A stretch of DNA of 64,000 nucleotides. Source: Candidatus Nanosynbacter sp. GTDB taxonomy: Bacteria; Patescibacteriota; Saccharimonadia; Saccharimonadales; Saccharimonadaceae. The position numbers and the translations under genes are program-made. The DNA is taken from contig JABZKB010000002.1 in assembly GCA_015257505.1 (NCBI GenBank), positions 52,085 to 116,084 on the forward strand, in the 5' to 3' direction. Positions 1 through 64,000 of this stretch are shown piece by piece (the first letter of the stretch is position 1; each line of letters begins with the position of its first letter). The notes beneath the pieces were generated by a model. The model did not search any database. It saw nothing but the letters and a program-made list of their open reading frames with translations, and was not told where the DNA came from.

Positions 1-1316
1 TCATCGGTCCAGTCTTCTTCTTTAACATCGTTTAAGGCCTCGATAGTTTCGGTGAGCAGTCCGACGAGTTCGGTTTCGGAATATTTCTTGAGGAATTTGC
101 TGTCTGTAATCATTGAAAGATCAACAACTGGGTCTTCGAAGAAATAGGTTGTCATAGTGCGAAGGTCGGAAAGAGTTTTTAGACGATCGTAGATAATACT
201 GAGAACTGCTTTTTTGTATTCGTCAGTTTCAGTTTTTGCAGATTCTGGCCAGAAGTCGATTGGTTTAAAGATGTCATAGCGTGAGAAGTCTTCAGAGTCA
301 GAGGTCTCACAGGTGCGGGCGTAAAGTTCGTCAATTCCCTGTTCGGTGGCGATTTTACGAATCCATTGACCATTCATCCAGAGGATTTTTACTTCATCAA
401 AGCGAGCGCCAGAATTCTGAATACGGTGAACAGAAAACTTTTCGATAAGCTCTTCGAGTGAATAAATTTCTTGTTCAGTGCCATCATTCCATCCGAGACA
501 GGCAAGATAGTTAGTCATGGCTTCTGGCAAAATACCGTCATCACGATATTCGGTGACGGATTTTGCACCATCGCGTTTGCCAAGTTTTTTATGGCCATTT
601 GGTGCCAAGATATGTGGCAGGGAGACAAAAATGTGGCGTGGAACTTCGAGTGCATCGTAAAGCGCAAGATAATTTGGCGTACTTGAAAGATATTCGACAC
701 CGCGGGTGATGTGACTACATTCCATTAAGGTATCATCAACGATGTGAGCAAAGTTGTAAGTTGGAAGACCGTCACCTTTAATAAGGATAATGTCGTCGCA
801 AACTTCAGGGCCAGTATGAAGGTCGCCCATTACTTCGTCATGCCATGAATATTCTTTTGGAATAGTTTTGAAACGGATTGGCAAGCCTTCGTGCCAGGTT
901 GGGGGATTTTCTGGACGGTGGTTACGATAGAGGTAAGGAACTTTTTTAGCCTCATCTTCCTTACGATATTCGTCGATTTGTTCACTCGAGGTATTGTCGG
1001 CATAGGCGCGACCTTTTTCGATTAATTTTTTTGCCCATTCGATATAGATGGCTTTACGTTCGGTTTGAACGTAAGGTACGTGTGGGCCACCGACGATTGG
1101 ACCTTCGTCCCATTCGAGGCCGAGCCAGCGGAGAGTATCGAAGATCAATTCGGTAGCACCCTCAACAAAACGAGCCTGGTCAGTATCTTCAATGCGAAGG
1201 ATAAACTGTCCGCCTGCTTGCTTTGCAATTAAGTATGGATAAATGGCACTTCTAATATTGCCAATGTGGATATAGCCGGTTGGGCTAGGTGCGAATCGGG
1301 TGCGAATTTTCTTCAT
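1..1316 (-). CDS. gltX: Glutamyl-tRNA synthetase, N-terminal portion; the gene runs off the window start
   Basis: Reverse-strand translation from the ATG at 1314-1316 gives MKKIRTRFAPSPTGYIHIGNIRSAIYPYLIAKQAGGQFILRIEDTDQARF... This carries the class I HIGH motif and GluRS signature (RFAPSPTGYxHIG, RIEDTD). The frame stays open to position 1. Confidence 0.8.
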   Translation of the reverse strand, partial: MKKIRTRFAPSPTGYIHIGNIRSAIYPYLIAKQAGGQFILRIEDTDQARFVEGATELIFDTLRWLGLEWDEGPIVGGPHVPYVQTERKAIYIEWAKKLIEKGRAYADNTSSEQIDEYRKEDEAKKVPYLYRNHRPENPPTWHEGLPIRFKTIPKEYSWHDEVMGDLHTGPEVCDDIILIKGDGLPTYNFAHIVDDTLMECSHITRGVEYLSSTPNYLALYDALEVPRHIFVSLPHILAPNGHKKLGKRDGAKSVTEYRDDGILPEAMTNYLACLGWNDGTEQEIYSLEELIEKFSVHRIQNSGARFDEVKILWMNGQWIRKIATEQGIDELYARTCETSDSEDFSRYDIFKPIDFWPESAKTETDEYKKAVLSIIYDRLKTLSDLRTMTTYFFEDPVVDLSMITDSKFLKKYSETELVGLLTETIEALNDVKEEDWTD

Positions 1317-1345
1317 AATAAGATAAGTATAGCACCTTTTTTATT

Positions 1346-2677
1346 CTATAGAGAGGTTACGATATTCTTGATTTGTTTTTTGGTGAGTTCGCCTTGGAAA
1401 TTATTGATTTTATAGACAATACCAGCGTTAACCCAGGCGGCGTTGGATCCGCTAATATATATTGTGATTCCCTGCTCGCGGACAGAGTCATAATTCTCAC
1501 CCCACTTAGTTTTTACGTAACGGTTCAAAAGGGCGTTGCTATCCCAAGGGAGTTTTTCTTCAGTGAGGGTGAACTTTGCTTGATTTGGGCCAGTGAAGTC
1601 CATGGCAACACTATTATCTTGTGTGGTGTAGACACCAGAAAGTCGATATTCGCGAGGGATATAACTTGGATAAGTAGCCTGGATACCAGTTTGCATGGCA
1701 GCGACACGTACGGAAATGTCTGGCATATTGGTTTGTGCAATAAAGAAGAGGCTGGCAACTACTGCAGTGGAGCAGAAAAGAGCAAAAGCAAGTCTGGTGC
1801 TTTTTTTATGGATCGATTTTTTCACCGGTTTTACATTTTTTGGCTGAGTAGCAGCAACGACTTGTTTGGCTTTTGGATCTTCACTCATTCTGCTAAAGGC
1901 CGACTCAACTGAGCTAGTGGTCATGTTGGCGGCTGGGATGGCAGCCCTTGTCAGTTTCTTCGCTGGACTTTTAATGGAGGCTTTTGGCTTTAGGCTTGAT
2001 TTGGCTAAAGGCTTTACAAAAGATTTTTTACTTTTAGTAAAGATAGCAGTTGGCTTTTCGATGTTCTCGAGAATCTGTTTTTCTTGCTCAGAGACTGCTG
2101 AGAATGCACGGTCCATTCTTGATTGTTGATCAAAGATGGGAGAGAAACCACTAGGATTTTGTTGAATTTTTTCAGCTGCTTTGCGAATAATAGCAGAGGT
2201 GGTATAAGGATTTTTGACACTGCGAGTGGTGACTGGCTGGGCTGATTGGATTGGCTGGGTTAACTGAACTGGTTGAGCTAGATGAACTGGTTGGGCTAGG
2301 TGAGCTGGTTGGACTAACTGAACTGGCTGAACTGGATGGATTGTTTGAGTTGGATGGATTGGTTGAGCTGGTTGAGCTGGCTGAGACTCACGCATTTTTG
2401 GTTCGTATTTTGGGAAATGTGAAATTGCGGTTGGGTGAGTTTGGTGTGGTTTTATTTCGGTACCATCAGAAATACTGACGTGAAAGGAGGATTTTTTTGG
2501 TGCAGCTTGAGTTTGTTTATTCTTGAATGTAATACTGACGGAGTTTTGATTTTGAATCAAAGGAGTAGTTTGAGCGACTGGACGACGAACATAACGACGA
2601 TTTAATGTGGCAGATGCCTGTAGGATATGGTGGGTACGGCTACTTGTTATATCCTGACCAATAATCTGTCGTTGCAT
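1346..2677 (-). CDS. Hypothetical membrane-anchored protein with a Pro/Gln-rich tandem-repeat region (QPAQPAQPIHPTQ...) and a conserved-looking C-terminal domain
   Basis: 443-aa ORF with one internal hydrophobic helix (LAFALFCSTAVVASLFFIAQ) and a low-complexity QP(A/V)Q repeat block encoded by degenerate 6/12-nt DNA repeats. SD-like GAGGAAG lies 7 nt upstream of the ATG. Confidence 0.6.
   Translation of the reverse strand: MQRQIIGQDITSSRTHHILQASATLNRRYVRRPVAQTTPLIQNQNSVSITFKNKQTQAAPKKSSFHVSISDGTEIKPHQTHPTAISHFPKYEPKMRESQPAQPAQPIHPTQTIHPVQPVQLVQPAHLAQPVHLAQPVQLTQPIQSAQPVTTRSVKNPYTTSAIIRKAAEKIQQNPSGFSPIFDQQSRMDRAFSAVSEQEKQILENIEKPTAIFTKSKKSFVKPLAKSSLKPKASIKSPAKKLTRAAIPAANMTTSSVESAFSRMSEDPKAKQVVAATQPKNVKPVKKSIHKKSTRLAFALFCSTAVVASLFFIAQTNMPDISVRVAAMQTGIQATYPSYIPREYRLSGVYTTQDNSVAMDFTGPNQAKFTLTEEKLPWDSNALLNRYVKTKWGENYDSVREQGITIYISGSNAAWVNAGIVYKINNFQGELTKKQIKNIVTSL
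2225..2400. repeat. Imperfect 6-nt/12-nt tandem DNA repeats (tggctg / tggttg / aactga units) inside CDS 1346..2677
   Basis: Visible as ggctgggctgattggattggctgggttaactgaactggttgagctagatgaactggttgggctaggtgagctggttggactaactgaactggctgaactggatgg... These encode the QP-x-Q protein repeats on the minus strand. Confidence 0.7.
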
Positions 2678-2783
2678 TGTTTATCTTCCTCACTCTTTAT
2701 TACGCTTGTCGTTATTATAAACTATATCGGTTTGGAAAAGCAATACCATTTAAGAAAAAAGAACATGTTATAATATATGAAGT

Positions 2784-4316
2784 ATGGACATTGATAAACG
2801 TAAACGTAATAAGATGATTCGCGTAATTTTCGTGGACATTATTATGTCTCTTGCCGTAGTGGCGTTAGTCTTTGTATTAGTCGCAATTGTAGAGGGGTGG
2901 CGCCTCAGTTCTAATTTGAAATTGGAACAGAACGGAATGGCGCAGATTGAATCATTGCCAACTGGCGCCAAGGTGATCATTGATGGTCGACAGGATTTTA
3001 ACGAAACAAATATTTCAAAATTATTATCAGCTGGTGAACATGAAATTGTATTAAAAAAAGAGGGGTATGATTCTTGGTCGAAGAAGATTCGGATTTCTTC
3101 AGGGCTTTTGACGAGGCTAAGAAATCCACGCCTATTTAAACAAAATCGTACCACGGAAAACGTAGCGGATTTTGAGACTTTGCGTTTTTTGTATGCTTCT
3201 CCTGACCATCGAAGCCTATTGATCGCTTCAAATCAGACGACGAAATGGCAATATATGACTTCGCTGGGTGCTGACAAGGTGGTAACTGAAACTATTGACG
3301 TGAAGGGGATTTTTTCAAATACCAGTGACGGGAATTTTTCTGGTGAAATTCTTGAAGTAAACTGGAATGAGACTGGCGAAAAGGTATTATTAAAGGTGAA
3401 ACGTGGCGAACAGGTCGAGTGGGGGGTAATTAATCTGAAGAAGGTAAATGAAAGTGTGAATTTGTCACAGGCGATCTTGAAATACACTGATAAAAACCTT
3501 AAGAAGACTGATGTTGATAAAAAGAATGAAACTGAGAAGAAGGATACGGTCGAGCAAATAGAGACAAAACATGTACTTTCTAATGTGATAATTGAAGACG
3601 CTTCGGCGAATAAGTTTTTAGCACTAGTGGATGGAAATTTACAAGAAATTGATATTACTGGAAGAAGTCTATCGGAAGCTTATTTAAAAAATATTGCGCA
3701 GTTTAAATTATCTGGTTCAGAAGTAATTTATTTAACTAATGTTGAAAAAGATAAAAGACAAATTGGTATCTATAAACTAGGCGACAAGGGTGGGATTGAG
3801 CTTGAAACGGTTGTGCGTTCAAAACGTGATGCAACGATTTATCTTGGTATTTCGGATTTTGATAATAAGAAATATCTAAGTGTAGTGGTTGATGATTTGT
3901 TTACCATCTATCGTGCGGATGAGTATCCAACTTATGGTAATAATGATAATTTGCCAGAGAAAATCAATGAGGAGAAGCTTGGGTTTACGCCAAAGAGATT
4001 TATAAAATCGTCAAATGGTGAATTTTTCATTGCGGAAACCGATAATAAACTTACTTTATATAATCTTGATCTTGAAGAGATAAATGTGGTTGAGCATGCA
4101 AACACAAATATTTCTTGGCTGGATAACTATATGATGTTTGACGTGGTTGATGGCAAGATGGAAGTTTTTGATTTTGATGGAACTAATCGCAGGACGATTT
4201 TAAATAACAATATTGCGGCAGGATTTGACGCTGTAATTAACTCAAATGATAGATATTTATATTATGTCGCGAAGACGGATAATGGATATAGCTTGAAGCG
4301 AGATAAGCTTTTCTAA
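2784..4316 (+). CDS. PEGA-domain protein with an N-terminal transmembrane anchor and a large extracytoplasmic, beta-propeller-like region
   Basis: 510 aa. TM helix (IIMSLAVVALVFVLVAIV) is followed by a PEGA-like segment (KVIIDGRQDFNETNISKLLSAGEHEIVLKKEGYDSW). TATAAT at 2768-2779 lies just upstream. Confidence 0.6.
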   Translation: MDIDKRKRNKMIRVIFVDIIMSLAVVALVFVLVAIVEGWRLSSNLKLEQNGMAQIESLPTGAKVIIDGRQDFNETNISKLLSAGEHEIVLKKEGYDSWSKKIRISSGLLTRLRNPRLFKQNRTTENVADFETLRFLYASPDHRSLLIASNQTTKWQYMTSLGADKVVTETIDVKGIFSNTSDGNFSGEILEVNWNETGEKVLLKVKRGEQVEWGVINLKKVNESVNLSQAILKYTDKNLKKTDVDKKNETEKKDTVEQIETKHVLSNVIIEDASANKFLALVDGNLQEIDITGRSLSEAYLKNIAQFKLSGSEVIYLTNVEKDKRQIGIYKLGDKGGIELETVVRSKRDATIYLGISDFDNKKYLSVVVDDLFTIYRADEYPTYGNNDNLPEKINEEKLGFTPKRFIKSSNGEFFIAETDNKLTLYNLDLEEINVVEHANTNISWLDNYMMFDVVDGKMEVFDFDGTNRRTILNNNIAAGFDAVINSNDRYLYYVAKTDNGYSLKRDKLF

Positions 4317-4390
4317 AATTGATTATTATTTAATTATCGAATTAATATTAGTAAGTAGATAATAGAAAATAGAGATTTTTTTGATGTATA

Positions 4391-4414
4391 ATATCCTGAT
4401 TTTTTCAGGATATT
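4391..4414. terminator. AT-rich hairpin (atatcctga-ttttt-tcaggatat) between convergent genes; possible bidirectional terminator
   Basis: 9-bp perfect inverted repeat with a T5 loop, sited between the stop of 2784..4316 (+) and the stop of 4420..5847 (-). Confidence 0.4.
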
Positions 4415-4419
4415 AGTCT

Positions 4420-5847
4420 TTAATCTTTTTGATTGGTGAGCCAGCGCCAAACTCGGTCAAAGAATGAACGTTCGTTGGCTGGCATAATGGAAGAACTTTG
4501 GGCTTTGCCTTCAGTGTTATTGCCATTTTCTGTACTATTTTCCTGATTGGCAATTTCTGTAGTTTCCTTTTGTTCGTAGGAAGGATTGATCTGTTCAGCC
4601 ATTACGAGAAGACGGTAGCGATCAGAGCCGAGTGGTGTGCAGGTGATAAGAGTGAGGATTGGCTTGTCAATTTTGTAAACTAGGGCCGCCACATTGGTTG
4701 GTTCTACAGTTTCACGTTTATAAACTTTGTAGGTGTAACGTACGGAGTTATAGTTGACATAAATGAGGTCACCGTCGACTAGTCGTTCGAGGCCGGAAAA
4801 AATAAACTTATATTGATTGTTGCTATAGATATCACCAGCAGAGTGTCCGGAAATAACAAGATTACCAATTTGACCTGGCATAGCATCAGCGCCAGGAATC
4901 TTGAACTGTGCTACACCATGGTTCATGGCGTTATTGATGGTTGCCGTGTCGTTCGAAATGTTGAAGAAAACTGGGACGTCGACGTTGAGTTTTGGAATTA
5001 AAAGACGAGGGTCGGCGGTTGGGGCTTCAGAAACGGTCGGGTCAATGGCGGTAATGCCAGTATCCTTGGTGTTTCCTGGTGCGATATAGGCCATGATTGG
5101 AGCAAAAATTAAACGGTTATATTGCAAGAAAAGAATAAAGAGGACGGAAAAAACGCCAGCAAAAATTGGAACGAATTGTTTATGACGTTTGGAAAGTTTG
5201 AAACTGGAATTAGCCTTTTCGCGAATACGTTCACGAAGGCTAACTTCAACTTGCTTAGCACTAGCTTCAGTCCTGGCGATGGAGTCTTGCGAGAGATAGG
5301 CGTTGGTCGAGGCGGTTTGGGCGCTGAGCTTAGATTTTTCGGTTTCAAGATATTTTTGAGCGGCTTTAGCATAGTATTCGCTGTAATATTTTTGATAATA
5401 ATTTTGCCAATCTGAATGGTATTTTTGCCAATCTGGTGCTTGCTTTGTGAGATTGATCGGGGCCTGCTTAAGCGAGCTACGATTTTCTGAATTATATTTT
5501 TGAATTAGTTCGCTGCGCAAAGTCTGCTCGCCGAGCATGCGGTGTTCAATGCGATGCTGGTTGCTATGTAAAAAAGAGAGAGCAGCAAAAGAGCGATTCT
5601 GTTTGAGGCGATTGAGGGATGAATTTTGTGGCTGTTGGGTTTCGGAAAGATAGTGGCGGCCGGAGGGCTGGACGGTGGCGTTATTCTGAGTGGTGGTATT
5701 CTGATTGATGGTGGTATTATTCTGATTCTGTGCGGCAGAAAGCGAGCCGCTATTTGAATAAGCAGCCAGAACTTTATTGCGAGCGAGTTCAGTAACGGTT
5801 TGTCTCTGTCGATCGCTAGAAGATAGCCCACCATCTTTTGGATTCAT
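4420..5847 (-). CDS. Sortase-family transpeptidase with a ~230-aa N-terminal cytoplasmic extension and one TM helix
   Basis: C-terminal domain carries the sortase catalytic signature: His in VISGHS, Cys in LTLITCTP (TLxTC), and downstream Arg (RYRLLV). The N-terminal region is Gln/Tyr-rich, followed by a TM segment (FVPIFAGVFSVLFILFL). Confidence 0.75.
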   Translation of the reverse strand: MNPKDGGLSSSDRQRQTVTELARNKVLAAYSNSGSLSAAQNQNNTTINQNTTTQNNATVQPSGRHYLSETQQPQNSSLNRLKQNRSFAALSFLHSNQHRIEHRMLGEQTLRSELIQKYNSENRSSLKQAPINLTKQAPDWQKYHSDWQNYYQKYYSEYYAKAAQKYLETEKSKLSAQTASTNAYLSQDSIARTEASAKQVEVSLRERIREKANSSFKLSKRHKQFVPIFAGVFSVLFILFLQYNRLIFAPIMAYIAPGNTKDTGITAIDPTVSEAPTADPRLLIPKLNVDVPVFFNISNDTATINNAMNHGVAQFKIPGADAMPGQIGNLVISGHSAGDIYSNNQYKFIFSGLERLVDGDLIYVNYNSVRYTYKVYKRETVEPTNVAALVYKIDKPILTLITCTPLGSDRYRLLVMAEQINPSYEQKETTEIANQENSTENGNNTEGKAQSSSIMPANERSFFDRVWRWLTNQKD

Positions 5848-5929
5848 GAGTCAATTATATCATTTTTTAGGTTATGTTTGATAAGTTCTGCATGAAAATC
5901 AGGATTTTATGGTAAAATAGAACTGTTAT

Positions 5930-6016
5930 GGGCGAATGGCGGAATTGGTAGACGCGCCAGACTCAAAATCTAGTTCCAGCAATGGAGTGTGGGTTCGATT
6001 CCCACTTCGCCCACCA
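5930..6016 (+). tRNA. tRNA-Leu (anticodon CAA), type II with long variable arm; CCA encoded
   Basis: Manual cloverleaf. Acceptor GGGCGAA/TTCGCCC, anticodon loop CUCAAAA, T-arm GTGGG-TTCGATT-CCCAC, discriminator A, then CCA. Confidence 0.85.
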
Positions 6017-6042
6017 ATCGTGTTTACTTATGATTTTTAGTT

Positions 6043-6064
6043 GGATCCGCGAGGGTCTTTTTTT
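6043..6064 (+). terminator. Rho-independent terminator after tRNA-Leu (GNRA-loop hairpin plus T-run)
   Basis: ggatc-cgcga-gggtc hairpin (5-bp stem, one G.U pair, GCGA loop) followed by tttttttt. Confidence 0.6.
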
Positions 6065-6065
6065 G

Positions 6066-7013
6066 TTAATCAAGATTTAGGTTTTTGTTTTCGGCGTGTT
6101 TTTCGCCGACATTTTTGTATTTTTCAGGGACAATACAGACGATTGGAATATTGTGGTATAAAGCATGTCTTATAGTTAAATCATCGATGCCATACGAACT
6201 ATCCATGTTTCCTCTTGTAAGGATGTAATCTGGTTTTTGCGGCTGGCCTAGTTCGTCATAGCGGTTAATAACTAGTTCATTGAAGTCGTTTGGGGCAGGA
6301 TTTTCCATATCAGCAAGCTCACTTAGTGTGAGGGGAGGCTTTTCTTTTTGATTAATATCTTTTGCGAGATAAGTTTCTGGTTTTATGTAGATATCATCTG
6401 CATTTTTATTTAGAATTGGTTGTTGAATATCTGCCGTTGGTAGTGAACTGCCATCGATTTTTGATATTTCTACGACTGAGTTTGGTCTAACATGATCAAA
6501 AGCGTAACAGCATCCAGATGCGGTGTATCCAGTGATTCCGAAATTTGTGTCAAAATAGGAAGCACAGAAAGTTGCGGATGTAGTGTCACCAAGACCTTCT
6601 ACTTCACTCTGCTTTTTCATCCAAAAGGAGGGGTCGTTTTGTAGTGTTTTTAAGGTGTGGTGTGGCCCTTCGTCGTCTTCTTTATTTTTTGCTTGGGTAA
6701 TTGTATTATAAAAAGAAATACCAGATTGTAGGGTTCTGAGCGGATATCCTTCAAGTATAATGAGGGAGACTTCTTTCTCGCTACCGTCGCTATAATTAAA
6801 GTTAAGCTTCTTGCTACTAATACCATCTTCATTGGCATTTGCTGCATTGATGAGGTCGTCGACTTTTGTGAGTTCAGAATTAAGTTCGCGCTCGATAAGT
6901 TCTTGAGCGGCATTTTCTTTAAATTTATCAATACGTTCGTCGTCAGCTATTTTATTCCATTGATCCAGCCAATCACTGTTTCCTGAAGTATTACTTTCAA
7001 GTCTTTCACTCAT
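6066..7013 (-). CDS. Hypothetical soluble protein of unknown function
   Basis: 315 aa from the second in-frame ATG (MSERLESN...). That ATG has SD AAAGGAG 5 nt upstream and an extended -10 (TGtTAGAAT). No TM segments. The ORF track gives 6066..7037 from an upstream ATG. Confidence 0.55.
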   Translation of the reverse strand: MSERLESNTSGNSDWLDQWNKIADDERIDKFKENAAQELIERELNSELTKVDDLINAANANEDGISSKKLNFNYSDGSEKEVSLIILEGYPLRTLQSGISFYNTITQAKNKEDDEGPHHTLKTLQNDPSFWMKKQSEVEGLGDTTSATFCASYFDTNFGITGYTASGCCYAFDHVRPNSVVEISKIDGSSLPTADIQQPILNKNADDIYIKPETYLAKDINQKEKPPLTLSELADMENPAPNDFNELVINRYDELGQPQKPDYILTRGNMDSSYGIDDLTIRHALYHNIPIVCIVPEKYKNVGEKHAENKNLNLD

Positions 7014-7098
7014 TTTATCTCCTTTTAATATAAGCAATATAGCCTGATTCTAACATATAAAATACGTCTATGTGATATAGTGTATGGATCTTTATTTC

Positions 7099-7127
7099 TG
7101 GTATAATTAATCTATCTTGGAGGTGGT
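7099..7127 (+). promoter_or_regulatory. Extended -10 promoter (TGgTATAAT, 7099-7107) and SD GGAGGTGG (7119-7126) for the 7128 gene
   Basis: Motif read directly from the sequence, upstream of the ATG at 7128. Confidence 0.45.
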
Positions 7128-7601
7128 ATGATGAATAATGAAAATAAAGGTAGGGTAAATCGGACAATTGTTGTGATCTGTGGAGTCTTGCTTGGGGTTG
7201 TGCTGATGGCTTTTGGTGTGTATCGCAATATTAATTCAGAATATTCGAAACTAAATCTGCCGACAGCGGAAAAAATTCAGGCTGAAATTAATGAAGTCTA
7301 TCAAAAATTAGAAACAGATCGCAAGGCATTGCTGGACGAATTTGATAAAAATGGTAAAACTGACGAATATAATGCAATTAACCGTAGAATTCAGGAGAGA
7401 GAAGTCGAAAGGGCGAATCTTGAGGAGAGGCTGCTTCGAATCAATAATCATGAATATGATGGGGTGAAGAAAGATACAATCAATAAATCAGTGCCATTCT
7501 TTGTGGGTGGAATTGTGGTGATTCTAGCTACGCTAATAATTTCAGGTGTGCTATTTTCACTCCAGCAAGGGCGCAAGAAGATAAATAAAAAGGTTTTATA
7601 G
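7128..7601 (+). CDS. Small membrane protein with two TM helices flanking a coiled-coil region; hypothetical
   Basis: 157 aa. TM at residues ~14-35 and ~125-147. The stop lies 6 nt before the ATPase start, so the two are likely co-transcribed. Confidence 0.55.
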   Translation: MMNNENKGRVNRTIVVICGVLLGVVLMAFGVYRNINSEYSKLNLPTAEKIQAEINEVYQKLETDRKALLDEFDKNGKTDEYNAINRRIQEREVERANLEERLLRINNHEYDGVKKDTINKSVPFFVGGIVVILATLIISGVLFSLQQGRKKINKKVL

Positions 7602-7607
7602 GATTTT

Positions 7608-10082
7608 ATGACTGAAAGACAGATTAAAAAGTTGGAAAAGAATTTTGAGGGGGATGGTTTTTTGGGGCTAACTTCTAAAGAGGTGGAGGAACGCAAGAAA
7701 AAAGGATTAGCCAATACAGCGGTGGAAACACCGTCAAAAACGATTGGCGAGATTATTGCATCAAATATTTTTACTTACTTTAACTTTGTTTTTCTGTTCA
7801 TTGCGGCTTTACTTATTGCGGTTCGTTCTTTCCGAGATTTAAGTTTTTTGCCTCTAATTATTATTAATTCCCTGATCGGTATTTTACAAGAGCTTCGGGC
7901 GAAGCAGATTCTAGACAAGTTAACTGTTTTACATTCACCTGAAGTCATGGTAGTGAGGGATGGTAAGGAAGTAAAAATCAAAATTCATGAGCTAGTGATG
8001 GACGATATCATGGTGATGGTTTCTGGAAATCAGATTCCAGCCGATGCGGTGGTAATTGGCGGTGAAGTGGCGGCGAATGAATCACTACTCACGGGTGAGT
8101 CAGATGACGTGATGAAGCGAGAGGGTGATGAATTGTTCTCTGGTAGTTTTATTGTCTATGGAAAATGTTTTGCGCGAGTAATTCGTGTCGGTAGTGAATC
8201 TTATGCGGCAAAACTAACCATGAAGGCGAAGGAGATTCGCGTGGGTGAACAGTCGGAGATTTTGAGATCGCTCAATAGTTTTGTGAAATTAGCCGGTATT
8301 GCAATTATTCCAATCGGCATCATTATGTTTGCACAACAATATTTTTTGCATAGTGCGACGGCAAAGATGAGTATTCAGGCGATGGTGGCAGCGATTATGG
8401 GGATGATTCCAGAGGGGCTGTTCTTATTGGCTTCCGTGACGCTGGTACTTTCGGCGGTGCGTTTGGCTCAGAAAAAAGTTCTTGTGCATGATATGAAATG
8501 TATTGAAACGTTGGCGCGAGTAGATGTTTTATGCGTAGATAAAACCGGAACAATTACGACGGAAAAAATGAATGTCGAGAGGGTAGTTGAAATTTCGAAA
8601 AATTCTGCGGGATCCGATAGTTTGGATACGACTTCCCTGCTCGATTTTGTTAGTGAGTTTCAGGCTGAAGATAATGAAACAATTCGGGCAATAAAGCGAT
8701 ATTTTGCGAAGAACCATGAGAGTGAAATGCAGGAGGAAGTGAGGAAGCAGATTGCGAAGACTTGTGGCAAGATGGAGCGCGTTTTGGGATTTTCGTCAAA
8801 ATATAAATATAGCGGCGTGCAGTTTAAGAATCATACATATGTAATGGGCGCACCTGAATTTGTTTTACGTGACGATTTTTCAAAATATGCGGATAAATTT
8901 AGCAAGTTTACGGAAGACGGTTATCGAGTTTTGGTATTTGGTGAATATATGGGGAGATTGGATTCTGAAAAATCTGAGGTTGCGCTTTGTGAAAAGGTAG
9001 TGCCTTTGTTTGCGATAGTTTTATCGAATGAGATTCGAGAGACTGCGCCGGCGACTTTTGCTTACTTTAAGGAACAGGGGGTTAAGATTAAGGTGATTTC
9101 TGGTGATAATGCAAGAACAGTCTCGGAGGTTGCAAAACAGGCTGGAGTGGAGGATGCAGAAAAATATATCGATATTTCTACTGTGAAAGACGCAAAAGAA
9201 TTTCGTGCGGCAGTTTTAAAATATACCGTATTCGGGCGCGTGAAGCCTGAAGAGAAATTGAAGATGGTAAAGATATTGAAGTCGGCTGGACACACTGTGG
9301 CGATGACTGGTGATGGCGTGAATGATGTCTTGGCGCTGAAAGAGGCGGACTGTTCGGTGGCGATGGCTTCGGGGTCGCAGGCGGCAGTGCAGGCTTCGCA
9401 ACTGGTATTATTAGAATCGGATTTTGCACGGATGCCACAAATCGTGAAGGAAGGACGTCAAGTGGTGAATAATCTGGAGCGCTCTGGTTCCCTGTTCCTT
9501 GTAAAAAACATTTTTTCGTTTATCGGGGCGATTTTGTCGATTAGTTTTGGCATGATTTATCCATTAGTGCCAACGCAGGTATCGTTAGTTACAATGTTTA
9601 CGATTGGCGTACCTAGCTTCTTTCTTGCGCAAATACCAAATCAGAATTTAATTAAGGGCAATTTTATTCTGAATGTTCTATCTAAGGCAACACCGGCGGC
9701 TATTACTAACGTGATTGTTATTTGGCTCTTAGTACTAGTTTCACAGATTTTTCATATTGGACGATTGCAGCTTGGAATGCTTTGCGTGTTAGCTTGGGAG
9801 GTTGTTGGGATTATTTACTTATATCGAGTCTGTCGTCCGTTTGATAATATTTGGAAGAAACTCATCGTTGGCGGATGTAGCTTTGGTATGCTATTCTGTA
9901 TGATTTTCTTGCAGGATTTGTTTGGTATTACTTTCGAGCTATCAGTCTTTGAGTGGGGGATTTTTGGCGTAACAGCTGGGCTCGTTTTACCTATTATGGT
10001 GTTATCTGAACGCATACTAGGATATCTTTATTTTCACTTCTTTATGGATGTGATTCAGAAGAAATTGATTGATAAAGATTAA
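7608..10082 (+). CDS. Cation-transporting P-type ATPase (P2-type, Ca2+/Mg2+-like)
   Basis: 824 aa with the DKTGTIT phosphorylation motif, the TGDGVNDVLALKEAD hinge motif, and 8-10 predicted TM helices. Confidence 0.85.
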   Translation: MTERQIKKLEKNFEGDGFLGLTSKEVEERKKKGLANTAVETPSKTIGEIIASNIFTYFNFVFLFIAALLIAVRSFRDLSFLPLIIINSLIGILQELRAKQILDKLTVLHSPEVMVVRDGKEVKIKIHELVMDDIMVMVSGNQIPADAVVIGGEVAANESLLTGESDDVMKREGDELFSGSFIVYGKCFARVIRVGSESYAAKLTMKAKEIRVGEQSEILRSLNSFVKLAGIAIIPIGIIMFAQQYFLHSATAKMSIQAMVAAIMGMIPEGLFLLASVTLVLSAVRLAQKKVLVHDMKCIETLARVDVLCVDKTGTITTEKMNVERVVEISKNSAGSDSLDTTSLLDFVSEFQAEDNETIRAIKRYFAKNHESEMQEEVRKQIAKTCGKMERVLGFSSKYKYSGVQFKNHTYVMGAPEFVLRDDFSKYADKFSKFTEDGYRVLVFGEYMGRLDSEKSEVALCEKVVPLFAIVLSNEIRETAPATFAYFKEQGVKIKVISGDNARTVSEVAKQAGVEDAEKYIDISTVKDAKEFRAAVLKYTVFGRVKPEEKLKMVKILKSAGHTVAMTGDGVNDVLALKEADCSVAMASGSQAAVQASQLVLLESDFARMPQIVKEGRQVVNNLERSGSLFLVKNIFSFIGAILSISFGMIYPLVPTQVSLVTMFTIGVPSFFLAQIPNQNLIKGNFILNVLSKATPAAITNVIVIWLLVLVSQIFHIGRLQLGMLCVLAWEVVGIIYLYRVCRPFDNIWKKLIVGGCSFGMLFCMIFLQDLFGITFELSVFEWGIFGVTAGLVLPIMVLSERILGYLYFHFFMDVIQKKLIDKD

Positions 10083-11346
10083 GTAGCTTTTTAATTTGAG
10101 CGGATTGCATGACAGAAGGGCTGGCTTTGAGGGCCGCCTTACTCATGGTTTTAATTAATTCAGGATTTTCAAAAATATAGTCAAGAAGTTCAGCCATGGC
10201 AGCTGGAGTGTTGTTTTTGGCACGAAGACCACAGTGGTCTGGAATATTTTCGTCCATGGCGGGATCAGCATATATAACAGGGAGACCACAAGCGATGGCT
10301 TCGAGGATAGTCATACCCTGGGTGTCAAAACCGTAGGAATTAATGATTGAGAGGTGCTGGTCTTTTTCGTATTGAAAAAGTTCTTCATGGAGGACTAGTC
10401 CAAGGAAGACGATTTTTGTATCAGTGAGATTTGTCTTTGCGAAGGCCTTGGCTTCCTGGAGTTGATTCCCATCACCGATAACTGTGAGTTGAATATTTTT
10501 ATGGTATTTGGATTGTTTTATCGATTCGAGGAAAGGTAGGATGCGTTTTTCTTTAGAGATGCGAGAAGACCAAATAATTTTTAATGGATCATTTTGCTGT
10601 CGTTCGCGTATCTTAAAACTGTATTTTGCGAGTAGTTCATCGTCAATACCATTAGACACTACATGTACAGTTTTTGCGGCGTGGTAGTGCTCGAGGTTTT
10701 TGGCGAAGTGTTGAGAGGGGGAAATTACGATGTCGGCAAGACTCGCTTGTCTTATCATTAATTCCCACATATTTCGATGGACTGAAGTTGTAATTAAATA
10801 GTCGTCTTTTTTAGGAAGTGTTATTTTTCTTTGTTGAATTGATTTTAGGCTTTTTTGGTGTAGGAGATTTAATAATGGAGCAACCAGATAGTTAAGTGGG
10901 GTTGGAACATTGGTGTAGATTGCGATATCTTCACGTCCATGCATGGTCTGCACTAATTTCAAGTGATACTTTTTGGCCAATTTAACTCCTGCAATACTAC
11001 AACTAGCTTCGTAATGCACGTGAACTAAATCAAAAGAACTGGAAAAATTAGGGTAAAGTTTATTGATGTATTTTAGGATTTTTGTTGGAGATTTTGCGAG
11101 CGGCGCACCGTTGGGGTGTAGGTATTTGAATGTGGGAACAATCACGATATCTTCATTGGAATTTTTGTCTAAAGAAAAGCGGGACTTCTTATCCATAGAA
11201 ATGCCTGGCTGTTGTTTTTTCCAGCCAGGACAGAAGATCGTAACGTGATACCCGAGTGATTCGAGTGCGGTTTTCTGAGCCTTAATGGAGGACGGAATGC
11301 CGCCAGGAATCTCGAGAAAGACATCAGTGAAGAAGGCGATGCGCAT
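10042..11346 (-). CDS. Glycosyltransferase family 1 (GT4-like)
   Basis: 434 aa. N-terminal MRIAFFTD... and C-terminal EAIACGLPVIYAD... motifs typical of GT4 retaining glycosyltransferases. Start is TAATG-coupled to the upstream gene. Confidence 0.8.
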   Translation of the reverse strand: MRIAFFTDVFLEIPGGIPSSIKAQKTALESLGYHVTIFCPGWKKQQPGISMDKKSRFSLDKNSNEDIVIVPTFKYLHPNGAPLAKSPTKILKYINKLYPNFSSSFDLVHVHYEASCSIAGVKLAKKYHLKLVQTMHGREDIAIYTNVPTPLNYLVAPLLNLLHQKSLKSIQQRKITLPKKDDYLITTSVHRNMWELMIRQASLADIVISPSQHFAKNLEHYHAAKTVHVVSNGIDDELLAKYSFKIRERQQNDPLKIIWSSRISKEKRILPFLESIKQSKYHKNIQLTVIGDGNQLQEAKAFAKTNLTDTKIVFLGLVLHEELFQYEKDQHLSIINSYGFDTQGMTILEAIACGLPVIYADPAMDENIPDHCGLRAKNNTPAAMAELLDYIFENPELIKTMSKAALKASPSVMQSAQIKKLLNLYQSISSESHP

Positions 11347-13358
11347 TACCAGCCGCCGCCACCTCCGCCACCTCCGCCACCGCCGGAGAATCCACCAGAG
11401 AAGCCGGATCCGCCGGAACTACCTGGAAGGGAGACGGAGCTTGAGATGCTGCTGTTTAGACTGTGGAAGCTAGAATTGGAAAATGCGTACCAGACTGGGA
11501 GGGTCATATCTTGTTCGTCGACAAGTTTGTAATACTGATCGAGTGATTTAAGCCAAGATTTTTCCTGTCCAAAGATGATGGCATATGGAAGAAGAGTTTC
11601 GTAAAGTTTGACAATTCCCTCATTTGTCGTATCGGCGCCGTCGACGCTTTGGAGGAATTTGAGACGGTCTGCTTCGGCCATTTTAATGTAGGTTTCGAGG
11701 CCTGCTAGATAATTGGCGCGATCGAGACCTTGTTCGGTATATTTCATGTATTTACTACCAATAGACGGAACACAGGTAACCATGATGATATAGAGTGGTG
11801 CTGCGAAATAAATTGTACCGTGCAGTAGAAATTCGTTTTCAATAATTGCAACAGAGGCATATTCACCAAAGGTATTGATGAACCATTCCTGTCCAGAGAG
11901 TCCGAGAATAAGTAGAATGGTGGCGATAATGCATGGAACTGCAATACTGAGGACCTTTTTCCATTTTACATTAGCAAAATATTTGTATTCTGGTTCAAGG
12001 TCACCACGATCGCGGAGATTAGCTTCAATGTGCTCATCAAAACTCTTAAAGAGTGCAGTGATGGTAGCAGTAGCTTTATTGGACTTTAATTCAATAATCT
12101 GATCTTTTTGTAATAGATCGAGTCCACCATTCATGACCTGGAGAAGGATTTTTTGGTCCTCGCTGAGGTTTTTTACGTCAAGTAGCTTAACTGCCCACTT
12201 TTCTTTACTAAATAATTTTTTCTTACCATCTTCCTGTTTGATAATCTCAATCTTTTTTTGGATAGCCATCTGGAGTACGGTTGCGACCTTAGGGTTCTGA
12301 GCTGGCTTAATGTAGAGGTTGGCCGCCTCGGCGATAGTGTAACCTTTTAGTGGTGTGAATTCGGTGGCAGTAATAAGATTTTTGAAATAGCGTCTCTTTG
12401 GTGCGATACGTTTTTTGTAGCGATTTACAAGGAAGAATCCGGTGCCAAGGAATAGAATAGTCATGCCGGCAACAGCAAAATAAGCGAGATAACTGACACG
12501 GCTTGGAGCTGGCTTGAAGGTGCCGTCAACGAAAGCAATAGCAAAAGTGAGACCCTCTTTTCGAGAGAGATTTTTAGCGCTGAAATTAAAACCGTCTTCG
12601 GTCTCGACTACATCACACTTCCCTTTTTCACCATAGGCGCCACTGTAGCAGACGTAAATATTGTAGAGACTTGAGATGAGTGATTCGTCAACATGGACAT
12701 TGGCAGTAACGGAACCGAAAGGTTGATTCCAGGCATTACCGTTGGCATTCCAATAGACTTCTTGAACGGTTTTATCTTTATTATTTTTGTCGTCATTATT
12801 CTCTTTGGATTGCTCTTTGACGGTTGTTTCTGAATCTTCCTCGTCATCATCGGTCGTGTCTTTATTGCTTGATGTTTTTGTCAGATCAATAATATTAACG
12901 ACATTTTCAAAATCATACTCGATGGTATAGGTTTGTTCACCATGGACGAAACTATCGGAATTTCCAATTTTTAGAGTAATTTTACCATCGGAATAATCCA
13001 TGGTGTATGGTTCATCATTGCCGTTACGTTTGACTTTGGCTTCAAAGTTCGCAGGATTTTTGACAACGATATTTTTACCACCATTGCTAGTAACAGGGAT
13101 AACACGTTTAATACCGTGATTCTGGTCGTGGTCTGGGAACTTGGCAACGAGGGTTTCCGTCACGTGCATTTTAGCAAGGTCATTTTCGCCTTTTGTAATA
13201 TGATAATCACCGACAAAACTTTTGAAAGTAAAATTATCTGTAACATCGTATTCATTACGATGACGTCTTGCGCTTACTGGTAAGGGAGTAAGCACTAATG
13301 CGGAGACAATAGTGATAATTAATGAGAATTTAAGGATATTTTTTAGTTGCCGAATCAT
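11346..13358 (-). CDS. DUF2207-like membrane protein with signal peptide, large extracytoplasmic domain, TM helices and a C-terminal poly-Gly tail
   Basis: 670 aa. Architecture and the terminal ...GSSGGSGFSGGFSGGGGGGGGGGGW tail match the DUF2207/YciQ-like family. The family assignment is from memory and was not searched. Confidence 0.55.
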   Translation of the reverse strand: MIRQLKNILKFSLIITIVSALVLTPLPVSARRHRNEYDVTDNFTFKSFVGDYHITKGENDLAKMHVTETLVAKFPDHDQNHGIKRVIPVTSNGGKNIVVKNPANFEAKVKRNGNDEPYTMDYSDGKITLKIGNSDSFVHGEQTYTIEYDFENVVNIIDLTKTSSNKDTTDDDEEDSETTVKEQSKENNDDKNNKDKTVQEVYWNANGNAWNQPFGSVTANVHVDESLISSLYNIYVCYSGAYGEKGKCDVVETEDGFNFSAKNLSRKEGLTFAIAFVDGTFKPAPSRVSYLAYFAVAGMTILFLGTGFFLVNRYKKRIAPKRRYFKNLITATEFTPLKGYTIAEAANLYIKPAQNPKVATVLQMAIQKKIEIIKQEDGKKKLFSKEKWAVKLLDVKNLSEDQKILLQVMNGGLDLLQKDQIIELKSNKATATITALFKSFDEHIEANLRDRGDLEPEYKYFANVKWKKVLSIAVPCIIATILLILGLSGQEWFINTFGEYASVAIIENEFLLHGTIYFAAPLYIIMVTCVPSIGSKYMKYTEQGLDRANYLAGLETYIKMAEADRLKFLQSVDGADTTNEGIVKLYETLLPYAIIFGQEKSWLKSLDQYYKLVDEQDMTLPVWYAFSNSSFHSLNSSISSSVSLPGSSGGSGFSGGFSGGGGGGGGGGGW

Positions 13359-13381
13359 AAGGCTAGTATATCAGAGTTTTT

Positions 13382-14302
13382 CTATTTTGTCGGTATACTG
13401 TCGATGGCTTTTTTGATGATATTAATGGACGACTGAAGTTTTAGCTCCTCATCTTCGGAGAGTTCAGTGTCGAGACGGCGCACCACTCCGCGACGACCGA
13501 CTACTGACGGAAAACCAAAAAAGGTGTCAGTGTAGGCATCATAAGTGGAAACTGGAAGTACACGACGTTCGTCGTTAAAAATGCAGTTAACGATACTGGT
13601 AACACAGGCGCCAATACCATAATAGGTAGCACCTTTTTTCTCAATGATCTTATAGGCGGCCAATTTGGTGTCTTCCTCAATTTTGTCAAGTTCTGATTTT
13701 TTTAGAAGTTTATTGATTGGCTGACTACCCACATTGGCGGTTGACCAGATTGCAAATTCGGAGTCGCCATGTTCGCCGACTTGATAGGCGTGAATTGATT
13801 TTGGTGAAACACTAAGTCTTTCGGCAAGATGGTAGCGCAACCTAGCAGAATCAAGAACAGTCCCAGAGCCAATAATTTTATAGCTTGGGAAGTTTGAATA
13901 TTGCATGGCGAGATAACTCATAACATCAACTGGATTGGTAACGATGAGAAGAATTCCATGAAAATTGGCGGCAAGAAGCTGGTCTACGACATCGTGTAGG
14001 ATTTTTGCATTGCGCGCGAGAAGCTCGATGCGAGTTTCACCTCCTTTTTTCTGCGCAGCGCCAGCGGTAAAAATCGCAATATCAGTGTCTCTAGCATCTT
14101 TTTCATAGCTTCCAGCGGAGATTTTTAGATAGGTTGGACTGACTGCGAGGGTGTCGCGAAGATCCATGGCTTCGCCCTCAGCATCGGCTTGATCGATATC
14201 AACAAGGACAAGTTCATTGACTGGAGTGCGTTGAGAAGCCAGAGAAAAACCGATACTTGCACCAACATTTCCTGTTCCAATAATCATAACTTTGTTTGAC
14301 AT
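13382..14302 (-). CDS. ldh: L-lactate dehydrogenase
   Basis: 306 aa. N-terminal Rossmann GTGNVGAS and the LDH active-site loop GEHGDSEF. Confidence 0.85.
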   Translation of the reverse strand: MSNKVMIIGTGNVGASIGFSLASQRTPVNELVLVDIDQADAEGEAMDLRDTLAVSPTYLKISAGSYEKDARDTDIAIFTAGAAQKKGGETRIELLARNAKILHDVVDQLLAANFHGILLIVTNPVDVMSYLAMQYSNFPSYKIIGSGTVLDSARLRYHLAERLSVSPKSIHAYQVGEHGDSEFAIWSTANVGSQPINKLLKKSELDKIEEDTKLAAYKIIEKKGATYYGIGACVTSIVNCIFNDERRVLPVSTYDAYTDTFFGFPSVVGRRGVVRRLDTELSEDEELKLQSSINIIKKAIDSIPTK

Positions 14303-14348
14303 AAGAGTTCCTCGCGATAATGTTTATGCTTTATTTTAGCATAGCGGT

Positions 14349-15152
14349 TTAATTTTTGCGATGGTCCCAGAAGATTGCACATTCGGCAGCATTCAGGAGA
14401 TTTGTAGGATTCCAAAGTGCAAGTGTGGAAATTTTACAGGCTAAGGTGCCAGACCAGAGGGTGAGTGGGGTGTAATTGGTTTGATTGATTGGGATAGTAT
14501 ATACGGTACCTGCACTTGCGAGAATGATTTGATTTTGATGAAAAGTAAGAATTGTGCAAGGGTAGCTGAGGGTGAATTTATGAAGAGTCTCGATGATTGG
14601 AAAAATCGGCATGGAGAGAAGGATCATTTTTGGATAAAGGGCTGCGCGAAAGATTTTTTGGAGCTGGACGAGGCTGGCCATGAGAATGAGATTTTTACGT
14701 TCAAGTATGCCTTGAATGTCGGCAGAGATAAGATCGACAGTGTCGCGAGTGACTACGACAAGTTGGTTTTCATGGAGTTTTCTTAGCGTGTCGATAATAG
14801 CAATTTCAGTGATCGAATTTTTGGAGAAATCGCCGGAGAAAAAGACAAGGTCGGAGTCAAGCGCAAAATTTTCGAGGGTAGATGACTTTGCAAAGGAGCC
14901 TGAGCTAGTGGAATCGGCAAAATAAACAGAAGCAAAAGCCGGGAGCTTACCTTGTAGGGCGCTTGGTAATAATAAGTTGGCAGATTTAATTGGTAAACTG
15001 TTTAGAAATTCAGTATTTTTAATTTCTACCATACAATTTTCTAGATTCCCACCAATAACCGCGATGCGACCAGTTTTTTGTTCTGGAATATTCCAGAGGA
15101 TTGAATCATCAACAATGTTATCTAGTTTTTTCCAGTAATCTGCTGCTTGCAT
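14349..15152 (-). CDS. YjeF C-terminal-like (NAD(P)HX dehydratase / carbohydrate-kinase fold) protein, apparently degenerate
   Basis: 267 aa. Collinear resemblance to the YjeF-C domain (IAVIGGN... / FFSGDF / ILASAGTVYTIP / LWSGTLACKISTLAL), but the canonical GGS and GDVL motifs are altered. Confidence 0.4.
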   Translation of the reverse strand: MQAADYWKKLDNIVDDSILWNIPEQKTGRIAVIGGNLENCMVEIKNTEFLNSLPIKSANLLLPSALQGKLPAFASVYFADSTSSGSFAKSSTLENFALDSDLVFFSGDFSKNSITEIAIIDTLRKLHENQLVVVTRDTVDLISADIQGILERKNLILMASLVQLQKIFRAALYPKMILLSMPIFPIIETLHKFTLSYPCTILTFHQNQIILASAGTVYTIPINQTNYTPLTLWSGTLACKISTLALWNPTNLLNAAECAIFWDHRKN

Positions 15153-15197
15153 AATTCCCTTTCTGGTTATTTTTTGATTATTAATAATATTAATTTA

Positions 15198-16034
15198 CTA
15201 AAATTCGAGAGTGATTGAGATCGGGCAATGGTCAGAGCCTAAAATCTCATTATGGATTTCGGCGTCTACTAAGTGATCTTTTAGTTTTTCGGAAATGAAG
15301 AAATAATCGATGCGCCAACCAACATTATTCTCGCGAGCGTGTCCCCAGTGTGACCACCAGGAATATTTGACAGTATCTGGATGGAGGGTACGGAAAGTAT
15401 CGAGAAAGGAGTTTTTGACGTAGTTCTCAATGCCAACCCGCTCTTCTTTAGTAAAACCAGCGTTATGAGTATTTTGTTTTGGTCTGGCGAGGTCAATTTC
15501 TTGATGAGAAACATTGAGATCACCACAGAAAACTACTGGTTTTTTCTGTTCAAGGAAGGTTAGATATTTCAAAAATAGCGGGTCCCAGAGTTCGTGTCGA
15601 AGACCTAAGCGAGAGAGATCATTTTTAGAATTTGGCGTATAGACTGTAACAAGAAAAAAGTGTTCAGTTTCGACAGTGGTAATGCGACCTTCGGAAAGTG
15701 GCGTGCCAAAAGTATCTTGATGGAGTTTTTCGATAAGTTGTTTAGTTTCTATGGTATCTATGTTTTTAAGAAATGACTCCATGTTGATTTCTGTTTGCAG
15801 AATCTGTTGGTTATTTTTTGCAAAAATTGCGGTTCCAGAATAGCCTGCGCGATCAGCGGAATTCCAGAATTCTTGATATTCAGCAAAATCTACTTCGACC
15901 TGATGTTTTTTAGCCTTTGTTTCCTGAAGGCAAAGAAAATCTGGTTGAGCTGAATCCAAAAGTTCTTGTAAAACACCTTTTTTGAGGACGGCGCGGATAC
16001 CATTGACGTTCCAGGAGTACAGTGAATATTTCAT
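15198..16034 (-). CDS. xth: Exodeoxyribonuclease III (AP endonuclease)
   Basis: 278 aa. N-terminal SWNVNGIRA and LQETK motifs, and C-terminal SDHCPI, typical of ExoIII/Ape1. Confidence 0.85.
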   Translation of the reverse strand: MKYSLYSWNVNGIRAVLKKGVLQELLDSAQPDFLCLQETKAKKHQVEVDFAEYQEFWNSADRAGYSGTAIFAKNNQQILQTEINMESFLKNIDTIETKQLIEKLHQDTFGTPLSEGRITTVETEHFFLVTVYTPNSKNDLSRLGLRHELWDPLFLKYLTFLEQKKPVVFCGDLNVSHQEIDLARPKQNTHNAGFTKEERVGIENYVKNSFLDTFRTLHPDTVKYSWWSHWGHARENNVGWRIDYFFISEKLKDHLVDAEIHNEILGSDHCPISITLEF

Positions 16035-16063
16035 ATTGACCTCATTGATAGTTTTAGCTATAT

Positions 16064-16489
16064 CTAATATTTTTGACGCTCACGGTCTAAGTCGCGATGT
16101 TTAATACTAATTCTCTTGTCATATTTTTTCTTACCAGAGGCTAGTGCGATTTCTAATTTAATATGACGAGAACCACCGAAAAGCTTGGTTGGGACAATAG
16201 TGTTGCCCAGTATTTTGGATTTTTGCATAGAGATAATCTGTTTTTTGGTGGCAAGAAGCTTGATGTTTCTAGCGGTATCAGCGCCGAGAGCCAGATTATT
16301 TAGCCAGAGCTCGCCATCTTTTAAGGTAATAAAAGAGCCTTTGAGCTGTACGTGATGATCGCGAATTAGGCGGACTTCTGGGCCAGAGAGCACCATGCCA
16401 CAAATTATTTTGTCGCCAAGATTATAATCAAAACTAGCGCGACGGTTGACGGCGACTTGACTAACTGGTTTTTTCTTGGCTTTATTCAT
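16064..16489 (-). CDS. smpB: SsrA-binding protein SmpB
   Basis: Start set at internal MNKAKKKP...; conserved SmpB core (GMVLSGPEV, KLLATKKQI, IKLEIALASGKKKYDKR). The ORF track extends to 16573 from an upstream ATG. Confidence 0.8.
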   Translation of the reverse strand: MNKAKKKPVSQVAVNRRASFDYNLGDKIICGMVLSGPEVRLIRDHHVQLKGSFITLKDGELWLNNLALGADTARNIKLLATKKQIISMQKSKILGNTIVPTKLFGGSRHIKLEIALASGKKKYDKRISIKHRDLDRERQKY

Positions 16490-16547
16490 ATTGCTATTAT
16501 AGCAGAAGTCATAGCCTGGATATTTGTGAATTTGATATAATAGAGAT

Positions 16548-17837
16548 ATGAGAATCGCGATTGCGTCGGACATTTATTACCCAATGACAAATGGTGTAGC
16601 TGTTTTTGCGCGAAATTTGGCGCGCGGGCTTGCACAGGCGGGACATGAAGTTCTGGTAATTTCCCCAAGCTTTAATGGTAAATTTCATATTGATACTGAT
16701 GAAGAGACGGGGATAAAAACTGCATATTTAACGTCTCTGCGTTTTCCCTTTTATCCTGACCAAATTAATGAAGTACCCGAGAAGAAAGATTTTTTGGGTA
16801 TTCCGATGCCGCGCTTGACTTATCGTTATGGAATTTGGTGGTCAGTGAATCCATACTCGGAAATTAAAAAAGTTTTGAGTGAATTTAAGCCGGATGTAAT
16901 TCATTTGCAGACCGCCGAGACGATTGCGCTTGCGGTAATGCGTTACGTGAAGAAATATAACGTGCCACTAGTTTCGACTGGACATGCTTATCCAGACAAT
17001 ATTACGGATCAGTTGGTGATTTTGAAGCCGAAATTGATTAAAAAAGCTTCTAATGCGATGATCCGAGCATATATGGCGAGTTTTTTGAAACATTCTGAGT
17101 ATGCGACTATGCCAACGGAAATGGCGATTGGTGATCTGATTCCTAAAAATCGTAAACATTTTAAGGTGACGGTTGAAGCTTTGTCGAATGGGATTGATTT
17201 AAGCGAATTTTATCCAAAACGCCCAAATATTGAGGTGTTGAAGAAATATAAATTGGACAATAAAAGTCAGAAAATTTTATATATTGGGCGAGTTGATCCA
17301 GAAAAAAGCATTGATCTTGTACTGAAGGCTTTTAAGGAGTTATTAGGTCTGTCAGGTGTGCCAGCAAAGAAATTGGAGCTAGTGATTGTGGGGGACGGGA
17401 TCGATTTGGCGAACCTAAAAGTGTTGGCAAATGAACTTGGAATTGAAAAACAGACGAAGTTTCTTGGGCGAGTAATGCCGCCTGAGTTAATCGAAATTTA
17501 TCGAGCTGGTAAAATGTTTGTGACGGCATCAGAGACGGAGACTCAGGGCATTGTTTTGATTGAGGCTGCGGCGGTGGGATTACCTTTGGTTGCAGTTGAC
17601 GCTGGGGCAGTTTCAGAATTATGTCAGGATGGAAAAAATGGTGAACTTTGCCAACCAAGAGACGTGGATGGAATCGCGCGGGCGATGGCGAAAATTCTAT
17701 TAGATACAGAATTGGCAAAAAATTACAAGTTGGGTTCGATTGAAATTGCTAAGCGACATGATCTAAAGCGAACGATTGCTAGATTTGAAGAGATTTATGA
17801 ACAGGCAATAATTTTAAAGAATAGTGAAGAACCTTAA
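16548..17837 (+). CDS. Glycosyltransferase family 1 (GT4-like)
   Basis: 429 aa. MRIAIASDIYYPMTNGVA... N-terminal domain and the C-terminal E-x7-E-like region (ETQGIVLIEAAAVGLPLVAVDAG). Confidence 0.8.
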   Translation: MRIAIASDIYYPMTNGVAVFARNLARGLAQAGHEVLVISPSFNGKFHIDTDEETGIKTAYLTSLRFPFYPDQINEVPEKKDFLGIPMPRLTYRYGIWWSVNPYSEIKKVLSEFKPDVIHLQTAETIALAVMRYVKKYNVPLVSTGHAYPDNITDQLVILKPKLIKKASNAMIRAYMASFLKHSEYATMPTEMAIGDLIPKNRKHFKVTVEALSNGIDLSEFYPKRPNIEVLKKYKLDNKSQKILYIGRVDPEKSIDLVLKAFKELLGLSGVPAKKLELVIVGDGIDLANLKVLANELGIEKQTKFLGRVMPPELIEIYRAGKMFVTASETETQGIVLIEAAAVGLPLVAVDAGAVSELCQDGKNGELCQPRDVDGIARAMAKILLDTELAKNYKLGSIEIAKRHDLKRTIARFEEIYEQAIILKNSEEP

Positions 17838-17896
17838 GTTTGAGTTCTGGTGGTGGGAGGAATTTTGTAAAAAGATTAGAAAGAAGAGAGATTGAG

Positions 17897-18889
17897 ATGA
17901 ATATTTGGCAGAGTCTACCGAAAGGATTTACAGTTTTAGCCCCGATGGAGGGGGTGACGGACGTGGTATTTCGTCAGGTGATTAACCGCGCTGGTAGACC
18001 AGATTTATTTTATACAGAATTTACGAATGTTACTTCTTTTGCGTCTGAAAAAGGCCGACATGATGCCTTGGAGCGTCTGTCAGTTTGTGCGACGGATGCA
18101 CCAATTATTGCTCAGATTTGGGGAAGAAATCCTGAACATTTTGCAATTCTTGCGGCAGAACTTGAAGAACTTGGGTTCCAGGGGCTTGATATTAATATGG
18201 GTTGCCCGGATCGTCACGTCAATAAGGCTGGAGGTGGGGCGGCAATGATTCGTACTCCAGAATTGGCGGTCGCCTGTATTCAAGAAGCGAAGAAGATGAC
18301 GAAATTGCCAGTGTCGGTAAAAACAAGGCTTGGTTTTACATATGTAGACGAATTTCGCGATTGGCTGCCTTTAGTCTTGGCACAAGATGTAGCAAACCTA
18401 ACGATTCACTTAAGAACTCGTAAAGAAATGTCAAAGGTACCAGCACATTTTGAGTTGATTCCTGAGATTTTAAAGATTCGTGACAATGTAGCGCCAGGGA
18501 CAAAGTTGACAATTAATGGCGATATTCAAGATTTGAATCAGGTGAAGGAGCTGAGTTTACAATATCCTGAGGTGGATGGATTTATGATTGGGCGCGGAGT
18601 ATTTTTGAATCCATTTTGTTTTACTGGACGAGTGCAGGAGGCGCGAGGCGGGGATGTCTCTGTGCGGGAATTAATGGATTTATTTAAGTTTCACCTAGAT
18701 CGATACGACAAAAGGAGTGAGGACCTATTATCACAAGGATCTCGCTATCCCTTCGAACCGTTAAAAAGAATGTTTAAGTTATATGTGAATTCTTTTGATG
18801 GCGCTTCGGATCTACGAGTAAAACTGATGGACTGTAAAAATACTGGTGAATTACGTACAGTGATTGATGAGTTTTTGGAAACGATTTAG
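17897..18889 (+). CDS. dus: tRNA-dihydrouridine synthase
   Basis: Start at MNIWQSLPKGFTVLAPMEGVTD, the Dus hallmark LAPMxGVTD. TIM-barrel FMN-binding region follows. The ORF track starts at 17840. Confidence 0.8.
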   Translation: MNIWQSLPKGFTVLAPMEGVTDVVFRQVINRAGRPDLFYTEFTNVTSFASEKGRHDALERLSVCATDAPIIAQIWGRNPEHFAILAAELEELGFQGLDINMGCPDRHVNKAGGGAAMIRTPELAVACIQEAKKMTKLPVSVKTRLGFTYVDEFRDWLPLVLAQDVANLTIHLRTRKEMSKVPAHFELIPEILKIRDNVAPGTKLTINGDIQDLNQVKELSLQYPEVDGFMIGRGVFLNPFCFTGRVQEARGGDVSVRELMDLFKFHLDRYDKRSEDLLSQGSRYPFEPLKRMFKLYVNSFDGASDLRVKLMDCKNTGELRTVIDEFLETI

Positions 18890-18933
18890 TATATTTTGAA
18901 TGGTTCCCTTACGGTAATGTAAAGAATAGAATC

Positions 18934-18959
18934 AAAAAAGAGACCTGAGGTCTCTTTTA
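18934..18959. terminator. Bidirectional rho-independent terminator (agagacc-tga-ggtctct flanked by A-run and T-run)
   Basis: 7-bp GC-containing stem at 18939-18955 with aaaaaa upstream and tttt downstream. It sits between the stop of dus (+) and the stop of 18964..19218 (-). Confidence 0.6.
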
Positions 18960-18963
18960 GGAC

Positions 18964-19218
18964 TTATGCAAGACGGAGGTGCCAAGAGAGATCTGTGGCG
19001 TTGAACGACAATTGGTAATTGTTGCGTCCTGCAATAACGTCGAAGATGTGGATGGCGGTGTTGCCAATGAAGCGAATATGGGTTTGAAGAAGTTCTGAAA
19101 CCTCAAATTCCTCACCACTACGGGTCTTAAAGTTGAGAGGCTGACAAGGGGTCATTTCATACCCGAAGAGAGCCATGACTTCGACGCGTTCCTGATTATT
19201 GTTAATATTATTTTTCAT
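18964..19218 (-). CDS. Hypothetical 84-aa protein
   Basis: Strong SD AAAGGAG 6 nt upstream of the ATG. No homology recognised. Confidence 0.5.
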   Translation of the reverse strand: MKNNINNNQERVEVMALFGYEMTPCQPLNFKTRSGEEFEVSELLQTHIRFIGNTAIHIFDVIAGRNNYQLSFNATDLSWHLRLA

Positions 19219-19383
19219 AAGTAACTCCTTTAAAACTATTTTTGGGAGTCATTTATGCGAGCCTGATTTATTGGCTCCTGGCTAAAAGTATAAATGACGA
19301 TACTTAAAGCTTTTGAATTTTCTCATTGCCAGGGACCGAAGTATGGCAAGATGGTTATATTATAATGCAAGTGTTTAAAATAG

Positions 19384-19420
19384 CAAAATAAAAAAAGTGG
19401 GGAGTCTGGTTAGGACTCCC
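19384..19420 (-). terminator. Rho-independent terminator for the 60-aa ORF (GGGGAGTC-loop-GACTCCCC followed by T8 on the minus strand)
   Basis: 8-bp GC-rich stem at 19398-19420, loop tggttag. On the minus strand it is followed by acttttttttattttg. Confidence 0.7.
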
Positions 19421-19513
19421 CGGTGTTGAGGCTACTGGAAAATGGAAGCTCACTGGTGTGAGAAAACAACAAAGGGGAAAACTTTGGAAGTTTAGCCAGT
19501 GATAACTTTGTCT

Positions 19514-19696
19514 TTACCAGTTCGAACGGTGCCAACCCTGCGCCTCGGCGCCTCTGATAATCTCATCCTTTTCGTACGAACTTATGTTCGGAAAACGCTC
19601 AGGATGGTTAACGAGTGCTTCTGCCATGGTCTGATAGCTGTCATGGTCACTGTCGTAACTGTTGTTAGTTACATAATCGGTGAAGACATGTCTCAT
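19514..19696 (-). CDS. Hypothetical 60-aa acidic protein (MRHVFTDYVTNNSYDSDHDSYQTMAEALVNHPERF...)
   Basis: Start placed at the second in-frame ATG (19694-19696). That ATG has a near-consensus SD AAAGGGGGTGA with a 5-nt spacer, and a strong terminator follows. The ORF track starts at GTG 19705. Confidence 0.5.
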   Translation of the reverse strand: MRHVFTDYVTNNSYDSDHDSYQTMAEALVNHPERFPNISSYEKDEIIRGAEAQGWHRSNW

Positions 19697-19824
19697 ACAA
19701 TTCACCCCCTTTCTGTATGAATTCTGTGCTTCTCTAGCTGTTCTAGCTGTCTGTGAAGATACGTCTCATACAATTCACCCCCTTTCTGTATGAAATTTTT
19801 TGCTTCTCTAGCTGTTCTAGCTGT
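19681..19824. repeat. Tandem direct duplication, 2 x ~72 bp; each copy carries the SD+ATG module
   Basis: Copy 1 is 19681-19750 and copy 2 is 19751-19824, about 95% identical: tgaaga(catg/tacg)tctcatacaattcaccccctttctgtatgaa...tgcttctctagctgttctagctgt. Confidence 0.85.
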
Positions 19825-19949
19825 TTAGCCTCTAAAAGTGCATCGGACTCACCCCTTTCTAATATACCGACGGTATGATTTTCAGACGTTTATGGGGAAA
19901 TATAAACGCGTGGCAGCAGTTATCTATGTTCCCAAACGTCTGTGACACT

Positions 19950-19977
19950 ATAATAACATAAATATATATTATGTCAA
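19950..19977 (-). promoter_or_regulatory. Sigma70-type promoter abutting the helicase stop codon: TTGACA (19972-19977), 13 nt, extended -10 TGtTATTAT (-10 at 19950-19955)
   Basis: Minus-strand reading is TTGACAtaatatatatttaTGtTATTATagtgtcaca. The predicted TSS near 19943 heads the structured leader and uORF series. Confidence 0.5.
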
Positions 19978-22900
19978 CTATTTATTTTGGTAACGGTCGA
20001 CAAGTGTTTTGCAGAATTCCTTGATGTCACTCAGTTTTGGCTCTTCTAGGGCAATAGCGTTAGTTGGTGAGTCGGAGTCTAAGAAATCAAGTGAGGTGAT
20101 TTGGTAATAAACAGCATGGATGAGCTCCTCGAAGGTGACTGGCATATTTGCAACTACATCTTCGGTCAGTTCAATACTGTGTATCTTCCCTGTTTCGCTA
20201 TCAATAGTCTCGCGACGGTTGGGGGCAGTGAAAAGTAGGTTCATTGAACGAACGGTGTAGTCATGATACGTCTTTGAGAGTTTAAGGAGCATGCGATAGA
20301 ACAAGAGCTGGAATTGATAAATGAAGAGCGATTCCTTATTTTGCCAGGTATCCTTATCTGAGATAGTGCTGGTTTTGAAGTCATAGAGGTCAATAATTTT
20401 ATGTTCTTCGTCAACATTAATATGGTCGATCTTACCGGTAACCGGGATGCCTTCAAAATTGAGTTTCTCTTTACTAAAATCAACTTCAGCTTTGGCTCCT
20501 GGGGCACGAAGGATGTGTTCAAAGGCATCAATAGCGAGTGGTAGTTCATCCCTGCCGCGTTCAATTAGAGTCTCAATGTCTTCTTCGAGTAGATCCTGGT
20601 CTTTTACTTCATTGAGGTAAAAATTGATGGCCTCTTCTTTGGCAATATTATTGTTGGTAATCTCTTCAAAGACGTGGTGGATTAGGTTTCCATAAACTAA
20701 ACTAATCGAGTCTGAGGTATCTTGTGGGGCATGAAGAATGCTCTGCTGATAAAAGGCGAGCGGGCCACTGTAAGTAAGACGAATAAATGACGAGATATGG
20801 GAAGCAGATAGGCGGAAATCTTGTACTTTTTCAAGAAGAATTGGCTTTAATTTCTCAGATGGATTGAGTAATTTTATTAACCAGGTGCGACGAATAGCTG
20901 AGGCTTTTTCAGCGTCAGTAAGTCGGTCATTATGCTCGGAAACTCGTCCATTCGGAATAAATGGAGAGCTTAGGTAATCTCCAGCTTCGTTTTGAATAAC
21001 TTTTTCGTCTAGGAATGAGAGTGGTTTAGATTCTTTACTAGCTTCGTCGGCGTATTTTGAACTCGTGATAGTGAGAGTCTTGGCAGCCCTAGTGATAGCT
21101 ACGAAGAGCAGGCGTTTTTTACCATCAGGTGTGTTGCGAGATTCGCCGATAAAGTCGAGATTAAGAGGTAACGGAATACTAGGTGGACGGTTTGCACTAT
21201 CCCAGCCCGATTGATTGGCACTAATAAGGAAAACATGTTTAAACTCTAGACCTTTAGATTTGTGTGCCGTCATTAAACTAACGGAATCATCAGAGTCTTT
21301 ATAAAAAGTTTGTTCAGTAATTGGCGTATTGGTTTCAGTGAAGTCGTTGAGTAATTGAATTAAGTCATGAAGGCGGAGTTTACTTTTTTCGGTACGAGAA
21401 AGTATGGCGTTCCGCAAGAGATTAAGTCGATTATAGAGGTCAAAAGTGGCTTTTGAATACAGATCTTTGGTGTAGAAACTAAGAAATGGCGAGGTAAAGG
21501 AGATATTTTGGTTGTTGATTTTTAGTTCGATTGGAGTAACGCCTGTGAGAATATCGAGGAAAAATTCAAGTGGAAGAGAAAAGGATTTTTTGGCAAGTTC
21601 CGAGAAAAAGGCGGCAAGATTAGCATAGAGTGGGTTATCGTGATAGGATTGAAGAATTTCCAGTGCGGTGCGCTTGTTACGTTCAATGGACTGGATAGAC
21701 ATGATCATATCATCGCTAGGGATATCCCAGAAATCAAAAGATAGGATTTCAGGAAGCATGAAAGCTGGGTTCTCCCCATCAGCGAGCATGGCGATAAACC
21801 TACAGAGTGTTGTCAGTTCATAAATTTGCTGATTTTCTAAAATATTTTCGGTACGTTCGTAGGAAATATTAATTTCAGGATATTTTCTGAGATATGGGAT
21901 AAGCGGAGTGGCTAATGCGTGTTTTGGGAAAAGGATGCCGATATCAGATGGTTTGGCGCCAGCCTGGATGAGTTGATGGACTCTTTTTGCAACCCAGTAA
22001 TATTCGGCATCTTGATTTATAAATTGGTGTCTCTCAATAAAACTTTTTTGAGTAAAATTGTTGTTCAGAGATTTAGAATCTGTAACATCTTCTGCTGAAT
22101 AAATATTTTGTTCAAAGGTTGAATCTTCGGGAGAAGCTTTAAGAATTTCATTATTTCTGATTGCGATTAACTCGTTCTTCAGCTCTGTCGTAATGGTATT
22201 TTCGACATTTAAACTACGTTGCATAGTTTCGTTTTTAATAAAGCTTTCTTCCAGCTGATCTGCAATTTTGCGCGAGAATTGAAGGATTTCAGTAGTTGAG
22301 CGATAATTATCAGTGAGGACAATAACTTTTGCGTCAAAATGGTTTTTAAAATGAATTAGACTTGATGCACGGGCGCCTTGGAATTCATAGATCGATTGAT
22401 CATCATCACCTACTGCCATAACTGCAGGCGACTCCTGTTCGTCTGCAATGAGTTCTAGAAGACGGGTCTGTGATGGATTGGTATCCTGGTATTCATCTAC
22501 CATGATATAGAGGTAATTTTGAGCGATTTTACGTCGGAAATCGACATCTTGTTCAAGAAAATTGATTGGAGCTTCAATCATGTCATTAAAATCATAGAGA
22601 TCATGCTCAGTCAAATAATTTTGATAGAATTCGTATAATTCGGCTATTTCGCTGAGGCGCTTATTACTGGCCGTATCTGAAAATTTATAATTCCCAGCTT
22701 GGTCTTTAGAGAAATATTTCTTAATAAATGTGTTCAGGGGGCTGACTGACGGTTTTTCGCTATTCTGTTCTACTTCAAGAAGTGCGTAAATTTTCTCATA
22801 GAGTATAGTTGTAATTGAATAAACATTTTGTATAATTGTTGAATCAGATTTTAATTCACCCAGTTTCTGTAATAGTGGAATATAGACTGTTTCAGTGAGG

Positions 22901-23481
22901 ATGTTAAAAACATCTTTACCCGCAGCACGAGCGGGGAGGTTTTGTAAAATTGGCGACAATACTAGTTCAAGTGTCTTAACCTCAGACTCATTTTTGGCTG
23001 CGATTTGTTTCATCTCTTCTGGTGATAGTTTGGCAACTTTAAACTTGCTTATAGCTTTGAGTAGTTCTTTTGGATCACGAACATTTTTGATGATGTAAGA
23101 AGTCGGAAGATTATTTTGAAGCTCGCTAATAATCTTAGTTTGTACAACTTCTTCAATTGGATTTGAAAAAACACGTTGCGGTTTGTCTGAATAATGACTG
23201 CAAAGGCTAAGAATTTTTTGACCAAAACTATGAAAAGTCATGATGTCGATCTGGTCAGCAGTTTGGCCAATCATTGACCTTAGACGATCTTTCATATTCT
23301 TTGCGCCAGCATCAGTGAAGGTAATACAGAGAATCATACTGGGGTCAGTGTCGGTGTTTTTTAGGATGTATTCAACTTTTTTTGAAAGTAATTGAGTCTT
23401 TCCTGTGCCAGGTCCCGCCAACACTAGAAGTGGTCCTTCGAGATATTCAACGGCGGCTTGTTGTTTGGCGTTTAGTGGCAT
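19978..23481 (-). CDS. UvrD/PcrA-type SF1 helicase fused to a C-terminal RecB/AddA-type PD-(D/E)XK nuclease domain
   Basis: 1167 aa. N-terminal Walker A LVLAGPGTGKTQ and helicase motifs (DEYQDTNPSQ, GDDDQSIYEFQGA). C-terminal nuclease motif GKIDHINVDEEHKIIDLYDFKTS. No addB/recC partner is present in the window. Confidence 0.8.
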   Translation of the reverse strand: MPLNAKQQAAVEYLEGPLLVLAGPGTGKTQLLSKKVEYILKNTDTDPSMILCITFTDAGAKNMKDRLRSMIGQTADQIDIMTFHSFGQKILSLCSHYSDKPQRVFSNPIEEVVQTKIISELQNNLPTSYIIKNVRDPKELLKAISKFKVAKLSPEEMKQIAAKNESEVKTLELVLSPILQNLPARAAGKDVFNILTETVYIPLLQKLGELKSDSTIIQNVYSITTILYEKIYALLEVEQNSEKPSVSPLNTFIKKYFSKDQAGNYKFSDTASNKRLSEIAELYEFYQNYLTEHDLYDFNDMIEAPINFLEQDVDFRRKIAQNYLYIMVDEYQDTNPSQTRLLELIADEQESPAVMAVGDDDQSIYEFQGARASSLIHFKNHFDAKVIVLTDNYRSTTEILQFSRKIADQLEESFIKNETMQRSLNVENTITTELKNELIAIRNNEILKASPEDSTFEQNIYSAEDVTDSKSLNNNFTQKSFIERHQFINQDAEYYWVAKRVHQLIQAGAKPSDIGILFPKHALATPLIPYLRKYPEINISYERTENILENQQIYELTTLCRFIAMLADGENPAFMLPEILSFDFWDIPSDDMIMSIQSIERNKRTALEILQSYHDNPLYANLAAFFSELAKKSFSLPLEFFLDILTGVTPIELKINNQNISFTSPFLSFYTKDLYSKATFDLYNRLNLLRNAILSRTEKSKLRLHDLIQLLNDFTETNTPITEQTFYKDSDDSVSLMTAHKSKGLEFKHVFLISANQSGWDSANRPPSIPLPLNLDFIGESRNTPDGKKRLLFVAITRAAKTLTITSSKYADEASKESKPLSFLDEKVIQNEAGDYLSSPFIPNGRVSEHNDRLTDAEKASAIRRTWLIKLLNPSEKLKPILLEKVQDFRLSASHISSFIRLTYSGPLAFYQQSILHAPQDTSDSISLVYGNLIHHVFEEITNNNIAKEEAINFYLNEVKDQDLLEEDIETLIERGRDELPLAIDAFEHILRAPGAKAEVDFSKEKLNFEGIPVTGKIDHINVDEEHKIIDLYDFKTSTISDKDTWQNKESLFIYQFQLLFYRMLLKLSKTYHDYTVRSMNLLFTAPNRRETIDSETGKIHSIELTEDVVANMPVTFEELIHAVYYQITSLDFLDSDSPTNAIALEEPKLSDIKEFCKTLVDRYQNK

Positions 23482-23493
23482 TTTTAGCTCCTT

Positions 23494-24807
23494 TTATGAT
23501 TTTTTAGATAGAAAAACGAGGGATTCAATGTGTGGGGTGTGCGGGAAGAAATTATAGCCTTCTATATATTTAAGATTGTAGTTTTCAAGCAATAGCTTAA
23601 GATCACGAACTTGGGTGATTGGATTACATGAAAGATAAACGATTTTTTCAGGCTGTACTTCACAGAGTCTTTTGATGAGATTTTCATCGCAACCAGCTCT
23701 TGGTGGGTCGACGATTACGCTGGCTTCTTGAGTAATGAGATCAAGGACCTCTTCGGACTTGGCGAGAATTGGTTTAATATGAGGATTTTTTGTTTCTTGG
23801 GTAACGCGTTCAGAATTTGTTTTTAGTTCCCCAAAGGCTGAAGCGTTAACCTCAATGAGGGTGAGATTGGTGTTTCTGGCGACAGATAACCCAATAGTCC
23901 CAACACCGGCATAGAGATCGAGTACGGCATGTGAGTCTTTGAGAAAGTCTTGAATCTTTAATAGTACCTGTTCATAAACTGGAAGATTAATTTGGAAAAA
24001 GCCACCTGGAGAATAGGAGTATTGATTATTTAAGAGTGTGTCCGAGAGGTTCTTGAAAACTGGATGTGACTTACCGTTTTCAAGTAACCCACCAGAAACT
24101 TCACCTTTTTGGTTTGCGCGGAGTAGTAGGGATTGGTATTTTCTGGCATCCTCTTGACTGTTATTTAGGCCATCAATAATTGCTTTAGCACGTTCAAAAA
24201 TTGCTGGTAGCTCAATGGATGAAGAGGTAATAGGTATTTTTTTATGAGTTCCGCGAAGATGCATGGCAGGATAGATTTTTTCGGTATCGTGGTCATAATA
24301 GAGAGAGTATTCCATCTTATTGCGGTAAAAATAGGTTTTCGGAGACTCGTGGATTTTAATTTTTTCAATTAGTGAATTGTTGATGTTGGTAGATGCTGCT
24401 AGGTGTCTAAAAAGAGAGGTTAAGATGTTTGATTTTGCCTCCAACTCAGCTTCATCGGTGAGGATTTGCCATGGAGAAGTCGAGAGATATTGCTGATCCT
24501 TTGGATCGATGCGTGAACTTGAGGTGGTTTCAAAGGTGAGGGCAATACCTTCAATCAGGTGGGGCTTCTGTGTGGTAATTTGAAATTTTGATACAGTTTC
24601 GCCAGGAATAGCGTTCCAAAGAAAAACCTTAATACCAGATAGTCCGGTTGAAATCTGCGAATTAATGTCAATATCTGATTCAATAAGTCCAATTCCCTGC
24701 CCAGTAGTGGCAAAGTTGGTGATTTTGATTGGAGTGGCTGGGGTTGCGATTCTAGGTTCTTTTTTTGTCATTACATCTAGCATATCTCGGGCGATAGTAG
24801 ATTGCAA
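23494..24807 (-). CDS. RumA/RlmD-family 23S rRNA (uracil-5)-methyltransferase: TRAM domain plus class I SAM methyltransferase
   Basis: 437 aa. N-terminal TRAM-like beta-barrel region. Motif I LDLYAGVGTIGL and the DPPRAGC motif typical of the RumA/TrmA family. Confidence 0.75.
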   Translation of the reverse strand: MQSTIARDMLDVMTKKEPRIATPATPIKITNFATTGQGIGLIESDIDINSQISTGLSGIKVFLWNAIPGETVSKFQITTQKPHLIEGIALTFETTSSSRIDPKDQQYLSTSPWQILTDEAELEAKSNILTSLFRHLAASTNINNSLIEKIKIHESPKTYFYRNKMEYSLYYDHDTEKIYPAMHLRGTHKKIPITSSSIELPAIFERAKAIIDGLNNSQEDARKYQSLLLRANQKGEVSGGLLENGKSHPVFKNLSDTLLNNQYSYSPGGFFQINLPVYEQVLLKIQDFLKDSHAVLDLYAGVGTIGLSVARNTNLTLIEVNASAFGELKTNSERVTQETKNPHIKPILAKSEEVLDLITQEASVIVDPPRAGCDENLIKRLCEVQPEKIVYLSCNPITQVRDLKLLLENYNLKYIEGYNFFPHTPHIESLVFLSKKS

Positions 24808-24971
24808 GCGTGGTAAGACGTGGTTAAGATAAGCTGTTGTAAAAAAATACTTGATATCTTGCTTATGCTTTAGATTTTTTCATCTGTTATTTGACTAATT
24901 TGATGAAAAATGCTTGAAAAACCAATGAAGACAAGGTAAGTTGGGATTAGAAATTAAATGAGGTTTTAAAG

Positions 24972-26339
24972 ATGCATAAAATCGGAAAAACAATAATATA
25001 CTGGCTGGTTATAGTGGCTTGTATTAGAGTTTATTGTCGTTCACCAAATTTTGACCAAAGAAAATATCCACCTAGAAATGAAATGCAGCAAAAAATGCAA
25101 CAGGAGAGTGATTCTCGCCGAGGTTCTGTTTTTGGCTCTTTGCCTACTGAGGCCGATTACTATCGCGAGAGGTCTAAGAATCGGCGAGAACCAGGTTCTG
25201 GTTTGTATCACAATGATTTTTACCAAAATATCCGTCAGAACCTTCTGTCGAGACTTGATTATGAAGAAAGAGGTCTGGCGATTGCATATCTTTTGGGTGA
25301 CAAAAATGAATTAACAAATGTGATAAAGGAGAAAATTCAAGAAGTTGGGGTCTCTCATCTAATTGCAATCTCAGGGATGCATTTAGCGATACTTGTTGGG
25401 ATTGTAATTAAAAGCCTTAAGTCATCTTCAAAGCTTCTTAAGACATATTTCTGTGTTGCATTCGTGTTGTTGTATGTGGGGATGATTGGTCTAACTCCAT
25501 CGCTTCTCCGTGCAACGATTGTGATCTTTTGTCACCTTTTTGCGTCCTATTTTGGAAGAAAAGTACTGGCGTCAAGGATATTAGTAGTGGTAGCTTCCCT
25601 GTCGCTCATTATTAATCCGGACAACCTAACCAATGTTGGGTGGCAGCTTTCAATGATGGCCTATACTGGTATCTTAATTTTTTACCCAATGATAGAGAGC
25701 TTCTTGTTTGGAAAAGGTAATATAAAAAGAAGTGTAGGGAGAAAAAATAAGAATAGTCTTTGGCGAAAAATTTGTAGGAAGAAACGGGAAGATATGATCT
25801 TTGATTTACGTACTGGAGTATTGATGTCGCTAGCCGTAAATCTACTGACGATACCGATTACATTATTTGTCTTTGGTTATTTCTCTATATTATCTTTTCT
25901 TGCAACCTTGATTTTGTCACCGATGCTTCCAGTTATATTGGTATCAATAATATTTGTGGGAATAATGCCTCTGACGCTGTACCGTTATGTGGGAGTTTAT
26001 TTAGTAGGTGGAGTTGGATTAATTAAAATACAGCTTAGAATCATCAATTTAATTTCGGACTGGCAGTATTTTGCGATACATATACCTAAAGGAAGGGTTG
26101 AATATTTATTACTCTATCTTCCGGTGCTCTATTTATACTTCTTTTTGCGAAAAAAGAATATCCAGATAGCCAAAAATAATACTAGTGAGCAGGACGAATC
26201 TATTGAAAGGAGAAATGAAATGCAGAAAATCGGCACTTATCTTGTCGAGTGGGAGAAACAATTGCAGCTGCGGTGCAAGAATCAGAAAAATTACAGTAGC
26301 GTAGCAGAAGCACCTAATAATATGAAAAATGGTGGATGA
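24972..26339 (+). CDS. comEC: ComEC/Rec2-family competence membrane channel (core competence domain only)
   Basis: 455 aa. Signature GVSHLIAISGMHLAILVG and multiple TM helices. Shorter than three-domain ComEC proteins, with no OB-fold or metallo-beta-lactamase domain. Confidence 0.75.
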   Translation: MHKIGKTIIYWLVIVACIRVYCRSPNFDQRKYPPRNEMQQKMQQESDSRRGSVFGSLPTEADYYRERSKNRREPGSGLYHNDFYQNIRQNLLSRLDYEERGLAIAYLLGDKNELTNVIKEKIQEVGVSHLIAISGMHLAILVGIVIKSLKSSSKLLKTYFCVAFVLLYVGMIGLTPSLLRATIVIFCHLFASYFGRKVLASRILVVVASLSLIINPDNLTNVGWQLSMMAYTGILIFYPMIESFLFGKGNIKRSVGRKNKNSLWRKICRKKREDMIFDLRTGVLMSLAVNLLTIPITLFVFGYFSILSFLATLILSPMLPVILVSIIFVGIMPLTLYRYVGVYLVGGVGLIKIQLRIINLISDWQYFAIHIPKGRVEYLLLYLPVLYLYFFLRKKNIQIAKNNTSEQDESIERRNEMQKIGTYLVEWEKQLQLRCKNQKNYSSVAEAPNNMKNGG

Positions 26340-26585
26340 TCCACTATGTGATTGCTTGAAATAAAGTGATAGTGGAAGGAGGAAGATAAAGAATGCGAGG
26401 ACCGTGAACTCAATGTAATTTCTTGGAATATTTGGTAGAAGGTTAGATATGAAATTGGTAATATCTGTATTAAAAAGATTATTGGTAATTGTACCTGCAA
26501 GGGTGGCTAGAATAGATGGTCCAAGATGACGCTTTGTCAGGTAGAAGATAAGGAATAATATTATCTCAATAATTAGAATAACCAT
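26133..26585 (-). CDS. Hypothetical small polytopic membrane protein; overlaps the comEC 3' end by ~200 nt
   Basis: 150-aa hydrophobic ORF. The overlap with comEC makes one of the two extents doubtful. Confidence 0.25.
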   Translation of the reverse strand: MVILIIEIILFLIFYLTKRHLGPSILATLAGTITNNLFNTDITNFISNLLPNIPRNYIEFTVLAFFIFLLPLSLYFKQSHSGSSTIFHIIRCFCYATVIFLILAPQLQLFLPLDKISADFLHFISPFNRFVLLTSIIFGYLDILFSQKEV

Positions 26586-26785
26586 AATTGTATTATATCA
26601 AAATATCTTGAAGTGTTGGGGCGGACAAAAATAAATTAGAGTAAGTGATTTTAAATGAAGAAGGAGAAAAAATATGAGTGGATGATTTTTTGATTACTCT
26701 ATGTTTTTTGGTTTGATTTTTTGAGCTGAATAAGACGATTTTTACAAGCTATTCTACTAAAAAAGTGCTTGTTTATTAGAAAAAA

Positions 26786-27013
26786 TTAGAAGAGCGCGGA
26801 TGGGCTAACAGTGAAGGCTACGAGGCCTGATGAAATATCTCGAACGATGAGATTTGAGGAAAGTTCGGAACCTTCAATACGATAGCGAACAATACCACTG
26901 GAGTCACGAGCCACCATATAATTTCCCGCCCCACCCTCGATGGTGTATTGGGTTCCGTTGTTATTAAAATAAAATACGCCGTTTTTGAGTAGCGCTTCTC
27001 GTAGCGTTGCCAT
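26786..27013 (-). CDS. Hypothetical 75-aa protein
   Basis: Good SD AAGGAG 8 nt upstream of the ATG. No recognisable homology. Confidence 0.5.
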   Translation of the reverse strand: MATLREALLKNGVFYFNNNGTQYTIEGGAGNYMVARDSSGIVRYRIEGSELSSNLIVRDISSGLVAFTVSPSALF

Positions 27014-27105
27014 TAAAATTATTCTCCTTGCTCAAAAATATTACTAGATTTGTAATATTCTAAAATAAAATATTACTTTTGTAAAGTATGGAACGGAGAA
27101 TTTGG

Positions 27106-27462
27106 CTATTTTGCAATACCTAATGATTGATCGGATAAGCTATCTTTTGCGAAAGGCTTTTTGACGTCATTAATATTGTTAATGACTGGTTTGATATTTT
27201 GTAAATACTCTTCAAGATCTTTCGCAGAAATAGAACCATCTTCAGAAAAACGATAAGTGAGATTTTCGTCCATCTGAGAGTTCTCATGTTTTTCTGGTAG
27301 AAAGCCAGGACGAGATCGGTCGATATAAATATCTCCACTAGCGTGATAAAAATAAAGAGAAATACTAGTAGTAATGATGGCAATAATAGTAGCCAAGATA
27401 CCAAGGCGAATTAAGGCTTTGCCACCGCTTGAGGTATTACCGCGTAGATTAAATTTTATCAT
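27106..27462 (-). CDS. Hypothetical 118-aa membrane-anchored protein (N-terminal TM, C-terminal extracytoplasmic domain)
   Basis: Start overlaps the stop of 27459..28163 (ATGA), indicating an operon. Confidence 0.5.
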   Translation of the reverse strand: MIKFNLRGNTSSGGKALIRLGILATIIAIITTSISLYFYHASGDIYIDRSRPGFLPEKHENSQMDENLTYRFSEDGSISAKDLEEYLQNIKPVINNINDVKKPFAKDSLSDQSLGIAK

Positions 27463-28163
27463 CTTGATTTTTCCTCGTTTTGACTAGATGTAATATTTGT
27501 TTGCGTTATCGAAGAATCTTCAGTTGTATTACTCTTGGTGGAGGTTGAGGTTGAGTCGGTGGAGTTATTGGATAGCTTTTCTCTAAGCTGATTAACGGTC
27601 TTGAGGTGGTTTGAAAGTGCTGTATTTACTTTGTTGACTGATTCCTCTAATTGACTACGTAAGTAGCGTACATTTTCTAATTCACTATAAAAAGTGTCGG
27701 GCTGATTTTTGCAATCAATAGAAATTAATGACTCAAGACGCTGACTATATGTCACAAAAAGATTGGTAAAACTATTTCTAGAAGTGATAGCCTCGGATTG
27801 AATGGAGATTAGGGTAGAGTCTGGAAGGTTATTCTTGATTAGACGCACGTTAAGTGGTGATATGTAATTCGAGAGCAGTGTCTGGTAATTAGTTCCTAGA
27901 ATGACACGGGTTTTTGAATCGTTCCTTTGTACATTCTTAAGACTAGTTTGGATGGATGCACAGCTCATAGAAATATTACCACGTTCAGTGTCATTTAATT
28001 TGCGATGGGTGATATTTTTGAGGATATCATCTTCGGCATAGACTGGGTGTGATAGGAAGATTGTCTGCGTGGTGGAAAAAACGCCGAGAAGTAGGCAGCA
28101 GGAAGTTGCAAAAATAGAAAGGCTAAGTTTGCTGGATGATGTTTTTTGTGGTGTACTAAACAT
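27459..28163 (-). CDS. Hypothetical secreted protein with signal peptide and Ser/Thr-rich C-terminus
   Basis: 234 aa. Signal-peptide-like N-terminus (LSLSIFATSCCLLLGVFSTTQT). TGcTATAAT -10 lies 13 nt upstream of the ATG, suggesting a near-leaderless transcript. Confidence 0.55.
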   Translation of the reverse strand: MFSTPQKTSSSKLSLSIFATSCCLLLGVFSTTQTIFLSHPVYAEDDILKNITHRKLNDTERGNISMSCASIQTSLKNVQRNDSKTRVILGTNYQTLLSNYISPLNVRLIKNNLPDSTLISIQSEAITSRNSFTNLFVTYSQRLESLISIDCKNQPDTFYSELENVRYLRSQLEESVNKVNTALSNHLKTVNQLREKLSNNSTDSTSTSTKSNTTEDSSITQTNITSSQNEEKSR

Positions 28164-28322
28164 TACTTGTGTTAATTATAGCATATGCAAGTTAAGGGAG
28201 TAGTGGACTAATAGTTTATTTATTTCGTTTTAGGATTACTTTTCGTTTTAGAAAATATTCAAGCCAAGATATCTAAGATAAGATATCTAAGTTGAGAAAG
28301 CTAATAGTTTTTTAAAAAACCA

Positions 28323-29228
28323 TTAACTCCAGAAACCGCGTTTCTTTGCAGTGCGAAACTCTTCCAGTAGTTCTTTTTGTTTTTTAGAGAGATTGGTCGG
28401 AGTATCAACGATGATATTTACAATATGTGGCCCACGTTCTTCTCCGCGCATTGGTATACCATGTCCAGATAGCTTAAAAGGAGTGCCAGACTGAGTGCCG
28501 GCTGGAACCTTCATAGTGATCTTTCCATCGACAGTTTCAACTTCGACTTCACAGCCAAGGGCGGCGTCGATCATTGAAACATGCTGTTCAGAGAGAATAA
28601 TGTAGCCTTCACGAGTAAGTGTCTTGTGTGGACGAACACGGATCTGCACAAGAAGGTCGCCGGCTTCACCAGTTTTGTCTGGGGCGGGGCCGCCGCGACC
28701 GCGTAGTCGGATGGATTGGCCATCATCGATACCGGCAGGGATTTTGAGTTTTATTTCGGACCCATCAATTTGAACAGTTTTTGTAGTGCCAAAAACTGCA
28801 TCCTCAAAGGAGATGGAGAGAACAGTGCGATAATCCGCGCCACGTCGTCTTTGTGCCCTACCGCCATTACCAAAGCCGAAAAGTGTGCTGAAAATATCAT
28901 CAAAACCACCTTCTCCGCCACCAAAATCAAAATTGAAACTTTGGCCATTGAAGGAATATCCGCCACCTCCAAATGGATTGCCACCTGAAGATGCGTTTCC
29001 ACCAACACCCGCGTGGCCGAATTGATCGTAGCGTGCGCGTTTTTGCTTATCTGAGAGTACCTCATTTGCCTCAGAAGCCTCTTTAAATTTAGCTTCAGCT
29101 TCTTTATCTCCAGGATTACGATCCGGATGATACTTAAGCGCAAGTTTTCGATAAGCTTTTTTAATTTCATCATCGGATGCGTTTTTGGAGACGCCTAAAA
29201 TTTCATAATAATCTCTTTGTGTAGCCAT
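28323..29228 (-). CDS. dnaJ: DnaJ-class chaperone (J domain + G/F-rich region + C-terminal substrate-binding domains; no zinc-finger CxxCxGxG repeats, so CbpA/class B-like)
   Basis: J domain with the HPD motif (DYYEILGV...KYHPDRNP), G/F-rich linker, and DnaJ C-terminal domains. No dnaK/grpE adjacent. Confidence 0.8.
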
Positions 29229-29250
29229 AACTGACGATAATTATAGTGTT

Positions 29251-29277
29251 TTAGCACTCAAAATGCAAGAGTGCTAA
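29251..29277. promoter_or_regulatory. CIRCE element (HrcA operator): TTAGCACTC-N9-GAGTGCTAA, perfect match to consensus
   Basis: ttagcactc aaaatgcaa gagtgctaa at 29251-29277, 22 nt upstream of the dnaJ ATG and 43 nt upstream of the divergent 29321 ORF. Confidence 0.85.
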
Positions 29278-29320
29278 AGATTTTGTACAAAAAATAATTA
29301 TTTAGGTTGAAATCCAAGCT

Positions 29321-30010
29321 TTGCGCGATTACTCAACTCGCAAATCTGCTAACAGTGCTAACTTTGGCTACGAATATAAGGGCACAGAAAATGAAGTCCA
29401 GACTGTAACCGCAAGCAAAGATATGTACTTCGCTATGAGTATCGATAAGGCCGACGCTCACTTTGCAGCTGATGGTTCACTTGATGCTCGTGAGGTTATG
29501 AAAGAAGAGATCTCACAAGAGGTCGTCCCAACTATCGACAAGCACAACCTCAGCGTTCTTGCTGGTGCCGCTACTGCAGTCGTAAAGGCTACTACTAATG
29601 CAGACGCGTATGAGACATTTAGTTCTCTTATGACCAAACAAACTAACGCTAAAGTCCCTCGTGTCGGCCGTGTAGCGTTCTTTGGTGCTACTGAATTTGC
29701 CAAGATCAAACTTGATCCTAAATTCACCATCCCATCTGAACTTAGCGCACATTCTCGCCGCACAGGTAACTATGGCATGATTGACGGTTGTCTGATCATT
29801 GAAGTCCCAGATGATTACCTCCCAACCAAATTTACCTGTATCTTGACCCACGAATCAATTGGAGCAGCTCCAAAACACCTTGCAGACTACAACCAGGGAC
29901 CATTCAAAGAAACCGCTTCTGGCTTCTATGTCAATGGCCGCGTCGTGTTCGATGCATTTGTGTTCAACCAGCGCAAATCCGGCCTCTTCGCATTGAAGAG
30001 CGCAGCCTAG
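29321..30010 (+). CDS. Hypothetical protein with atypical composition (higher GC, C-ending codons); weak collinear motif resemblance to the T7-gp10/HK97-fold major capsid protein C-terminal half
   Basis: 229 aa from TTG at 29321; alternative in-frame ATGs at 29423 and 29435. No signal peptide or TM segment. Motifs RVAFFGATEFAKI ... GNYGMIDGCLIIEVPDDYL ... FVFNQRKSGLFAL parallel T7 gp10 RVFYCDPDSYSAI ... GSIRNVMGFEVVEVPHL ... FMHRSAVGTVKL with similar spacing. The gp10 comparison is from memory. Confidence 0.55.
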   Translation: MRDYSTRKSANSANFGYEYKGTENEVQTVTASKDMYFAMSIDKADAHFAADGSLDAREVMKEEISQEVVPTIDKHNLSVLAGAATAVVKATTNADAYETFSSLMTKQTNAKVPRVGRVAFFGATEFAKIKLDPKFTIPSELSAHSRRTGNYGMIDGCLIIEVPDDYLPTKFTCILTHESIGAAPKHLADYNQGPFKETASGFYVNGRVVFDAFVFNQRKSGLFALKSAA

Positions 30011-30079
30011 TATAAGGGGGAGAAATCCCCCTTATATAGTCAAACCGATTTCACAGACGATAAATGGTGAAATAGTAAA

Positions 30080-30568
30080 TTAAGCATCATGAGAAGATTC
30101 ATGGGTATTATTGAGATATATATCACCAAACCTATATCCGATGCCAGCTCCAATAAATCCACAAACTAAAGAAAGTAAAATCACTACATTGAACGCTCCT
30201 ACAGCAAAATCAAAGAATCCTATAATAGATAACAAGGATGCTGATATGCAAAGAGCTATGATCCCAATAGTATGTTTATTGTTTGGAGCAAAATACTGAC
30301 TTAAATAAACAAACACACCTGATAGAACTCCCATTCTAATAACCTCAATAAATATTTTATATAATCGAACTACTATACTAGTTGGATCTATGCCAGAATA
30401 ATTGAGACCTATGTTAGAGATAAAAACAAGAATAGCCTGAGCAATAAAAGCAATAATTAAAGACAACGGGATGCAAAATATATATCTTATTAAGGTTAGT
30501 ATTTTCTGAGGATGATGAGGCATTTGTTTCTCCCTATTATAATATTTATAAATCTTCTCATGATGCAC
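30080..30568 (-). CDS. Hypothetical polytopic membrane protein (4-5 TM)
   Basis: 162-aa hydrophobic ORF. A 14-bp inverted repeat (ATCTTCTCATGATG / CATCATGAGAAGAT) coincides with its start and stop regions. Confidence 0.5.
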   Translation of the reverse strand: MHHEKIYKYYNREKQMPHHPQKILTLIRYIFCIPLSLIIAFIAQAILVFISNIGLNYSGIDPTSIVVRLYKIFIEVIRMGVLSGVFVYLSQYFAPNNKHTIGIIALCISASLLSIIGFFDFAVGAFNVVILLSLVCGFIGAGIGYRFGDIYLNNTHESSHDA

Positions 30569-30606
30569 ATCATATTAACAATTTATGGACGATGATATTG
30601 TAATAA

Positions 30607-31368
30607 TCAATATGTCATCCTGAGAACTGAACGTGTAATATATTTGTTGCATTGAGAAACTATGTAAGGTGTTAGATAGCGGTCAGGCCACTCAGTACAG
30701 CCATAGCTAAAAAACTCTGTTGGTTCCTTCTCTTGGTAGCTAGACATTCGGTCTTGTAGTTCTCTTGATCTGCGATAAAATCCAGTGAGTTCATCTACTA
30801 GTCGTTTATCTGACTCTAAATTATCCCTATACCATACGTGGTGGAGATATTCGTGAGAGATTGTAGTAAATGGGTATACGGCATCCTTTTTAATCGTAAT
30901 TGCTTTCTTGAAAGCACTATATTCGCCTTGGGTCCAAATAGAATCGTCGTAAGAATCAACGTAGTACATACTCACTGGTTCATAAGTTAGGTCCTGCTTA
31001 ATACCAGCCTGTTTAGCTAGTTTAATTAATTCAGGGTCTTTATGTCTATTAGTGCCAACGATAAGTTTTGAAGTTACTGGTTCTTTAAGAATCTCGAGAT
31101 TATTTTTCTCTTCTCGATAAGACCAACAATAGCGCCTAGATCCAGCTTCTGGATTATTTAGAAGATTAAAGTATCCCTCAAATTGAGTATTATCGTAGGT
31201 TACTTCTTGTGGATTATAGAACTCCTCAGCTGGCTGACATACTTTGTAATCTATTAATTTATAATACCCCCAAAGGATATTTCGGAAATTTATCGCAGAG
31301 AGAATAAGTACTAGAATCGTAAAGGATAGGAGAAGTTTATTTTTAGCTAAATAAAGTATTTTTCGCAT
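30607..31368 (-). CDS. Putative membrane-anchored zinc metallopeptidase (HExxH motif)
   Basis: 253 aa. N-terminal TM (LLLSFTILVLILSAI) and an HEYLHH motif (ISHEYLHHVW) in the C-terminal half. No family assigned. Confidence 0.5.
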   Translation of the reverse strand: MRKILYLAKNKLLLSFTILVLILSAINFRNILWGYYKLIDYKVCQPAEEFYNPQEVTYDNTQFEGYFNLLNNPEAGSRRYCWSYREEKNNLEILKEPVTSKLIVGTNRHKDPELIKLAKQAGIKQDLTYEPVSMYYVDSYDDSIWTQGEYSAFKKAITIKKDAVYPFTTISHEYLHHVWYRDNLESDKRLVDELTGFYRRSRELQDRMSSYQEKEPTEFFSYGCTEWPDRYLTPYIVSQCNKYITRSVLRMTY

Positions 31369-31437
31369 AAAAATATAATTAAGATTTTGTTTATTATAAC
31401 ATCATCGTCCATAAAAGTCAAAGATAAGGAAAAGATA

Positions 31438-31926
31438 ATGAATAACAATATGTCATATCGTCAATATCTACAATATCACGCCAATAACCACCCGTCTGAT
31501 ATTAAACGAAGTGAAGCCCAAGCCCTCTTGAATGTCGTTGGCGATGATATGAATATTGACGGCAATTTCTTGACCGGAGAAAAAGTAGATAGGGGATGGT
31601 TCCGTGCGCCAGACATCCGAGAGAAGATGTCAAATGGTTATAATGCCTCCATTGTTAATCGTACTCTAAATCCATGGTGGATTGATTCATATAAAAAATA
31701 TTTGGTTGATAACTCTCCAAAACCGGAAAAGACTAACCAAGAAAAATTAGCTGGTTTTAGTAGTGCTCAAAACACTGCTCGTAATATAGCATTAGCCAAC
31801 GAAAGCCTTAGATTAATGCCAAACGAATTGAAGCGTATCGACGAAGCGGAGCGCAATAAATACGCTAATATCGACAATGATTATAACCGTTCAAGCAATA
31901 ATCTTGAGAATAACTGGAAAAAATAA
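31438..31926 (+). CDS. Hypothetical 162-aa protein
   Basis: Start taken at MNNNMSYRQ, with an A/G-rich stretch (ataaggaaaag) upstream. The ORF track begins at 31387. Confidence 0.45.
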   Translation: MNNNMSYRQYLQYHANNHPSDIKRSEAQALLNVVGDDMNIDGNFLTGEKVDRGWFRAPDIREKMSNGYNASIVNRTLNPWWIDSYKKYLVDNSPKPEKTNQEKLAGFSSAQNTARNIALANESLRLMPNELKRIDEAERNKYANIDNDYNRSSNNLENNWKK

Positions 31927-32079
31927 TTATTTGAAGTCAATATGGGACAAAACAATATCAACCTCATTCGGATCATTAAAAAAGTCATCACTTTGCTGGT
32001 GATCGAAAAATAGAAGAATTAATTTAACAGAGATTTTCTATATTTAAGTTATAATGAGGTTATAAACGAGGAGTATACG

Positions 32080-33273
32080 ATGAATAAAGATCGACTAATT
32101 CTGATTACAAATCCAGGCAGTAGTTCGAGAAAATATGCTTTATATCGAGGAAATGACTTCTTGTGTTCACTACACTTTGAATTTGAGGGTAAAAAAGTAA
32201 TCTATACCTTAAAAAAGCTAGACGGCTCAAAAGAAAAGAGAGAAACTAAATTAAAAGATCTATCTTTTGTGGTAAATAATTTAGAGGAGATTTTAGCTCG
32301 TGAGGGTTATTTAGAAGGGGCAACAAAATTGGATGCGGTTTTAGCCCGGGTGGCAGCACCTGGCAGTTATTTTGCGACCGACCATATTGTTGACGAGGAA
32401 TGTTTAGAGCAACTCGACATTGCAAAAGAAAGGGCGCCGCTACATGCTCCTGTAATTGCTAGTGAAATAGAGCAACTGAGAAAAGTATTTAAGGAAACGT
32501 TAATTATTGCAATTTCTGACTCATCCTTTCATAATGACCGTTCGGAGGTTGCAAAATCTTACGCGATTGATACTGAGCTTGCACAGAAGTTTGATATTCA
32601 ACGCTGGGGTTATCATGGATTATCGGTTGGCTCGATCGTACGATTTATGAAAAAAGAAAATATTCTTCCAGAGAAAATGATTGTTTGTCATATTGGATCG
32701 GGAGCCTCAATTACGGCGGTTGAAAACGGTAAATCTGTTGATACGACTATGGGATATTCGCCGCTAGAAGGTTTAATGATGGCTACTCGTGCAGGTTCAA
32801 TAGATGTATCTGCAGCACTAGCGATTAAACGCGAGCTTGGGCTGAAATCTGATGGTGAGCTTGAGAAATATTTAAATAAAAAGTGCGGTCTACTCGGCGT
32901 TTTTGGTAAATCGGATGATATGCGAGAGGTTATCAAGGGATGCAATGAGGGGGATCCGCGTGCAAAACTAGCTCGTGAGCTTTATGTGTTGACTTTGAGG
33001 CGCGCGATTGGTCAGATGGCGGCAAGTATGGCGGGGGTTGATGCGATTGTCTTTACGGCAACGATTGGCGAGAGATCGGATGAGATCCGCAGATTGGTGT
33101 GCGAGTCACTATCGTACTTGGGATTTAACTTGGATAAAGAGAAAAATGCCAAGGGTATCGATGGGCGAATGAATAATGTGGCGCAAGAGAATTCGAAACC
33201 AATATTCGTAATTAAGACGGATGAGTCTGACGAGATGATTATGCGCGCTTTTGAGTTGCTGAACAAAAAATAG
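32080..33273 (+). CDS. ackA: Acetate kinase
   Basis: 397 aa. N-terminal ILITNPGSSSRKYALY (acetate/propionate kinase signature 1) and the ASKHSA fold. Upstream TATAAT and SD GAGGAG. Confidence 0.85.
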   Translation: MNKDRLILITNPGSSSRKYALYRGNDFLCSLHFEFEGKKVIYTLKKLDGSKEKRETKLKDLSFVVNNLEEILAREGYLEGATKLDAVLARVAAPGSYFATDHIVDEECLEQLDIAKERAPLHAPVIASEIEQLRKVFKETLIIAISDSSFHNDRSEVAKSYAIDTELAQKFDIQRWGYHGLSVGSIVRFMKKENILPEKMIVCHIGSGASITAVENGKSVDTTMGYSPLEGLMMATRAGSIDVSAALAIKRELGLKSDGELEKYLNKKCGLLGVFGKSDDMREVIKGCNEGDPRAKLARELYVLTLRRAIGQMAASMAGVDAIVFTATIGERSDEIRRLVCESLSYLGFNLDKEKNAKGIDGRMNNVAQENSKPIFVIKTDESDEMIMRAFELLNKK

Positions 33274-33312
33274 AAGCAGGGCTTCTAGATTTTTGGAGTA
33301 TATATTCTTGGA

Positions 33313-33341
33313 AAATTACCTCTATTCGATTGAGGTAATTT
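33313..33341. terminator. Hairpin (aaattacctc-tattcgat-gaggtaattt) plus T-run straddling the nrdG stop codon; candidate ackA terminator, possibly bidirectional
   Basis: 10-bp inverted repeat. The right arm lies within the last nrdG codons and is followed by cgccattttt. Confidence 0.4.
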
Positions 33342-33849
33342 CGCCATTTTTGAGATGGATAAGGCGTTGATTTCTGGATCCACGGAATTTGAGAGTAAGG
33401 TCTCGTTCGGAAAGAACAAATGGGCCGTCAATTAAGGCATCAAGAGTCTTAAAGAACTCCCATTGTAAGTTATTCTTTTCTTTTATTTCGTCATAAGTAT
33501 AGCCAGAAAAAGACCAAACATTCCAGCCAAGTTCTTCTTTTGCGAATTTGGCGATTTCGATACAAGCCGCGGCTTGGATTGATGGTTCACCACCACAGAA
33601 GGTCAGACCGGTTTGTCCTTTGAGTTGCCTAAGCTCTTCTTTGATATCTTCAACGTTAACTAGGACTCCACCTTCTGGATCCCAAGTCTCCTGATTCTGA
33701 CATCCTTTGCAGTGAATAAAACATCCTTGAGTCCAAATAACTGCGCGAAGGCCATATCCATTCACGATACTGTCATGCTCGATTGGACCTGAGAGCCTAA
33801 TGTGTTGGCTGTCGGATCCTGGCACGGGTGATTTAAAATCTGTTGTCAT
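33322..33849 (-). CDS. nrdG: Anaerobic ribonucleoside-triphosphate reductase activating protein (radical SAM)
   Basis: 175 aa. Cys cluster GCFIHCKGCQN and the LTFCGGEP motif. Confidence 0.85.
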   Translation of the reverse strand: MTTDFKSPVPGSDSQHIRLSGPIEHDSIVNGYGLRAVIWTQGCFIHCKGCQNQETWDPEGGVLVNVEDIKEELRQLKGQTGLTFCGGEPSIQAAACIEIAKFAKEELGWNVWSFSGYTYDEIKEKNNLQWEFFKTLDALIDGPFVLSERDLTLKFRGSRNQRLIHLKNGEITSIE

Positions 33850-33931
33850 ATAAAAATCCTTTTGTAATTCCCCTTTCGTTATAACTAAAAGTTAGGAGGG
33901 GTACTCCTAACTTTTAGTGACTGCCTAGGAA

Positions 33932-36274
33932 TTATTCTTTTCCAAGAGCAGAAGCTGCATTTGCTTTAGCGGATTCGCGAGCTGCTTTTTGAGCTTTGGT
34001 GTAAGTACCAGTAACGTTGTGTTTGACACGGTCGTGCTCTTCAGCCTTCTTGCCATCATTCCAGCGTTCTAGTGAGCCAACGAGGTAGCCAGTAATGCGG
34101 CGAAGTCTCTCGAAAGGAACGTCGTCTTCGACGCGTCCACATGATGGGCAGCGGTCGCCGGCGATGATGCCAGAGAAGCCACAGACTGGGTCTCGGTCAA
34201 CAGGGTGGTTGACGGATCCGTAGCCGATGCCTGAGTCGTGCATTTTACGGATGACTGCTTCAAAGGCGTCAATATTCTGTGAAGGATCACCATCAAGCTC
34301 GATGTAGGAGATATGCCCTGCTGGACAGAGTGCATGGTAAGGAGCTTCAATTTCGATTTTCTCAAATGCTGAGATTGGGTAGTAGACTGGGACGTGGAAG
34401 GAGTTGGTGTAGTAGTCACGGTCGGTAACGCCTTTAATGACGCCGTATTCTTTGCGGTCGATTTTGGTGAAGCGACCGGAGAGGCCTTCAGCTGGGGTAC
34501 CAATAACACCGAAGTTAAGGTGGTATTTCTTTGAGTAGTCATCACAGCGTTTGCTCATGTGAGTGATAATATCAAGACCTAGTTCCCTGGCTTCCTCAGA
34601 TTCACCATGGTGTTTGCCGATCATAGCAACGAGAGTTTCAGCAAGGCCGATGAAGCCGATTGAAAGTGAACCGTGTTTAATTACATCACGAAGAGTGTCA
34701 TTTGGTTTGAGTTTTTCGCTACCAAACCAGTTACCTTCGCCCATGAGGAATGGGAAGTTGCGAACATGTTGGTTAGCTTGGAATTCATAACGTTCGAGGA
34801 GTTGGTCTTTACAGAGATCCATGAGACTGTCGAGCTCTTTGTAGAATCCGGTCCAGTCGGCCTCTTTGCGCTCATTGAGAGCGATACCGTGCTTGATGCC
34901 TAGACGTACAAGGTTGATAGTGGTGAATGAGTTATTACCACGACCAGTGACGATACCATCGGATTCTGGGAAGACAGATGAGAAGACGCGAGTGCGGCAA
35001 CCCATGGTTGCAATTTCGGTATTGTAGTCACCTTTTTTGTAGTATTTAATATTGAAAGGTGCGTCGATGAAGGTAAAGTTTGGGAAGAGACGCTTGGAAG
35101 AAACTTCCATAGAGCGTTTGAAGAGGTCATAGTTTGGATCTTCTGGGTTGTAGCTGACGCCTTCCTTAACTTTAAAGATGGAGATTGGGAAGATTGGGGT
35201 TTCACCGTGACCAAGGCCTTTTTCGGTTGCGTCAAGTAGGTTCTTGGAGACTAGGCGACCTGCTGGGGTGGTGTCGGTTCCGAAGTTGATTGAAGTAAAT
35301 GGAACCTGAGCACCGGCGCGAGAATGCATAGTGTTAAGGTTGTGGATGAAGCCTTCCATAGCTTGGAAAGTTTGTTTCTCAACATCTTCATTAGAGGTTT
35401 CAATAACAGTTTCAGGAATTTTAAGTTTCTTGAGGGTTTCGTTGTCACCGTAAGTAATGTCGTCTGGAATCTTGATGTCAACTTTTTTACCAGAGTATTT
35501 ATTGTATTTTTCAAGGTTGGAGCGAAGAGCTTTCTTGAAGGATTTATTTACACCTGGAGCCATAGCGTAGTCAAAGTTTGGAATTGACTGACCACCGTGC
35601 TGTTCGTTCTGGTTTGCTTGGAGGATAATGGCGGCAAGGGCAGCGTAGGAGGCGATTGAGTTTGGAGTGCGGAGATGGCCGTGACCAGTATTGAAGCCAC
35701 CATTAGCGAAGAGCTTGAGTGGGTCGGTTTGACAGCAAGTTAAGGTACCAGTAGCGTAGAAGTCAAGGTCGTGAATGTGGATGTCGCCATTGTCATGGGC
35801 TTTTGCAAAACGTGGGTCCATGAGTACGGTTTTGGCAAAGACCTTAGAGCCTTCAGCGCCAAATTGTAACATTTTACCCATTGCTGAGTTACCATCTACG
35901 TTAGCGTTACTACGTTTGACATCAGAGTCTTCTGAAGCGTCAGCAATAGCGATGGTTTTATAGATACCCATAAGGTTTGATTTTGCATTACGGGTTGTAT
36001 TGCGTTCTTGGCGATAAGTGATATAAGCTTTAGCAGTTCGTTTGAAGCTTGAATCCATGAGAACCTTCTCAACTAGGTCTTGGATTTGCTCAACGGATGG
36101 AGTGCGTTCTTTAATGGTTTCACCAGCAAGCTTTACTACTTTTTCTGCCAATTGAGCGGCGCGGTCGTGCTTGAATTCTTCGGTGACTGCTCCTGCCTTA
36201 GCGATGGCGTCAGTGATCTTCTCTTGGTCGAAATCTACGATTTTACCATCACGTTTGACGATTTTTTTGAACAT
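33932..36274 (-). CDS. nrdD: Anaerobic (class III) ribonucleoside-triphosphate reductase
   Basis: 780 aa. N-terminal ATP-cone (KRDGKIVDFDQEKI), C-terminal Zn ribbon (CGFSGIIAGDRCPSCG) and glycyl-radical motif RITGYLVGS. SD AAGGAGG upstream. Confidence 0.9.
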   Translation of the reverse strand: MFKKIVKRDGKIVDFDQEKITDAIAKAGAVTEEFKHDRAAQLAEKVVKLAGETIKERTPSVEQIQDLVEKVLMDSSFKRTAKAYITYRQERNTTRNAKSNLMGIYKTIAIADASEDSDVKRSNANVDGNSAMGKMLQFGAEGSKVFAKTVLMDPRFAKAHDNGDIHIHDLDFYATGTLTCCQTDPLKLFANGGFNTGHGHLRTPNSIASYAALAAIILQANQNEQHGGQSIPNFDYAMAPGVNKSFKKALRSNLEKYNKYSGKKVDIKIPDDITYGDNETLKKLKIPETVIETSNEDVEKQTFQAMEGFIHNLNTMHSRAGAQVPFTSINFGTDTTPAGRLVSKNLLDATEKGLGHGETPIFPISIFKVKEGVSYNPEDPNYDLFKRSMEVSSKRLFPNFTFIDAPFNIKYYKKGDYNTEIATMGCRTRVFSSVFPESDGIVTGRGNNSFTTINLVRLGIKHGIALNERKEADWTGFYKELDSLMDLCKDQLLERYEFQANQHVRNFPFLMGEGNWFGSEKLKPNDTLRDVIKHGSLSIGFIGLAETLVAMIGKHHGESEEARELGLDIITHMSKRCDDYSKKYHLNFGVIGTPAEGLSGRFTKIDRKEYGVIKGVTDRDYYTNSFHVPVYYPISAFEKIEIEAPYHALCPAGHISYIELDGDPSQNIDAFEAVIRKMHDSGIGYGSVNHPVDRDPVCGFSGIIAGDRCPSCGRVEDDVPFERLRRITGYLVGSLERWNDGKKAEEHDRVKHNVTGTYTKAQKAARESAKANAASALGKE

Positions 36275-36355
36275 AAAAAATTACCTCCTTGATTGTGTCC
36301 AAATTTTCTTTCAAAGTTTTTTGATTAAATTTTTGTTATTAGTGTAATATTTGTG

Positions 36356-36403
36356 ACGCTACATTTAGTGTCTGCAATTATTCTATGACACTATATGTAG
36401 TGC
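36356..36403. promoter_or_regulatory. Two NrdR boxes 32 bp apart upstream of nrdDG
   Basis: Box 1 is acgctacatttagtgt (36356-36371) and box 2 is acactatatgtagtgc (36388-36403). They match the NrdR consensus acaCwAtATaTwGtgt at 13/16 and 14/16 positions. Confidence 0.65.
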
Positions 36404-36479
36404 GTCAATAGAAAAAGCTTATATTTTTGTTGTATTTTATACACAGATTTTACAGGGATGGGAGTATAATATACAGAGT

Positions 36480-36698
36480 ATGAAAATGAATAAAACTTTT
36501 GGAAAATTTGAGCCAAAACGCTGCTGGGTTGGTGATGGCCAGAAGATTTGTTATGAAACGCGCGAGGAAGCGGAGGTTGCGGCACAGGTGGCAGCTTATG
36601 ATTATGGCGCACCAGAACTTTCGGTTTATAAATGTGAATATGGCAACCATTGGCACCTCTCATCTAATCATTTTGAGAAGAACTCTGGTCGTATCTAA
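36480..36698 (+). CDS. Hypothetical small Cys/His-containing protein (C-x7-C ... C-x5-H-x-H), possibly leaderless
   Basis: 72 aa. TATAAT at 36465-36470 lies only 9 nt before the ATG. No family recognised. Confidence 0.35.
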   Translation: MKMNKTFGKFEPKRCWVGDGQKICYETREEAEVAAQVAAYDYGAPELSVYKCEYGNHWHLSSNHFEKNSGRI

Positions 36699-36713
36699 TA
36701 GAGATTATTATTT

Positions 36714-36739
36714 TTCAATTAGATAATTATCTAATTGAA
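36714..36739. repeat. Perfect 26-bp palindrome TTCAATTAGATAATTATCTAATTGAA
   Basis: Exact 13+13 inverted repeat between convergent genes (36480..36698 + and 36764..39214 -). AT-rich, so either a weak bidirectional terminator or a protein-binding site. Confidence 0.9.
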
Positions 36740-36763
36740 ATTTGCTATTACTAATCAGAATAA

Positions 36764-39214
36764 CTAATAAAAATATTGAGTGTAATAAAGGATTTGTCGG
36801 AGAGGGCTAATATATTTTGCGCCACAATCTGGTACTAAAGGAGTTTGGGCCGTCTTAGCGATATAAGGGTTTGGGGATACGTGTTGACCTGGTTGATCTG
36901 TATTTTTAGTGTACCTATTCTGATTTACGTTCCGGCTATTGATTTTTGGGATTTTGGTTATCTTTTCAGATATCTTACGACCTAAAATACTGTAGCTTAT
37001 GACTTTTATTTGATGATCTGTATTGCGACTAAGATCAGTAATAGATAGATGACTTTGATTAGTGAATCCAGCTATGTAGTCGTCAATGATTATTAGGCGA
37101 TACGGAAAAAGAGTTGCATCTTGCGCTTTTTCTGGTTCGGGTAGGAAATATAGATCAAAATCCTGATTGGACTTTCCGTTTTCTTTAACAGTGATTTGAG
37201 TGTGGGAGATGGAATGTATTGGAATATCAATGCTTTTATCTACCGTGTTGATTGATTGAATCTTGTTATTTTGTATGATATCCCACTCGATATTCTTTGA
37301 TCCTAGGCTAGTGACGTGCGCAAGGCGAGTCCGTGGAAGGATATTAGATGAGGATGAACTTAAGAGAGGTAAACTCATTAAATATTTATTTTGGATTTTG
37401 GACTTTGGATATGTGCTCAGATTGAGATGAATGGAATCAAAACGGGGCTTCAGAATATATTCTAAAGTATTTTTGTATTTCAAAGTATTTTTCTGTTCGC
37501 TTGCGTCCGGTTGGTAAAAATTATTGATTATTTCTTCGTCAGATTGATGTTGTAAGAAGATAGATTTTGTCGATAACTTTTTCTCAAATGAGGTAAGCAT
37601 CTGATTTGTGTCATAGAAAGAGACGGAAATTAATTTTTGGTTTATTAGTTTGTTCAATTCCTTAATTTGGTTACTATCTGGACTGTCAAACGTATGAGTA
37701 TTTTGATAATTTGGGGTAACAATAAACAGAAGGTGTTTGTGATTCTTTTCCCATAAGCCATATTTAATTACATTTTGGATGGATGAATTGATTAATTTTG
37801 GAACATTAATGTCATTTATATTGCGCTGCTCTTTCATGTAAGAACCAATGATACTGCTAGCCCTAAATGGTGTGAGGGTCTCAGTATAGAGGCTAAGTCT
37901 TATCATGATTCCCTCTTTTTTATCTGAGCTTTTTGGCAAATGGATAGGTTTTATCGGTTGTGAATTTTGTGGATGAAATAAATTATATTTATCAATTTCG
38001 GCTTGACTAAAGAATCCATAGGAATAGAATGTAACGGATTTGCAGTTATTTTGATATGCTGCATTGACGATTTTATTGATGAGTAATTGGATCCTGGAGT
38101 TCTCATGATAAGAGATCAGATTTGGAATCATGATATGGAGATCTTTAGGTTGATTATCTGTATTTTGGCTAGTAGTTAAACCTAGAGAATTCTCATTAAG
38201 ATCTTGTGGAGAATGTTTTTCAAGTAGGCTTGACCTGAGTCTCTTAGCTTGATTTTTTGTAATCTTTAAGTCATTCTGCTGAAAATAATAAACCAAGTGT
38301 TGCTTATTCTTCGGTTTTAATGGTTTGAGTTTGAGATTTGATAATTTTTGTTCTTTAATGAGTTTGCGGTAGATTATTTCAGCCGCTTCCCTATAAGCGC
38401 CAAAGCGTGAATATGAAACATGTCCATTAAAAATTCGTGCTAACATGGAGCTATTAGGGGATTGTGTGGCATCAGTGAAACCCCAGGGGTCGATACTGCT
38501 TCCACAGATAAAATCGGCAATATTGCACCAAGCTCCAACTTTTTGATTAAAACTCTGTTTGGTATAGGGGTGAAGCCCACCTAAAAGACCTTGCTCCACG
38601 TAGCAATCTGGAACGTTTTGTCGATAGGGTGAAAAATTTTTATTACGGCAGGCTGGTGGCAGAAGTCCAAAACCTTCGGGAAGATATAGTTTTGGATCAC
38701 CAAAACTAGCATAGTAGAAGATTTTACGGGAATTTAATTTTGATAAGGTTTGACTTATCACCATGGCACCCTGTGAGTAGCCAGCGAGAATGAAACGAGT
38801 GTTCGGACAGTTTGAAGATACTCTATGGTAGAGACTTTTTAATTCTTGCATGCCAGCTTGAATGCTTTGACCAAACTCAAAAGATTGTCCACCGCTTAGA
38901 ATTGCTCCAGAGATAATCTTAGGTTGCTCGATGCCAATAGCAGGATATTGGGCACCATATCGATCCGACTCGCCGAGTTGATAATAGTTATAGGTGAGAC
39001 CACCTAGGCGGTTGAAAATATCTTTAATGGCACTTGAGAAGCTTTGGTGGTCGATGTCATTAAGTCCCTGGCCGGAACCGCGTGCAAAAATTACATAAAA
39101 ATCTGAGCACGGAGAGGCCGCATTGGTTATTGGTGGATTAAAATGTGAAAAAAGGATACAAAGTAGCAAAGAAAAACAGTACATCAAAAATCTTCTAAGT
39201 TGTAGCATAAACAA
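36764..39214 (-). CDS. Secreted cutinase-like serine esterase with a ~500-aa C-terminal extension of unknown function
   Basis: 816 aa. Signal peptide, then the cutinase-family signatures YVIFARGSGQG (oxyanion region) and GYSQGAMV (nucleophile elbow GYSQG). The remaining ~500 aa have no recognisable domain. Confidence 0.7.
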   Translation of the reverse strand: MFMLQLRRFLMYCFSLLLCILFSHFNPPITNAASPCSDFYVIFARGSGQGLNDIDHQSFSSAIKDIFNRLGGLTYNYYQLGESDRYGAQYPAIGIEQPKIISGAILSGGQSFEFGQSIQAGMQELKSLYHRVSSNCPNTRFILAGYSQGAMVISQTLSKLNSRKIFYYASFGDPKLYLPEGFGLLPPACRNKNFSPYRQNVPDCYVEQGLLGGLHPYTKQSFNQKVGAWCNIADFICGSSIDPWGFTDATQSPNSSMLARIFNGHVSYSRFGAYREAAEIIYRKLIKEQKLSNLKLKPLKPKNKQHLVYYFQQNDLKITKNQAKRLRSSLLEKHSPQDLNENSLGLTTSQNTDNQPKDLHIMIPNLISYHENSRIQLLINKIVNAAYQNNCKSVTFYSYGFFSQAEIDKYNLFHPQNSQPIKPIHLPKSSDKKEGIMIRLSLYTETLTPFRASSIIGSYMKEQRNINDINVPKLINSSIQNVIKYGLWEKNHKHLLFIVTPNYQNTHTFDSPDSNQIKELNKLINQKLISVSFYDTNQMLTSFEKKLSTKSIFLQHQSDEEIINNFYQPDASEQKNTLKYKNTLEYILKPRFDSIHLNLSTYPKSKIQNKYLMSLPLLSSSSSNILPRTRLAHVTSLGSKNIEWDIIQNNKIQSINTVDKSIDIPIHSISHTQITVKENGKSNQDFDLYFLPEPEKAQDATLFPYRLIIIDDYIAGFTNQSHLSITDLSRNTDHQIKVISYSILGRKISEKITKIPKINSRNVNQNRYTKNTDQPGQHVSPNPYIAKTAQTPLVPDCGAKYISPLRQILYYTQYFY

Positions 39215-39520
39215 GAGCCTAAAGATAGATTTTAGGTTTGGAAAAGGTTAACTTAAGTATGGGCTACTTTGATGGAAGATGCAAGGAGAAAAGACGATTT
39301 TTGAACTTTAATTAATTCTTATCTCTGTATATGTTGTAAAATAGACTTAGCATAAGCAAGATATTGATAGTTTTATCGATAGCTCTACCGATAACTCTAT
39401 TTATAGCTCTATTGACGGATTGGTACTTTTTGATAGATATATAGATAAGTTTGTGGATGGAATAGAAGTTGCATACTGATTGACAGATGTGGATGAGTGA
39501 TATAGAGTTTTTGAAAAGGA

Positions 39521-40093
39521 GTGTTAATGAATCAAGATACGAAGAATAGAGAAGTACCTGAGTGGGATGCTTATTTTATGGGGATTGCTGAGGAGGTGGC
39601 TAAGCGTTCAAAAGACCCTTCTTCGCAGAATGGCTGTGTGATTGTTGATTCAAGGAAACGCCCAGTTTCTTTTGGGTATAACGGGACGATTCAAGGTGCG
39701 GATGAATCAAAGATGACTTTAAGTGAACGTCCGATGAAGTATTATTTTGCTATTCATTCAGAAATGAATGCGTTACTTTTTGCGGGACGGGATGTGACGG
39801 GCTGTACACTTTATAATAAGATGGCGACTTGTGAAAATTGCTTAAAATATTGTTTGCAAGCTGGAATTAAACGTTTTGTCTATAAGGAACTCAGGGTTGG
39901 ATCTTATCGAAATGGTGAGAAAAAATCAATGACAAATATCGCTACTGACGAAGCTATTATCCGATTATTAGTGGCTTGCCCTGACGTAGAGACATTAAAT
40001 ATTACCAATGGTAAAACTTATATTGAAGATATTCTAGACAGCTATGACAAAGACTCAGATGAATATCAGAGCTTAGTGAAATGGGTAAAATAA
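39521..40093 (+). CDS. dCMP / cytidine-deoxycytidylate deaminase family protein
   Basis: 190 aa. Zinc-binding HSEMNAL (H/C-A-E) and the C-x2-C motif TCENCLKYC. SD AAGGAG upstream. Confidence 0.8.
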   Translation: MLMNQDTKNREVPEWDAYFMGIAEEVAKRSKDPSSQNGCVIVDSRKRPVSFGYNGTIQGADESKMTLSERPMKYYFAIHSEMNALLFAGRDVTGCTLYNKMATCENCLKYCLQAGIKRFVYKELRVGSYRNGEKKSMTNIATDEAIIRLLVACPDVETLNITNGKTYIEDILDSYDKDSDEYQSLVKWVK

Positions 40094-40098
40094 AATAC

Positions 40099-40842
40099 TT
40101 AGAGATCTTGATTAATTAATACAAACAATTCATCAGGAACTTCATAGTTGATTAGGTGACCAGACTTTTGAATAAAAGTAGCTTTGCCGTTAAGCTTTTC
40201 AGCAACTTTTTTGGTTTTCATTGGATGATTTAGCCGGTCTTCCCTTCCTGCAATAAAAAAGCAAGTTTTTGTAAAATCAAAATCGGAGATTGCGTGTTTA
40301 ACAGAGAATTTGGCTGCCTTAATTTCATCACTAATACTAGTAAACTTTTTTGCACAAAGCATCGTGGTGTCAAGAATCTGTTTAAAGTGGGGCTTTCCCG
40401 TTGTCCCAATTAGATATTTTGTAACAATAAAGCTAATTAATTTGTTTGGAATAAAGGCGATCAGAGGAATAATTGCGGAGATAAATTTTGGCGTATGTTC
40501 TGAAATTGGTGAAAGGAAAAAGATCTTTTCATTAATTAGGTTTGGGTATTTTTCAGCAGTGGCTGCAGCAATGATTGACCCCATTGAATGTCCGATTAGA
40601 ATCGGCCGGTCGAGATTATTGTCTAAAATATAATCTGCAATCCAGGTTGCATATCCTTCAGCGGTAAAATTTTTTAGAGTCGGTAGTTTTTCGGATTGCG
40701 TATTGAAAGCAGGAGGAATATCTGGTGCATAAACAGGGTATCCGAGATCTTTAAACTTTGTTATAACTTCTTCGAGACCAAAATGATTACCGCGAAAACC
40801 GTGGACAAAAAGCAGGGCTGGCTTCTCCTTTTTGGTGGTCAT
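40099..40842 (-). CDS. Alpha/beta-hydrolase fold protein
   Basis: 247 aa. LLFVHGFRGN oxyanion region and the nucleophile elbow GHSMGS. Confidence 0.75.
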   Translation of the reverse strand: MTTKKEKPALLFVHGFRGNHFGLEEVITKFKDLGYPVYAPDIPPAFNTQSEKLPTLKNFTAEGYATWIADYILDNNLDRPILIGHSMGSIIAAATAEKYPNLINEKIFFLSPISEHTPKFISAIIPLIAFIPNKLISFIVTKYLIGTTGKPHFKQILDTTMLCAKKFTSISDEIKAAKFSVKHAISDFDFTKTCFFIAGREDRLNHPMKTKKVAEKLNGKATFIQKSGHLINYEVPDELFVLINQDL

Positions 40843-40863
40843 AGAATACCTCCGTTTTAATGA

Positions 40864-41097
40864 TTATTTTGTACGAAGACCATATTTTTCGATAGTTTCG
40901 GTAATGCTGTCACGATCGAAACCGATAATTTGGATAGGATTTTTGTTATCTTTGTCTGTGATAACAGTTACAGGGACAGCAGTGATACCTGGAACGGTGT
41001 TTGCGTCAATTTCTTGAAAATCAATTCCTTCTTCATTAAGCCAGTTCATAAGAGCATGGCAATAAATACAAGTAGGGGTGGTATAAACTTTAATCAT
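40864..41097 (-). CDS. Glutaredoxin-like small redox protein (CxxC)
   Basis: 77 aa. MIKVYTTPTCIYCHALMNWL with the CIYC active site and a thioredoxin-fold pattern, NrdH/glutaredoxin-like. Confidence 0.7.
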   Translation of the reverse strand: MIKVYTTPTCIYCHALMNWLNEEGIDFQEIDANTVPGITAVPVTVITDKDNKNPIQIIGFDRDSITETIEKYGLRTK

Positions 41098-41136
41098 AAT
41101 AAGTATATTATAGCAATTTCAATGGAATTTGTCGAA

Positions 41137-42330
41137 TTAAAGAGTTTTTGCTTTGTCGAGCTGGGGGTCTTTACCACTGTTAATGTCGTTGTAGGTACGT
41201 TCAACTTCAATATCTGGAGAGATGCCAGTCTTGTTGATGGTTTGGTTATCTGGTGTATACCAGTGGGCGGTAGTAACTTTGAGTAGTGCACCGCCGGAGA
41301 GTTCAAGCATAGTTTGGACGACGCCTTTGCCATAGGTTTTTGTACCAACAATTGTGGCTTTTTTGTAATCTTTGAGAGCACCAGCGACAATTTCTGAGGC
41401 TGAAGCGGTGGCGTTATTGACGAGCACAATGGTTTTAGTGTCTTTTAGGACGGCTTCACCGCGTTTTGCGTAGGTGATAGTTTGTCCTGAGGTGGTGGAT
41501 TTTTGGATAAGGATCTTGTCGCCATCGAGCCAGAGTGAGAGAAGATCGCGTGCGGCTTTGACGAAGCCACCGCCGTTATTTCTTAAATCTAAGATGACTT
41601 TATTAACACCTTTTTTCTTAAAGTCTTTTGCGAATGACTCAACTAGCGTGCCAGTGTCTTCGCTAAAACGGTAGACGGAAATAATTGCAGTTTTATCTTG
41701 ATATGTCACATCGGCAGAGACGTTATTTATTTTTTCGCGAACAAGTTCAAAATCAAGCTTCTGTTTTTCGCGAGCGACTGTTAGTTTAACTTTTTCTCCA
41801 GATTTTCCGCGAAGTTTACTAGCTATAATATCGGTATCCTTGTCCCAAACTTCTTCGTCGTTAATTGCAAAGATGACATCACCGGCATGGACCCCGGCTT
41901 TTCTAGCTGGATTATCTGGGAGGGTCCTGGTGACTACAACATAATCACCTTGTTTCATCATTTCGATTCCTACTCCAGCCTCTTTAATTTCTCCATTAAG
42001 ACTAGATTTAAAGTCGACAGCTTCTTTGGCGTCGAAATAAACAGTATAAGGATCACCAAGTGAGGCGGTCAATCCTTTTTTTGCCCCTTCGATCATGGCA
42101 GCCTTGTCGATACTTCCATCGTAGTTTGCTGAAATTTGAGAATAGACTTCGTTTAGTTCTTCCCATTTGACTGGGGTAGAAACTTTTTGGTTTAAATTGA
42201 TGTATGGCGAAAATTGTAAATATAGATTATTCCAGTTTGCACCGATAAAAGCGCCGACAATTAGGGTAACAAAGCTTAAGACAGCGGTTGCGCCGAGACT
42301 GACTTGCCTACTTTTTTCCGTATTCTTCAT
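41137..42330 (-). CDS. S41 carboxyl-terminal processing protease (PDZ + S41 peptidase)
   Basis: 397 aa. N-terminal TM, PDZ region, and S41 catalytic region with TIVLVNNATASASEIVAGALKD and the ILDLRNNGGG motif. Confidence 0.85.
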   Translation of the reverse strand: MKNTEKSRQVSLGATAVLSFVTLIVGAFIGANWNNLYLQFSPYINLNQKVSTPVKWEELNEVYSQISANYDGSIDKAAMIEGAKKGLTASLGDPYTVYFDAKEAVDFKSSLNGEIKEAGVGIEMMKQGDYVVVTRTLPDNPARKAGVHAGDVIFAINDEEVWDKDTDIIASKLRGKSGEKVKLTVAREKQKLDFELVREKINNVSADVTYQDKTAIISVYRFSEDTGTLVESFAKDFKKKGVNKVILDLRNNGGGFVKAARDLLSLWLDGDKILIQKSTTSGQTITYAKRGEAVLKDTKTIVLVNNATASASEIVAGALKDYKKATIVGTKTYGKGVVQTMLELSGGALLKVTTAHWYTPDNQTINKTGISPDIEVERTYNDINSGKDPQLDKAKTL

Positions 42331-42384
42331 GTATTAGATTATAACATAGCAGAAGCGGTATGGCTTAAGAAGCGGTATGGTTTA

Positions 42385-43602
42385 CTAATCAAAATGGATG
42401 AAGTAATATCCGGCAGGACTTACGCCAACACGGTAACCGAAGTCGCCCCATTGTCCTGAACGTGAAGAATATAGATTGTTGTATTCAGAGACATTCATGG
42501 TGCCATTGGCGTTGACTGATTCAACCCACATTACGTGACCCCAGGCACCAGAGGCGGTTTGGGCAATTGAGTGAGCACTTGGTGTGCGGTCGACACGATA
42601 GCCGAGTGATCTGGCGGCTGCGGCCCAGCTATAAGCATTTCCCCATCCGGTAACACGGATATGCGGACCCCAGTATTCTACGGCCTTATAGGCGGCATAG
42701 CTGGTACATTGGCAAGTGTAGTATGAATCAAGGATGCCGCGGATATTATCGCGTGGACAGGCAAAACCATAGTTGCCGATGAATGATTCGTAACTGTTGT
42801 AACCATTTGCGACGGTACCGAACCCTCCGCCATTGCGCATTCTCTGCAAATGATCGCTATATTCTTGATTAATTAATTTAATCTTTTCTTCACGAGACGT
42901 GGCGGCTTCGAGTGCAAATGCAGCTGCATTGTCGCGATACTTTAGGATTAGTTCTTGTTGTTCAATTTTTTTATCTTCAACGGCTTTACGCTGAATCTGT
43001 TGGTCCGCAATAACACGTTCTACTTCTGTTTTTTGCTTCTCTAAGTCCTGCTTCATGGTTTTGACAGTTTGAGCGGAGAGGGTGACCTGGTTTTTTGCGG
43101 TATCCACACGGGTTTGGCGCTCAGCAAAATCTGAAATCGAGCTGGAGCCAGCAAGAATCATGATGGCATCACCGTCGTCTTCAAAATGGAGATTAATTAG
43201 CATGTTAGCTAGAGCTTGCTGTTGAAGCTTTAGTTTTTTGGTAGTTTCCTCAACTTTTAGCTTTAGGTCTTCGGCTTCGGCTTCATTAGCCTTAATACGT
43301 GCCTCATACATGGTGATTTCTTGCTGTAAGCGTTCGACTTCTCCTTCAAGAGTAGTGGCAGCTTTGGAGGCTTCGTTGGCCTTGACAGTAGCTTCGTTTT
43401 CTGCTTTTTTTGCGGCACGACAAGCATTTGAGGTACAATAGGCTTCGTTTTCAATGGCTAAAGCTTGCTTTGGATTGTCAAAAAGATTTGGTAGAAAATT
43501 GAAGCCAAGAACGAGGACGGTGACAAAAATAAACAGTCTTTTTAGTTTAGATAAGGACGTGCGATTCGATTGTTTTTTGGCTTGTTTTTTTCTTTTTGTC
43601 AT
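42385..43602 (-). CDS. PcsB/EnvC-like coiled-coil protein with C-terminal CHAP peptidoglycan hydrolase domain
   Basis: 405 aa. Signal/TM, long coiled coil, then a CHAP domain with Cys (CQCTSYAAYK) and His (GHVMWVESV). Immediately downstream of ftsE-ftsX. Confidence 0.75.
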   Translation of the reverse strand: MTKRKKQAKKQSNRTSLSKLKRLFIFVTVLVLGFNFLPNLFDNPKQALAIENEAYCTSNACRAAKKAENEATVKANEASKAATTLEGEVERLQQEITMYEARIKANEAEAEDLKLKVEETTKKLKLQQQALANMLINLHFEDDGDAIMILAGSSSISDFAERQTRVDTAKNQVTLSAQTVKTMKQDLEKQKTEVERVIADQQIQRKAVEDKKIEQQELILKYRDNAAAFALEAATSREEKIKLINQEYSDHLQRMRNGGGFGTVANGYNSYESFIGNYGFACPRDNIRGILDSYYTCQCTSYAAYKAVEYWGPHIRVTGWGNAYSWAAAARSLGYRVDRTPSAHSIAQTASGAWGHVMWVESVNANGTMNVSEYNNLYSSRSGQWGDFGYRVGVSPAGYYFIHFD

Positions 43603-43750
43603 ATTGTAACCTCCTTTCGGAATGTTAGCTTTTGTGGATAGATTTTAGCATAAGAAGTATATAGAGTCAAATTATTTGAAAGGTGAGTTGATTTTACTGG
43701 GGCAAATAATATTTATGTATCGATTCTTTGAATTTTTTGCAGTGAACTAG

Positions 43751-44770
43751 TTAAACACGTTTCAGATATTTGGAGACGGCAAGGCGCGATGAAGTGAAGG
43801 CAATAATAAGACCGAGCCCGATAAGCGCGAGCGCAATTAAGCCCATACTTGGAGAATAAATATATCTACTAATTTCACTCACATCGATGTCGTAAGAAGC
43901 GAGCTTTGGTGCGGCAAAGCCAAAGAGGATGAATCCTAAAATTGTGGAGAAAATACCGGCGAGTATTCCTGAAATCATTGCTTCAACAAGAAATGGGCCG
44001 CGCACAAAATGGTTATCGGCACCGACTAGTTTTTCCATATAAATCTCTTCACTACGAGAATAGATCGCCATACGGATGGTGTTGAAAATGACGAGGATCG
44101 AGATGATGAGGAAAATGCCGGAGAGCGCAAAACCTCCTGTTTTTGCAATATTAGCCCAAGAGGCAATGGTTTCGATGGCAGTATCGTTGGTATTGTAGGT
44201 TGGCTCTTTTTTAGGATCGATATTGTCGCGGAAGGTAGTATCGGTATTTACGATGTCTTTAATATTGTCGAGCTTGTCGGCGTTATAAACTTTTACGCGA
44301 AGTGTGGACTGCATGGATTTTAACATTAGCTCCTTCATGTCATCATCGTTTAGGGTAGCAAGGAGCGCGACGTCGCCAGCCTTTTTAGTCTCTTCTGTAA
44401 ATTTTGCGTATTCCTGTTCGGAAGTGGAATATTCTGCAGACTTAACATTGGTGTCTTTCTTAATAATATTAGCCATTTCCTGGAGGACAGAGGTTTCGGT
44501 ACCAGGCTTAAAGAAAATAGTGATATCGATTTTATCGCGCATTCGATCGGCGGTTGATGAAAGAATAATACTAGCAATTACGGTAACAAAAAGTAGAATC
44601 AAGGTTAGGGTCATGACAAATGTTGAGGTAATGGAGAGCCAGATATTGCGACCATAGCCGATGACGCCGTATTTCAAAATACGTAAATTATTACGCATAA
44701 GGTTACCGCGACTGTTTTTTGACATGGTTTTTAGACGATCGATTGTGGTATTTTTGCTTTTTTGTTTCAT
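43751..44770 (-). CDS. ftsX: Cell-division ABC transporter permease FtsX
   Basis: 339 aa. 4 TM with a large extracytoplasmic loop. Follows ftsE with a 13-nt gap. Confidence 0.8.
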   Translation of the reverse strand: MKQKSKNTTIDRLKTMSKNSRGNLMRNNLRILKYGVIGYGRNIWLSITSTFVMTLTLILLFVTVIASIILSSTADRMRDKIDITIFFKPGTETSVLQEMANIIKKDTNVKSAEYSTSEQEYAKFTEETKKAGDVALLATLNDDDMKELMLKSMQSTLRVKVYNADKLDNIKDIVNTDTTFRDNIDPKKEPTYNTNDTAIETIASWANIAKTGGFALSGIFLIISILVIFNTIRMAIYSRSEEIYMEKLVGADNHFVRGPFLVEAMISGILAGIFSTILGFILFGFAAPKLASYDIDVSEISRYIYSPSMGLIALALIGLGLIIAFTSSRLAVSKYLKRV

Positions 44771-44783
44771 GATTCTCTGTCTC

Positions 44784-45656
44784 CTATTGAATTAAGCGCC
44801 TACGCTTTGGCGTTTTGTGTTCAGTTAATTCATTATTATTTTCGTTTTGATTAATATTAACTTCGATAACTGATTTTTTGTGAGCTAGTGGGTTTTCTTC
44901 AGGTGATAGGTATGACGTGGCGCGCATATAGCCTGGGTGAGGTAATCTTGAGATACCATCATTATTGCCATCGAGACGATAAATACCATGTTCTTTTTGG
45001 TCGGAAACGATTTTGCCATCTTTCATGGTAATAACACGTTTCTTGAGGAGATTCACGATACTGGCGTCGTGAGTAGTGACTAAAACTGTTGTGCCGTAAT
45101 CATTAATTTTCTGTAATAAATCGATAATTTCTTTTGAGGTTAAGACATCAAGGTTGCCAGTGGGCTCATCGGCAATGAGAATTTTTGGCTGTCGTGCTAC
45201 GGAACGTGCGATCGAGACGCGTTGCCTCTCACCACCTGAAAGGTTGTCTGGGAAGCGATAGGCTTTATCAGATAGTCCAACTAGGTCGAGAACTTTTGGA
45301 ACCGTATTTTCGATTTCATGATTACTCATGCCAGCAATTTCTAGAGCAAAGGCAACGTTTTCGTAAACCGTGCGAGTTGGGAGTAATTTATAATCCTGAA
45401 AAACTACACCGATGCGTCGTCGGTAGTTTGGGATATGCTTTTTCTTAACATAATCGAGATCAATACCGCCAATTACGATTTTACCGGAATCGGGAGTTTC
45501 TTCTTTGGTAATCATTTTGAGAAGTGTCGACTTACCTGCACCAGATTTTCCGACGAGAAAAACAAATTCGTTGGCTGCGATATGCATGGAAATATTATCA
45601 AGGGCAGGCCGGCTGTCGCCATGATAATGTTTGGTGACATGGTCGAACAATATCAT
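44784..45656 (-). CDS. ftsE: Cell-division ABC transporter ATP-binding protein FtsE (with a ~60-aa C-terminal tail)
   Basis: Walker [13 protein letters not shown] signature LSGGERQR, Walker [13 protein letters not shown]. Confidence 0.85.
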
Positions 45657-45708
45657 ACCAATATTTTAACATAAACGCATTGTGAGTAAAAGCTTAGAAT
45701 TTTATAAA

Positions 45709-46794
45709 TTAGTCTTCACCAATTTGTGATTCAAGATAGGCATCAATAAAACCATCAATTTTACCATTAAGAACGGCGTCGGCGTCGGTTTCCTCGTATT
45801 TAGTGCGAGTATCTTTGACAAGTTTGTATGGCTGAAGCACGTAATTTCGGATTTGCTGACCCCACTTTGCCGATTCGCCGGCACGAAGTTGACTAATTGA
45901 TTCTGCCTGCTGTTCTTGTTGCATCTGGATCAATTTTCCGCGCAAAATTTCCATCGCCTTTTCACGATTTTGTAATTGGGATCTTTCATTCTGGATTGCA
46001 ACAACCGTGTTGGTCGGAAGGTGAGTAATGCGGATGGCTGAGTTAGTAGTATTAACGGATTGACCGCCGTGGCCACCAGCATGGTAGGTATCAATACGGA
46101 GATCTTTTTCATCGATTTTTAAATCGTCTTCACTATCGAGGATCGGGAGAATTTCAACAAGCGAGAAAGAGGTTTGGCGTAAATTATCGGCATTAAATGG
46201 TGAAAGTCGGACGAGACGATGCACGCCATGTTCGGATTTAAGATTGCCATAAGGATAATTTCCGTAAACTTCATAAACTGCGGTTTTTATACCGGCTTCT
46301 TCCCCAGCGGTTCGTTCGATGAGCTCCACGGAGTAATTATTTTTTTCAAAAAAGCGCAAATACATACGCTCAAGCATGCCAGCCCAGTCCATGGCTTCGG
46401 TGCCACCAACTCCGGCGGTAATTCGTATAATGGCATTTTTTTCGTCGTACTGATTAGTGAAGCGAAGAGCTTTTTTTAGGCCAGCAAGAGTCTGCTCCAT
46501 TGAGGTGAGCTGATCGTTGATCTCTGAAATTAAATCTGGTTCTTGAAGTTCGAGAATTTCCTGGAGGTCAGAGGTTTGCATTTCTAATATCTGCCAAGGT
46601 TCGACTTCAGACTTGAGGCGGCTAAAATTAGTATTTACTTTTTTGGCATTTTCAGGATTTTGCCAGAGCTCTGGTTCAGAGATTTGGCGTTCAAGATCTT
46701 CGAGTTTTGCGATTTTTTGCGTAATTTGAAGCTTCTGCCAGGTAGCGGTAAGGTCTGACTTGAGGATGGAAAGTCGTTTTTCGAGATCATTCAT
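45709..46794 (-). CDS. prfB: Peptide chain release factor 2 (single uninterrupted ORF, no programmed frameshift)
   Basis: 361 aa. GGQ motif (HAGGHGGQSVNTT) and the RF2-specific SPF tripeptide (RLSPFNAD). Confidence 0.85.
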   Translation of the reverse strand: MNDLEKRLSILKSDLTATWQKLQITQKIAKLEDLERQISEPELWQNPENAKKVNTNFSRLKSEVEPWQILEMQTSDLQEILELQEPDLISEINDQLTSMEQTLAGLKKALRFTNQYDEKNAIIRITAGVGGTEAMDWAGMLERMYLRFFEKNNYSVELIERTAGEEAGIKTAVYEVYGNYPYGNLKSEHGVHRLVRLSPFNADNLRQTSFSLVEILPILDSEDDLKIDEKDLRIDTYHAGGHGGQSVNTTNSAIRITHLPTNTVVAIQNERSQLQNREKAMEILRGKLIQMQQEQQAESISQLRAGESAKWGQQIRNYVLQPYKLVKDTRTKYEETDADAVLNGKIDGFIDAYLESQIGED

Positions 46795-46859
46795 GAGATT
46801 ATTATATCAAAAGTGGCACTGACGTGAGTCTATAATTTATGGTAAGATAAACAAATATT

Positions 46860-48012
46860 ATGACGACTTTAAGTGAAATTAGACAGACCAACCAAGAGGG
46901 CGTATTACGCGAAAAGATTATCGTGCGCACGAGTATGATTGGGATTGTTGCGAATATTTTTCTGGTAATTTTTAAAACTACGATTGGACTTTTGTCAAAT
47001 TCGATTGCAATTGTACTTGATGCGGTGAATAACCTGTCGGATGTGGCGAGTTCTTTGATTACGATTGTGGGGACAAAATTAGCGGGAAAAGAGCCGGATA
47101 AAAAACATCCGTTCGGACATGGTCGAATCGAATATTTAAGCGCAATGCTGATTGCGGTAATTATCTTGTATGCAGGCATTACGTCCCTATTTGAATCGGG
47201 AAAACAAATTATTCACCCTGAGACGCCTGAGTATAATCCAGTGTCACTAATTATCATTGGAGTGGCAGTCGTGGTGAAAATCGTACTAGGATTTTATGTT
47301 AAACGGATTGGGAAAAAGGTCAACTCGGATTCTTTAATTAATTCTGGTGAAGATGCGACGCTTGATGCGGTGATTTCATTTTCGACCTTAGCGGCAGCAG
47401 GTATATTTTTATTCTTTCAGATTTCACTTGAGGCGACGCTCGGCGCAATTATTTCAGTCGTAATTTTGAAATCGGGTATTTCAATGTTGAAAAGTACAAT
47501 TTCTCAGCTTCTAGGTGAGCAAAGTGACATAGAGGTTGCGAAGAAAATTCAGAAAACTGTTATGCAATTTTCCAAATGTTTTAGGGGTATATGATTTGGT
47601 TCTAAATAATTATGGGCCAAATCGTTGGAATGGGTCGTTACATATTGAAGTGCCTGATACTTTGTCAGTAGCAGATCTAGACCAGTTGTTGAGGGAAATT
47701 GCGATTAAAGTGATTCGGACACATCAGGTTCTCTTGACTGCGATAGGAGTGTATTCTGTAAATACAAAAGATAAGGAAGTGGTGGCAGCACAGAAGAAGG
47801 TGAAAGAAATAGCGTTAGCACATAAATATATACGACAGGTGCATGGCTTTTACTTAATGAAGGAGCAAAAAAGGATGCGATTTGATTTAGTAGTGAGTTT
47901 TGATGCTGAAAATCGCGAGGAAGCTTTCCGGGCGGCGGTCGAGGATATTAAGAAGGCATTTTCTGGATATGAATTACAGGTGGCGATGGATGCAGATTTT
48001 ATGGAGGAATAA
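46860..48012 (+). pseudogene. Cation diffusion facilitator (CDF) transporter interrupted by a 1-nt frameshift in a T4 run (47568-47571)
   Basis: ORF 46860..47594 carries the TM domain and ORF 47536..48012 carries the cytoplasmic CTD. They are in different frames. Deleting one T from caaTTTTcc restores ...KTVMQF-PNVLGVYDLVL..., the conserved CDF junction. Confidence 0.7.
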
Positions 48013-48099
48013 GCTACAACTATCGGTGAGGTAGATTCTATGGAGAAATACGCAATAGTGTTCGATAGGAGTAGATTTTATGGGGGATACAATAGAAAG

Positions 48100-48130
48100 T
48101 AAAAAATAGACCCCTTAGGGGTCTATTTTA
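48100..48130 (-). terminator. Rho-independent terminator after tRNA-Gln (tagacccc-tta-ggggtcta with flanking A/T runs)
   Basis: 8-bp stem at 48107-48125. The minus strand reads hairpin followed by attttttac. Confidence 0.55.
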
Positions 48131-48141
48131 AAAATTCAAAT

Positions 48142-48216
48142 TGGCTGGACCTGCAGGATTCGAACCTGCGAATGACGGGACCAAAACCCGTTGCCTTACC
48201 ACTTGGCGAAGGTCCA
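48142..48216 (-). tRNA. tRNA-Gln (anticodon TTG), CCA encoded
   Basis: Reverse strand: TGGACCTTCGCCAAGTGGTAAGGCAACGGGTTTTGGTCCCGTCATTCGCAGGTTCGAATCCTGCAGGTCCAGCCA. Acceptor and T-arm pair perfectly; anticodon loop UUUUGGU. Confidence 0.85.
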
Positions 48217-48245
48217 TTAATATGATTATTATTTTATCACAGATT

Positions 48246-48908
48246 TTAGCGGTCGTAAACTTGAATGCCACAGTTTTTGAGACGAGTCTCAATCGCACTG
48301 TCATAGAGCGCTGAATAGAAGAGACCTTGTTCGGTACCACCACGCAAAACATAGTCGATCATACGAATAATGCCAGCATGAGCAACGATGAGGATTTTTG
48401 CATCTTCCCCATAATTTTCTAAGGCATCAGTTTGAATATATTTTAGAATGCGGTCGATGCGCTGGAACATGTGTGGCACAGATTCCATCTTGAAGCGATC
48501 GGCATTAAAGCCGTCTTTCCAACTAATTTCATGAATGCGAGAACCTTCTTTTCCCTCAAAAACTCCAAGTCCACGCTCGATGAGATCCTCTGAGTAGCGA
48601 ATAAAACAATTGGCGTTTGGCTGTTCTTTGTCGAGGTAGATGTGACTTAACTCAATGGAATCTTCAAGGCTAAGATCACTAAAAATTGACTTGTCCGGAA
48701 TTGAGCGACCGAGGATAATTTGACAGGTTTTGGCGGCTCGCTGTAATGGTGAGGAGTAGGCAATATTGAATCGAACGTTTTTTAGCTCTTCACGAGCCTT
48801 GAGCGCCTGAAATTTTCCAGTAGTGTTTAGTTCAATATCAGACCACCCCTGGTTGATGCCAAGAGTATTCCAACTTGTTTGTCCGTGTCTTACTACATAA
48901 AATTTCAT
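48246..48908 (-). CDS. Histidine phosphatase superfamily (phosphoglycerate-mutase-like) protein
   Basis: 220 aa. N-terminal RHGQTSWN catalytic motif. Confidence 0.75.
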   Translation of the reverse strand: MKFYVVRHGQTSWNTLGINQGWSDIELNTTGKFQALKAREELKNVRFNIAYSSPLQRAAKTCQIILGRSIPDKSIFSDLSLEDSIELSHIYLDKEQPNANCFIRYSEDLIERGLGVFEGKEGSRIHEISWKDGFNADRFKMESVPHMFQRIDRILKYIQTDALENYGEDAKILIVAHAGIIRMIDYVLRGGTEQGLFYSALYDSAIETRLKNCGIQVYDR

Positions 48909-48934
48909 TGACCCACCGTAACTATTAACTTCTA

Positions 48935-49201
48935 CTATTTATTTAACATTGCTCCAATGCCCCAGAGGAGGACAATGAGGGCACCTGCCGCGCAAAGGAC
49001 GATACCAAGACCACCCCAAAAGTAAGTCATTGAATTATCGTTTTTGATATTTTTTACATCTCTATTTTTTGGTTTTTTGGTGACTTCCTTACTACTGGCC
49101 TTTGCGAGGGGTTTTGTGGTCTTTACTGGGGATTTTGCGGTAGTCTTTGCTGGAGTTTTTGTGGTAGATTTGCTTGATTTTTTAGTAATTGTTTTTGCCA
49201 T
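48935..49201 (-). CDS. Hypothetical small protein: Lys/Thr-rich basic N-terminus plus C-terminal TM helix
   Basis: 88-aa ORF with low-complexity KT(P)AK repeats, then WGGLGIVLCAAGALIVLLWGIGAML. Confidence 0.4.
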   Translation of the reverse strand: MAKTITKKSSKSTTKTPAKTTAKSPVKTTKPLAKASSKEVTKKPKNRDVKNIKNDNSMTYFWGGLGIVLCAAGALIVLLWGIGAMLNK

Positions 49202-49329
49202 AATGTTTATTCTATTAATTCTTATGTTTATTCTAGCGCGACCTAGAACAAAAGTAAAGTTTAAGACCTAAGGACTTCTTATTTACTAATTTTAAAGTGT
49301 AGGAAAAGAATTAAAATATTCGGTAAGTT

Positions 49330-51054
49330 TTAAAAATCACGCTGTCTTTGCTTACTGCTACGGCGAAGTTTTTCGAGCTGCTTACGGCGTTCAATCATGG
49401 CTAAAACTCGGTCAGCCTTTTGATTGTTTTGTTGCTGTAACTCAGAAGGTGTGAGGAAAGCTTCGTCTTGCTCGGTTGGTTTTTTGTTATAGTTTTCGAA
49501 AAAGTTTTTAAAGTATTCTTGATTTTCAGACTCGGCAAGGTAATTGAAGTTACTAAGTGGGACCGTGAATGGCAAATTGGCATAAACTGGCTGCCAATAC
49601 GTAACTGGAGAATTTTTGATTTGAGGATTTTGTGGGATTGCAATTGGCGGAACTGTCATGCGGTGATGATAGGCGGCGCGTAATTCTTCAGTGCTACCTA
49701 CGCATTCAAATGGCTTCATTTCTCCGCCGACGCCAAGGAGCCCTTTGAAGGTTTTGGTGAGATTTGGATCAAGGAAGAGGTCGACGTCGTTAAAGAGTGA
49801 CTGGAGATATTGTGGTGGAATAAATGGACAAAATAATAGATAGGAATTTGCACATTTTGGACAGTGTCCACACCATTTGAGGGTACTGTTGTGGTTATTT
49901 TGCTTGTAGTTTGCTTCATTGCAAGAGCTGAAGCTATACCCGTATTTTTGCCAACATTTTTGAACAAAGAGATCTGCTACGCGAAGTTCACTAAGGTGGC
50001 GGATTGGAGATCCGACATGGAGGTCTGGGGAAAGGTATCGATTGATATATTCAGTCATCAACTGTTCGGCTTGCCAAGTTTTTGACCACTGGTGATTGAC
50101 TGGTAAATCGCCGATCATGGCATGTGGTTCTTCACCTTCGCGACCGATACTGGTCATAACGATGTTCTGATGGTTTAAAATGGCCTGAATAATTGCGAGA
50201 GACTCGACAATAAAAGTAACCGGTACGTGACCATTTAGCCCACCAGAAAGCTGGAGATGCTGGCGATCGATTTGTCGATAAACGATACTGGCTTTTTGAT
50301 GGTTAAAATTATCATCCAGATGATCAATGACGTTTGGATGGCTGTGGTCGGGGCTACTAGAGATATACCATGGTGTAAAGCTAATGCCTCTCTCATTGAG
50401 AAGTTCGGCCACCAGGAGACTATCTTTACCGCCGGATTGTAATGCTAAGATACCATTTCCGCGATAGCTGACGGCTGGTTTATTTTGGAAGCCATTGGTG
50501 GCGCGAAAAGTTGCAAGTTTGGAGCGATCGAGTCGATTTTCAAAGGCGTATTGACTGAGACCTTCTTGATAGACGGTTGAAAAGAAACGTGCTTGAAAAT
50601 CATCAAGTGGTCGATCGAGTCGAATATTGGCGGTTGGGTGTGCCTTATAGTAACTCGTACCGATCAAGATGAAAGCGAGAAACATCGCCTGATCGAGTAG
50701 TTGATTTAATTCTGGGTCATCAAGGATATTAAAAATACTTGTTTCACTGCCGGGTTTTGGAGCAAAATAAATTTTTTCTGTGAAAATAACATTATCAATT
50801 CCCTGGTAAACAAATGAGGCGATACGAGTAGAACGATCAAAATAATAACTCAGGAAACGGAAAACAGCATCGCTGGATGGCACGACCGGCCTTGTGAGCG
50901 GGGTAGACTGATTAGGTTGAGCTGATTTTTTGCTGAACGAATCTAAAATCGATGTAATATTTGATGGGATCATTAATATTATTTTACCATTAAAAAGCGT
51001 TAACGAGTTGCTGGAATTGTTCGCCGCGGTCACTGAAGTTTTTAAACATATCAA
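49330..51054 (-). CDS. PP-loop superfamily ATP pyrophosphatase-domain protein (TtcA/TilS-like) with C-terminal Cys cluster; function unassigned
   Basis: 574 aa. PP-loop SGGKDS at ~residue 205 (ALQSGGKDSLLVAELL). C-terminal CGHCPKC motif. The start may be the internal ATG at 50973, since the ORF-track start overlaps murD by 65 nt. Confidence 0.55.
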   Translation of the reverse strand: MICLKTSVTAANNSSNSLTLFNGKIILMIPSNITSILDSFSKKSAQPNQSTPLTRPVVPSSDAVFRFLSYYFDRSTRIASFVYQGIDNVIFTEKIYFAPKPGSETSIFNILDDPELNQLLDQAMFLAFILIGTSYYKAHPTANIRLDRPLDDFQARFFSTVYQEGLSQYAFENRLDRSKLATFRATNGFQNKPAVSYRGNGILALQSGGKDSLLVAELLNERGISFTPWYISSSPDHSHPNVIDHLDDNFNHQKASIVYRQIDRQHLQLSGGLNGHVPVTFIVESLAIIQAILNHQNIVMTSIGREGEEPHAMIGDLPVNHQWSKTWQAEQLMTEYINRYLSPDLHVGSPIRHLSELRVADLFVQKCWQKYGYSFSSCNEANYKQNNHNSTLKWCGHCPKCANSYLLFCPFIPPQYLQSLFNDVDLFLDPNLTKTFKGLLGVGGEMKPFECVGSTEELRAAYHHRMTVPPIAIPQNPQIKNSPVTYWQPVYANLPFTVPLSNFNYLAESENQEYFKNFFENYNKKPTEQDEAFLTPSELQQQNNQKADRVLAMIERRKQLEKLRRSSKQRQRDF

Positions 51055-52372
51055 AACTGGCGGCGCCTGGACTCATTAATACAATAGCTGGCTTTGCGGA
51101 CTGATTAATTCTAGCTTCGTTAGTGGATGGAATACAGAGATCATAATTTGAATCGAGGTCGGCAGCGTATTTTTCGGCAAGTTGACGAGCGAGATTGACG
51201 GCTTCCTCGAGGGTATCACAAAGAGTGAATTTCTCTGGATCCTCGCCTTCGGATAACATAAAACGTGTTTCGCCAATGAGGATAATTTTTTTGAGGTTTT
51301 TGGCAGTAAAGAAGCGTTTTTTCATCTCAGTGAGATCAAGATGACGATCTTTGCCGCCGGCGATTAGGATGGTTGGGTAATCTTCAAAGGTGCGAATCGC
51401 TACATCAGAGGCAGGAAAGGCAGATGAATAATTATCATCATAATAACGAACATGGTTTAGTTCCCTGACGAACTGAATGCGATGAGGTAGACCTTTGAAG
51501 GTGGAAAGTCCTTGTTTGATTTTGAGGTAAAGTTCAGAATCCTGTGAGGCAAATAAGTCATCGAGCGTAAATCCGAGAATATCTAGTACTGCAAGGATGG
51601 CTGCTTCAGCATTTTCCCGGTTATGCTCGCCTGGAATGGAGAGAAAATCAAGAAGAGTTTTTAGTTCGGTTTGATAGCTTAAAATTGGATAGATAGATTT
51701 TTTGCCGGGGGCCTGCTCGCCAAGTTTGGTACTAACGGCGTTGTTGGCATAATAAATACAGTAATCCTCTGCGGTTTGGTGTTTTATAATATTGCCCTTA
51801 GCGGCGACATAATCATCGAAATTTAAGTGACGATCGAGATGATCTGGCTCAATGCGTAATATTACGGAGATATGTGGGGATTTTTTAAGGTCCCAACACT
51901 GGAAGCTACTCATTTCATAAACTACGAGGTCATTTTCTTCGATATCATCAAGCTCTAAGATGGCTGGCGTGCCAATGTTGCCAACGAGATGAATTTTGCG
52001 AAAGCGCTCAGTGAATTGTCGGAGGATATTGGTGATAATCGAGCAGGTTGTCCCCTTGCCTTTTGTGCCGGTAACACCAATGATTGGCGCCTTGCAGTGT
52101 TCGAAGAAATAGTTTGTGATTGAGGTCCAGTCCTTGGACTTGCCACGATCTTCTGGTTTTAGGGCGAACTGGGGGCGGACTGATGGACTACGAAAAACTA
52201 GGTCGTATTTTTCAAGTTCAAAACCTGGGATTTCTGAATCCGTGAAATGATCAAAAAAGGTGAATTGATTTGGCTGATCGTCAAGAAGATGGTCTTTGAA
52301 ATAAGATTCAATGGCATTGCCTTCAAGACCGTGGCCGAGAACTGCGATTTTCATAGTCTTATTATACGCCAT
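50990..52372 (-). CDS. murD: UDP-N-acetylmuramoyl-L-alanine--D-glutamate ligase (Mur ligase family)
   Basis: 460 aa. ATP-binding loop GVTGTKGKGTT and Mur ligase central and C-terminal domains. Confidence 0.8.
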   Translation of the reverse strand: MAYNKTMKIAVLGHGLEGNAIESYFKDHLLDDQPNQFTFFDHFTDSEIPGFELEKYDLVFRSPSVRPQFALKPEDRGKSKDWTSITNYFFEHCKAPIIGVTGTKGKGTTCSIITNILRQFTERFRKIHLVGNIGTPAILELDDIEENDLVVYEMSSFQCWDLKKSPHISVILRIEPDHLDRHLNFDDYVAAKGNIIKHQTAEDYCIYYANNAVSTKLGEQAPGKKSIYPILSYQTELKTLLDFLSIPGEHNRENAEAAILAVLDILGFTLDDLFASQDSELYLKIKQGLSTFKGLPHRIQFVRELNHVRYYDDNYSSAFPASDVAIRTFEDYPTILIAGGKDRHLDLTEMKKRFFTAKNLKKIILIGETRFMLSEGEDPEKFTLCDTLEEAVNLARQLAEKYAADLDSNYDLCIPSTNEARINQSAKPAIVLMSPGAASFDMFKNFSDRGEQFQQLVNAF

Positions 52373-52490
52373 TTTGAGATGACGCGAGTTAAAAATTACT
52401 CAAGTTTACTGATGGAGGATTTATATTTTGAGTAACTTTGTGAATTTGTGGGGATTTATATTTTTGCGTAATTTATGATTTTTTGGGATT

Positions 52491-53762
52491 TTAAAAATTG
52501 AGAGACTCTGCAAGCTGATTGATGACGGCTTTTTCGACAGAACCAACGGCGACGAAGGCATGAATACCAGATCCAGCAAATTCGCGAGCGAGTTCAACGA
52601 TGGATGGTTTATTAATTTCTTTAATGACTTGCGGAAAATCATCATAGAGTTCAACTTTTTCGGTCATAAAATAGTCATCGGTGTAGTAATCGGAGATTTG
52701 ACTGACGGTTTGAGCGCCCATCTGATAGCGACCTTGTGCATAAGTTTTGACGGCTTCAATTTCTTCATCAGATATTTCCCCATTGAGAGCACGAACCATC
52801 TCAACTTGGATAAGTGAAAAAAGTTCATCGGCAGTCTCTAGATTAACCTCGCCATCAAAATCCCAAGATGAATAGTGTTTACTACTATTAATGCCACTAC
52901 CCATACCATAAACAAGGCCGCGTTTTCTGGCTTGACCAAAAATTCGGCTGCTCATGGTGCCATTTAGAATATGATTGAGTGCGCCCATGGCTTGAGTTTC
53001 TTGGATAGATAAACGCCTTGGGGTGACCATGGAAAAACCGAATGTGATATTGCTAGCATCCTTGCGTTTGACGAGTACGGCTGGTGAAGAATGGAGTTTG
53101 TCTTTTGGAATCTCAAAACGACGCCCCTCTTTTAGGTCCCAATCTTCAAGATTGCGTAAAATTTCTTTCTTGCGGTGCTTAATTTGTCCGGCAATGATGA
53201 AACGCATATTCTTAGCGGTATGTGTGCGACGGTAATGCTCGCGAATATCTTTTAATTCAATATTATTGATAGTGGCGAGACGTTCTTTGAGGTTGGGGAC
53301 CTCTTCTCCGATGGCTTTTTGTAATCTTGGCCAAAGGAGTCTGGCGTAATCATTCATATAGCCAGTGAGCTCGGCCTTAACGTTTCCCTTTTCGCTCTTT
53401 AGCTCTTCCTCATTAAACATTGGTGAAGTAATTGCGATGCGCTCAAGATTTAAGATTCTTTCCCATTCAAAATCGGCACATTCAGCTTCATAGCAGACCG
53501 AATAATCGGAAGTCCAGGCATTGTGGTAGGCGCCGTTTTTAGTAAAATCAGCCTCGTATGCTTGCTCATCTGGAAAAACAGAATTAGCGCCAAAGCTAAG
53601 ATGCTCGACTACGTGGGCAATCTCATAGAGGTCAGGACTTTTAGCAAAACGCATGCCGCCGCGAAATTGAACTTTGATGTTCATGACGGAGGCGCCAGGG
53701 ACGTCAATAAGAAGTCCCCTCGCGCCATTCTTTAGCTCGATTTCTTCAACAAAATGTTTCAT
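52491..53762 (-). CDS. M16-family (pitrilysin/insulinase-like) zinc peptidase
   Basis: 423 aa. Inverted zinc motif HxxEH (HVVEHLSF) near the N-terminus. The start abuts the secA stop. Confidence 0.8.
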   Translation of the reverse strand: MKHFVEEIELKNGARGLLIDVPGASVMNIKVQFRGGMRFAKSPDLYEIAHVVEHLSFGANSVFPDEQAYEADFTKNGAYHNAWTSDYSVCYEAECADFEWERILNLERIAITSPMFNEEELKSEKGNVKAELTGYMNDYARLLWPRLQKAIGEEVPNLKERLATINNIELKDIREHYRRTHTAKNMRFIIAGQIKHRKKEILRNLEDWDLKEGRRFEIPKDKLHSSPAVLVKRKDASNITFGFSMVTPRRLSIQETQAMGALNHILNGTMSSRIFGQARKRGLVYGMGSGINSSKHYSSWDFDGEVNLETADELFSLIQVEMVRALNGEISDEEIEAVKTYAQGRYQMGAQTVSQISDYYTDDYFMTEKVELYDDFPQVIKEINKPSIVELAREFAGSGIHAFVAVGSVEKAVINQLAESLNF

Positions 53763-53763
53763 A

Positions 53764-56553
53764 CTAGCGTTTACTATGTTTTTTGTTCTGACGTTGCTTC
53801 TTTTTAGATTTTCTTGCGGTATTACGCTCGCGATTAACGTCGGTCTTTTTACTGGATCCGGACTTGAATTCGTTATCGAGGTTTTTTACGCCAGAATCAA
53901 TGGTATTTACGCCTTTATTGGTGGCAGTCTCCGCCATCTGAGTGAGCTCAGTATCATATTCCTCGCCGTCTACAATATCAGTGGCAACTGCTTCTTGTTT
54001 AGTGACACTGAGGAGGATTTTGAGAACTTCTTCGCGGAGGTTTTTCTGCAAACCCTCAAAGAGCTTTTGTGACTCTGTACGATATTCTACGAGTGGGTCG
54101 CGCTGACCAATGGAGCGCCAGTGAATACCTTCGCGGAGGTGCTGCATATTTTCAAGATGTTGCATCCAGAGAGCGTCAAGAACTTTGAGGTAAACTTCGC
54201 GTTCAATGCGACGCATGACCTCAGGCCCAAATTCGAGTTCTTGATTTGCGTATGCTTCGGAAACTGCGGTAAGCGCTAGTTTGGCGCGGTCTTCAGGTTT
54301 TCGCATAGCGCCAATGGTTTCAACGAGGTCGGGGTCAATATTAAAGACCTGAAGGAAATTTTGTTTGAATTTCTTGTTTACGCGTGAGCTTTCAATAGTG
54401 AGATCAACTGTTGCTTCCTTCATGAGGCGTTTAATTTCTTGAGAGATGTTTTCTCCTTCAAGAATTTTGCGGCGCATAAGATAGACGACGCGGCGATGGC
54501 GGTTGATGACATTATCGTATTGAACTACATTTTTACGAGAGTCGAAATTGAATCCCTCAATACGGCGTTGTGCGGCTTCCAGATTTTTAGTAACAGCGCG
54601 GTTATGGATCGGAGTATCTTCATCAAGACCGACAAATCTTAAGATATTGGCGAGCTGATTGCCTTGGAAGATTCGCATTAAATCATCTTCACAGGAAACG
54701 AAGAACTGAGTAATACCAGGATCACCTTGGCGTCCACCACGGCCACGGAGCTGGTTATCGACGCGCCTTGAGTCATGGCGTTCGGAGCCGATAACTACGA
54801 GGCCGCCTAATTTCTTTACTTCCTCAGGAAGTTTAATGTCAGTACCACGACCTGCCATATTGGTTGCAAGGGTGATCGCACCTTTTTCGCCAGCTTTTGC
54901 GACGATGGCAGCCTCACGCTCGTTGTTTTTTGCATTGAGGATTTCATATGGCAAATTGGCTTCATCAAGATATTTAGCAATTAGTTCATTCTTGACGATG
55001 CTCGCTGAGCCGACGAGAATTGGTTGACCTTTGGCATGATATTCCTGGATAGTGCGAACAATAGCGCGGAGCTTGCCAGCTTCTGTGCGGAAAATTAAGT
55101 CATCCTTATCAATACGTTTGATTGGGCGGTTTGGCGGAATTTGAATCACATTAAGGGCGTAGATCTGTTGGAATTCTTCGGCTTCGGTAAAGGCGGTACC
55201 TGTCATGCCAGAAAGTTTTCGATAGAGACGGAAAAAGTTCTGGAAAGAGATGGTAGCAAGGGTCATGGATTCTTCTTTAACTGCAACACCTTCTTTTGCC
55301 TCAATGGCCTGGTGGAGACCTTCATTGTAGCGACGACCATGCATCAAGCGTCCGGTATGTTCATCTACAATGATTACTTCACCAGAGTTGGTGACAACAT
55401 AGTCACGATCGCGGTTGAAGACAACCTGAGCACGAAGCGCTTGGTCTAGGTGGTAGACGAGACGTGAGTTTTCGGCAGAGTAGAGATTATCGATGCCGAG
55501 GAGACGTTGAACTTTTTCAATTCCCTGGTCAGTAAGGGTGACGGATTTATGTTTTTCGTCAAGCACGTAATCCTCAGGAGTGAGTTTAGAAACAATTTTA
55601 GCGAATTGATAGTAGGAATCTGGGTTATCGCCAGCTGGAGCAGAGATAATCAATGGAGTACGAGCTTCATCGATTAGGATGGAGTCGACTTCATCGACGA
55701 TAGCAAAATTGAGCTCACGTTGCCTAAGAAAATCTACCTCGTTAACCATATTGTCGCGAAGGTAGTCGAAGCCAAATTCGTTATTGGTACCATAAGTAAC
55801 ATCAGCAGCGTAGGCCTGTTTTCTAGTGCATGGCTTTAGGTGCTGCATGCGTTCGTCGGCGTGTTCTTCATTGATGTATTCTGGATCATAAAGGAAGCTG
55901 GCGTCGGCGATAATCACACCTACACTGAGGCCGAGGAAGTGAAAAACTGGGGCATTCCAACCAGCATCACGCTGAGCAAGGTAGTCATTGACAGTGACAA
56001 CGTGAACACCGCGTTCGGTGAGGGCATTGAGGTAGGAAGGAAGCAGGGCGACTAAGGTCTTACCTTCACCGGTTTTCATTTCTGCAACATTGCCTTCGTG
56101 AAGTGCAATACCGCCAATCATTTGTACGTCAAAATGTCGCATTCCGAGAATACGAAATGTAGCTTCACGGACAAGAGCAAAGGCATCTGGGAGGAGTTGA
56201 TCTAGGATTTTGTCTTCAGCCTTTTTAGTATCGATGGTTTTGGCGGAAGTCTTCTTATCTTTTTTGCTAGATTCCTTCTCTAATTTTTGTTTTTCGAGCG
56301 CAGTTTTTGCGTCAGCTTTTTTGCGAAGCTCAAGCAGCTGTTTTTTGAGGAGATTTGTTTGGTCTTTTAGCTCGTCGTCGGACATAGCTTGATATTTTGG
56401 CTCAAGCTTGTTGATTCCCTGCACGATTTTTTCCATGCGCTTTAACTCGCGCTTTTCTGGGTCGCCAAAAATACCTTGAAGTACCTTTGTGGTAAGGGTC
56501 TTATCAGCCAATTTGTCGGTCGGCTTTTTTTCTTTTTTTACTTTTTTCGACAT
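53764..56553 (-). CDS. secA: Preprotein translocase ATPase SecA
   Basis: 929 aa. Walker A MKTGEGKTLVA, DEVD Walker B and SecA motor domains. SD GGAGG upstream. Basic C-terminal tail. Confidence 0.9.
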   Translation of the reverse strand: MSKKVKKEKKPTDKLADKTLTTKVLQGIFGDPEKRELKRMEKIVQGINKLEPKYQAMSDDELKDQTNLLKKQLLELRKKADAKTALEKQKLEKESSKKDKKTSAKTIDTKKAEDKILDQLLPDAFALVREATFRILGMRHFDVQMIGGIALHEGNVAEMKTGEGKTLVALLPSYLNALTERGVHVVTVNDYLAQRDAGWNAPVFHFLGLSVGVIIADASFLYDPEYINEEHADERMQHLKPCTRKQAYAADVTYGTNNEFGFDYLRDNMVNEVDFLRQRELNFAIVDEVDSILIDEARTPLIISAPAGDNPDSYYQFAKIVSKLTPEDYVLDEKHKSVTLTDQGIEKVQRLLGIDNLYSAENSRLVYHLDQALRAQVVFNRDRDYVVTNSGEVIIVDEHTGRLMHGRRYNEGLHQAIEAKEGVAVKEESMTLATISFQNFFRLYRKLSGMTGTAFTEAEEFQQIYALNVIQIPPNRPIKRIDKDDLIFRTEAGKLRAIVRTIQEYHAKGQPILVGSASIVKNELIAKYLDEANLPYEILNAKNNEREAAIVAKAGEKGAITLATNMAGRGTDIKLPEEVKKLGGLVVIGSERHDSRRVDNQLRGRGGRQGDPGITQFFVSCEDDLMRIFQGNQLANILRFVGLDEDTPIHNRAVTKNLEAAQRRIEGFNFDSRKNVVQYDNVINRHRRVVYLMRRKILEGENISQEIKRLMKEATVDLTIESSRVNKKFKQNFLQVFNIDPDLVETIGAMRKPEDRAKLALTAVSEAYANQELEFGPEVMRRIEREVYLKVLDALWMQHLENMQHLREGIHWRSIGQRDPLVEYRTESQKLFEGLQKNLREEVLKILLSVTKQEAVATDIVDGEEYDTELTQMAETATNKGVNTIDSGVKNLDNEFKSGSSKKTDVNRERNTARKSKKKQRQNKKHSKR

Positions 56554-56599
56554 AGTCAGTCAAAACCTCCAAAAACAGAATATTATTTATGAGTGTATT

Positions 56600-56640
56600 T
56601 TATCATAAAAACTGCATGAAGTGTGATTCATGCAGTTTAA
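56600..56640 (-). terminator. Rho-independent terminator between hpf and secA (12-bp stem AAACTGCATGAA / TTCATGCAGTTT, loop gtgtga)
   Basis: Perfect 12-bp inverted repeat at 56609-56638, followed on the minus strand by tttttatgat. Confidence 0.55.
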
Positions 56641-56686
56641 TATTTTTAGTTTTTTCTCTTTATTTCGAGATTTTCTTCAAATTTAA

Positions 56687-57049
56687 TTACTTATCTCGGT
56701 GAAATAGGCGCATAAATGGGTTTTTACGAAGATGTGGATTTGATTCAATCTTGTAGCGACGGATTTGGCCGGTAAGTTTTGCTTCAAGAATATCGATTCC
56801 TGCAAAGACGTTTGAGCATTCATCTTTAGCAGCGATAACTTTACCGCCAGGAATTTCCATAGCTACAGAAATTTCGTATTTATTACCGTGAGAACGGTTG
56901 ACTTCGGTGACGACGATTTTTGCAACAACGTCTTTTTTGTTGCCGCGAGGTAGGTAGCGGTCAAGTTTGCCAATGCGCTTAGTTGCGTATTTCTGGAAAC
57001 TTTCTTCGACTTTATAATTACTGCCACTGATATCAATTTTTTCGATCAT
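56687..57049 (-). CDS. hpf: Ribosome hibernation-promoting factor (HPF/YfiA/RaiA family, short form)
   Basis: 120 aa with the HPF beta-alpha-beta-beta-beta-alpha pattern (KYATKRIGKLDRYL, ISVAMEIPGGKVIAAKDE). Classic hpf-secA synteny. Confidence 0.8.
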   Translation of the reverse strand: MIEKIDISGSNYKVEESFQKYATKRIGKLDRYLPRGNKKDVVAKIVVTEVNRSHGNKYEISVAMEIPGGKVIAAKDECSNVFAGIDILEAKLTGQIRRYKIESNPHLRKNPFMRLFHRDK

Positions 57050-57099
57050 AAATTCTCCTTAAGCCTATTTTAACATAACGATATAAATAATAAATCACC

Positions 57100-58344
57100 T
57101 TAAAGTTCGGAAACGCCGAGGTATGGTTGTAAGACGGCAGGAACCTTGAGCTTACCATCTTTTTCTGCAAAGTTTTCAATAACTGCAACCATGGTGCGAG
57201 CGAGTGAGATTGCGGTGCCATTAAGGGTATGTAAGGTTTCGATAGTACCATCTTTGCGGCGGACGCGGATATTGAGACCCTTAGCCTGGAAGTCGGTACA
57301 GTTAGAACAGCTGGTTAATTCACGATATTTTTGATCAACTGGAGACCAGTATTCAATGTCGTATTTTTTGGCAGCTGGGGCGCCGAGATCACCTGCAGCA
57401 ATATTAATGACGTGGTATGGAATACCAATTTCTTGCCAGATCTCTTCTTCAATGGCGCGGATTTTTTCGTGGATTTCTTTGCTTTGTTCTGGAAGACAGA
57501 ATGAGTACATTTCTAGTTTGTTAAACTGGTGGACGCGGAAGAGGCCACGGGTATGTTTACCTGAAGCACCAGCTTCCTTGCGGAAACAGGCAGAAAAGCC
57601 TGCGTAAAAGAGCGGAAGCTTATCTTCGTCGATGATTTCATCCATGTGGTAGCCGGTAATTGGCATTTCGGCGGTTGCAATCATGGCGAGATCTTCACCT
57701 TCAATGTAATATTCATCACTCTGTTCAGAGCTTCTTGGTGCAAATCCAGTACCTTCGAGAACACGGGAATTGACCATATCAGGCACATCCATGAGAGTGA
57801 AGCCGTGCTCGGTAACTTTTTTAATACCAAATTGAACTAAGGCATTTTCGAGAAGAGCAAGGCCACCTTTGACATAGTAGAATTTGGCGCCGGCAACTTT
57901 GGCACCACGTTCGAAATCGACCCAGTCACGAGAGATGGCGTAGTCGAGATGATCAACACCTTCGGCTTTTTGGCCTCCCCAAGTTTTTACTTCAACGCTG
58001 GCACTTTCATCACCAAGCGGGACATCCTCGAAGATAATGTTTGGTACGGTTTTTAGTAGGTCACGGAATTCTTTGTCTTCAACCTCTAATTTTGCTTCAA
58101 GCTCTGCAAGCTGTTCCTTTAATTCCTTGCCACGGGCAATCTGTTCCTCGGTTGGCTTGCTTCCCTTCATGCTGTCGGTATTCTGGTTACGTTCTTTGCG
58201 AAGGTTTTCAACCTGTTGAAGAGTGGCTTTTCTGGTATCGTCGAGCGCAAGAAGTTTGTCGAGATCGACGTTTTTGTACATTTTTTCTGTAATGGAATGC
58301 TGAACTAACTCACGGTTGGCTCGGATGAAGTTGATATCTAGCAT
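57100..58344 (-). CDS. serS: Seryl-tRNA synthetase
   Basis: 414 aa. N-terminal coiled-coil arm and class II motifs (FRKEAGASGKHTRGLFRVHQFNKLE, GDLGAPAAKKYDIEYW). Confidence 0.9.
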   Translation of the reverse strand: MLDINFIRANRELVQHSITEKMYKNVDLDKLLALDDTRKATLQQVENLRKERNQNTDSMKGSKPTEEQIARGKELKEQLAELEAKLEVEDKEFRDLLKTVPNIIFEDVPLGDESASVEVKTWGGQKAEGVDHLDYAISRDWVDFERGAKVAGAKFYYVKGGLALLENALVQFGIKKVTEHGFTLMDVPDMVNSRVLEGTGFAPRSSEQSDEYYIEGEDLAMIATAEMPITGYHMDEIIDEDKLPLFYAGFSACFRKEAGASGKHTRGLFRVHQFNKLEMYSFCLPEQSKEIHEKIRAIEEEIWQEIGIPYHVINIAAGDLGAPAAKKYDIEYWSPVDQKYRELTSCSNCTDFQAKGLNIRVRRKDGTIETLHTLNGTAISLARTMVAVIENFAEKDGKLKVPAVLQPYLGVSEL

Positions 58345-58364
58345 TTTTTACCTCTTTTCTTTGA

Positions 58365-59825
58365 TTAATTATCGGTTTTGCGCTTGATGATTGGAAACGG
58401 TACGGCCTCGCGGCCGGAGACACCTTCGAGCAGCCAGAAATTGCGTTCGGAGTTGCCCCAACCACAGGCTGGCGGCATACCATATTCGAGCATTTCAACA
58501 AAGTCTGTATCGAGCATTTGTGCTTCACTGTCGCCTTGGTCGCGCATCGATTGTTGTTCTTCAAAACGGGCTAGCTGATCTAAGGGATCGTTAAGCTCGG
58601 AGTAGCCGTTCCCCATTTCTGTACCAGCAATGATAGGGTGGAAGCGCTCTGTGACGAGTGGGTTCTCAGGTGAAATTTTGGCCAGTGGCGAGAGGCTGAG
58701 CGGCTCTTCAATAAGCCAGAAGGGTCCACCGGATTTTTTACGGATTAACTTCCAGAGGTTATCAATTAACCTTGGTGTGGACTGGTTTGGTTTAATTTCG
58801 ACACCGTTACTCTTTAAAATTTGCTCAATTTTCGTGCGATCTGGTTGGAAAACATCGATATCAAAATGTTGCTTGATAAGATCGGCATATTTAATGCGTG
58901 GCCATTTTTGGTCTAAGTCAATCTCGAAACCACCAACATTAAATTTGAGGGTTCCCCAGGTACGCTTTGCGATATATTTGATCATCTCTTCATAAAAATT
59001 CATGCCGTCATTGTAGTCTTCGAAAGCAGAATAGGATTCAAAGGCAATATGTTCTGGAAGATGCTCATCATCGACACCTTCATTGCGGAAGCGTGGACCG
59101 ATGTCGTAAACTTTTTCAAAGCCCGCGCCAAGTAGACGTTTGAGGGGTAGTTCTTGTGAAATACGGAGATAAAAATCTTCATCAAGTGCGTCCATATGGG
59201 TAACGAAAGGAGTAGCGTCGGCGCCTCCGGTGGTATGTTCGAGGATTGGGGTGTTAATCTCGATGAAGCCATGCTGATTCATGAAGTCACGCGTGGCCTG
59301 CCAGAAGACACTGCGACGGACAAGGCGCTCGCGGACTTCTGGATTCACATTCATATCAACATAGCGTCTACGATAACGTTCTTCTTTATTAGTAAAGCCA
59401 TCGCGTCCAGGGAGCGGACGGAGTGATTTTGTAAGTAGGCGCACGGCATTAGTGAAGATAGAAATTTCGCCAGTTTGTGATTTTCCGACCATACCTTCGG
59501 CTTCAATGAAATCACCAAGGTCGAGTAGTTTGAGGTTTTTGACGGAAATGAGCCCTTCAGTAACTTCGCCCTCTTGTTTCATGAAGAGCTGGACTTCGCC
59601 GAAATAGTCGCGTAGTTTAACGAAGGCTAATTTACCAAAGCTACGAATTGCAACAATGCGACCGGCGATGATGACGGTTTTTTGATCGTATTGATCAAAA
59701 TGTTCTAGGATGTCAGAAATTTTAGTATTGCGATTGGAGTGCGCAGGATAAGGGTTGATGCCGAGTTCTTTTAGTTCGGCGAGTTTGCGGAGTCGCTCAT
59801 CTCGGTAATCGCTTATGGTAGTCAT
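58365..59825 (-). CDS. lysS: Lysyl-tRNA synthetase (class II)
   Basis: 486 aa. N-terminal OB anticodon-binding domain and class II catalytic core (FRNEGVDDEHLPEH, ...GTEMGNGYSELNDP). Confidence 0.9.
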   Translation of the reverse strand: MTTISDYRDERLRKLAELKELGINPYPAHSNRNTKISDILEHFDQYDQKTVIIAGRIVAIRSFGKLAFVKLRDYFGEVQLFMKQEGEVTEGLISVKNLKLLDLGDFIEAEGMVGKSQTGEISIFTNAVRLLTKSLRPLPGRDGFTNKEERYRRRYVDMNVNPEVRERLVRRSVFWQATRDFMNQHGFIEINTPILEHTTGGADATPFVTHMDALDEDFYLRISQELPLKRLLGAGFEKVYDIGPRFRNEGVDDEHLPEHIAFESYSAFEDYNDGMNFYEEMIKYIAKRTWGTLKFNVGGFEIDLDQKWPRIKYADLIKQHFDIDVFQPDRTKIEQILKSNGVEIKPNQSTPRLIDNLWKLIRKKSGGPFWLIEEPLSLSPLAKISPENPLVTERFHPIIAGTEMGNGYSELNDPLDQLARFEEQQSMRDQGDSEAQMLDTDFVEMLEYGMPPACGWGNSERNFWLLEGVSGREAVPFPIIKRKTDN

Positions 59826-59846
59826 ATTTTAGTATTATCCTGTTTA

Positions 59847-60392
59847 TTAAATTTTCATGATTTCAGATTCTTTAGCTTTGAAGAGTTCGTCAATCTTGCC
59901 TGAGAAGTTTTTGATTAGTTCGTCAACTTCTTTTTCGCCACGTTTTTTAACATCTTCAGAGAGATCTTCGGCAGCCTTAAGCTCTTTTCTGGCATCATCG
60001 CGAATCTTGCGAAGTGCGACTTTACCTTCTTCAACTTTAGTAGATGCCGTCTTTACGATTTCCTTACGGCGCTCTTCGGTAAGTGGTGGAACTGGAACGC
60101 GAATAACACGTCCGTCATCGGCCGGGTTTAGACCGAGAGTTTGGTCTGCGCGGATGGCGGAGGCGATGGATTGAATAGTTGATGGGTCAAAAGGTGTAAT
60201 TAGTAGCATTATGGCGTCGCCTGCAGTGATATTAGCTACCTGATTGAGCGGCATGTATTGGCCATAAGCTTCAACTTTGACACCGGCAAGCATGTCTGGA
60301 TGTGCGCGGCCAGTGCGAACTTTTTGCATTTCGGATTTGAAACGTTCAATAACGTTTTCCATGGCTTGTTGGTATTCTGAGTGGTCGAACAT
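59847..60392 (-). CDS. frr: Ribosome recycling factor
   Basis: 181 aa, full-length RRF pattern (RTGRAHPDMLAGVKVEAYGQ...RVPVPPLTEERRKE). Confidence 0.9.
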   Translation of the reverse strand: MFDHSEYQQAMENVIERFKSEMQKVRTGRAHPDMLAGVKVEAYGQYMPLNQVANITAGDAIMLLITPFDPSTIQSIASAIRADQTLGLNPADDGRVIRVPVPPLTEERRKEIVKTASTKVEEGKVALRKIRDDARKELKAAEDLSEDVKKRGEKEVDELIKNFSGKIDELFKAKESEIMKI

Positions 60393-60464
60393 ATTTTTCC
60401 TTGAATTAGATTCTTATTATTATCATATCACATTGAGGTGAGATCAACTTTGATTGGGGGCGAT

Positions 60465-61706
60465 TTACTTAGAAGAGGAAAGTTCTTTCTTGAACTCGTC
60501 GACTGAAATAGTGCGCACTTCGCCGGTTTTACGATTGGTGATTTCTACGGTTTGATTCTCAAGAGTTTTGTTTGAAATGACAACGCGATATGGGATACCC
60601 ATAAGTTCAGCGTCGGCAAACTTCTCGCCTGGCCTGAGTTTTCGGTCGTCAAGCAGGATTTGTTTACGGAAGGAGTTATGAAGATCGAGCGCTAGTGCTT
60701 CGCCTTGATCACCGATACCGATGACATAGTATTTGAATGGGGCGATATTTTCTGGCCAGACTAAACCTTTTTCGTCAGCAAATTTTTCGGCAATAACACC
60801 CATTACGCGAGAAACGCCGATACCGTAACTTCCCATAAACACGGTCTTTTTGACGCCATCTTGGTCATCAAATTTGAGACCGATTGGCTCGGAAAATTTA
60901 TAGCGCAAGGTAAAAATATTACCAACTTCTGCGGCGGTGGTAGGAGTGAAATCTTCACGCTTGGCACCGAGATCCGCAAGAACCTCATCGTTCATCACCT
61001 CTTCATTAATGGCGATGGTTTTGTCTTGATTAAGATAGATTGTATCCTCACCAATTGGTGTTAAGGTCTGAAATTCATGGCTATATTTAGCAAAGGCACC
61101 GCCAGAAGCATAGGTTTTATAAGTGCAATTACCAAGACCAAGACGCTGATAGATACGCATGTAGGCTTTGTCAACTTCATCGTAGAATTTATTATGAGTT
61201 TCTTCGTCGGCACAAAAACTATAGAGATCTTTCATTAAGAATTCACGAGTGCGAAGGATGCCGGATTTGGCGCGAAGCTCATTACGGAATTTATTCTGGA
61301 ATTGATAGACGTAGACTGGCAGATCTTTGTAAGAAGAGATGAATTTAACCATTAGATTAGTGAGTGGCTCTTCATGGGTTGGAGCAAGACCCAATTCGCC
61401 ACCAGCGTTGAGCTTTGTTTTAAACCAGACGTCGATAACTTTATCGTCCCAACGATCAGTTTTTATCCATGGTTCTGGATTCTGCAAGGCGGTCATTTGG
61501 AGCTCCTGACAACCAATTTGATCGAGCTCGTCACGAATAATGTCTTGAATTTTGTTTAAGGTAATTAAACCGAGCGGGAGAAAATCGTAAACTCCGGCCA
61601 TTTCTTTGTGAATGAAACCTGCGCGAATCAATAGCTGTGCGTTTCTTGAGGTCTCTTCCTTCCCTACTTCACGGAAGGTTTTGATAAAAGATTGACTTAA
61701 TTTCAT
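60465..61706 (-). CDS. proS: Prolyl-tRNA synthetase (short form lacking the bacterial editing insertion)
   Basis: 413 aa. N-terminal MKLSQSFIKTFREVGKEETSRNAQLLIRAGFI, class II motif 2 FRNELRAKSGILRTREFLMKDLYSF, C-terminal anticodon-binding domain. Confidence 0.8.
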   Translation of the reverse strand: MKLSQSFIKTFREVGKEETSRNAQLLIRAGFIHKEMAGVYDFLPLGLITLNKIQDIIRDELDQIGCQELQMTALQNPEPWIKTDRWDDKVIDVWFKTKLNAGGELGLAPTHEEPLTNLMVKFISSYKDLPVYVYQFQNKFRNELRAKSGILRTREFLMKDLYSFCADEETHNKFYDEVDKAYMRIYQRLGLGNCTYKTYASGGAFAKYSHEFQTLTPIGEDTIYLNQDKTIAINEEVMNDEVLADLGAKREDFTPTTAAEVGNIFTLRYKFSEPIGLKFDDQDGVKKTVFMGSYGIGVSRVMGVIAEKFADEKGLVWPENIAPFKYYVIGIGDQGEALALDLHNSFRKQILLDDRKLRPGEKFADAELMGIPYRVVISNKTLENQTVEITNRKTGEVRTISVDEFKKELSSSK

Positions 61707-61792
61707 CCCTTGCCTTTCTCTTTAAAAATGATATTTAATAGATTATAGCATAGAGCTTGACATTTATAATACTTACGTGTATTTTATAAGAC

Positions 61793-62239
61793 ATGAAAAA
61801 AATTGTGAACCTGACAAAAGACGGTAAAGCCGAGCTCGAAAAAGAGTTAAAGGCCTTAATTGCCGAGCGTCCACAAGTTGCTGATCGTCTCGCTTATGCA
61901 AGGTCATTCGGTGATTTGAAAGAGAATCAGGAATATACTGACGCGCGCGCGGAGCAACGCCAGATCGAAACCAGAATCTTAGAGATTGAAGAAATCCTAA
62001 AAAATGCCAAAGTAATTGAGACTGGCTCTTTTGAAAAAGTATCAGTTGGTGCTAAGATCAAAATCAAAATGCTTGGCAAGGAACATGAATACACGATTGT
62101 GGGAGAAGTCGAAGCCGATCCTTTGAATGGACGCATTTCTGATATTTCACCAATCGGAAAAGCTATTATGGGGAAAAAGGTTGGCGACAAATATGTACTT
62201 CCAAATGGCAATGAGGGTGAAATTCTTGCGATTGAATAA
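61793..62239 (+). CDS. greA: Transcription elongation factor GreA
   Basis: 148 aa. N-terminal coiled coil with the conserved acidic residues (GDLKENQEYTDARAEQ) and C-terminal FKBP-like domain. Confidence 0.85.
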   Translation: MKKIVNLTKDGKAELEKELKALIAERPQVADRLAYARSFGDLKENQEYTDARAEQRQIETRILEIEEILKNAKVIETGSFEKVSVGAKIKIKMLGKEHEYTIVGEVEADPLNGRISDISPIGKAIMGKKVGDKYVLPNGNEGEILAIE

Positions 62240-62253
62240 AAAAGATTAATCTA

Positions 62254-62289
62254 GAAAAAATAATGCCACATTCGGCATTATTTTTTTTG
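62254..62289. terminator. Bidirectional rho-independent terminator after greA (aataatgcc-acattc-ggcattatt flanked by A6 and T8)
   Basis: 9-bp stem at 62259-62282 followed by tttttttt. Confidence 0.7.
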
Positions 62290-62326
62290 TGAATCTACTG
62301 TAGAAATAATTGAATGGTGATGATTT

Positions 62327-63103
62327 TTATGTAAAACCAATAACATACATGAGGTAAAAAGCGACACCGTTTTTAATCATATGAAGTAGAATGCTGGCGT
62401 AGATGGAGTCGGTGAGGTCGCGAAGACAACAAAGGATGAGACTGAGGCAGAAAACATTGATGCCGACGTTCCATTGGCCGTGAGCGATGCCAAAAATAAT
62501 TGAAGTTAAAATAATGGTAAGTTTCTTTCCGGTAGTGTTTTTGAGATGACCAAAGAGCCAGCCACGAAAGAGGATTTCTTCGAAAACTGGAGCAAAAATA
62601 ACAAGAGCAACGAAGGCTAGGGCGCGATCGACGCCAACTAAGTAATGTGAAAAACCGACATCTTGAGTTTGATTGGCCTGAAACCAGGGGAATAATTCGA
62701 AGATTTTGAGGAGGACACCGGAGATGATGATGTAGATGGCGAAGCCGATGATGCTTAGGGTGATATCTGTGAAGGTTGGAAGTCCCTCAAGCCCCAATTC
62801 TTTACGATTGGTTCGCCAAGGGTTAAAGATTTTTTGTAAAAAATATAGTTTTTTGTATTTCTTGCTAAGTTTAATCACAAAGTGTGGGATAAAAATTAAG
62901 ATAGAGACGGCAAGGGCATAGGTTAGGCCAGAATAGATTGCGCTAAAAAACGGGGTCCTAAAGGCAGCAAAACCGATTAAAAGAATCATTGGATAGCCAA
63001 CGGCGAGTTCGGCGCCGTAACTAATTGCAAAGATTGAAATGGTGTAATTGGCAATGAGTAGGAGTTTTCTTAGTTGGAATTTTGATTTACGGGGGGTTGA
63101 CAT
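62327..63103 (-). CDS. CPBP-family (CAAX protease/Abi) intramembrane metalloprotease
   Basis: 258-aa polytopic protein with the EExxxR motif (FEEILFRGWLFGHL) and the downstream His motifs (FGIAHGQWN). Confidence 0.75.
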   Translation of the reverse strand: MSTPRKSKFQLRKLLLIANYTISIFAISYGAELAVGYPMILLIGFAAFRTPFFSAIYSGLTYALAVSILIFIPHFVIKLSKKYKKLYFLQKIFNPWRTNRKELGLEGLPTFTDITLSIIGFAIYIIISGVLLKIFELFPWFQANQTQDVGFSHYLVGVDRALAFVALVIFAPVFEEILFRGWLFGHLKNTTGKKLTIILTSIIFGIAHGQWNVGINVFCLSLILCCLRDLTDSIYASILLHMIKNGVAFYLMYVIGFT

Positions 63104-63120
63104 CTGATTTCTTTTTCTAG

Positions 63121-64000
63121 TTATTTAGTAAATTTTAGAATATCAAGGATAGTAATAAATAGGCTAAGCGCGAGCAGCGCGAGAAAGGCACGACCAACGA
63201 TTTTTTCTTCAGTTTCCTTTTTCAACTTTTTCTTCCTTAGTTTATAGACACCGATAAGAAGCCAGCGACCACCATCAAGGGCCGGAATTGGCAAAACGTT
63301 CATACAAGCAAGTGAAATGGAAATGACGGCGGCGAGGAAGGCTAGGTTGGTTGGGCCAGCACTGGTGAAGGCTGGAAAGAGGTTGCCAATGATGCCGACA
63401 GGGCCGGAAACTGATTCACTGACTTTATTAATTTGTTGTTTACCTTCTTCCTTAAGATGATTGTCGCTACTAAACTGACGAGTAACACCCTGAAAAATAT
63501 TTGCAACGAGTTGACCGATGCCAGAGAAGGTCTCTTTGGTGAGCTGAGCGGTTGTTCCAAGCCCGACTAGTGGTGCTGACCAGGTATAGTGAATAAGAAA
63601 TTGACTATCACTACCTTTCATGGAGACGCCAAGTGATGGTTGGGTACTGCCTTCTGGATTAAGCGTTGCTGTGGCAAGGTATTTTTCGCTCGTCGGTGTG
63701 ATCAGCTCATAAGTGGCGGATTTGCCACGGTGAGTATTATTAAACTCTATGACAGTATTTGGGGAGAGTACGTCGATGGCATTGCTGAGGTCTTTATTTT
63801 CGGAGATCCGAAGGATTTGAGACTGGGATTTAATGCCAGCTTTTTCTGCTGGAGAGTCTTTAATGACTTCTTGAATAATAACCGGCTGGATTTTCATTTT
63901 GGCATCGTCTTTGATAGTAAACTGATTTGGGAGGAATTGTGGCATGCCGGTCCAGGCTAAAATAGTGAAGATGAAGATGGCGGTGAGCCAGTTCATAATA
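63121..64000 (-). CDS. RseP-like site-2 protease (M50), C-terminal part; the 5' end, including the HExxH helix, lies beyond the window end
   Basis: PDZ domain plus the C-terminal TM with the M50 LDGG motif (NVLPIPALDGGRWLL). No HExxH within the visible 291 aa, and the frame is open to position 64000. Confidence 0.65.
   Translation of the reverse strand, partial: IMNWLTAIFIFTILAWTGMPQFLPNQFTIKDDAKMKIQPVIIQEVIKDSPAEKAGIKSQSQILRISENKDLSNAIDVLSPNTVIEFNNTHRGKSATYELITPTSEKYLATATLNPEGSTQPSLGVSMKGSDSQFLIHYTWSAPLVGLGTTAQLTKETFSGIGQLVANIFQGVTRQFSSDNHLKEEGKQQINKVSESVSGPVGIIGNLFPAFTSAGPTNLAFLAAVISISLACMNVLPIPALDGGRWLLIGVYKLRKKKLKKETEEKIVGRAFLALLALSLFITILDILKFTK

Follow-up and report, generated by a model that had tools for sequence, protein, structure and literature searches.

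A small acidic protein gene with a covarying start-site hairpin and a strain-variable tandem leader in oral Saccharibacteria

STAB-SD and other 5′ stabiliser leaders are known from Gram-positive bacteria, among them the STAB-SD of Bacillus thuringiensis cry3A and the aprE leader of Bacillus subtilis, and hairpins that hold a start codon are classic operators, as in the MS2 replicase operator. In the leader-peptide attenuators of ermC, cat, trp and his, the structured leader of the regulated gene contains short open reading frames with good Shine-Dalgarno (SD) sequences. The hbs mRNA of B. subtilis encodes a small abundant protein behind a structured 5′ UTR and an SD that forms 10 Watson-Crick and 2 G-U pairs, and the ribosome initiating on it blocks RNase J1 and shields the transcript from RNase Y as well (Braun, Durand and Condon 2017, PMC5737220). 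The term STAB-SD occurs in the same paper and in PMC12970973.

Here we describe a locus from the genome of an oral Candidatus Saccharibacteria (TM7, G3/HMT-351-like), lying within a 64-kb stretch of DNA that was analysed as a whole and is referred to below as the window. The locus shares with hbs the outline of a monocistronic mRNA for a small protein, with a long structured 5′ UTR bearing 5′ hairpins, an exceptionally strong SD, a long 3′ UTR and a strong terminator. [quoted passage not shown] For the comparative analysis, related loci were divided into group A, the window's own lineage of close relatives, group B, a sister lineage, and the further lineages C, D and E.

The transcription unit and its product

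The gene, its promoter, the leader and the terminator are all encoded on the minus strand, where they had originally been placed, and comprise the following features, given in the direction of transcription.

19950..19977, minus strand: promoter, with -35 TTGACA at 19977-19972, TG at 19958-19957 and -10 TATTAT at 19955-19950
19883..19942, minus strand: 5′-terminal stem-loop, CAGACGUUUGGGAA ... UUCCCCAUAAACGUCUG, dG -20.5 kcal/mol, z = -4.5
19864..19876, minus strand: short hairpin ATACCG-T-CGGTAT, read from the sequence
19832..19858, minus strand: module 1, with the SD-like box AAAGGGGTGA at 19858-19849 and uORF1, ATG CAC TTT TAG, at 19843-19832
19750..19823, minus strand: extra, strain-variable tandem unit with 9-nt repeats CAGCTAGAA/CAGCTAGAG, detected by Tandem Repeats Finder
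19793-19766, minus strand: hairpin copy of the extra unit, with its SD at 19786-19774
19769-19743, minus strand: uORF2, MRRIFTDS*, inside module 2
19693..19749, minus strand: ancestral unit with the conserved start-site hairpin, 5′ arm UCAUACA at 19720-19714 and 3′ arm UGUAUGA at 19699-19693
19713-19701, minus strand: loop of the start hairpin with GAAAGGGGGUGAA; the AUG at 19696-19694 lies inside the 3′ arm
19514..19696, minus strand: gene of the 60-aa acidic orphan protein, including the stop codon at 19516-19514
19422..19513, minus strand: 3′ UTR, conserved within group A (pi ~0.01), containing UUUUCCCCUUUG
19389..19421, minus strand: intrinsic terminator, hairpin at 19421-19399 with an 8-bp stem of which 6 pairs are G-C, followed by a T7 run

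The -35 element begins on the base right after the TAG stop codon (19980-19978) of a helicase-nuclease gene. The spacer to the -10 element measures 16 nt, 11 of the 12 consensus positions are matched in addition to the TG, and transcription is predicted to start at about 19943. A promoter scan by itself lacked significance, with 5 promoter-like sites where 3.3 are expected. Across lineages, TTGAC(A/T) with a TGn-extended -10 element abuts the helicase stop in the same position in groups A, B and C; group D has its promoter in that position without the TG, and group E has a promoter of the same type in a different context. The near-consensus promoter proposed by the earlier note, directly behind the helicase-nuclease stop, is confirmed and kept in every lineage examined. 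The terminator is likewise present with its 8-bp stem; it had been assigned to the end of the reading frame, but lies 92 nt past the stop codon and carries T7, and a scan of the leader found no terminator within it. Together, these features support an independent, monocistronic transcription unit with a conserved strong promoter.

The surrounding genes (comEC, an RNA methyltransferase gene, dus, smpB and ldh) form a core, syntenic neighbourhood. Adjacency to the helicase-nuclease is regarded as incidental, and a functional tie was rejected, since no helicase precedes the small gene in group E and in other lineages the slot after the helicase is filled by an unrelated 79-aa Cys-rich gene. A defence-system context was also dropped, because the helicase matches GajB/UvrD models only generically, the small proteins have no PADLOC match and the locus is core and syntenic. 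Comparison with phage and plasmid collections (blastn) gave no match pointing to a mobile-element origin, and ARAGORN and Rfam found neither a tmRNA nor another known RNA near smpB. Rfam 15 returned no match over 19300-20050 even at E ≤ 10, its only hits in the whole window being two tRNAs, and Pfam, NCBIfam, PADLOC and PHROGs gave no match at the locus. The initial impression that neither the leader device nor the protein resembles anything recognised was borne out. As a separate observation, the adjacent and widely conserved 84-aa gene has a riboswitch-like leader, which an alignment of 24 Saccharibacteria loci shows in all sampled lineages with this gene and which may be the more valuable finding.

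The 60-aa reading frame is coding and conserved, so that the acidic ORF first read from the window has held up as a real gene on the strength of its homologues and its pN/pS. The product (pI 5.07, net charge -5, GRAVY -1.09) belongs to an orphan family that comprises about 22 protein clusters and is restricted to a few oral Saccharibacteria lineages. Homologues are 59-60 aa long, share 37-55% identity and are free of frame changes, and pN/pS is 0.45 compared with 0.07 in neighbouring genes. AlphaFold models a soluble fold of a beta-hairpin and two helices (pLDDT 88.5), for which no structural or family match was found; matches to large YadA-like, HEAT and STAND proteins in the profile search were spurious, multi-stretch matches to repeat proteins. 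The hydrophilicity, negative charge and modelled solubility of the protein do not agree with the small ORF of a type I toxin-antitoxin system. The length given in public annotations varies between 60, 79 and 86 aa. One relative (L011) has a nonsense mutation in the gene and in another (L120) the gene is disrupted, so that an abundant, important protein is not guaranteed.

The hairpin at the start codon

The ancestral unit folds into a 7-bp hairpin whose loop contains AAAGGGGGUGA and whose 3′ arm includes the AUG. Two of its pairs covary firmly and four show any both-sided change, the compensatory exchanges being C-G/U-A (9 against 4 sequences), A-U/G-C (7 against 6) and U-A/A-U (10 against 2), as determined by RNAalifold and pair counts. 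Of the start-hairpin cells, 96.9% were paired, compared with 15-51% in slid controls, and none of 500 shuffles reached 96.9%. In group E, unrelated stems enclose the same G5 loop, which is invariant in groups A, B, C and E while the hairpin covaries. These data support the conclusion that the translation start region is structurally special, with a covarying hairpin whose loop contains the SD and whose stem includes the AUG.

The loop is also an SD of unusual length: given a canonical 16S 3′ tail it forms 11 contiguous pairs, including one G-U. With the tail assumed to be GAUCACCUCCUUUCU, the SDs of modules 2 and 3, the latter at the main start codon, pair with the anti-SD at -21.3 kcal/mol and that of module 1 at -17.3 kcal/mol, while the best of 37 other genes in the window reaches -17.0 kcal/mol and many look leaderless. 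The SD motif GAAAGGGGGTGAA occurs in two places only in the 64-kb window, both at this locus. The loop always reads GGGGG and never GGAGG as in other genes of the window. A plain SD role leaves this invariance unexplained, which hints at another ligand.

In an alternative reading, the start hairpin is a translational operator, bound by a trans-acting repressor or activator, either the 60-aa protein or another RNA-binding factor, with the additional copies acting as decoys that tune expression between strains. This would account for a hairpin that covaries around a G5 loop kept in groups A, B, C and E, in a genome otherwise using GGAGG, and for the recurrence of the same 11-nt box in the leader. 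The MS2 replicase operator offers a parallel, in which the 3′ arm of a short conserved hairpin likewise contains the AUG, adjacent to the SD. However, no binding protein is known or predicted here, no RNA-binding fold or family was detected in the 60-aa protein, and the confinement of the motif to this locus within the window gives no sign of a regulon. In further contrast to MS2, the loop itself is a near-perfect SD, and its near-perfect complementarity to the canonical 16S 3′ tail could be explained by the ribosome alone. We consider an operator of this kind rather doubtful.

Leader structure, constraint and tandem modules

The stable stem said to open the predicted transcript was confirmed by folding, none of 200 shuffles folding as well. 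Within group A, changes in this stem-loop fall in the loop or a bulge or produce G-U pairs, apart from one terminal pair that is broken in two relatives (L009, L010). A hairpin starting from nucleotide 1-2 of the predicted transcript is found in groups A, B, C and E, with a different sequence in each. The short hairpin that follows is present as described, but on its own cannot be distinguished from chance (z = -0.19 for its surroundings), and CGUCGG/CCGAUG forms an alternative to it that would put SD box 1 in a loop. The fold of the whole leader is no more stable than that of shuffled sequence (z = -0.96), and a search for a single consensus structure of the whole leader across lineages failed, leaving the start hairpin as the sole leader structure common to groups A, B and C. 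Pairing of UUUUCCCCUUUG in the 3′ UTR with the SD boxes, in the manner of hbs, is drawn by the minimum free energy fold of the whole transcript; its energy is -20 kcal/mol, a value also attained in 29% of the shuffled UTRs and in 8.7% of windows from the genome, and the pairing was dropped because the duplex is no better than chance.

In group A, pi ranges from 0.00 to 0.025 in the leader and is similarly low in the 3′ UTR, while pS in the helicase is 0.145. The coding sequence between the two flanks reaches a pi of 0.09, so the low diversity of the flanks does not stem from a local sweep. These values support constraint on the leader and the 3′ UTR.

A leader that senses a ligand or signal, either riboswitch-like or as a thermosensor, with the start hairpin as its expression platform, would be in keeping with a leader far more conserved than synonymous sites. 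It would also suit group B, in which five covarying helices contain 9 pairs with compensatory change (RNAalifold) and an upstream SD-like box and its C-rich partner could pair alternatively. Beyond the start hairpin, however, the architecture is not common to groups A, B, C and E, which makes a conserved aptamer unlikely; group E copes with a leader of about 67 nt, and no Rfam family matches. No conserved, covarying aptamer core common to all representatives, by which riboswitches are recognised, was found, and a lineage-specific sensor may exist in group B. For the locus in general, a sensing leader is improbable.

All three successive SD-ATG modules that had been described are present in their places, and Tandem Repeats Finder delimits a repeat with a period of 73 and 2.4 copies at 19683-19860. 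Copies 2 and 3 are indeed in tandem (73 and 72 nt), but their identity is 92% (5 mismatches, 1 indel) and not the approximately 95% first estimated. Among 27 complete group A leaders, the 73-nt unit is present once in 19, twice in seven and three times in one, answering in the affirmative the question, raised at the outset, of whether copy number varies between strains. Strains with a single unit include L043 and L046, whose protein is 2 residues off that of the window. The earlier note had also held that absence of a module from close relatives would make it a strain-specific duplication scar, and for module 2 this description applies, the extra unit being absent from 19 of the 27. uORF2 thus owes its existence solely to a 73-nt unit that was copied in tandem from the start region of the gene itself.

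Module 1 has a wider distribution. It is present in all group A leaders, and in group C it reads ATG CAC CTC TGA, so that a mini-ORF ATG CAC YTY stop is common to the two groups. In group B the box GAAAGG(G/T)GGTGAG is kept without a conserved AUG or stop and forms the 3′ arm of a covarying hairpin, P3; group D has GAGGAGGTGATCC without an ATG, and group E has no upstream module. Such a 16S-complementary box in the 5′ UTR that does not start a conserved ORF (module 1, group B), together with a 5′-proximal stem-loop, is reminiscent of STAB-SD leaders. The likeness is incomplete, as an AUG and a 3-codon ORF follow the box in the window's lineage and the group B box is partly paired in P3.

The stacked uORFs had first been taken for a leader-peptide or translational-attenuation device, in which ribosomes translating MHF* and MRRIFTDS*, or stalling on them, would govern whether the main start is accessible. 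Both uORFs have an excellent SD at proper spacing, and the mini-ORF shared by groups A and C would be expected under this explanation. The comparison did not sustain it: uORF2 is polymorphic and lacking in most close relatives, its peptide varies (MRRIFTDS, MRQVFNDS, MRHVFNDS, MRRVFTDS), and uORF1 is not conserved, having no AUG or stop in group B and no counterpart in group E. No alternative pairing that would couple uORF translation to the main start was found, each unit folding alone, and the main hairpin is not tied to the uORFs by mutually exclusive structures. The stop of uORF2 precedes the main AUG by 47 nt and the main hairpin by about 21 nt. Unlike ermC, cat, trp and his, the locus has no conserved peptide and no coupled alternative pairing, and its uORFs are polymorphic duplicates of its own start. 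The comparative data thus largely refute uORF attenuation, which we regard as very improbable. A conserved attenuator is not supported, and the uORFs are probably strain-variable by-products of duplication. Finally, a transcript with a mainly regulatory role, as dual-function sRNA or as anti-SD sponge, and with the ORF secondary, as might be suspected from non-coding parts that are more conserved than the coding sequence within group A and from several 16S-complementary boxes per transcript, is extremely unlikely given a protein that is conserved across lineages where the UTR sequences differ, a pN/pS below 1 and a confident AlphaFold model.

A proposed architecture and its implications

The explanation we prefer, with a probability of about one half, is a monocistronic mRNA whose design favours stability and strong initiation, similar to hbs, with a leader prone to slippage. 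The gene would be driven by its own near-consensus extended -10 promoter, and the hairpin at the extreme 5′ end would shield the mRNA from 5′-end-dependent decay. One or more AAAGGGGGUGA boxes would provide exceptionally long complementarity to the 16S rRNA 3′ tail, and the start hairpin would expose the SD in its loop and the AUG in a weak 3′ arm, so that the ribosome might stay docked at the start. The expected result would be a high and stable output of a small protein. The iterated modules would derive from the start hairpin through tandem duplication, in a part of the leader that is prone to slippage. Module 1 would be an old, degenerate copy and module 2 a duplication that differs between strains, and the uORFs would be by-products that serve at most as extra ribosome-docking sites.

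What the comparison establishes is a conserved coding ORF, a conserved promoter, a covarying hairpin, a polymorphic copy number and uORFs that lack conservation. High expression, stabilisation and pairing of the G-rich loop with the ribosome are suggested by analogy with hbs and STAB-SD leaders, three of whose features were found here: long complementarity to the assumed 16S tail, an upstream box without a conserved ORF (groups B and D) and 5′-proximal structure at the predicted transcript start. As ribosome clearance can be slowed by an over-long SD, high output need not follow, and the five-helix leader of group B has more structure than a stabiliser needs.

More speculatively, and with little expectation that it will prove correct, the start hairpin and its G5 loop may serve as a translational operator or a ribosome trap. 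Duplication-varied copy number would then act as a contingency mechanism that sets, for each strain separately, how much is made of a small acidic protein that evolves fast and is confined to certain lineages. This protein might have a part in the relationship of oral Saccharibacteria, as epibionts, with their host or with phages. The biological importance of the protein is uncertain, since some strains carry the 60-aa gene as a pseudogene. A practical caution concerns annotation: where a start module is duplicated in tandem, uORFs appear and gene calls become variable. Saccharibacteria are epibionts with reduced genomes in which the control of gene expression is little known. In this setting, the locus provides a comparatively validated, non-leaderless and strongly SD-driven mRNA among many genes that look leaderless, and its covarying start-site hairpin is an element that can be tested directly.

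The small gene and its transcript

All elements listed in the earlier note were found on the minus strand when it was read over positions 19300-20100; here they are listed with their neighbours on that strand:

19978-23481, minus: UvrD/PD-(D/E)XK helicase-nuclease ORF, 1167 aa, TAG stop at 19980-19978
19977-19972, minus: promoter -35 box TTGACA, starting one base past the helicase TAG
19958-57, minus: promoter TG
19955-19950, minus: promoter -10 box TATTAT, with a 16-nt spacer to the -35
19942-19883, minus: 5' stem-loop
19876-19864, minus: short hairpin
19843-19832, minus: uORF1 (module 1), ATG CAC TTT TAG
19769-19743, minus: uORF2 (module 2)
19696-19514, minus: 60-aa ORF (module 3), the small gene
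19421-19399, minus: terminator
19219-19352, minus: 5' UTR of the 84-aa gene, a structured RNA also found in relative loci L041-L119
18964-19218, minus: 84-aa ORF, annotated only as hypothetical

The near-consensus promoter proposed just after the helicase stop was borne out as a TG-extended element matching 11 of 12 consensus positions. It is kept in all lineages examined (groups A-E, the lineages of loci with the small gene; A is the window's own clade). Groups A-C have a TTGAC(A/T) -35 box and a TGn-extended -10 abutting or overlapping the helicase stop, group D has an identical -35 at the same location without the TG, and in group E a promoter of this type stands in another context. As predicted in the earlier note, the transcript would open with a stable stem (dG -20.5 kcal/mol, z = -4.5); none of 200 shuffles folded equally stably. 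This 5'-terminal hairpin begins at nt 1-2 of the predicted transcript, and its sequence differs from lineage to lineage. The short hairpin is present but, taken alone, indistinguishable from chance, and the stability of the whole-leader fold is not unusual. A terminator is also present, although 92 nt past the stop codon of the small gene rather than at the end of the ORF. In agreement with the statement that nothing here matched a recognized element, searches of the leader region against Rfam (even at E <= 10) and of the 60-aa protein against Pfam, NCBIfam, PADLOC and PHROGs gave no match.

Only about 22 clusters of homologues (59-60 aa, one of 74 aa) came out of an HMM search against 1.8 billion representative proteins and a subsequent profile search, with identity to the window protein down to 37-55%. 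They are confined to oral assemblies of Candidatus Saccharibacteria (TM7), one of which carries the label G3 HMT-351; yet more diverged homologues, which in other metagenomes lie 5' of the 84-aa gene, constitute group E. Within group A, pN/pS was 0.45 for the small gene (pS 0.143), compared with 0.07 for both the helicase 3' end (pS 0.145) and the 84-aa gene. For this acidic, hydrophilic protein (pI 5.07, GRAVY -1.09), the AlphaFold model built from a 17-sequence alignment shows a beta-hairpin followed by two helices (pLDDT 88.5). The 60-aa ORF is a real gene, evolving fast and limited to few lineages. Public gene callers assign it 60, 79 or 86 aa, according to how the repeats are read. In locus L011 (6001-6183) K48 is replaced by a stop, and in L120 (about 1980-2200) the small ORF is disrupted in a noisy assembly. 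The helicase gene of L034 (1228-4744) is split into ORFs of 780 and 404 aa. These pseudogene-like states may be true changes or assembly errors.

Repeats, upstream boxes and the start-site hairpin

The tandem duplication, described earlier as 72 bp and about 95% identical, exists, with a period of 73 nt (2.4 copies by Tandem Repeats Finder) and 92% identity between copies 2 and 3 (5 mismatches and 1 indel). One unit comprises CAGCTAGAA-type repeats, the SD hairpin, the ATG and 7 codons. Its copy number does vary between strains, a point the earlier note had raised: in the aligned leaders of 27 complete group A loci, one full unit was present in 19, two in seven and three in one. L043 and L046 have a single unit, though their protein is just 2 residues off that of the window. 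The peptides of the extra units vary as well (MRRIFTDS*, MRQVFNDS*, MRHVFNDS* or MRRVFTDS*). Since unit number is polymorphic and the peptides are variable, uORF2 is a by-product of slippage or unequal exchange and not a conserved element. The same leader stretch also varies in 9-nt and 14-nt repeats (L006, L009, L041). Another variable tandem repeat of this intergenic region, a ATGCCTCACATCTTCCATTTTT-like unit of ~22 nt, was observed 3' of the group E small-gene terminator, with one copy in L060 (about 2240-2300) and three in L070 (about 1375-1480) and L072 (about 2195-2290).

Module 1 is old, but what it encodes is not conserved. In group A, ATG CAC TTT TAG comes after AAAGGGGTGA; group C has a weak SD and then ATG CAC CTC TGA; and group B retains GAAAGG(G/T)GGTGAG without a conserved AUG or stop. 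The group B leader (about 228 nt) forms five helices with compensatory changes in 9 pairs (alignment A4: L022, L024, L026, L033, L034, L037, L040). Here hairpin P3 (CUUGCCC-AAGAAAGG-GGGUGAG) takes in the SD-like box as its 3' arm and so sequesters it, and an AU-rich loop of about 60 nt is closed by a long-range helix, CGAGAAG...CUUCUCG. Of the three strong SD-like boxes in group D (L023), one, GAGGAGGTGATCC, lacks an ATG; in group E the leader measures just about 67 nt and contains no upstream box. The leaders of groups A, B and C share an invariant GAGAA(G) element (alignment A3; window 19801-19806 and 19728-19733, minus strand), which serves as an arm of helix P4 in group B and has no obvious partner in group A.

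In groups A-C the start-site hairpin consists of 7-10 bp around a 13-17-nt loop with GAAAGGGGGUGAA, the AUG lying in the 3' arm. Compensatory pairs were C-G to U-A (9 vs 4 sequences), A-U to G-C (7 vs 6) and U-A to A-U (10 vs 2); 96.9% of cells were paired, against 15-51% with the partner columns slid, and 0 of 500 shuffles matched the observed pairing or covariation score. In group E the same GGGGGU loop, directly 5' of the AUG, is carried by three stems unrelated to one another (GUGAAA/UUUCAC, AUGGAA/UUCCAU, UAUGGA/UCCAUA). Conserved everywhere are thus the promoter, the 5'-terminal hairpin, the start-site hairpin and the ORF. Within group A, diversity of the leader (pi 0.00-0.025) and 3' UTR (pi about 0.01) is several-fold below that of synonymous sites in neighbouring genes. 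The small-gene CDS between them reaches pi 0.09, which excludes a sweep as the cause and argues for local constraint.

Genomic neighbourhood and the 84-aa gene

The syntenic core comprises comEC, an RNA U5-methyltransferase, the helicase-nuclease, the 60-aa gene, the 84-aa gene and dus, continuing with a GT4 glycosyltransferase, smpB, an exo/endo-phosphatase and ldh; phage and plasmid collections held nothing similar to the locus. A functional link between small gene and helicase was rejected, as group E has no helicase upstream and an unrelated 79-aa Cys-rich gene fills the slot in other lineages; the adjacency is incidental. The 79-aa protein (L087 2029-2268, L089 1980-2219) has CxxC motifs and its own promoter, and lies between helicase-nuclease and 84-aa gene, so that this slot takes different small genes by lineage. 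In groups A-D, the small-gene -35 box overlaps or abuts the helicase stop codon. The helicase-nuclease itself is AddA- or RecB-like, with no AddB-like partner adjoining.

No other stretch of the locus is as conserved as the 84-aa gene (pi 0.000-0.007, pS 0.05). Its protein is widespread in Saccharibacteria (more than 487 clusters, the best 120 of these at least 63% identical) and carries the invariant motif ERVEVMALFGY.MTPCQPL, with no match in Pfam, NCBIfam, PADLOC or PDB. The 5' UTR is conserved in 24 of 24 aligned Saccharibacteria loci, covering every sampled lineage with the gene, and had no Rfam match at E <= 10. Across these 24 sequences, helices P1 and P2 each show 4-5 pairs with compensatory changes; a GAGCC/GGCUC hairpin is invariant, GACUCC pairs with the SD GGAGUC, and the P2 loop presents an invariant GUCAUUUAU complementary to AUAAAUGAC, just 5' of the anti-SD. 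This layout is riboswitch-like or pseudoknot-like, and we judge the leader worth study in its own right.

Many long ORFs of the window have TATAAT 6-9 nt 5' of the ATG and no SD (e.g. starts near 2783 and 16548, plus strand, and several on the minus strand), so many genes look leaderless, a sign that leaderless mRNAs may be widespread in this genome.

A proposed stability and initiation cassette

If the 16S 3' tail is canonical, SD pairing amounts to -21.3 kcal/mol for modules 2 and 3 and -17.3 for module 1, the strongest SD among 37 other window genes reaching -17.0 kcal/mol. The closest documented analogue is the B. subtilis hbs mRNA, in which a ribosome initiating at an SD of exceptional strength (10 Watson-Crick and 2 G-U pairs), together with 5' structures, shields the message from RNase J1 and RNase Y (PMC5737220). 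The locus matches it in combining a strong promoter and terminator with a hairpin at the 5' terminus, a small ORF behind a very strong SD, an SD-like box and a long 3' UTR; hbs-like pairing of 5' and 3' UTRs was no better than chance at the locus. By analogy with this combination of elements, we favour a leader that would act as a stability and initiation cassette for a small protein that is probably well expressed.

The broader proposal of a functional, translation-related leader is supported. The loop keeps an invariant G5 where GGAGG would do just as well for the ribosome, which leaves some room for a protein-bound operator at the start hairpin, a model we regard as unlikely. The stacked uORFs, first read as an attenuation or leader-peptide device, are not conserved, and that reading is not supported; attenuation has no structural backing, as no alternative pairing ties uORF translation to the main hairpin.

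With the stability and initiation cassette as the favoured reading, the locus is a lineage-specific case of a structured, strongly SD-driven small-protein mRNA leader, unusual in that its start-module duplication is variable among strains.
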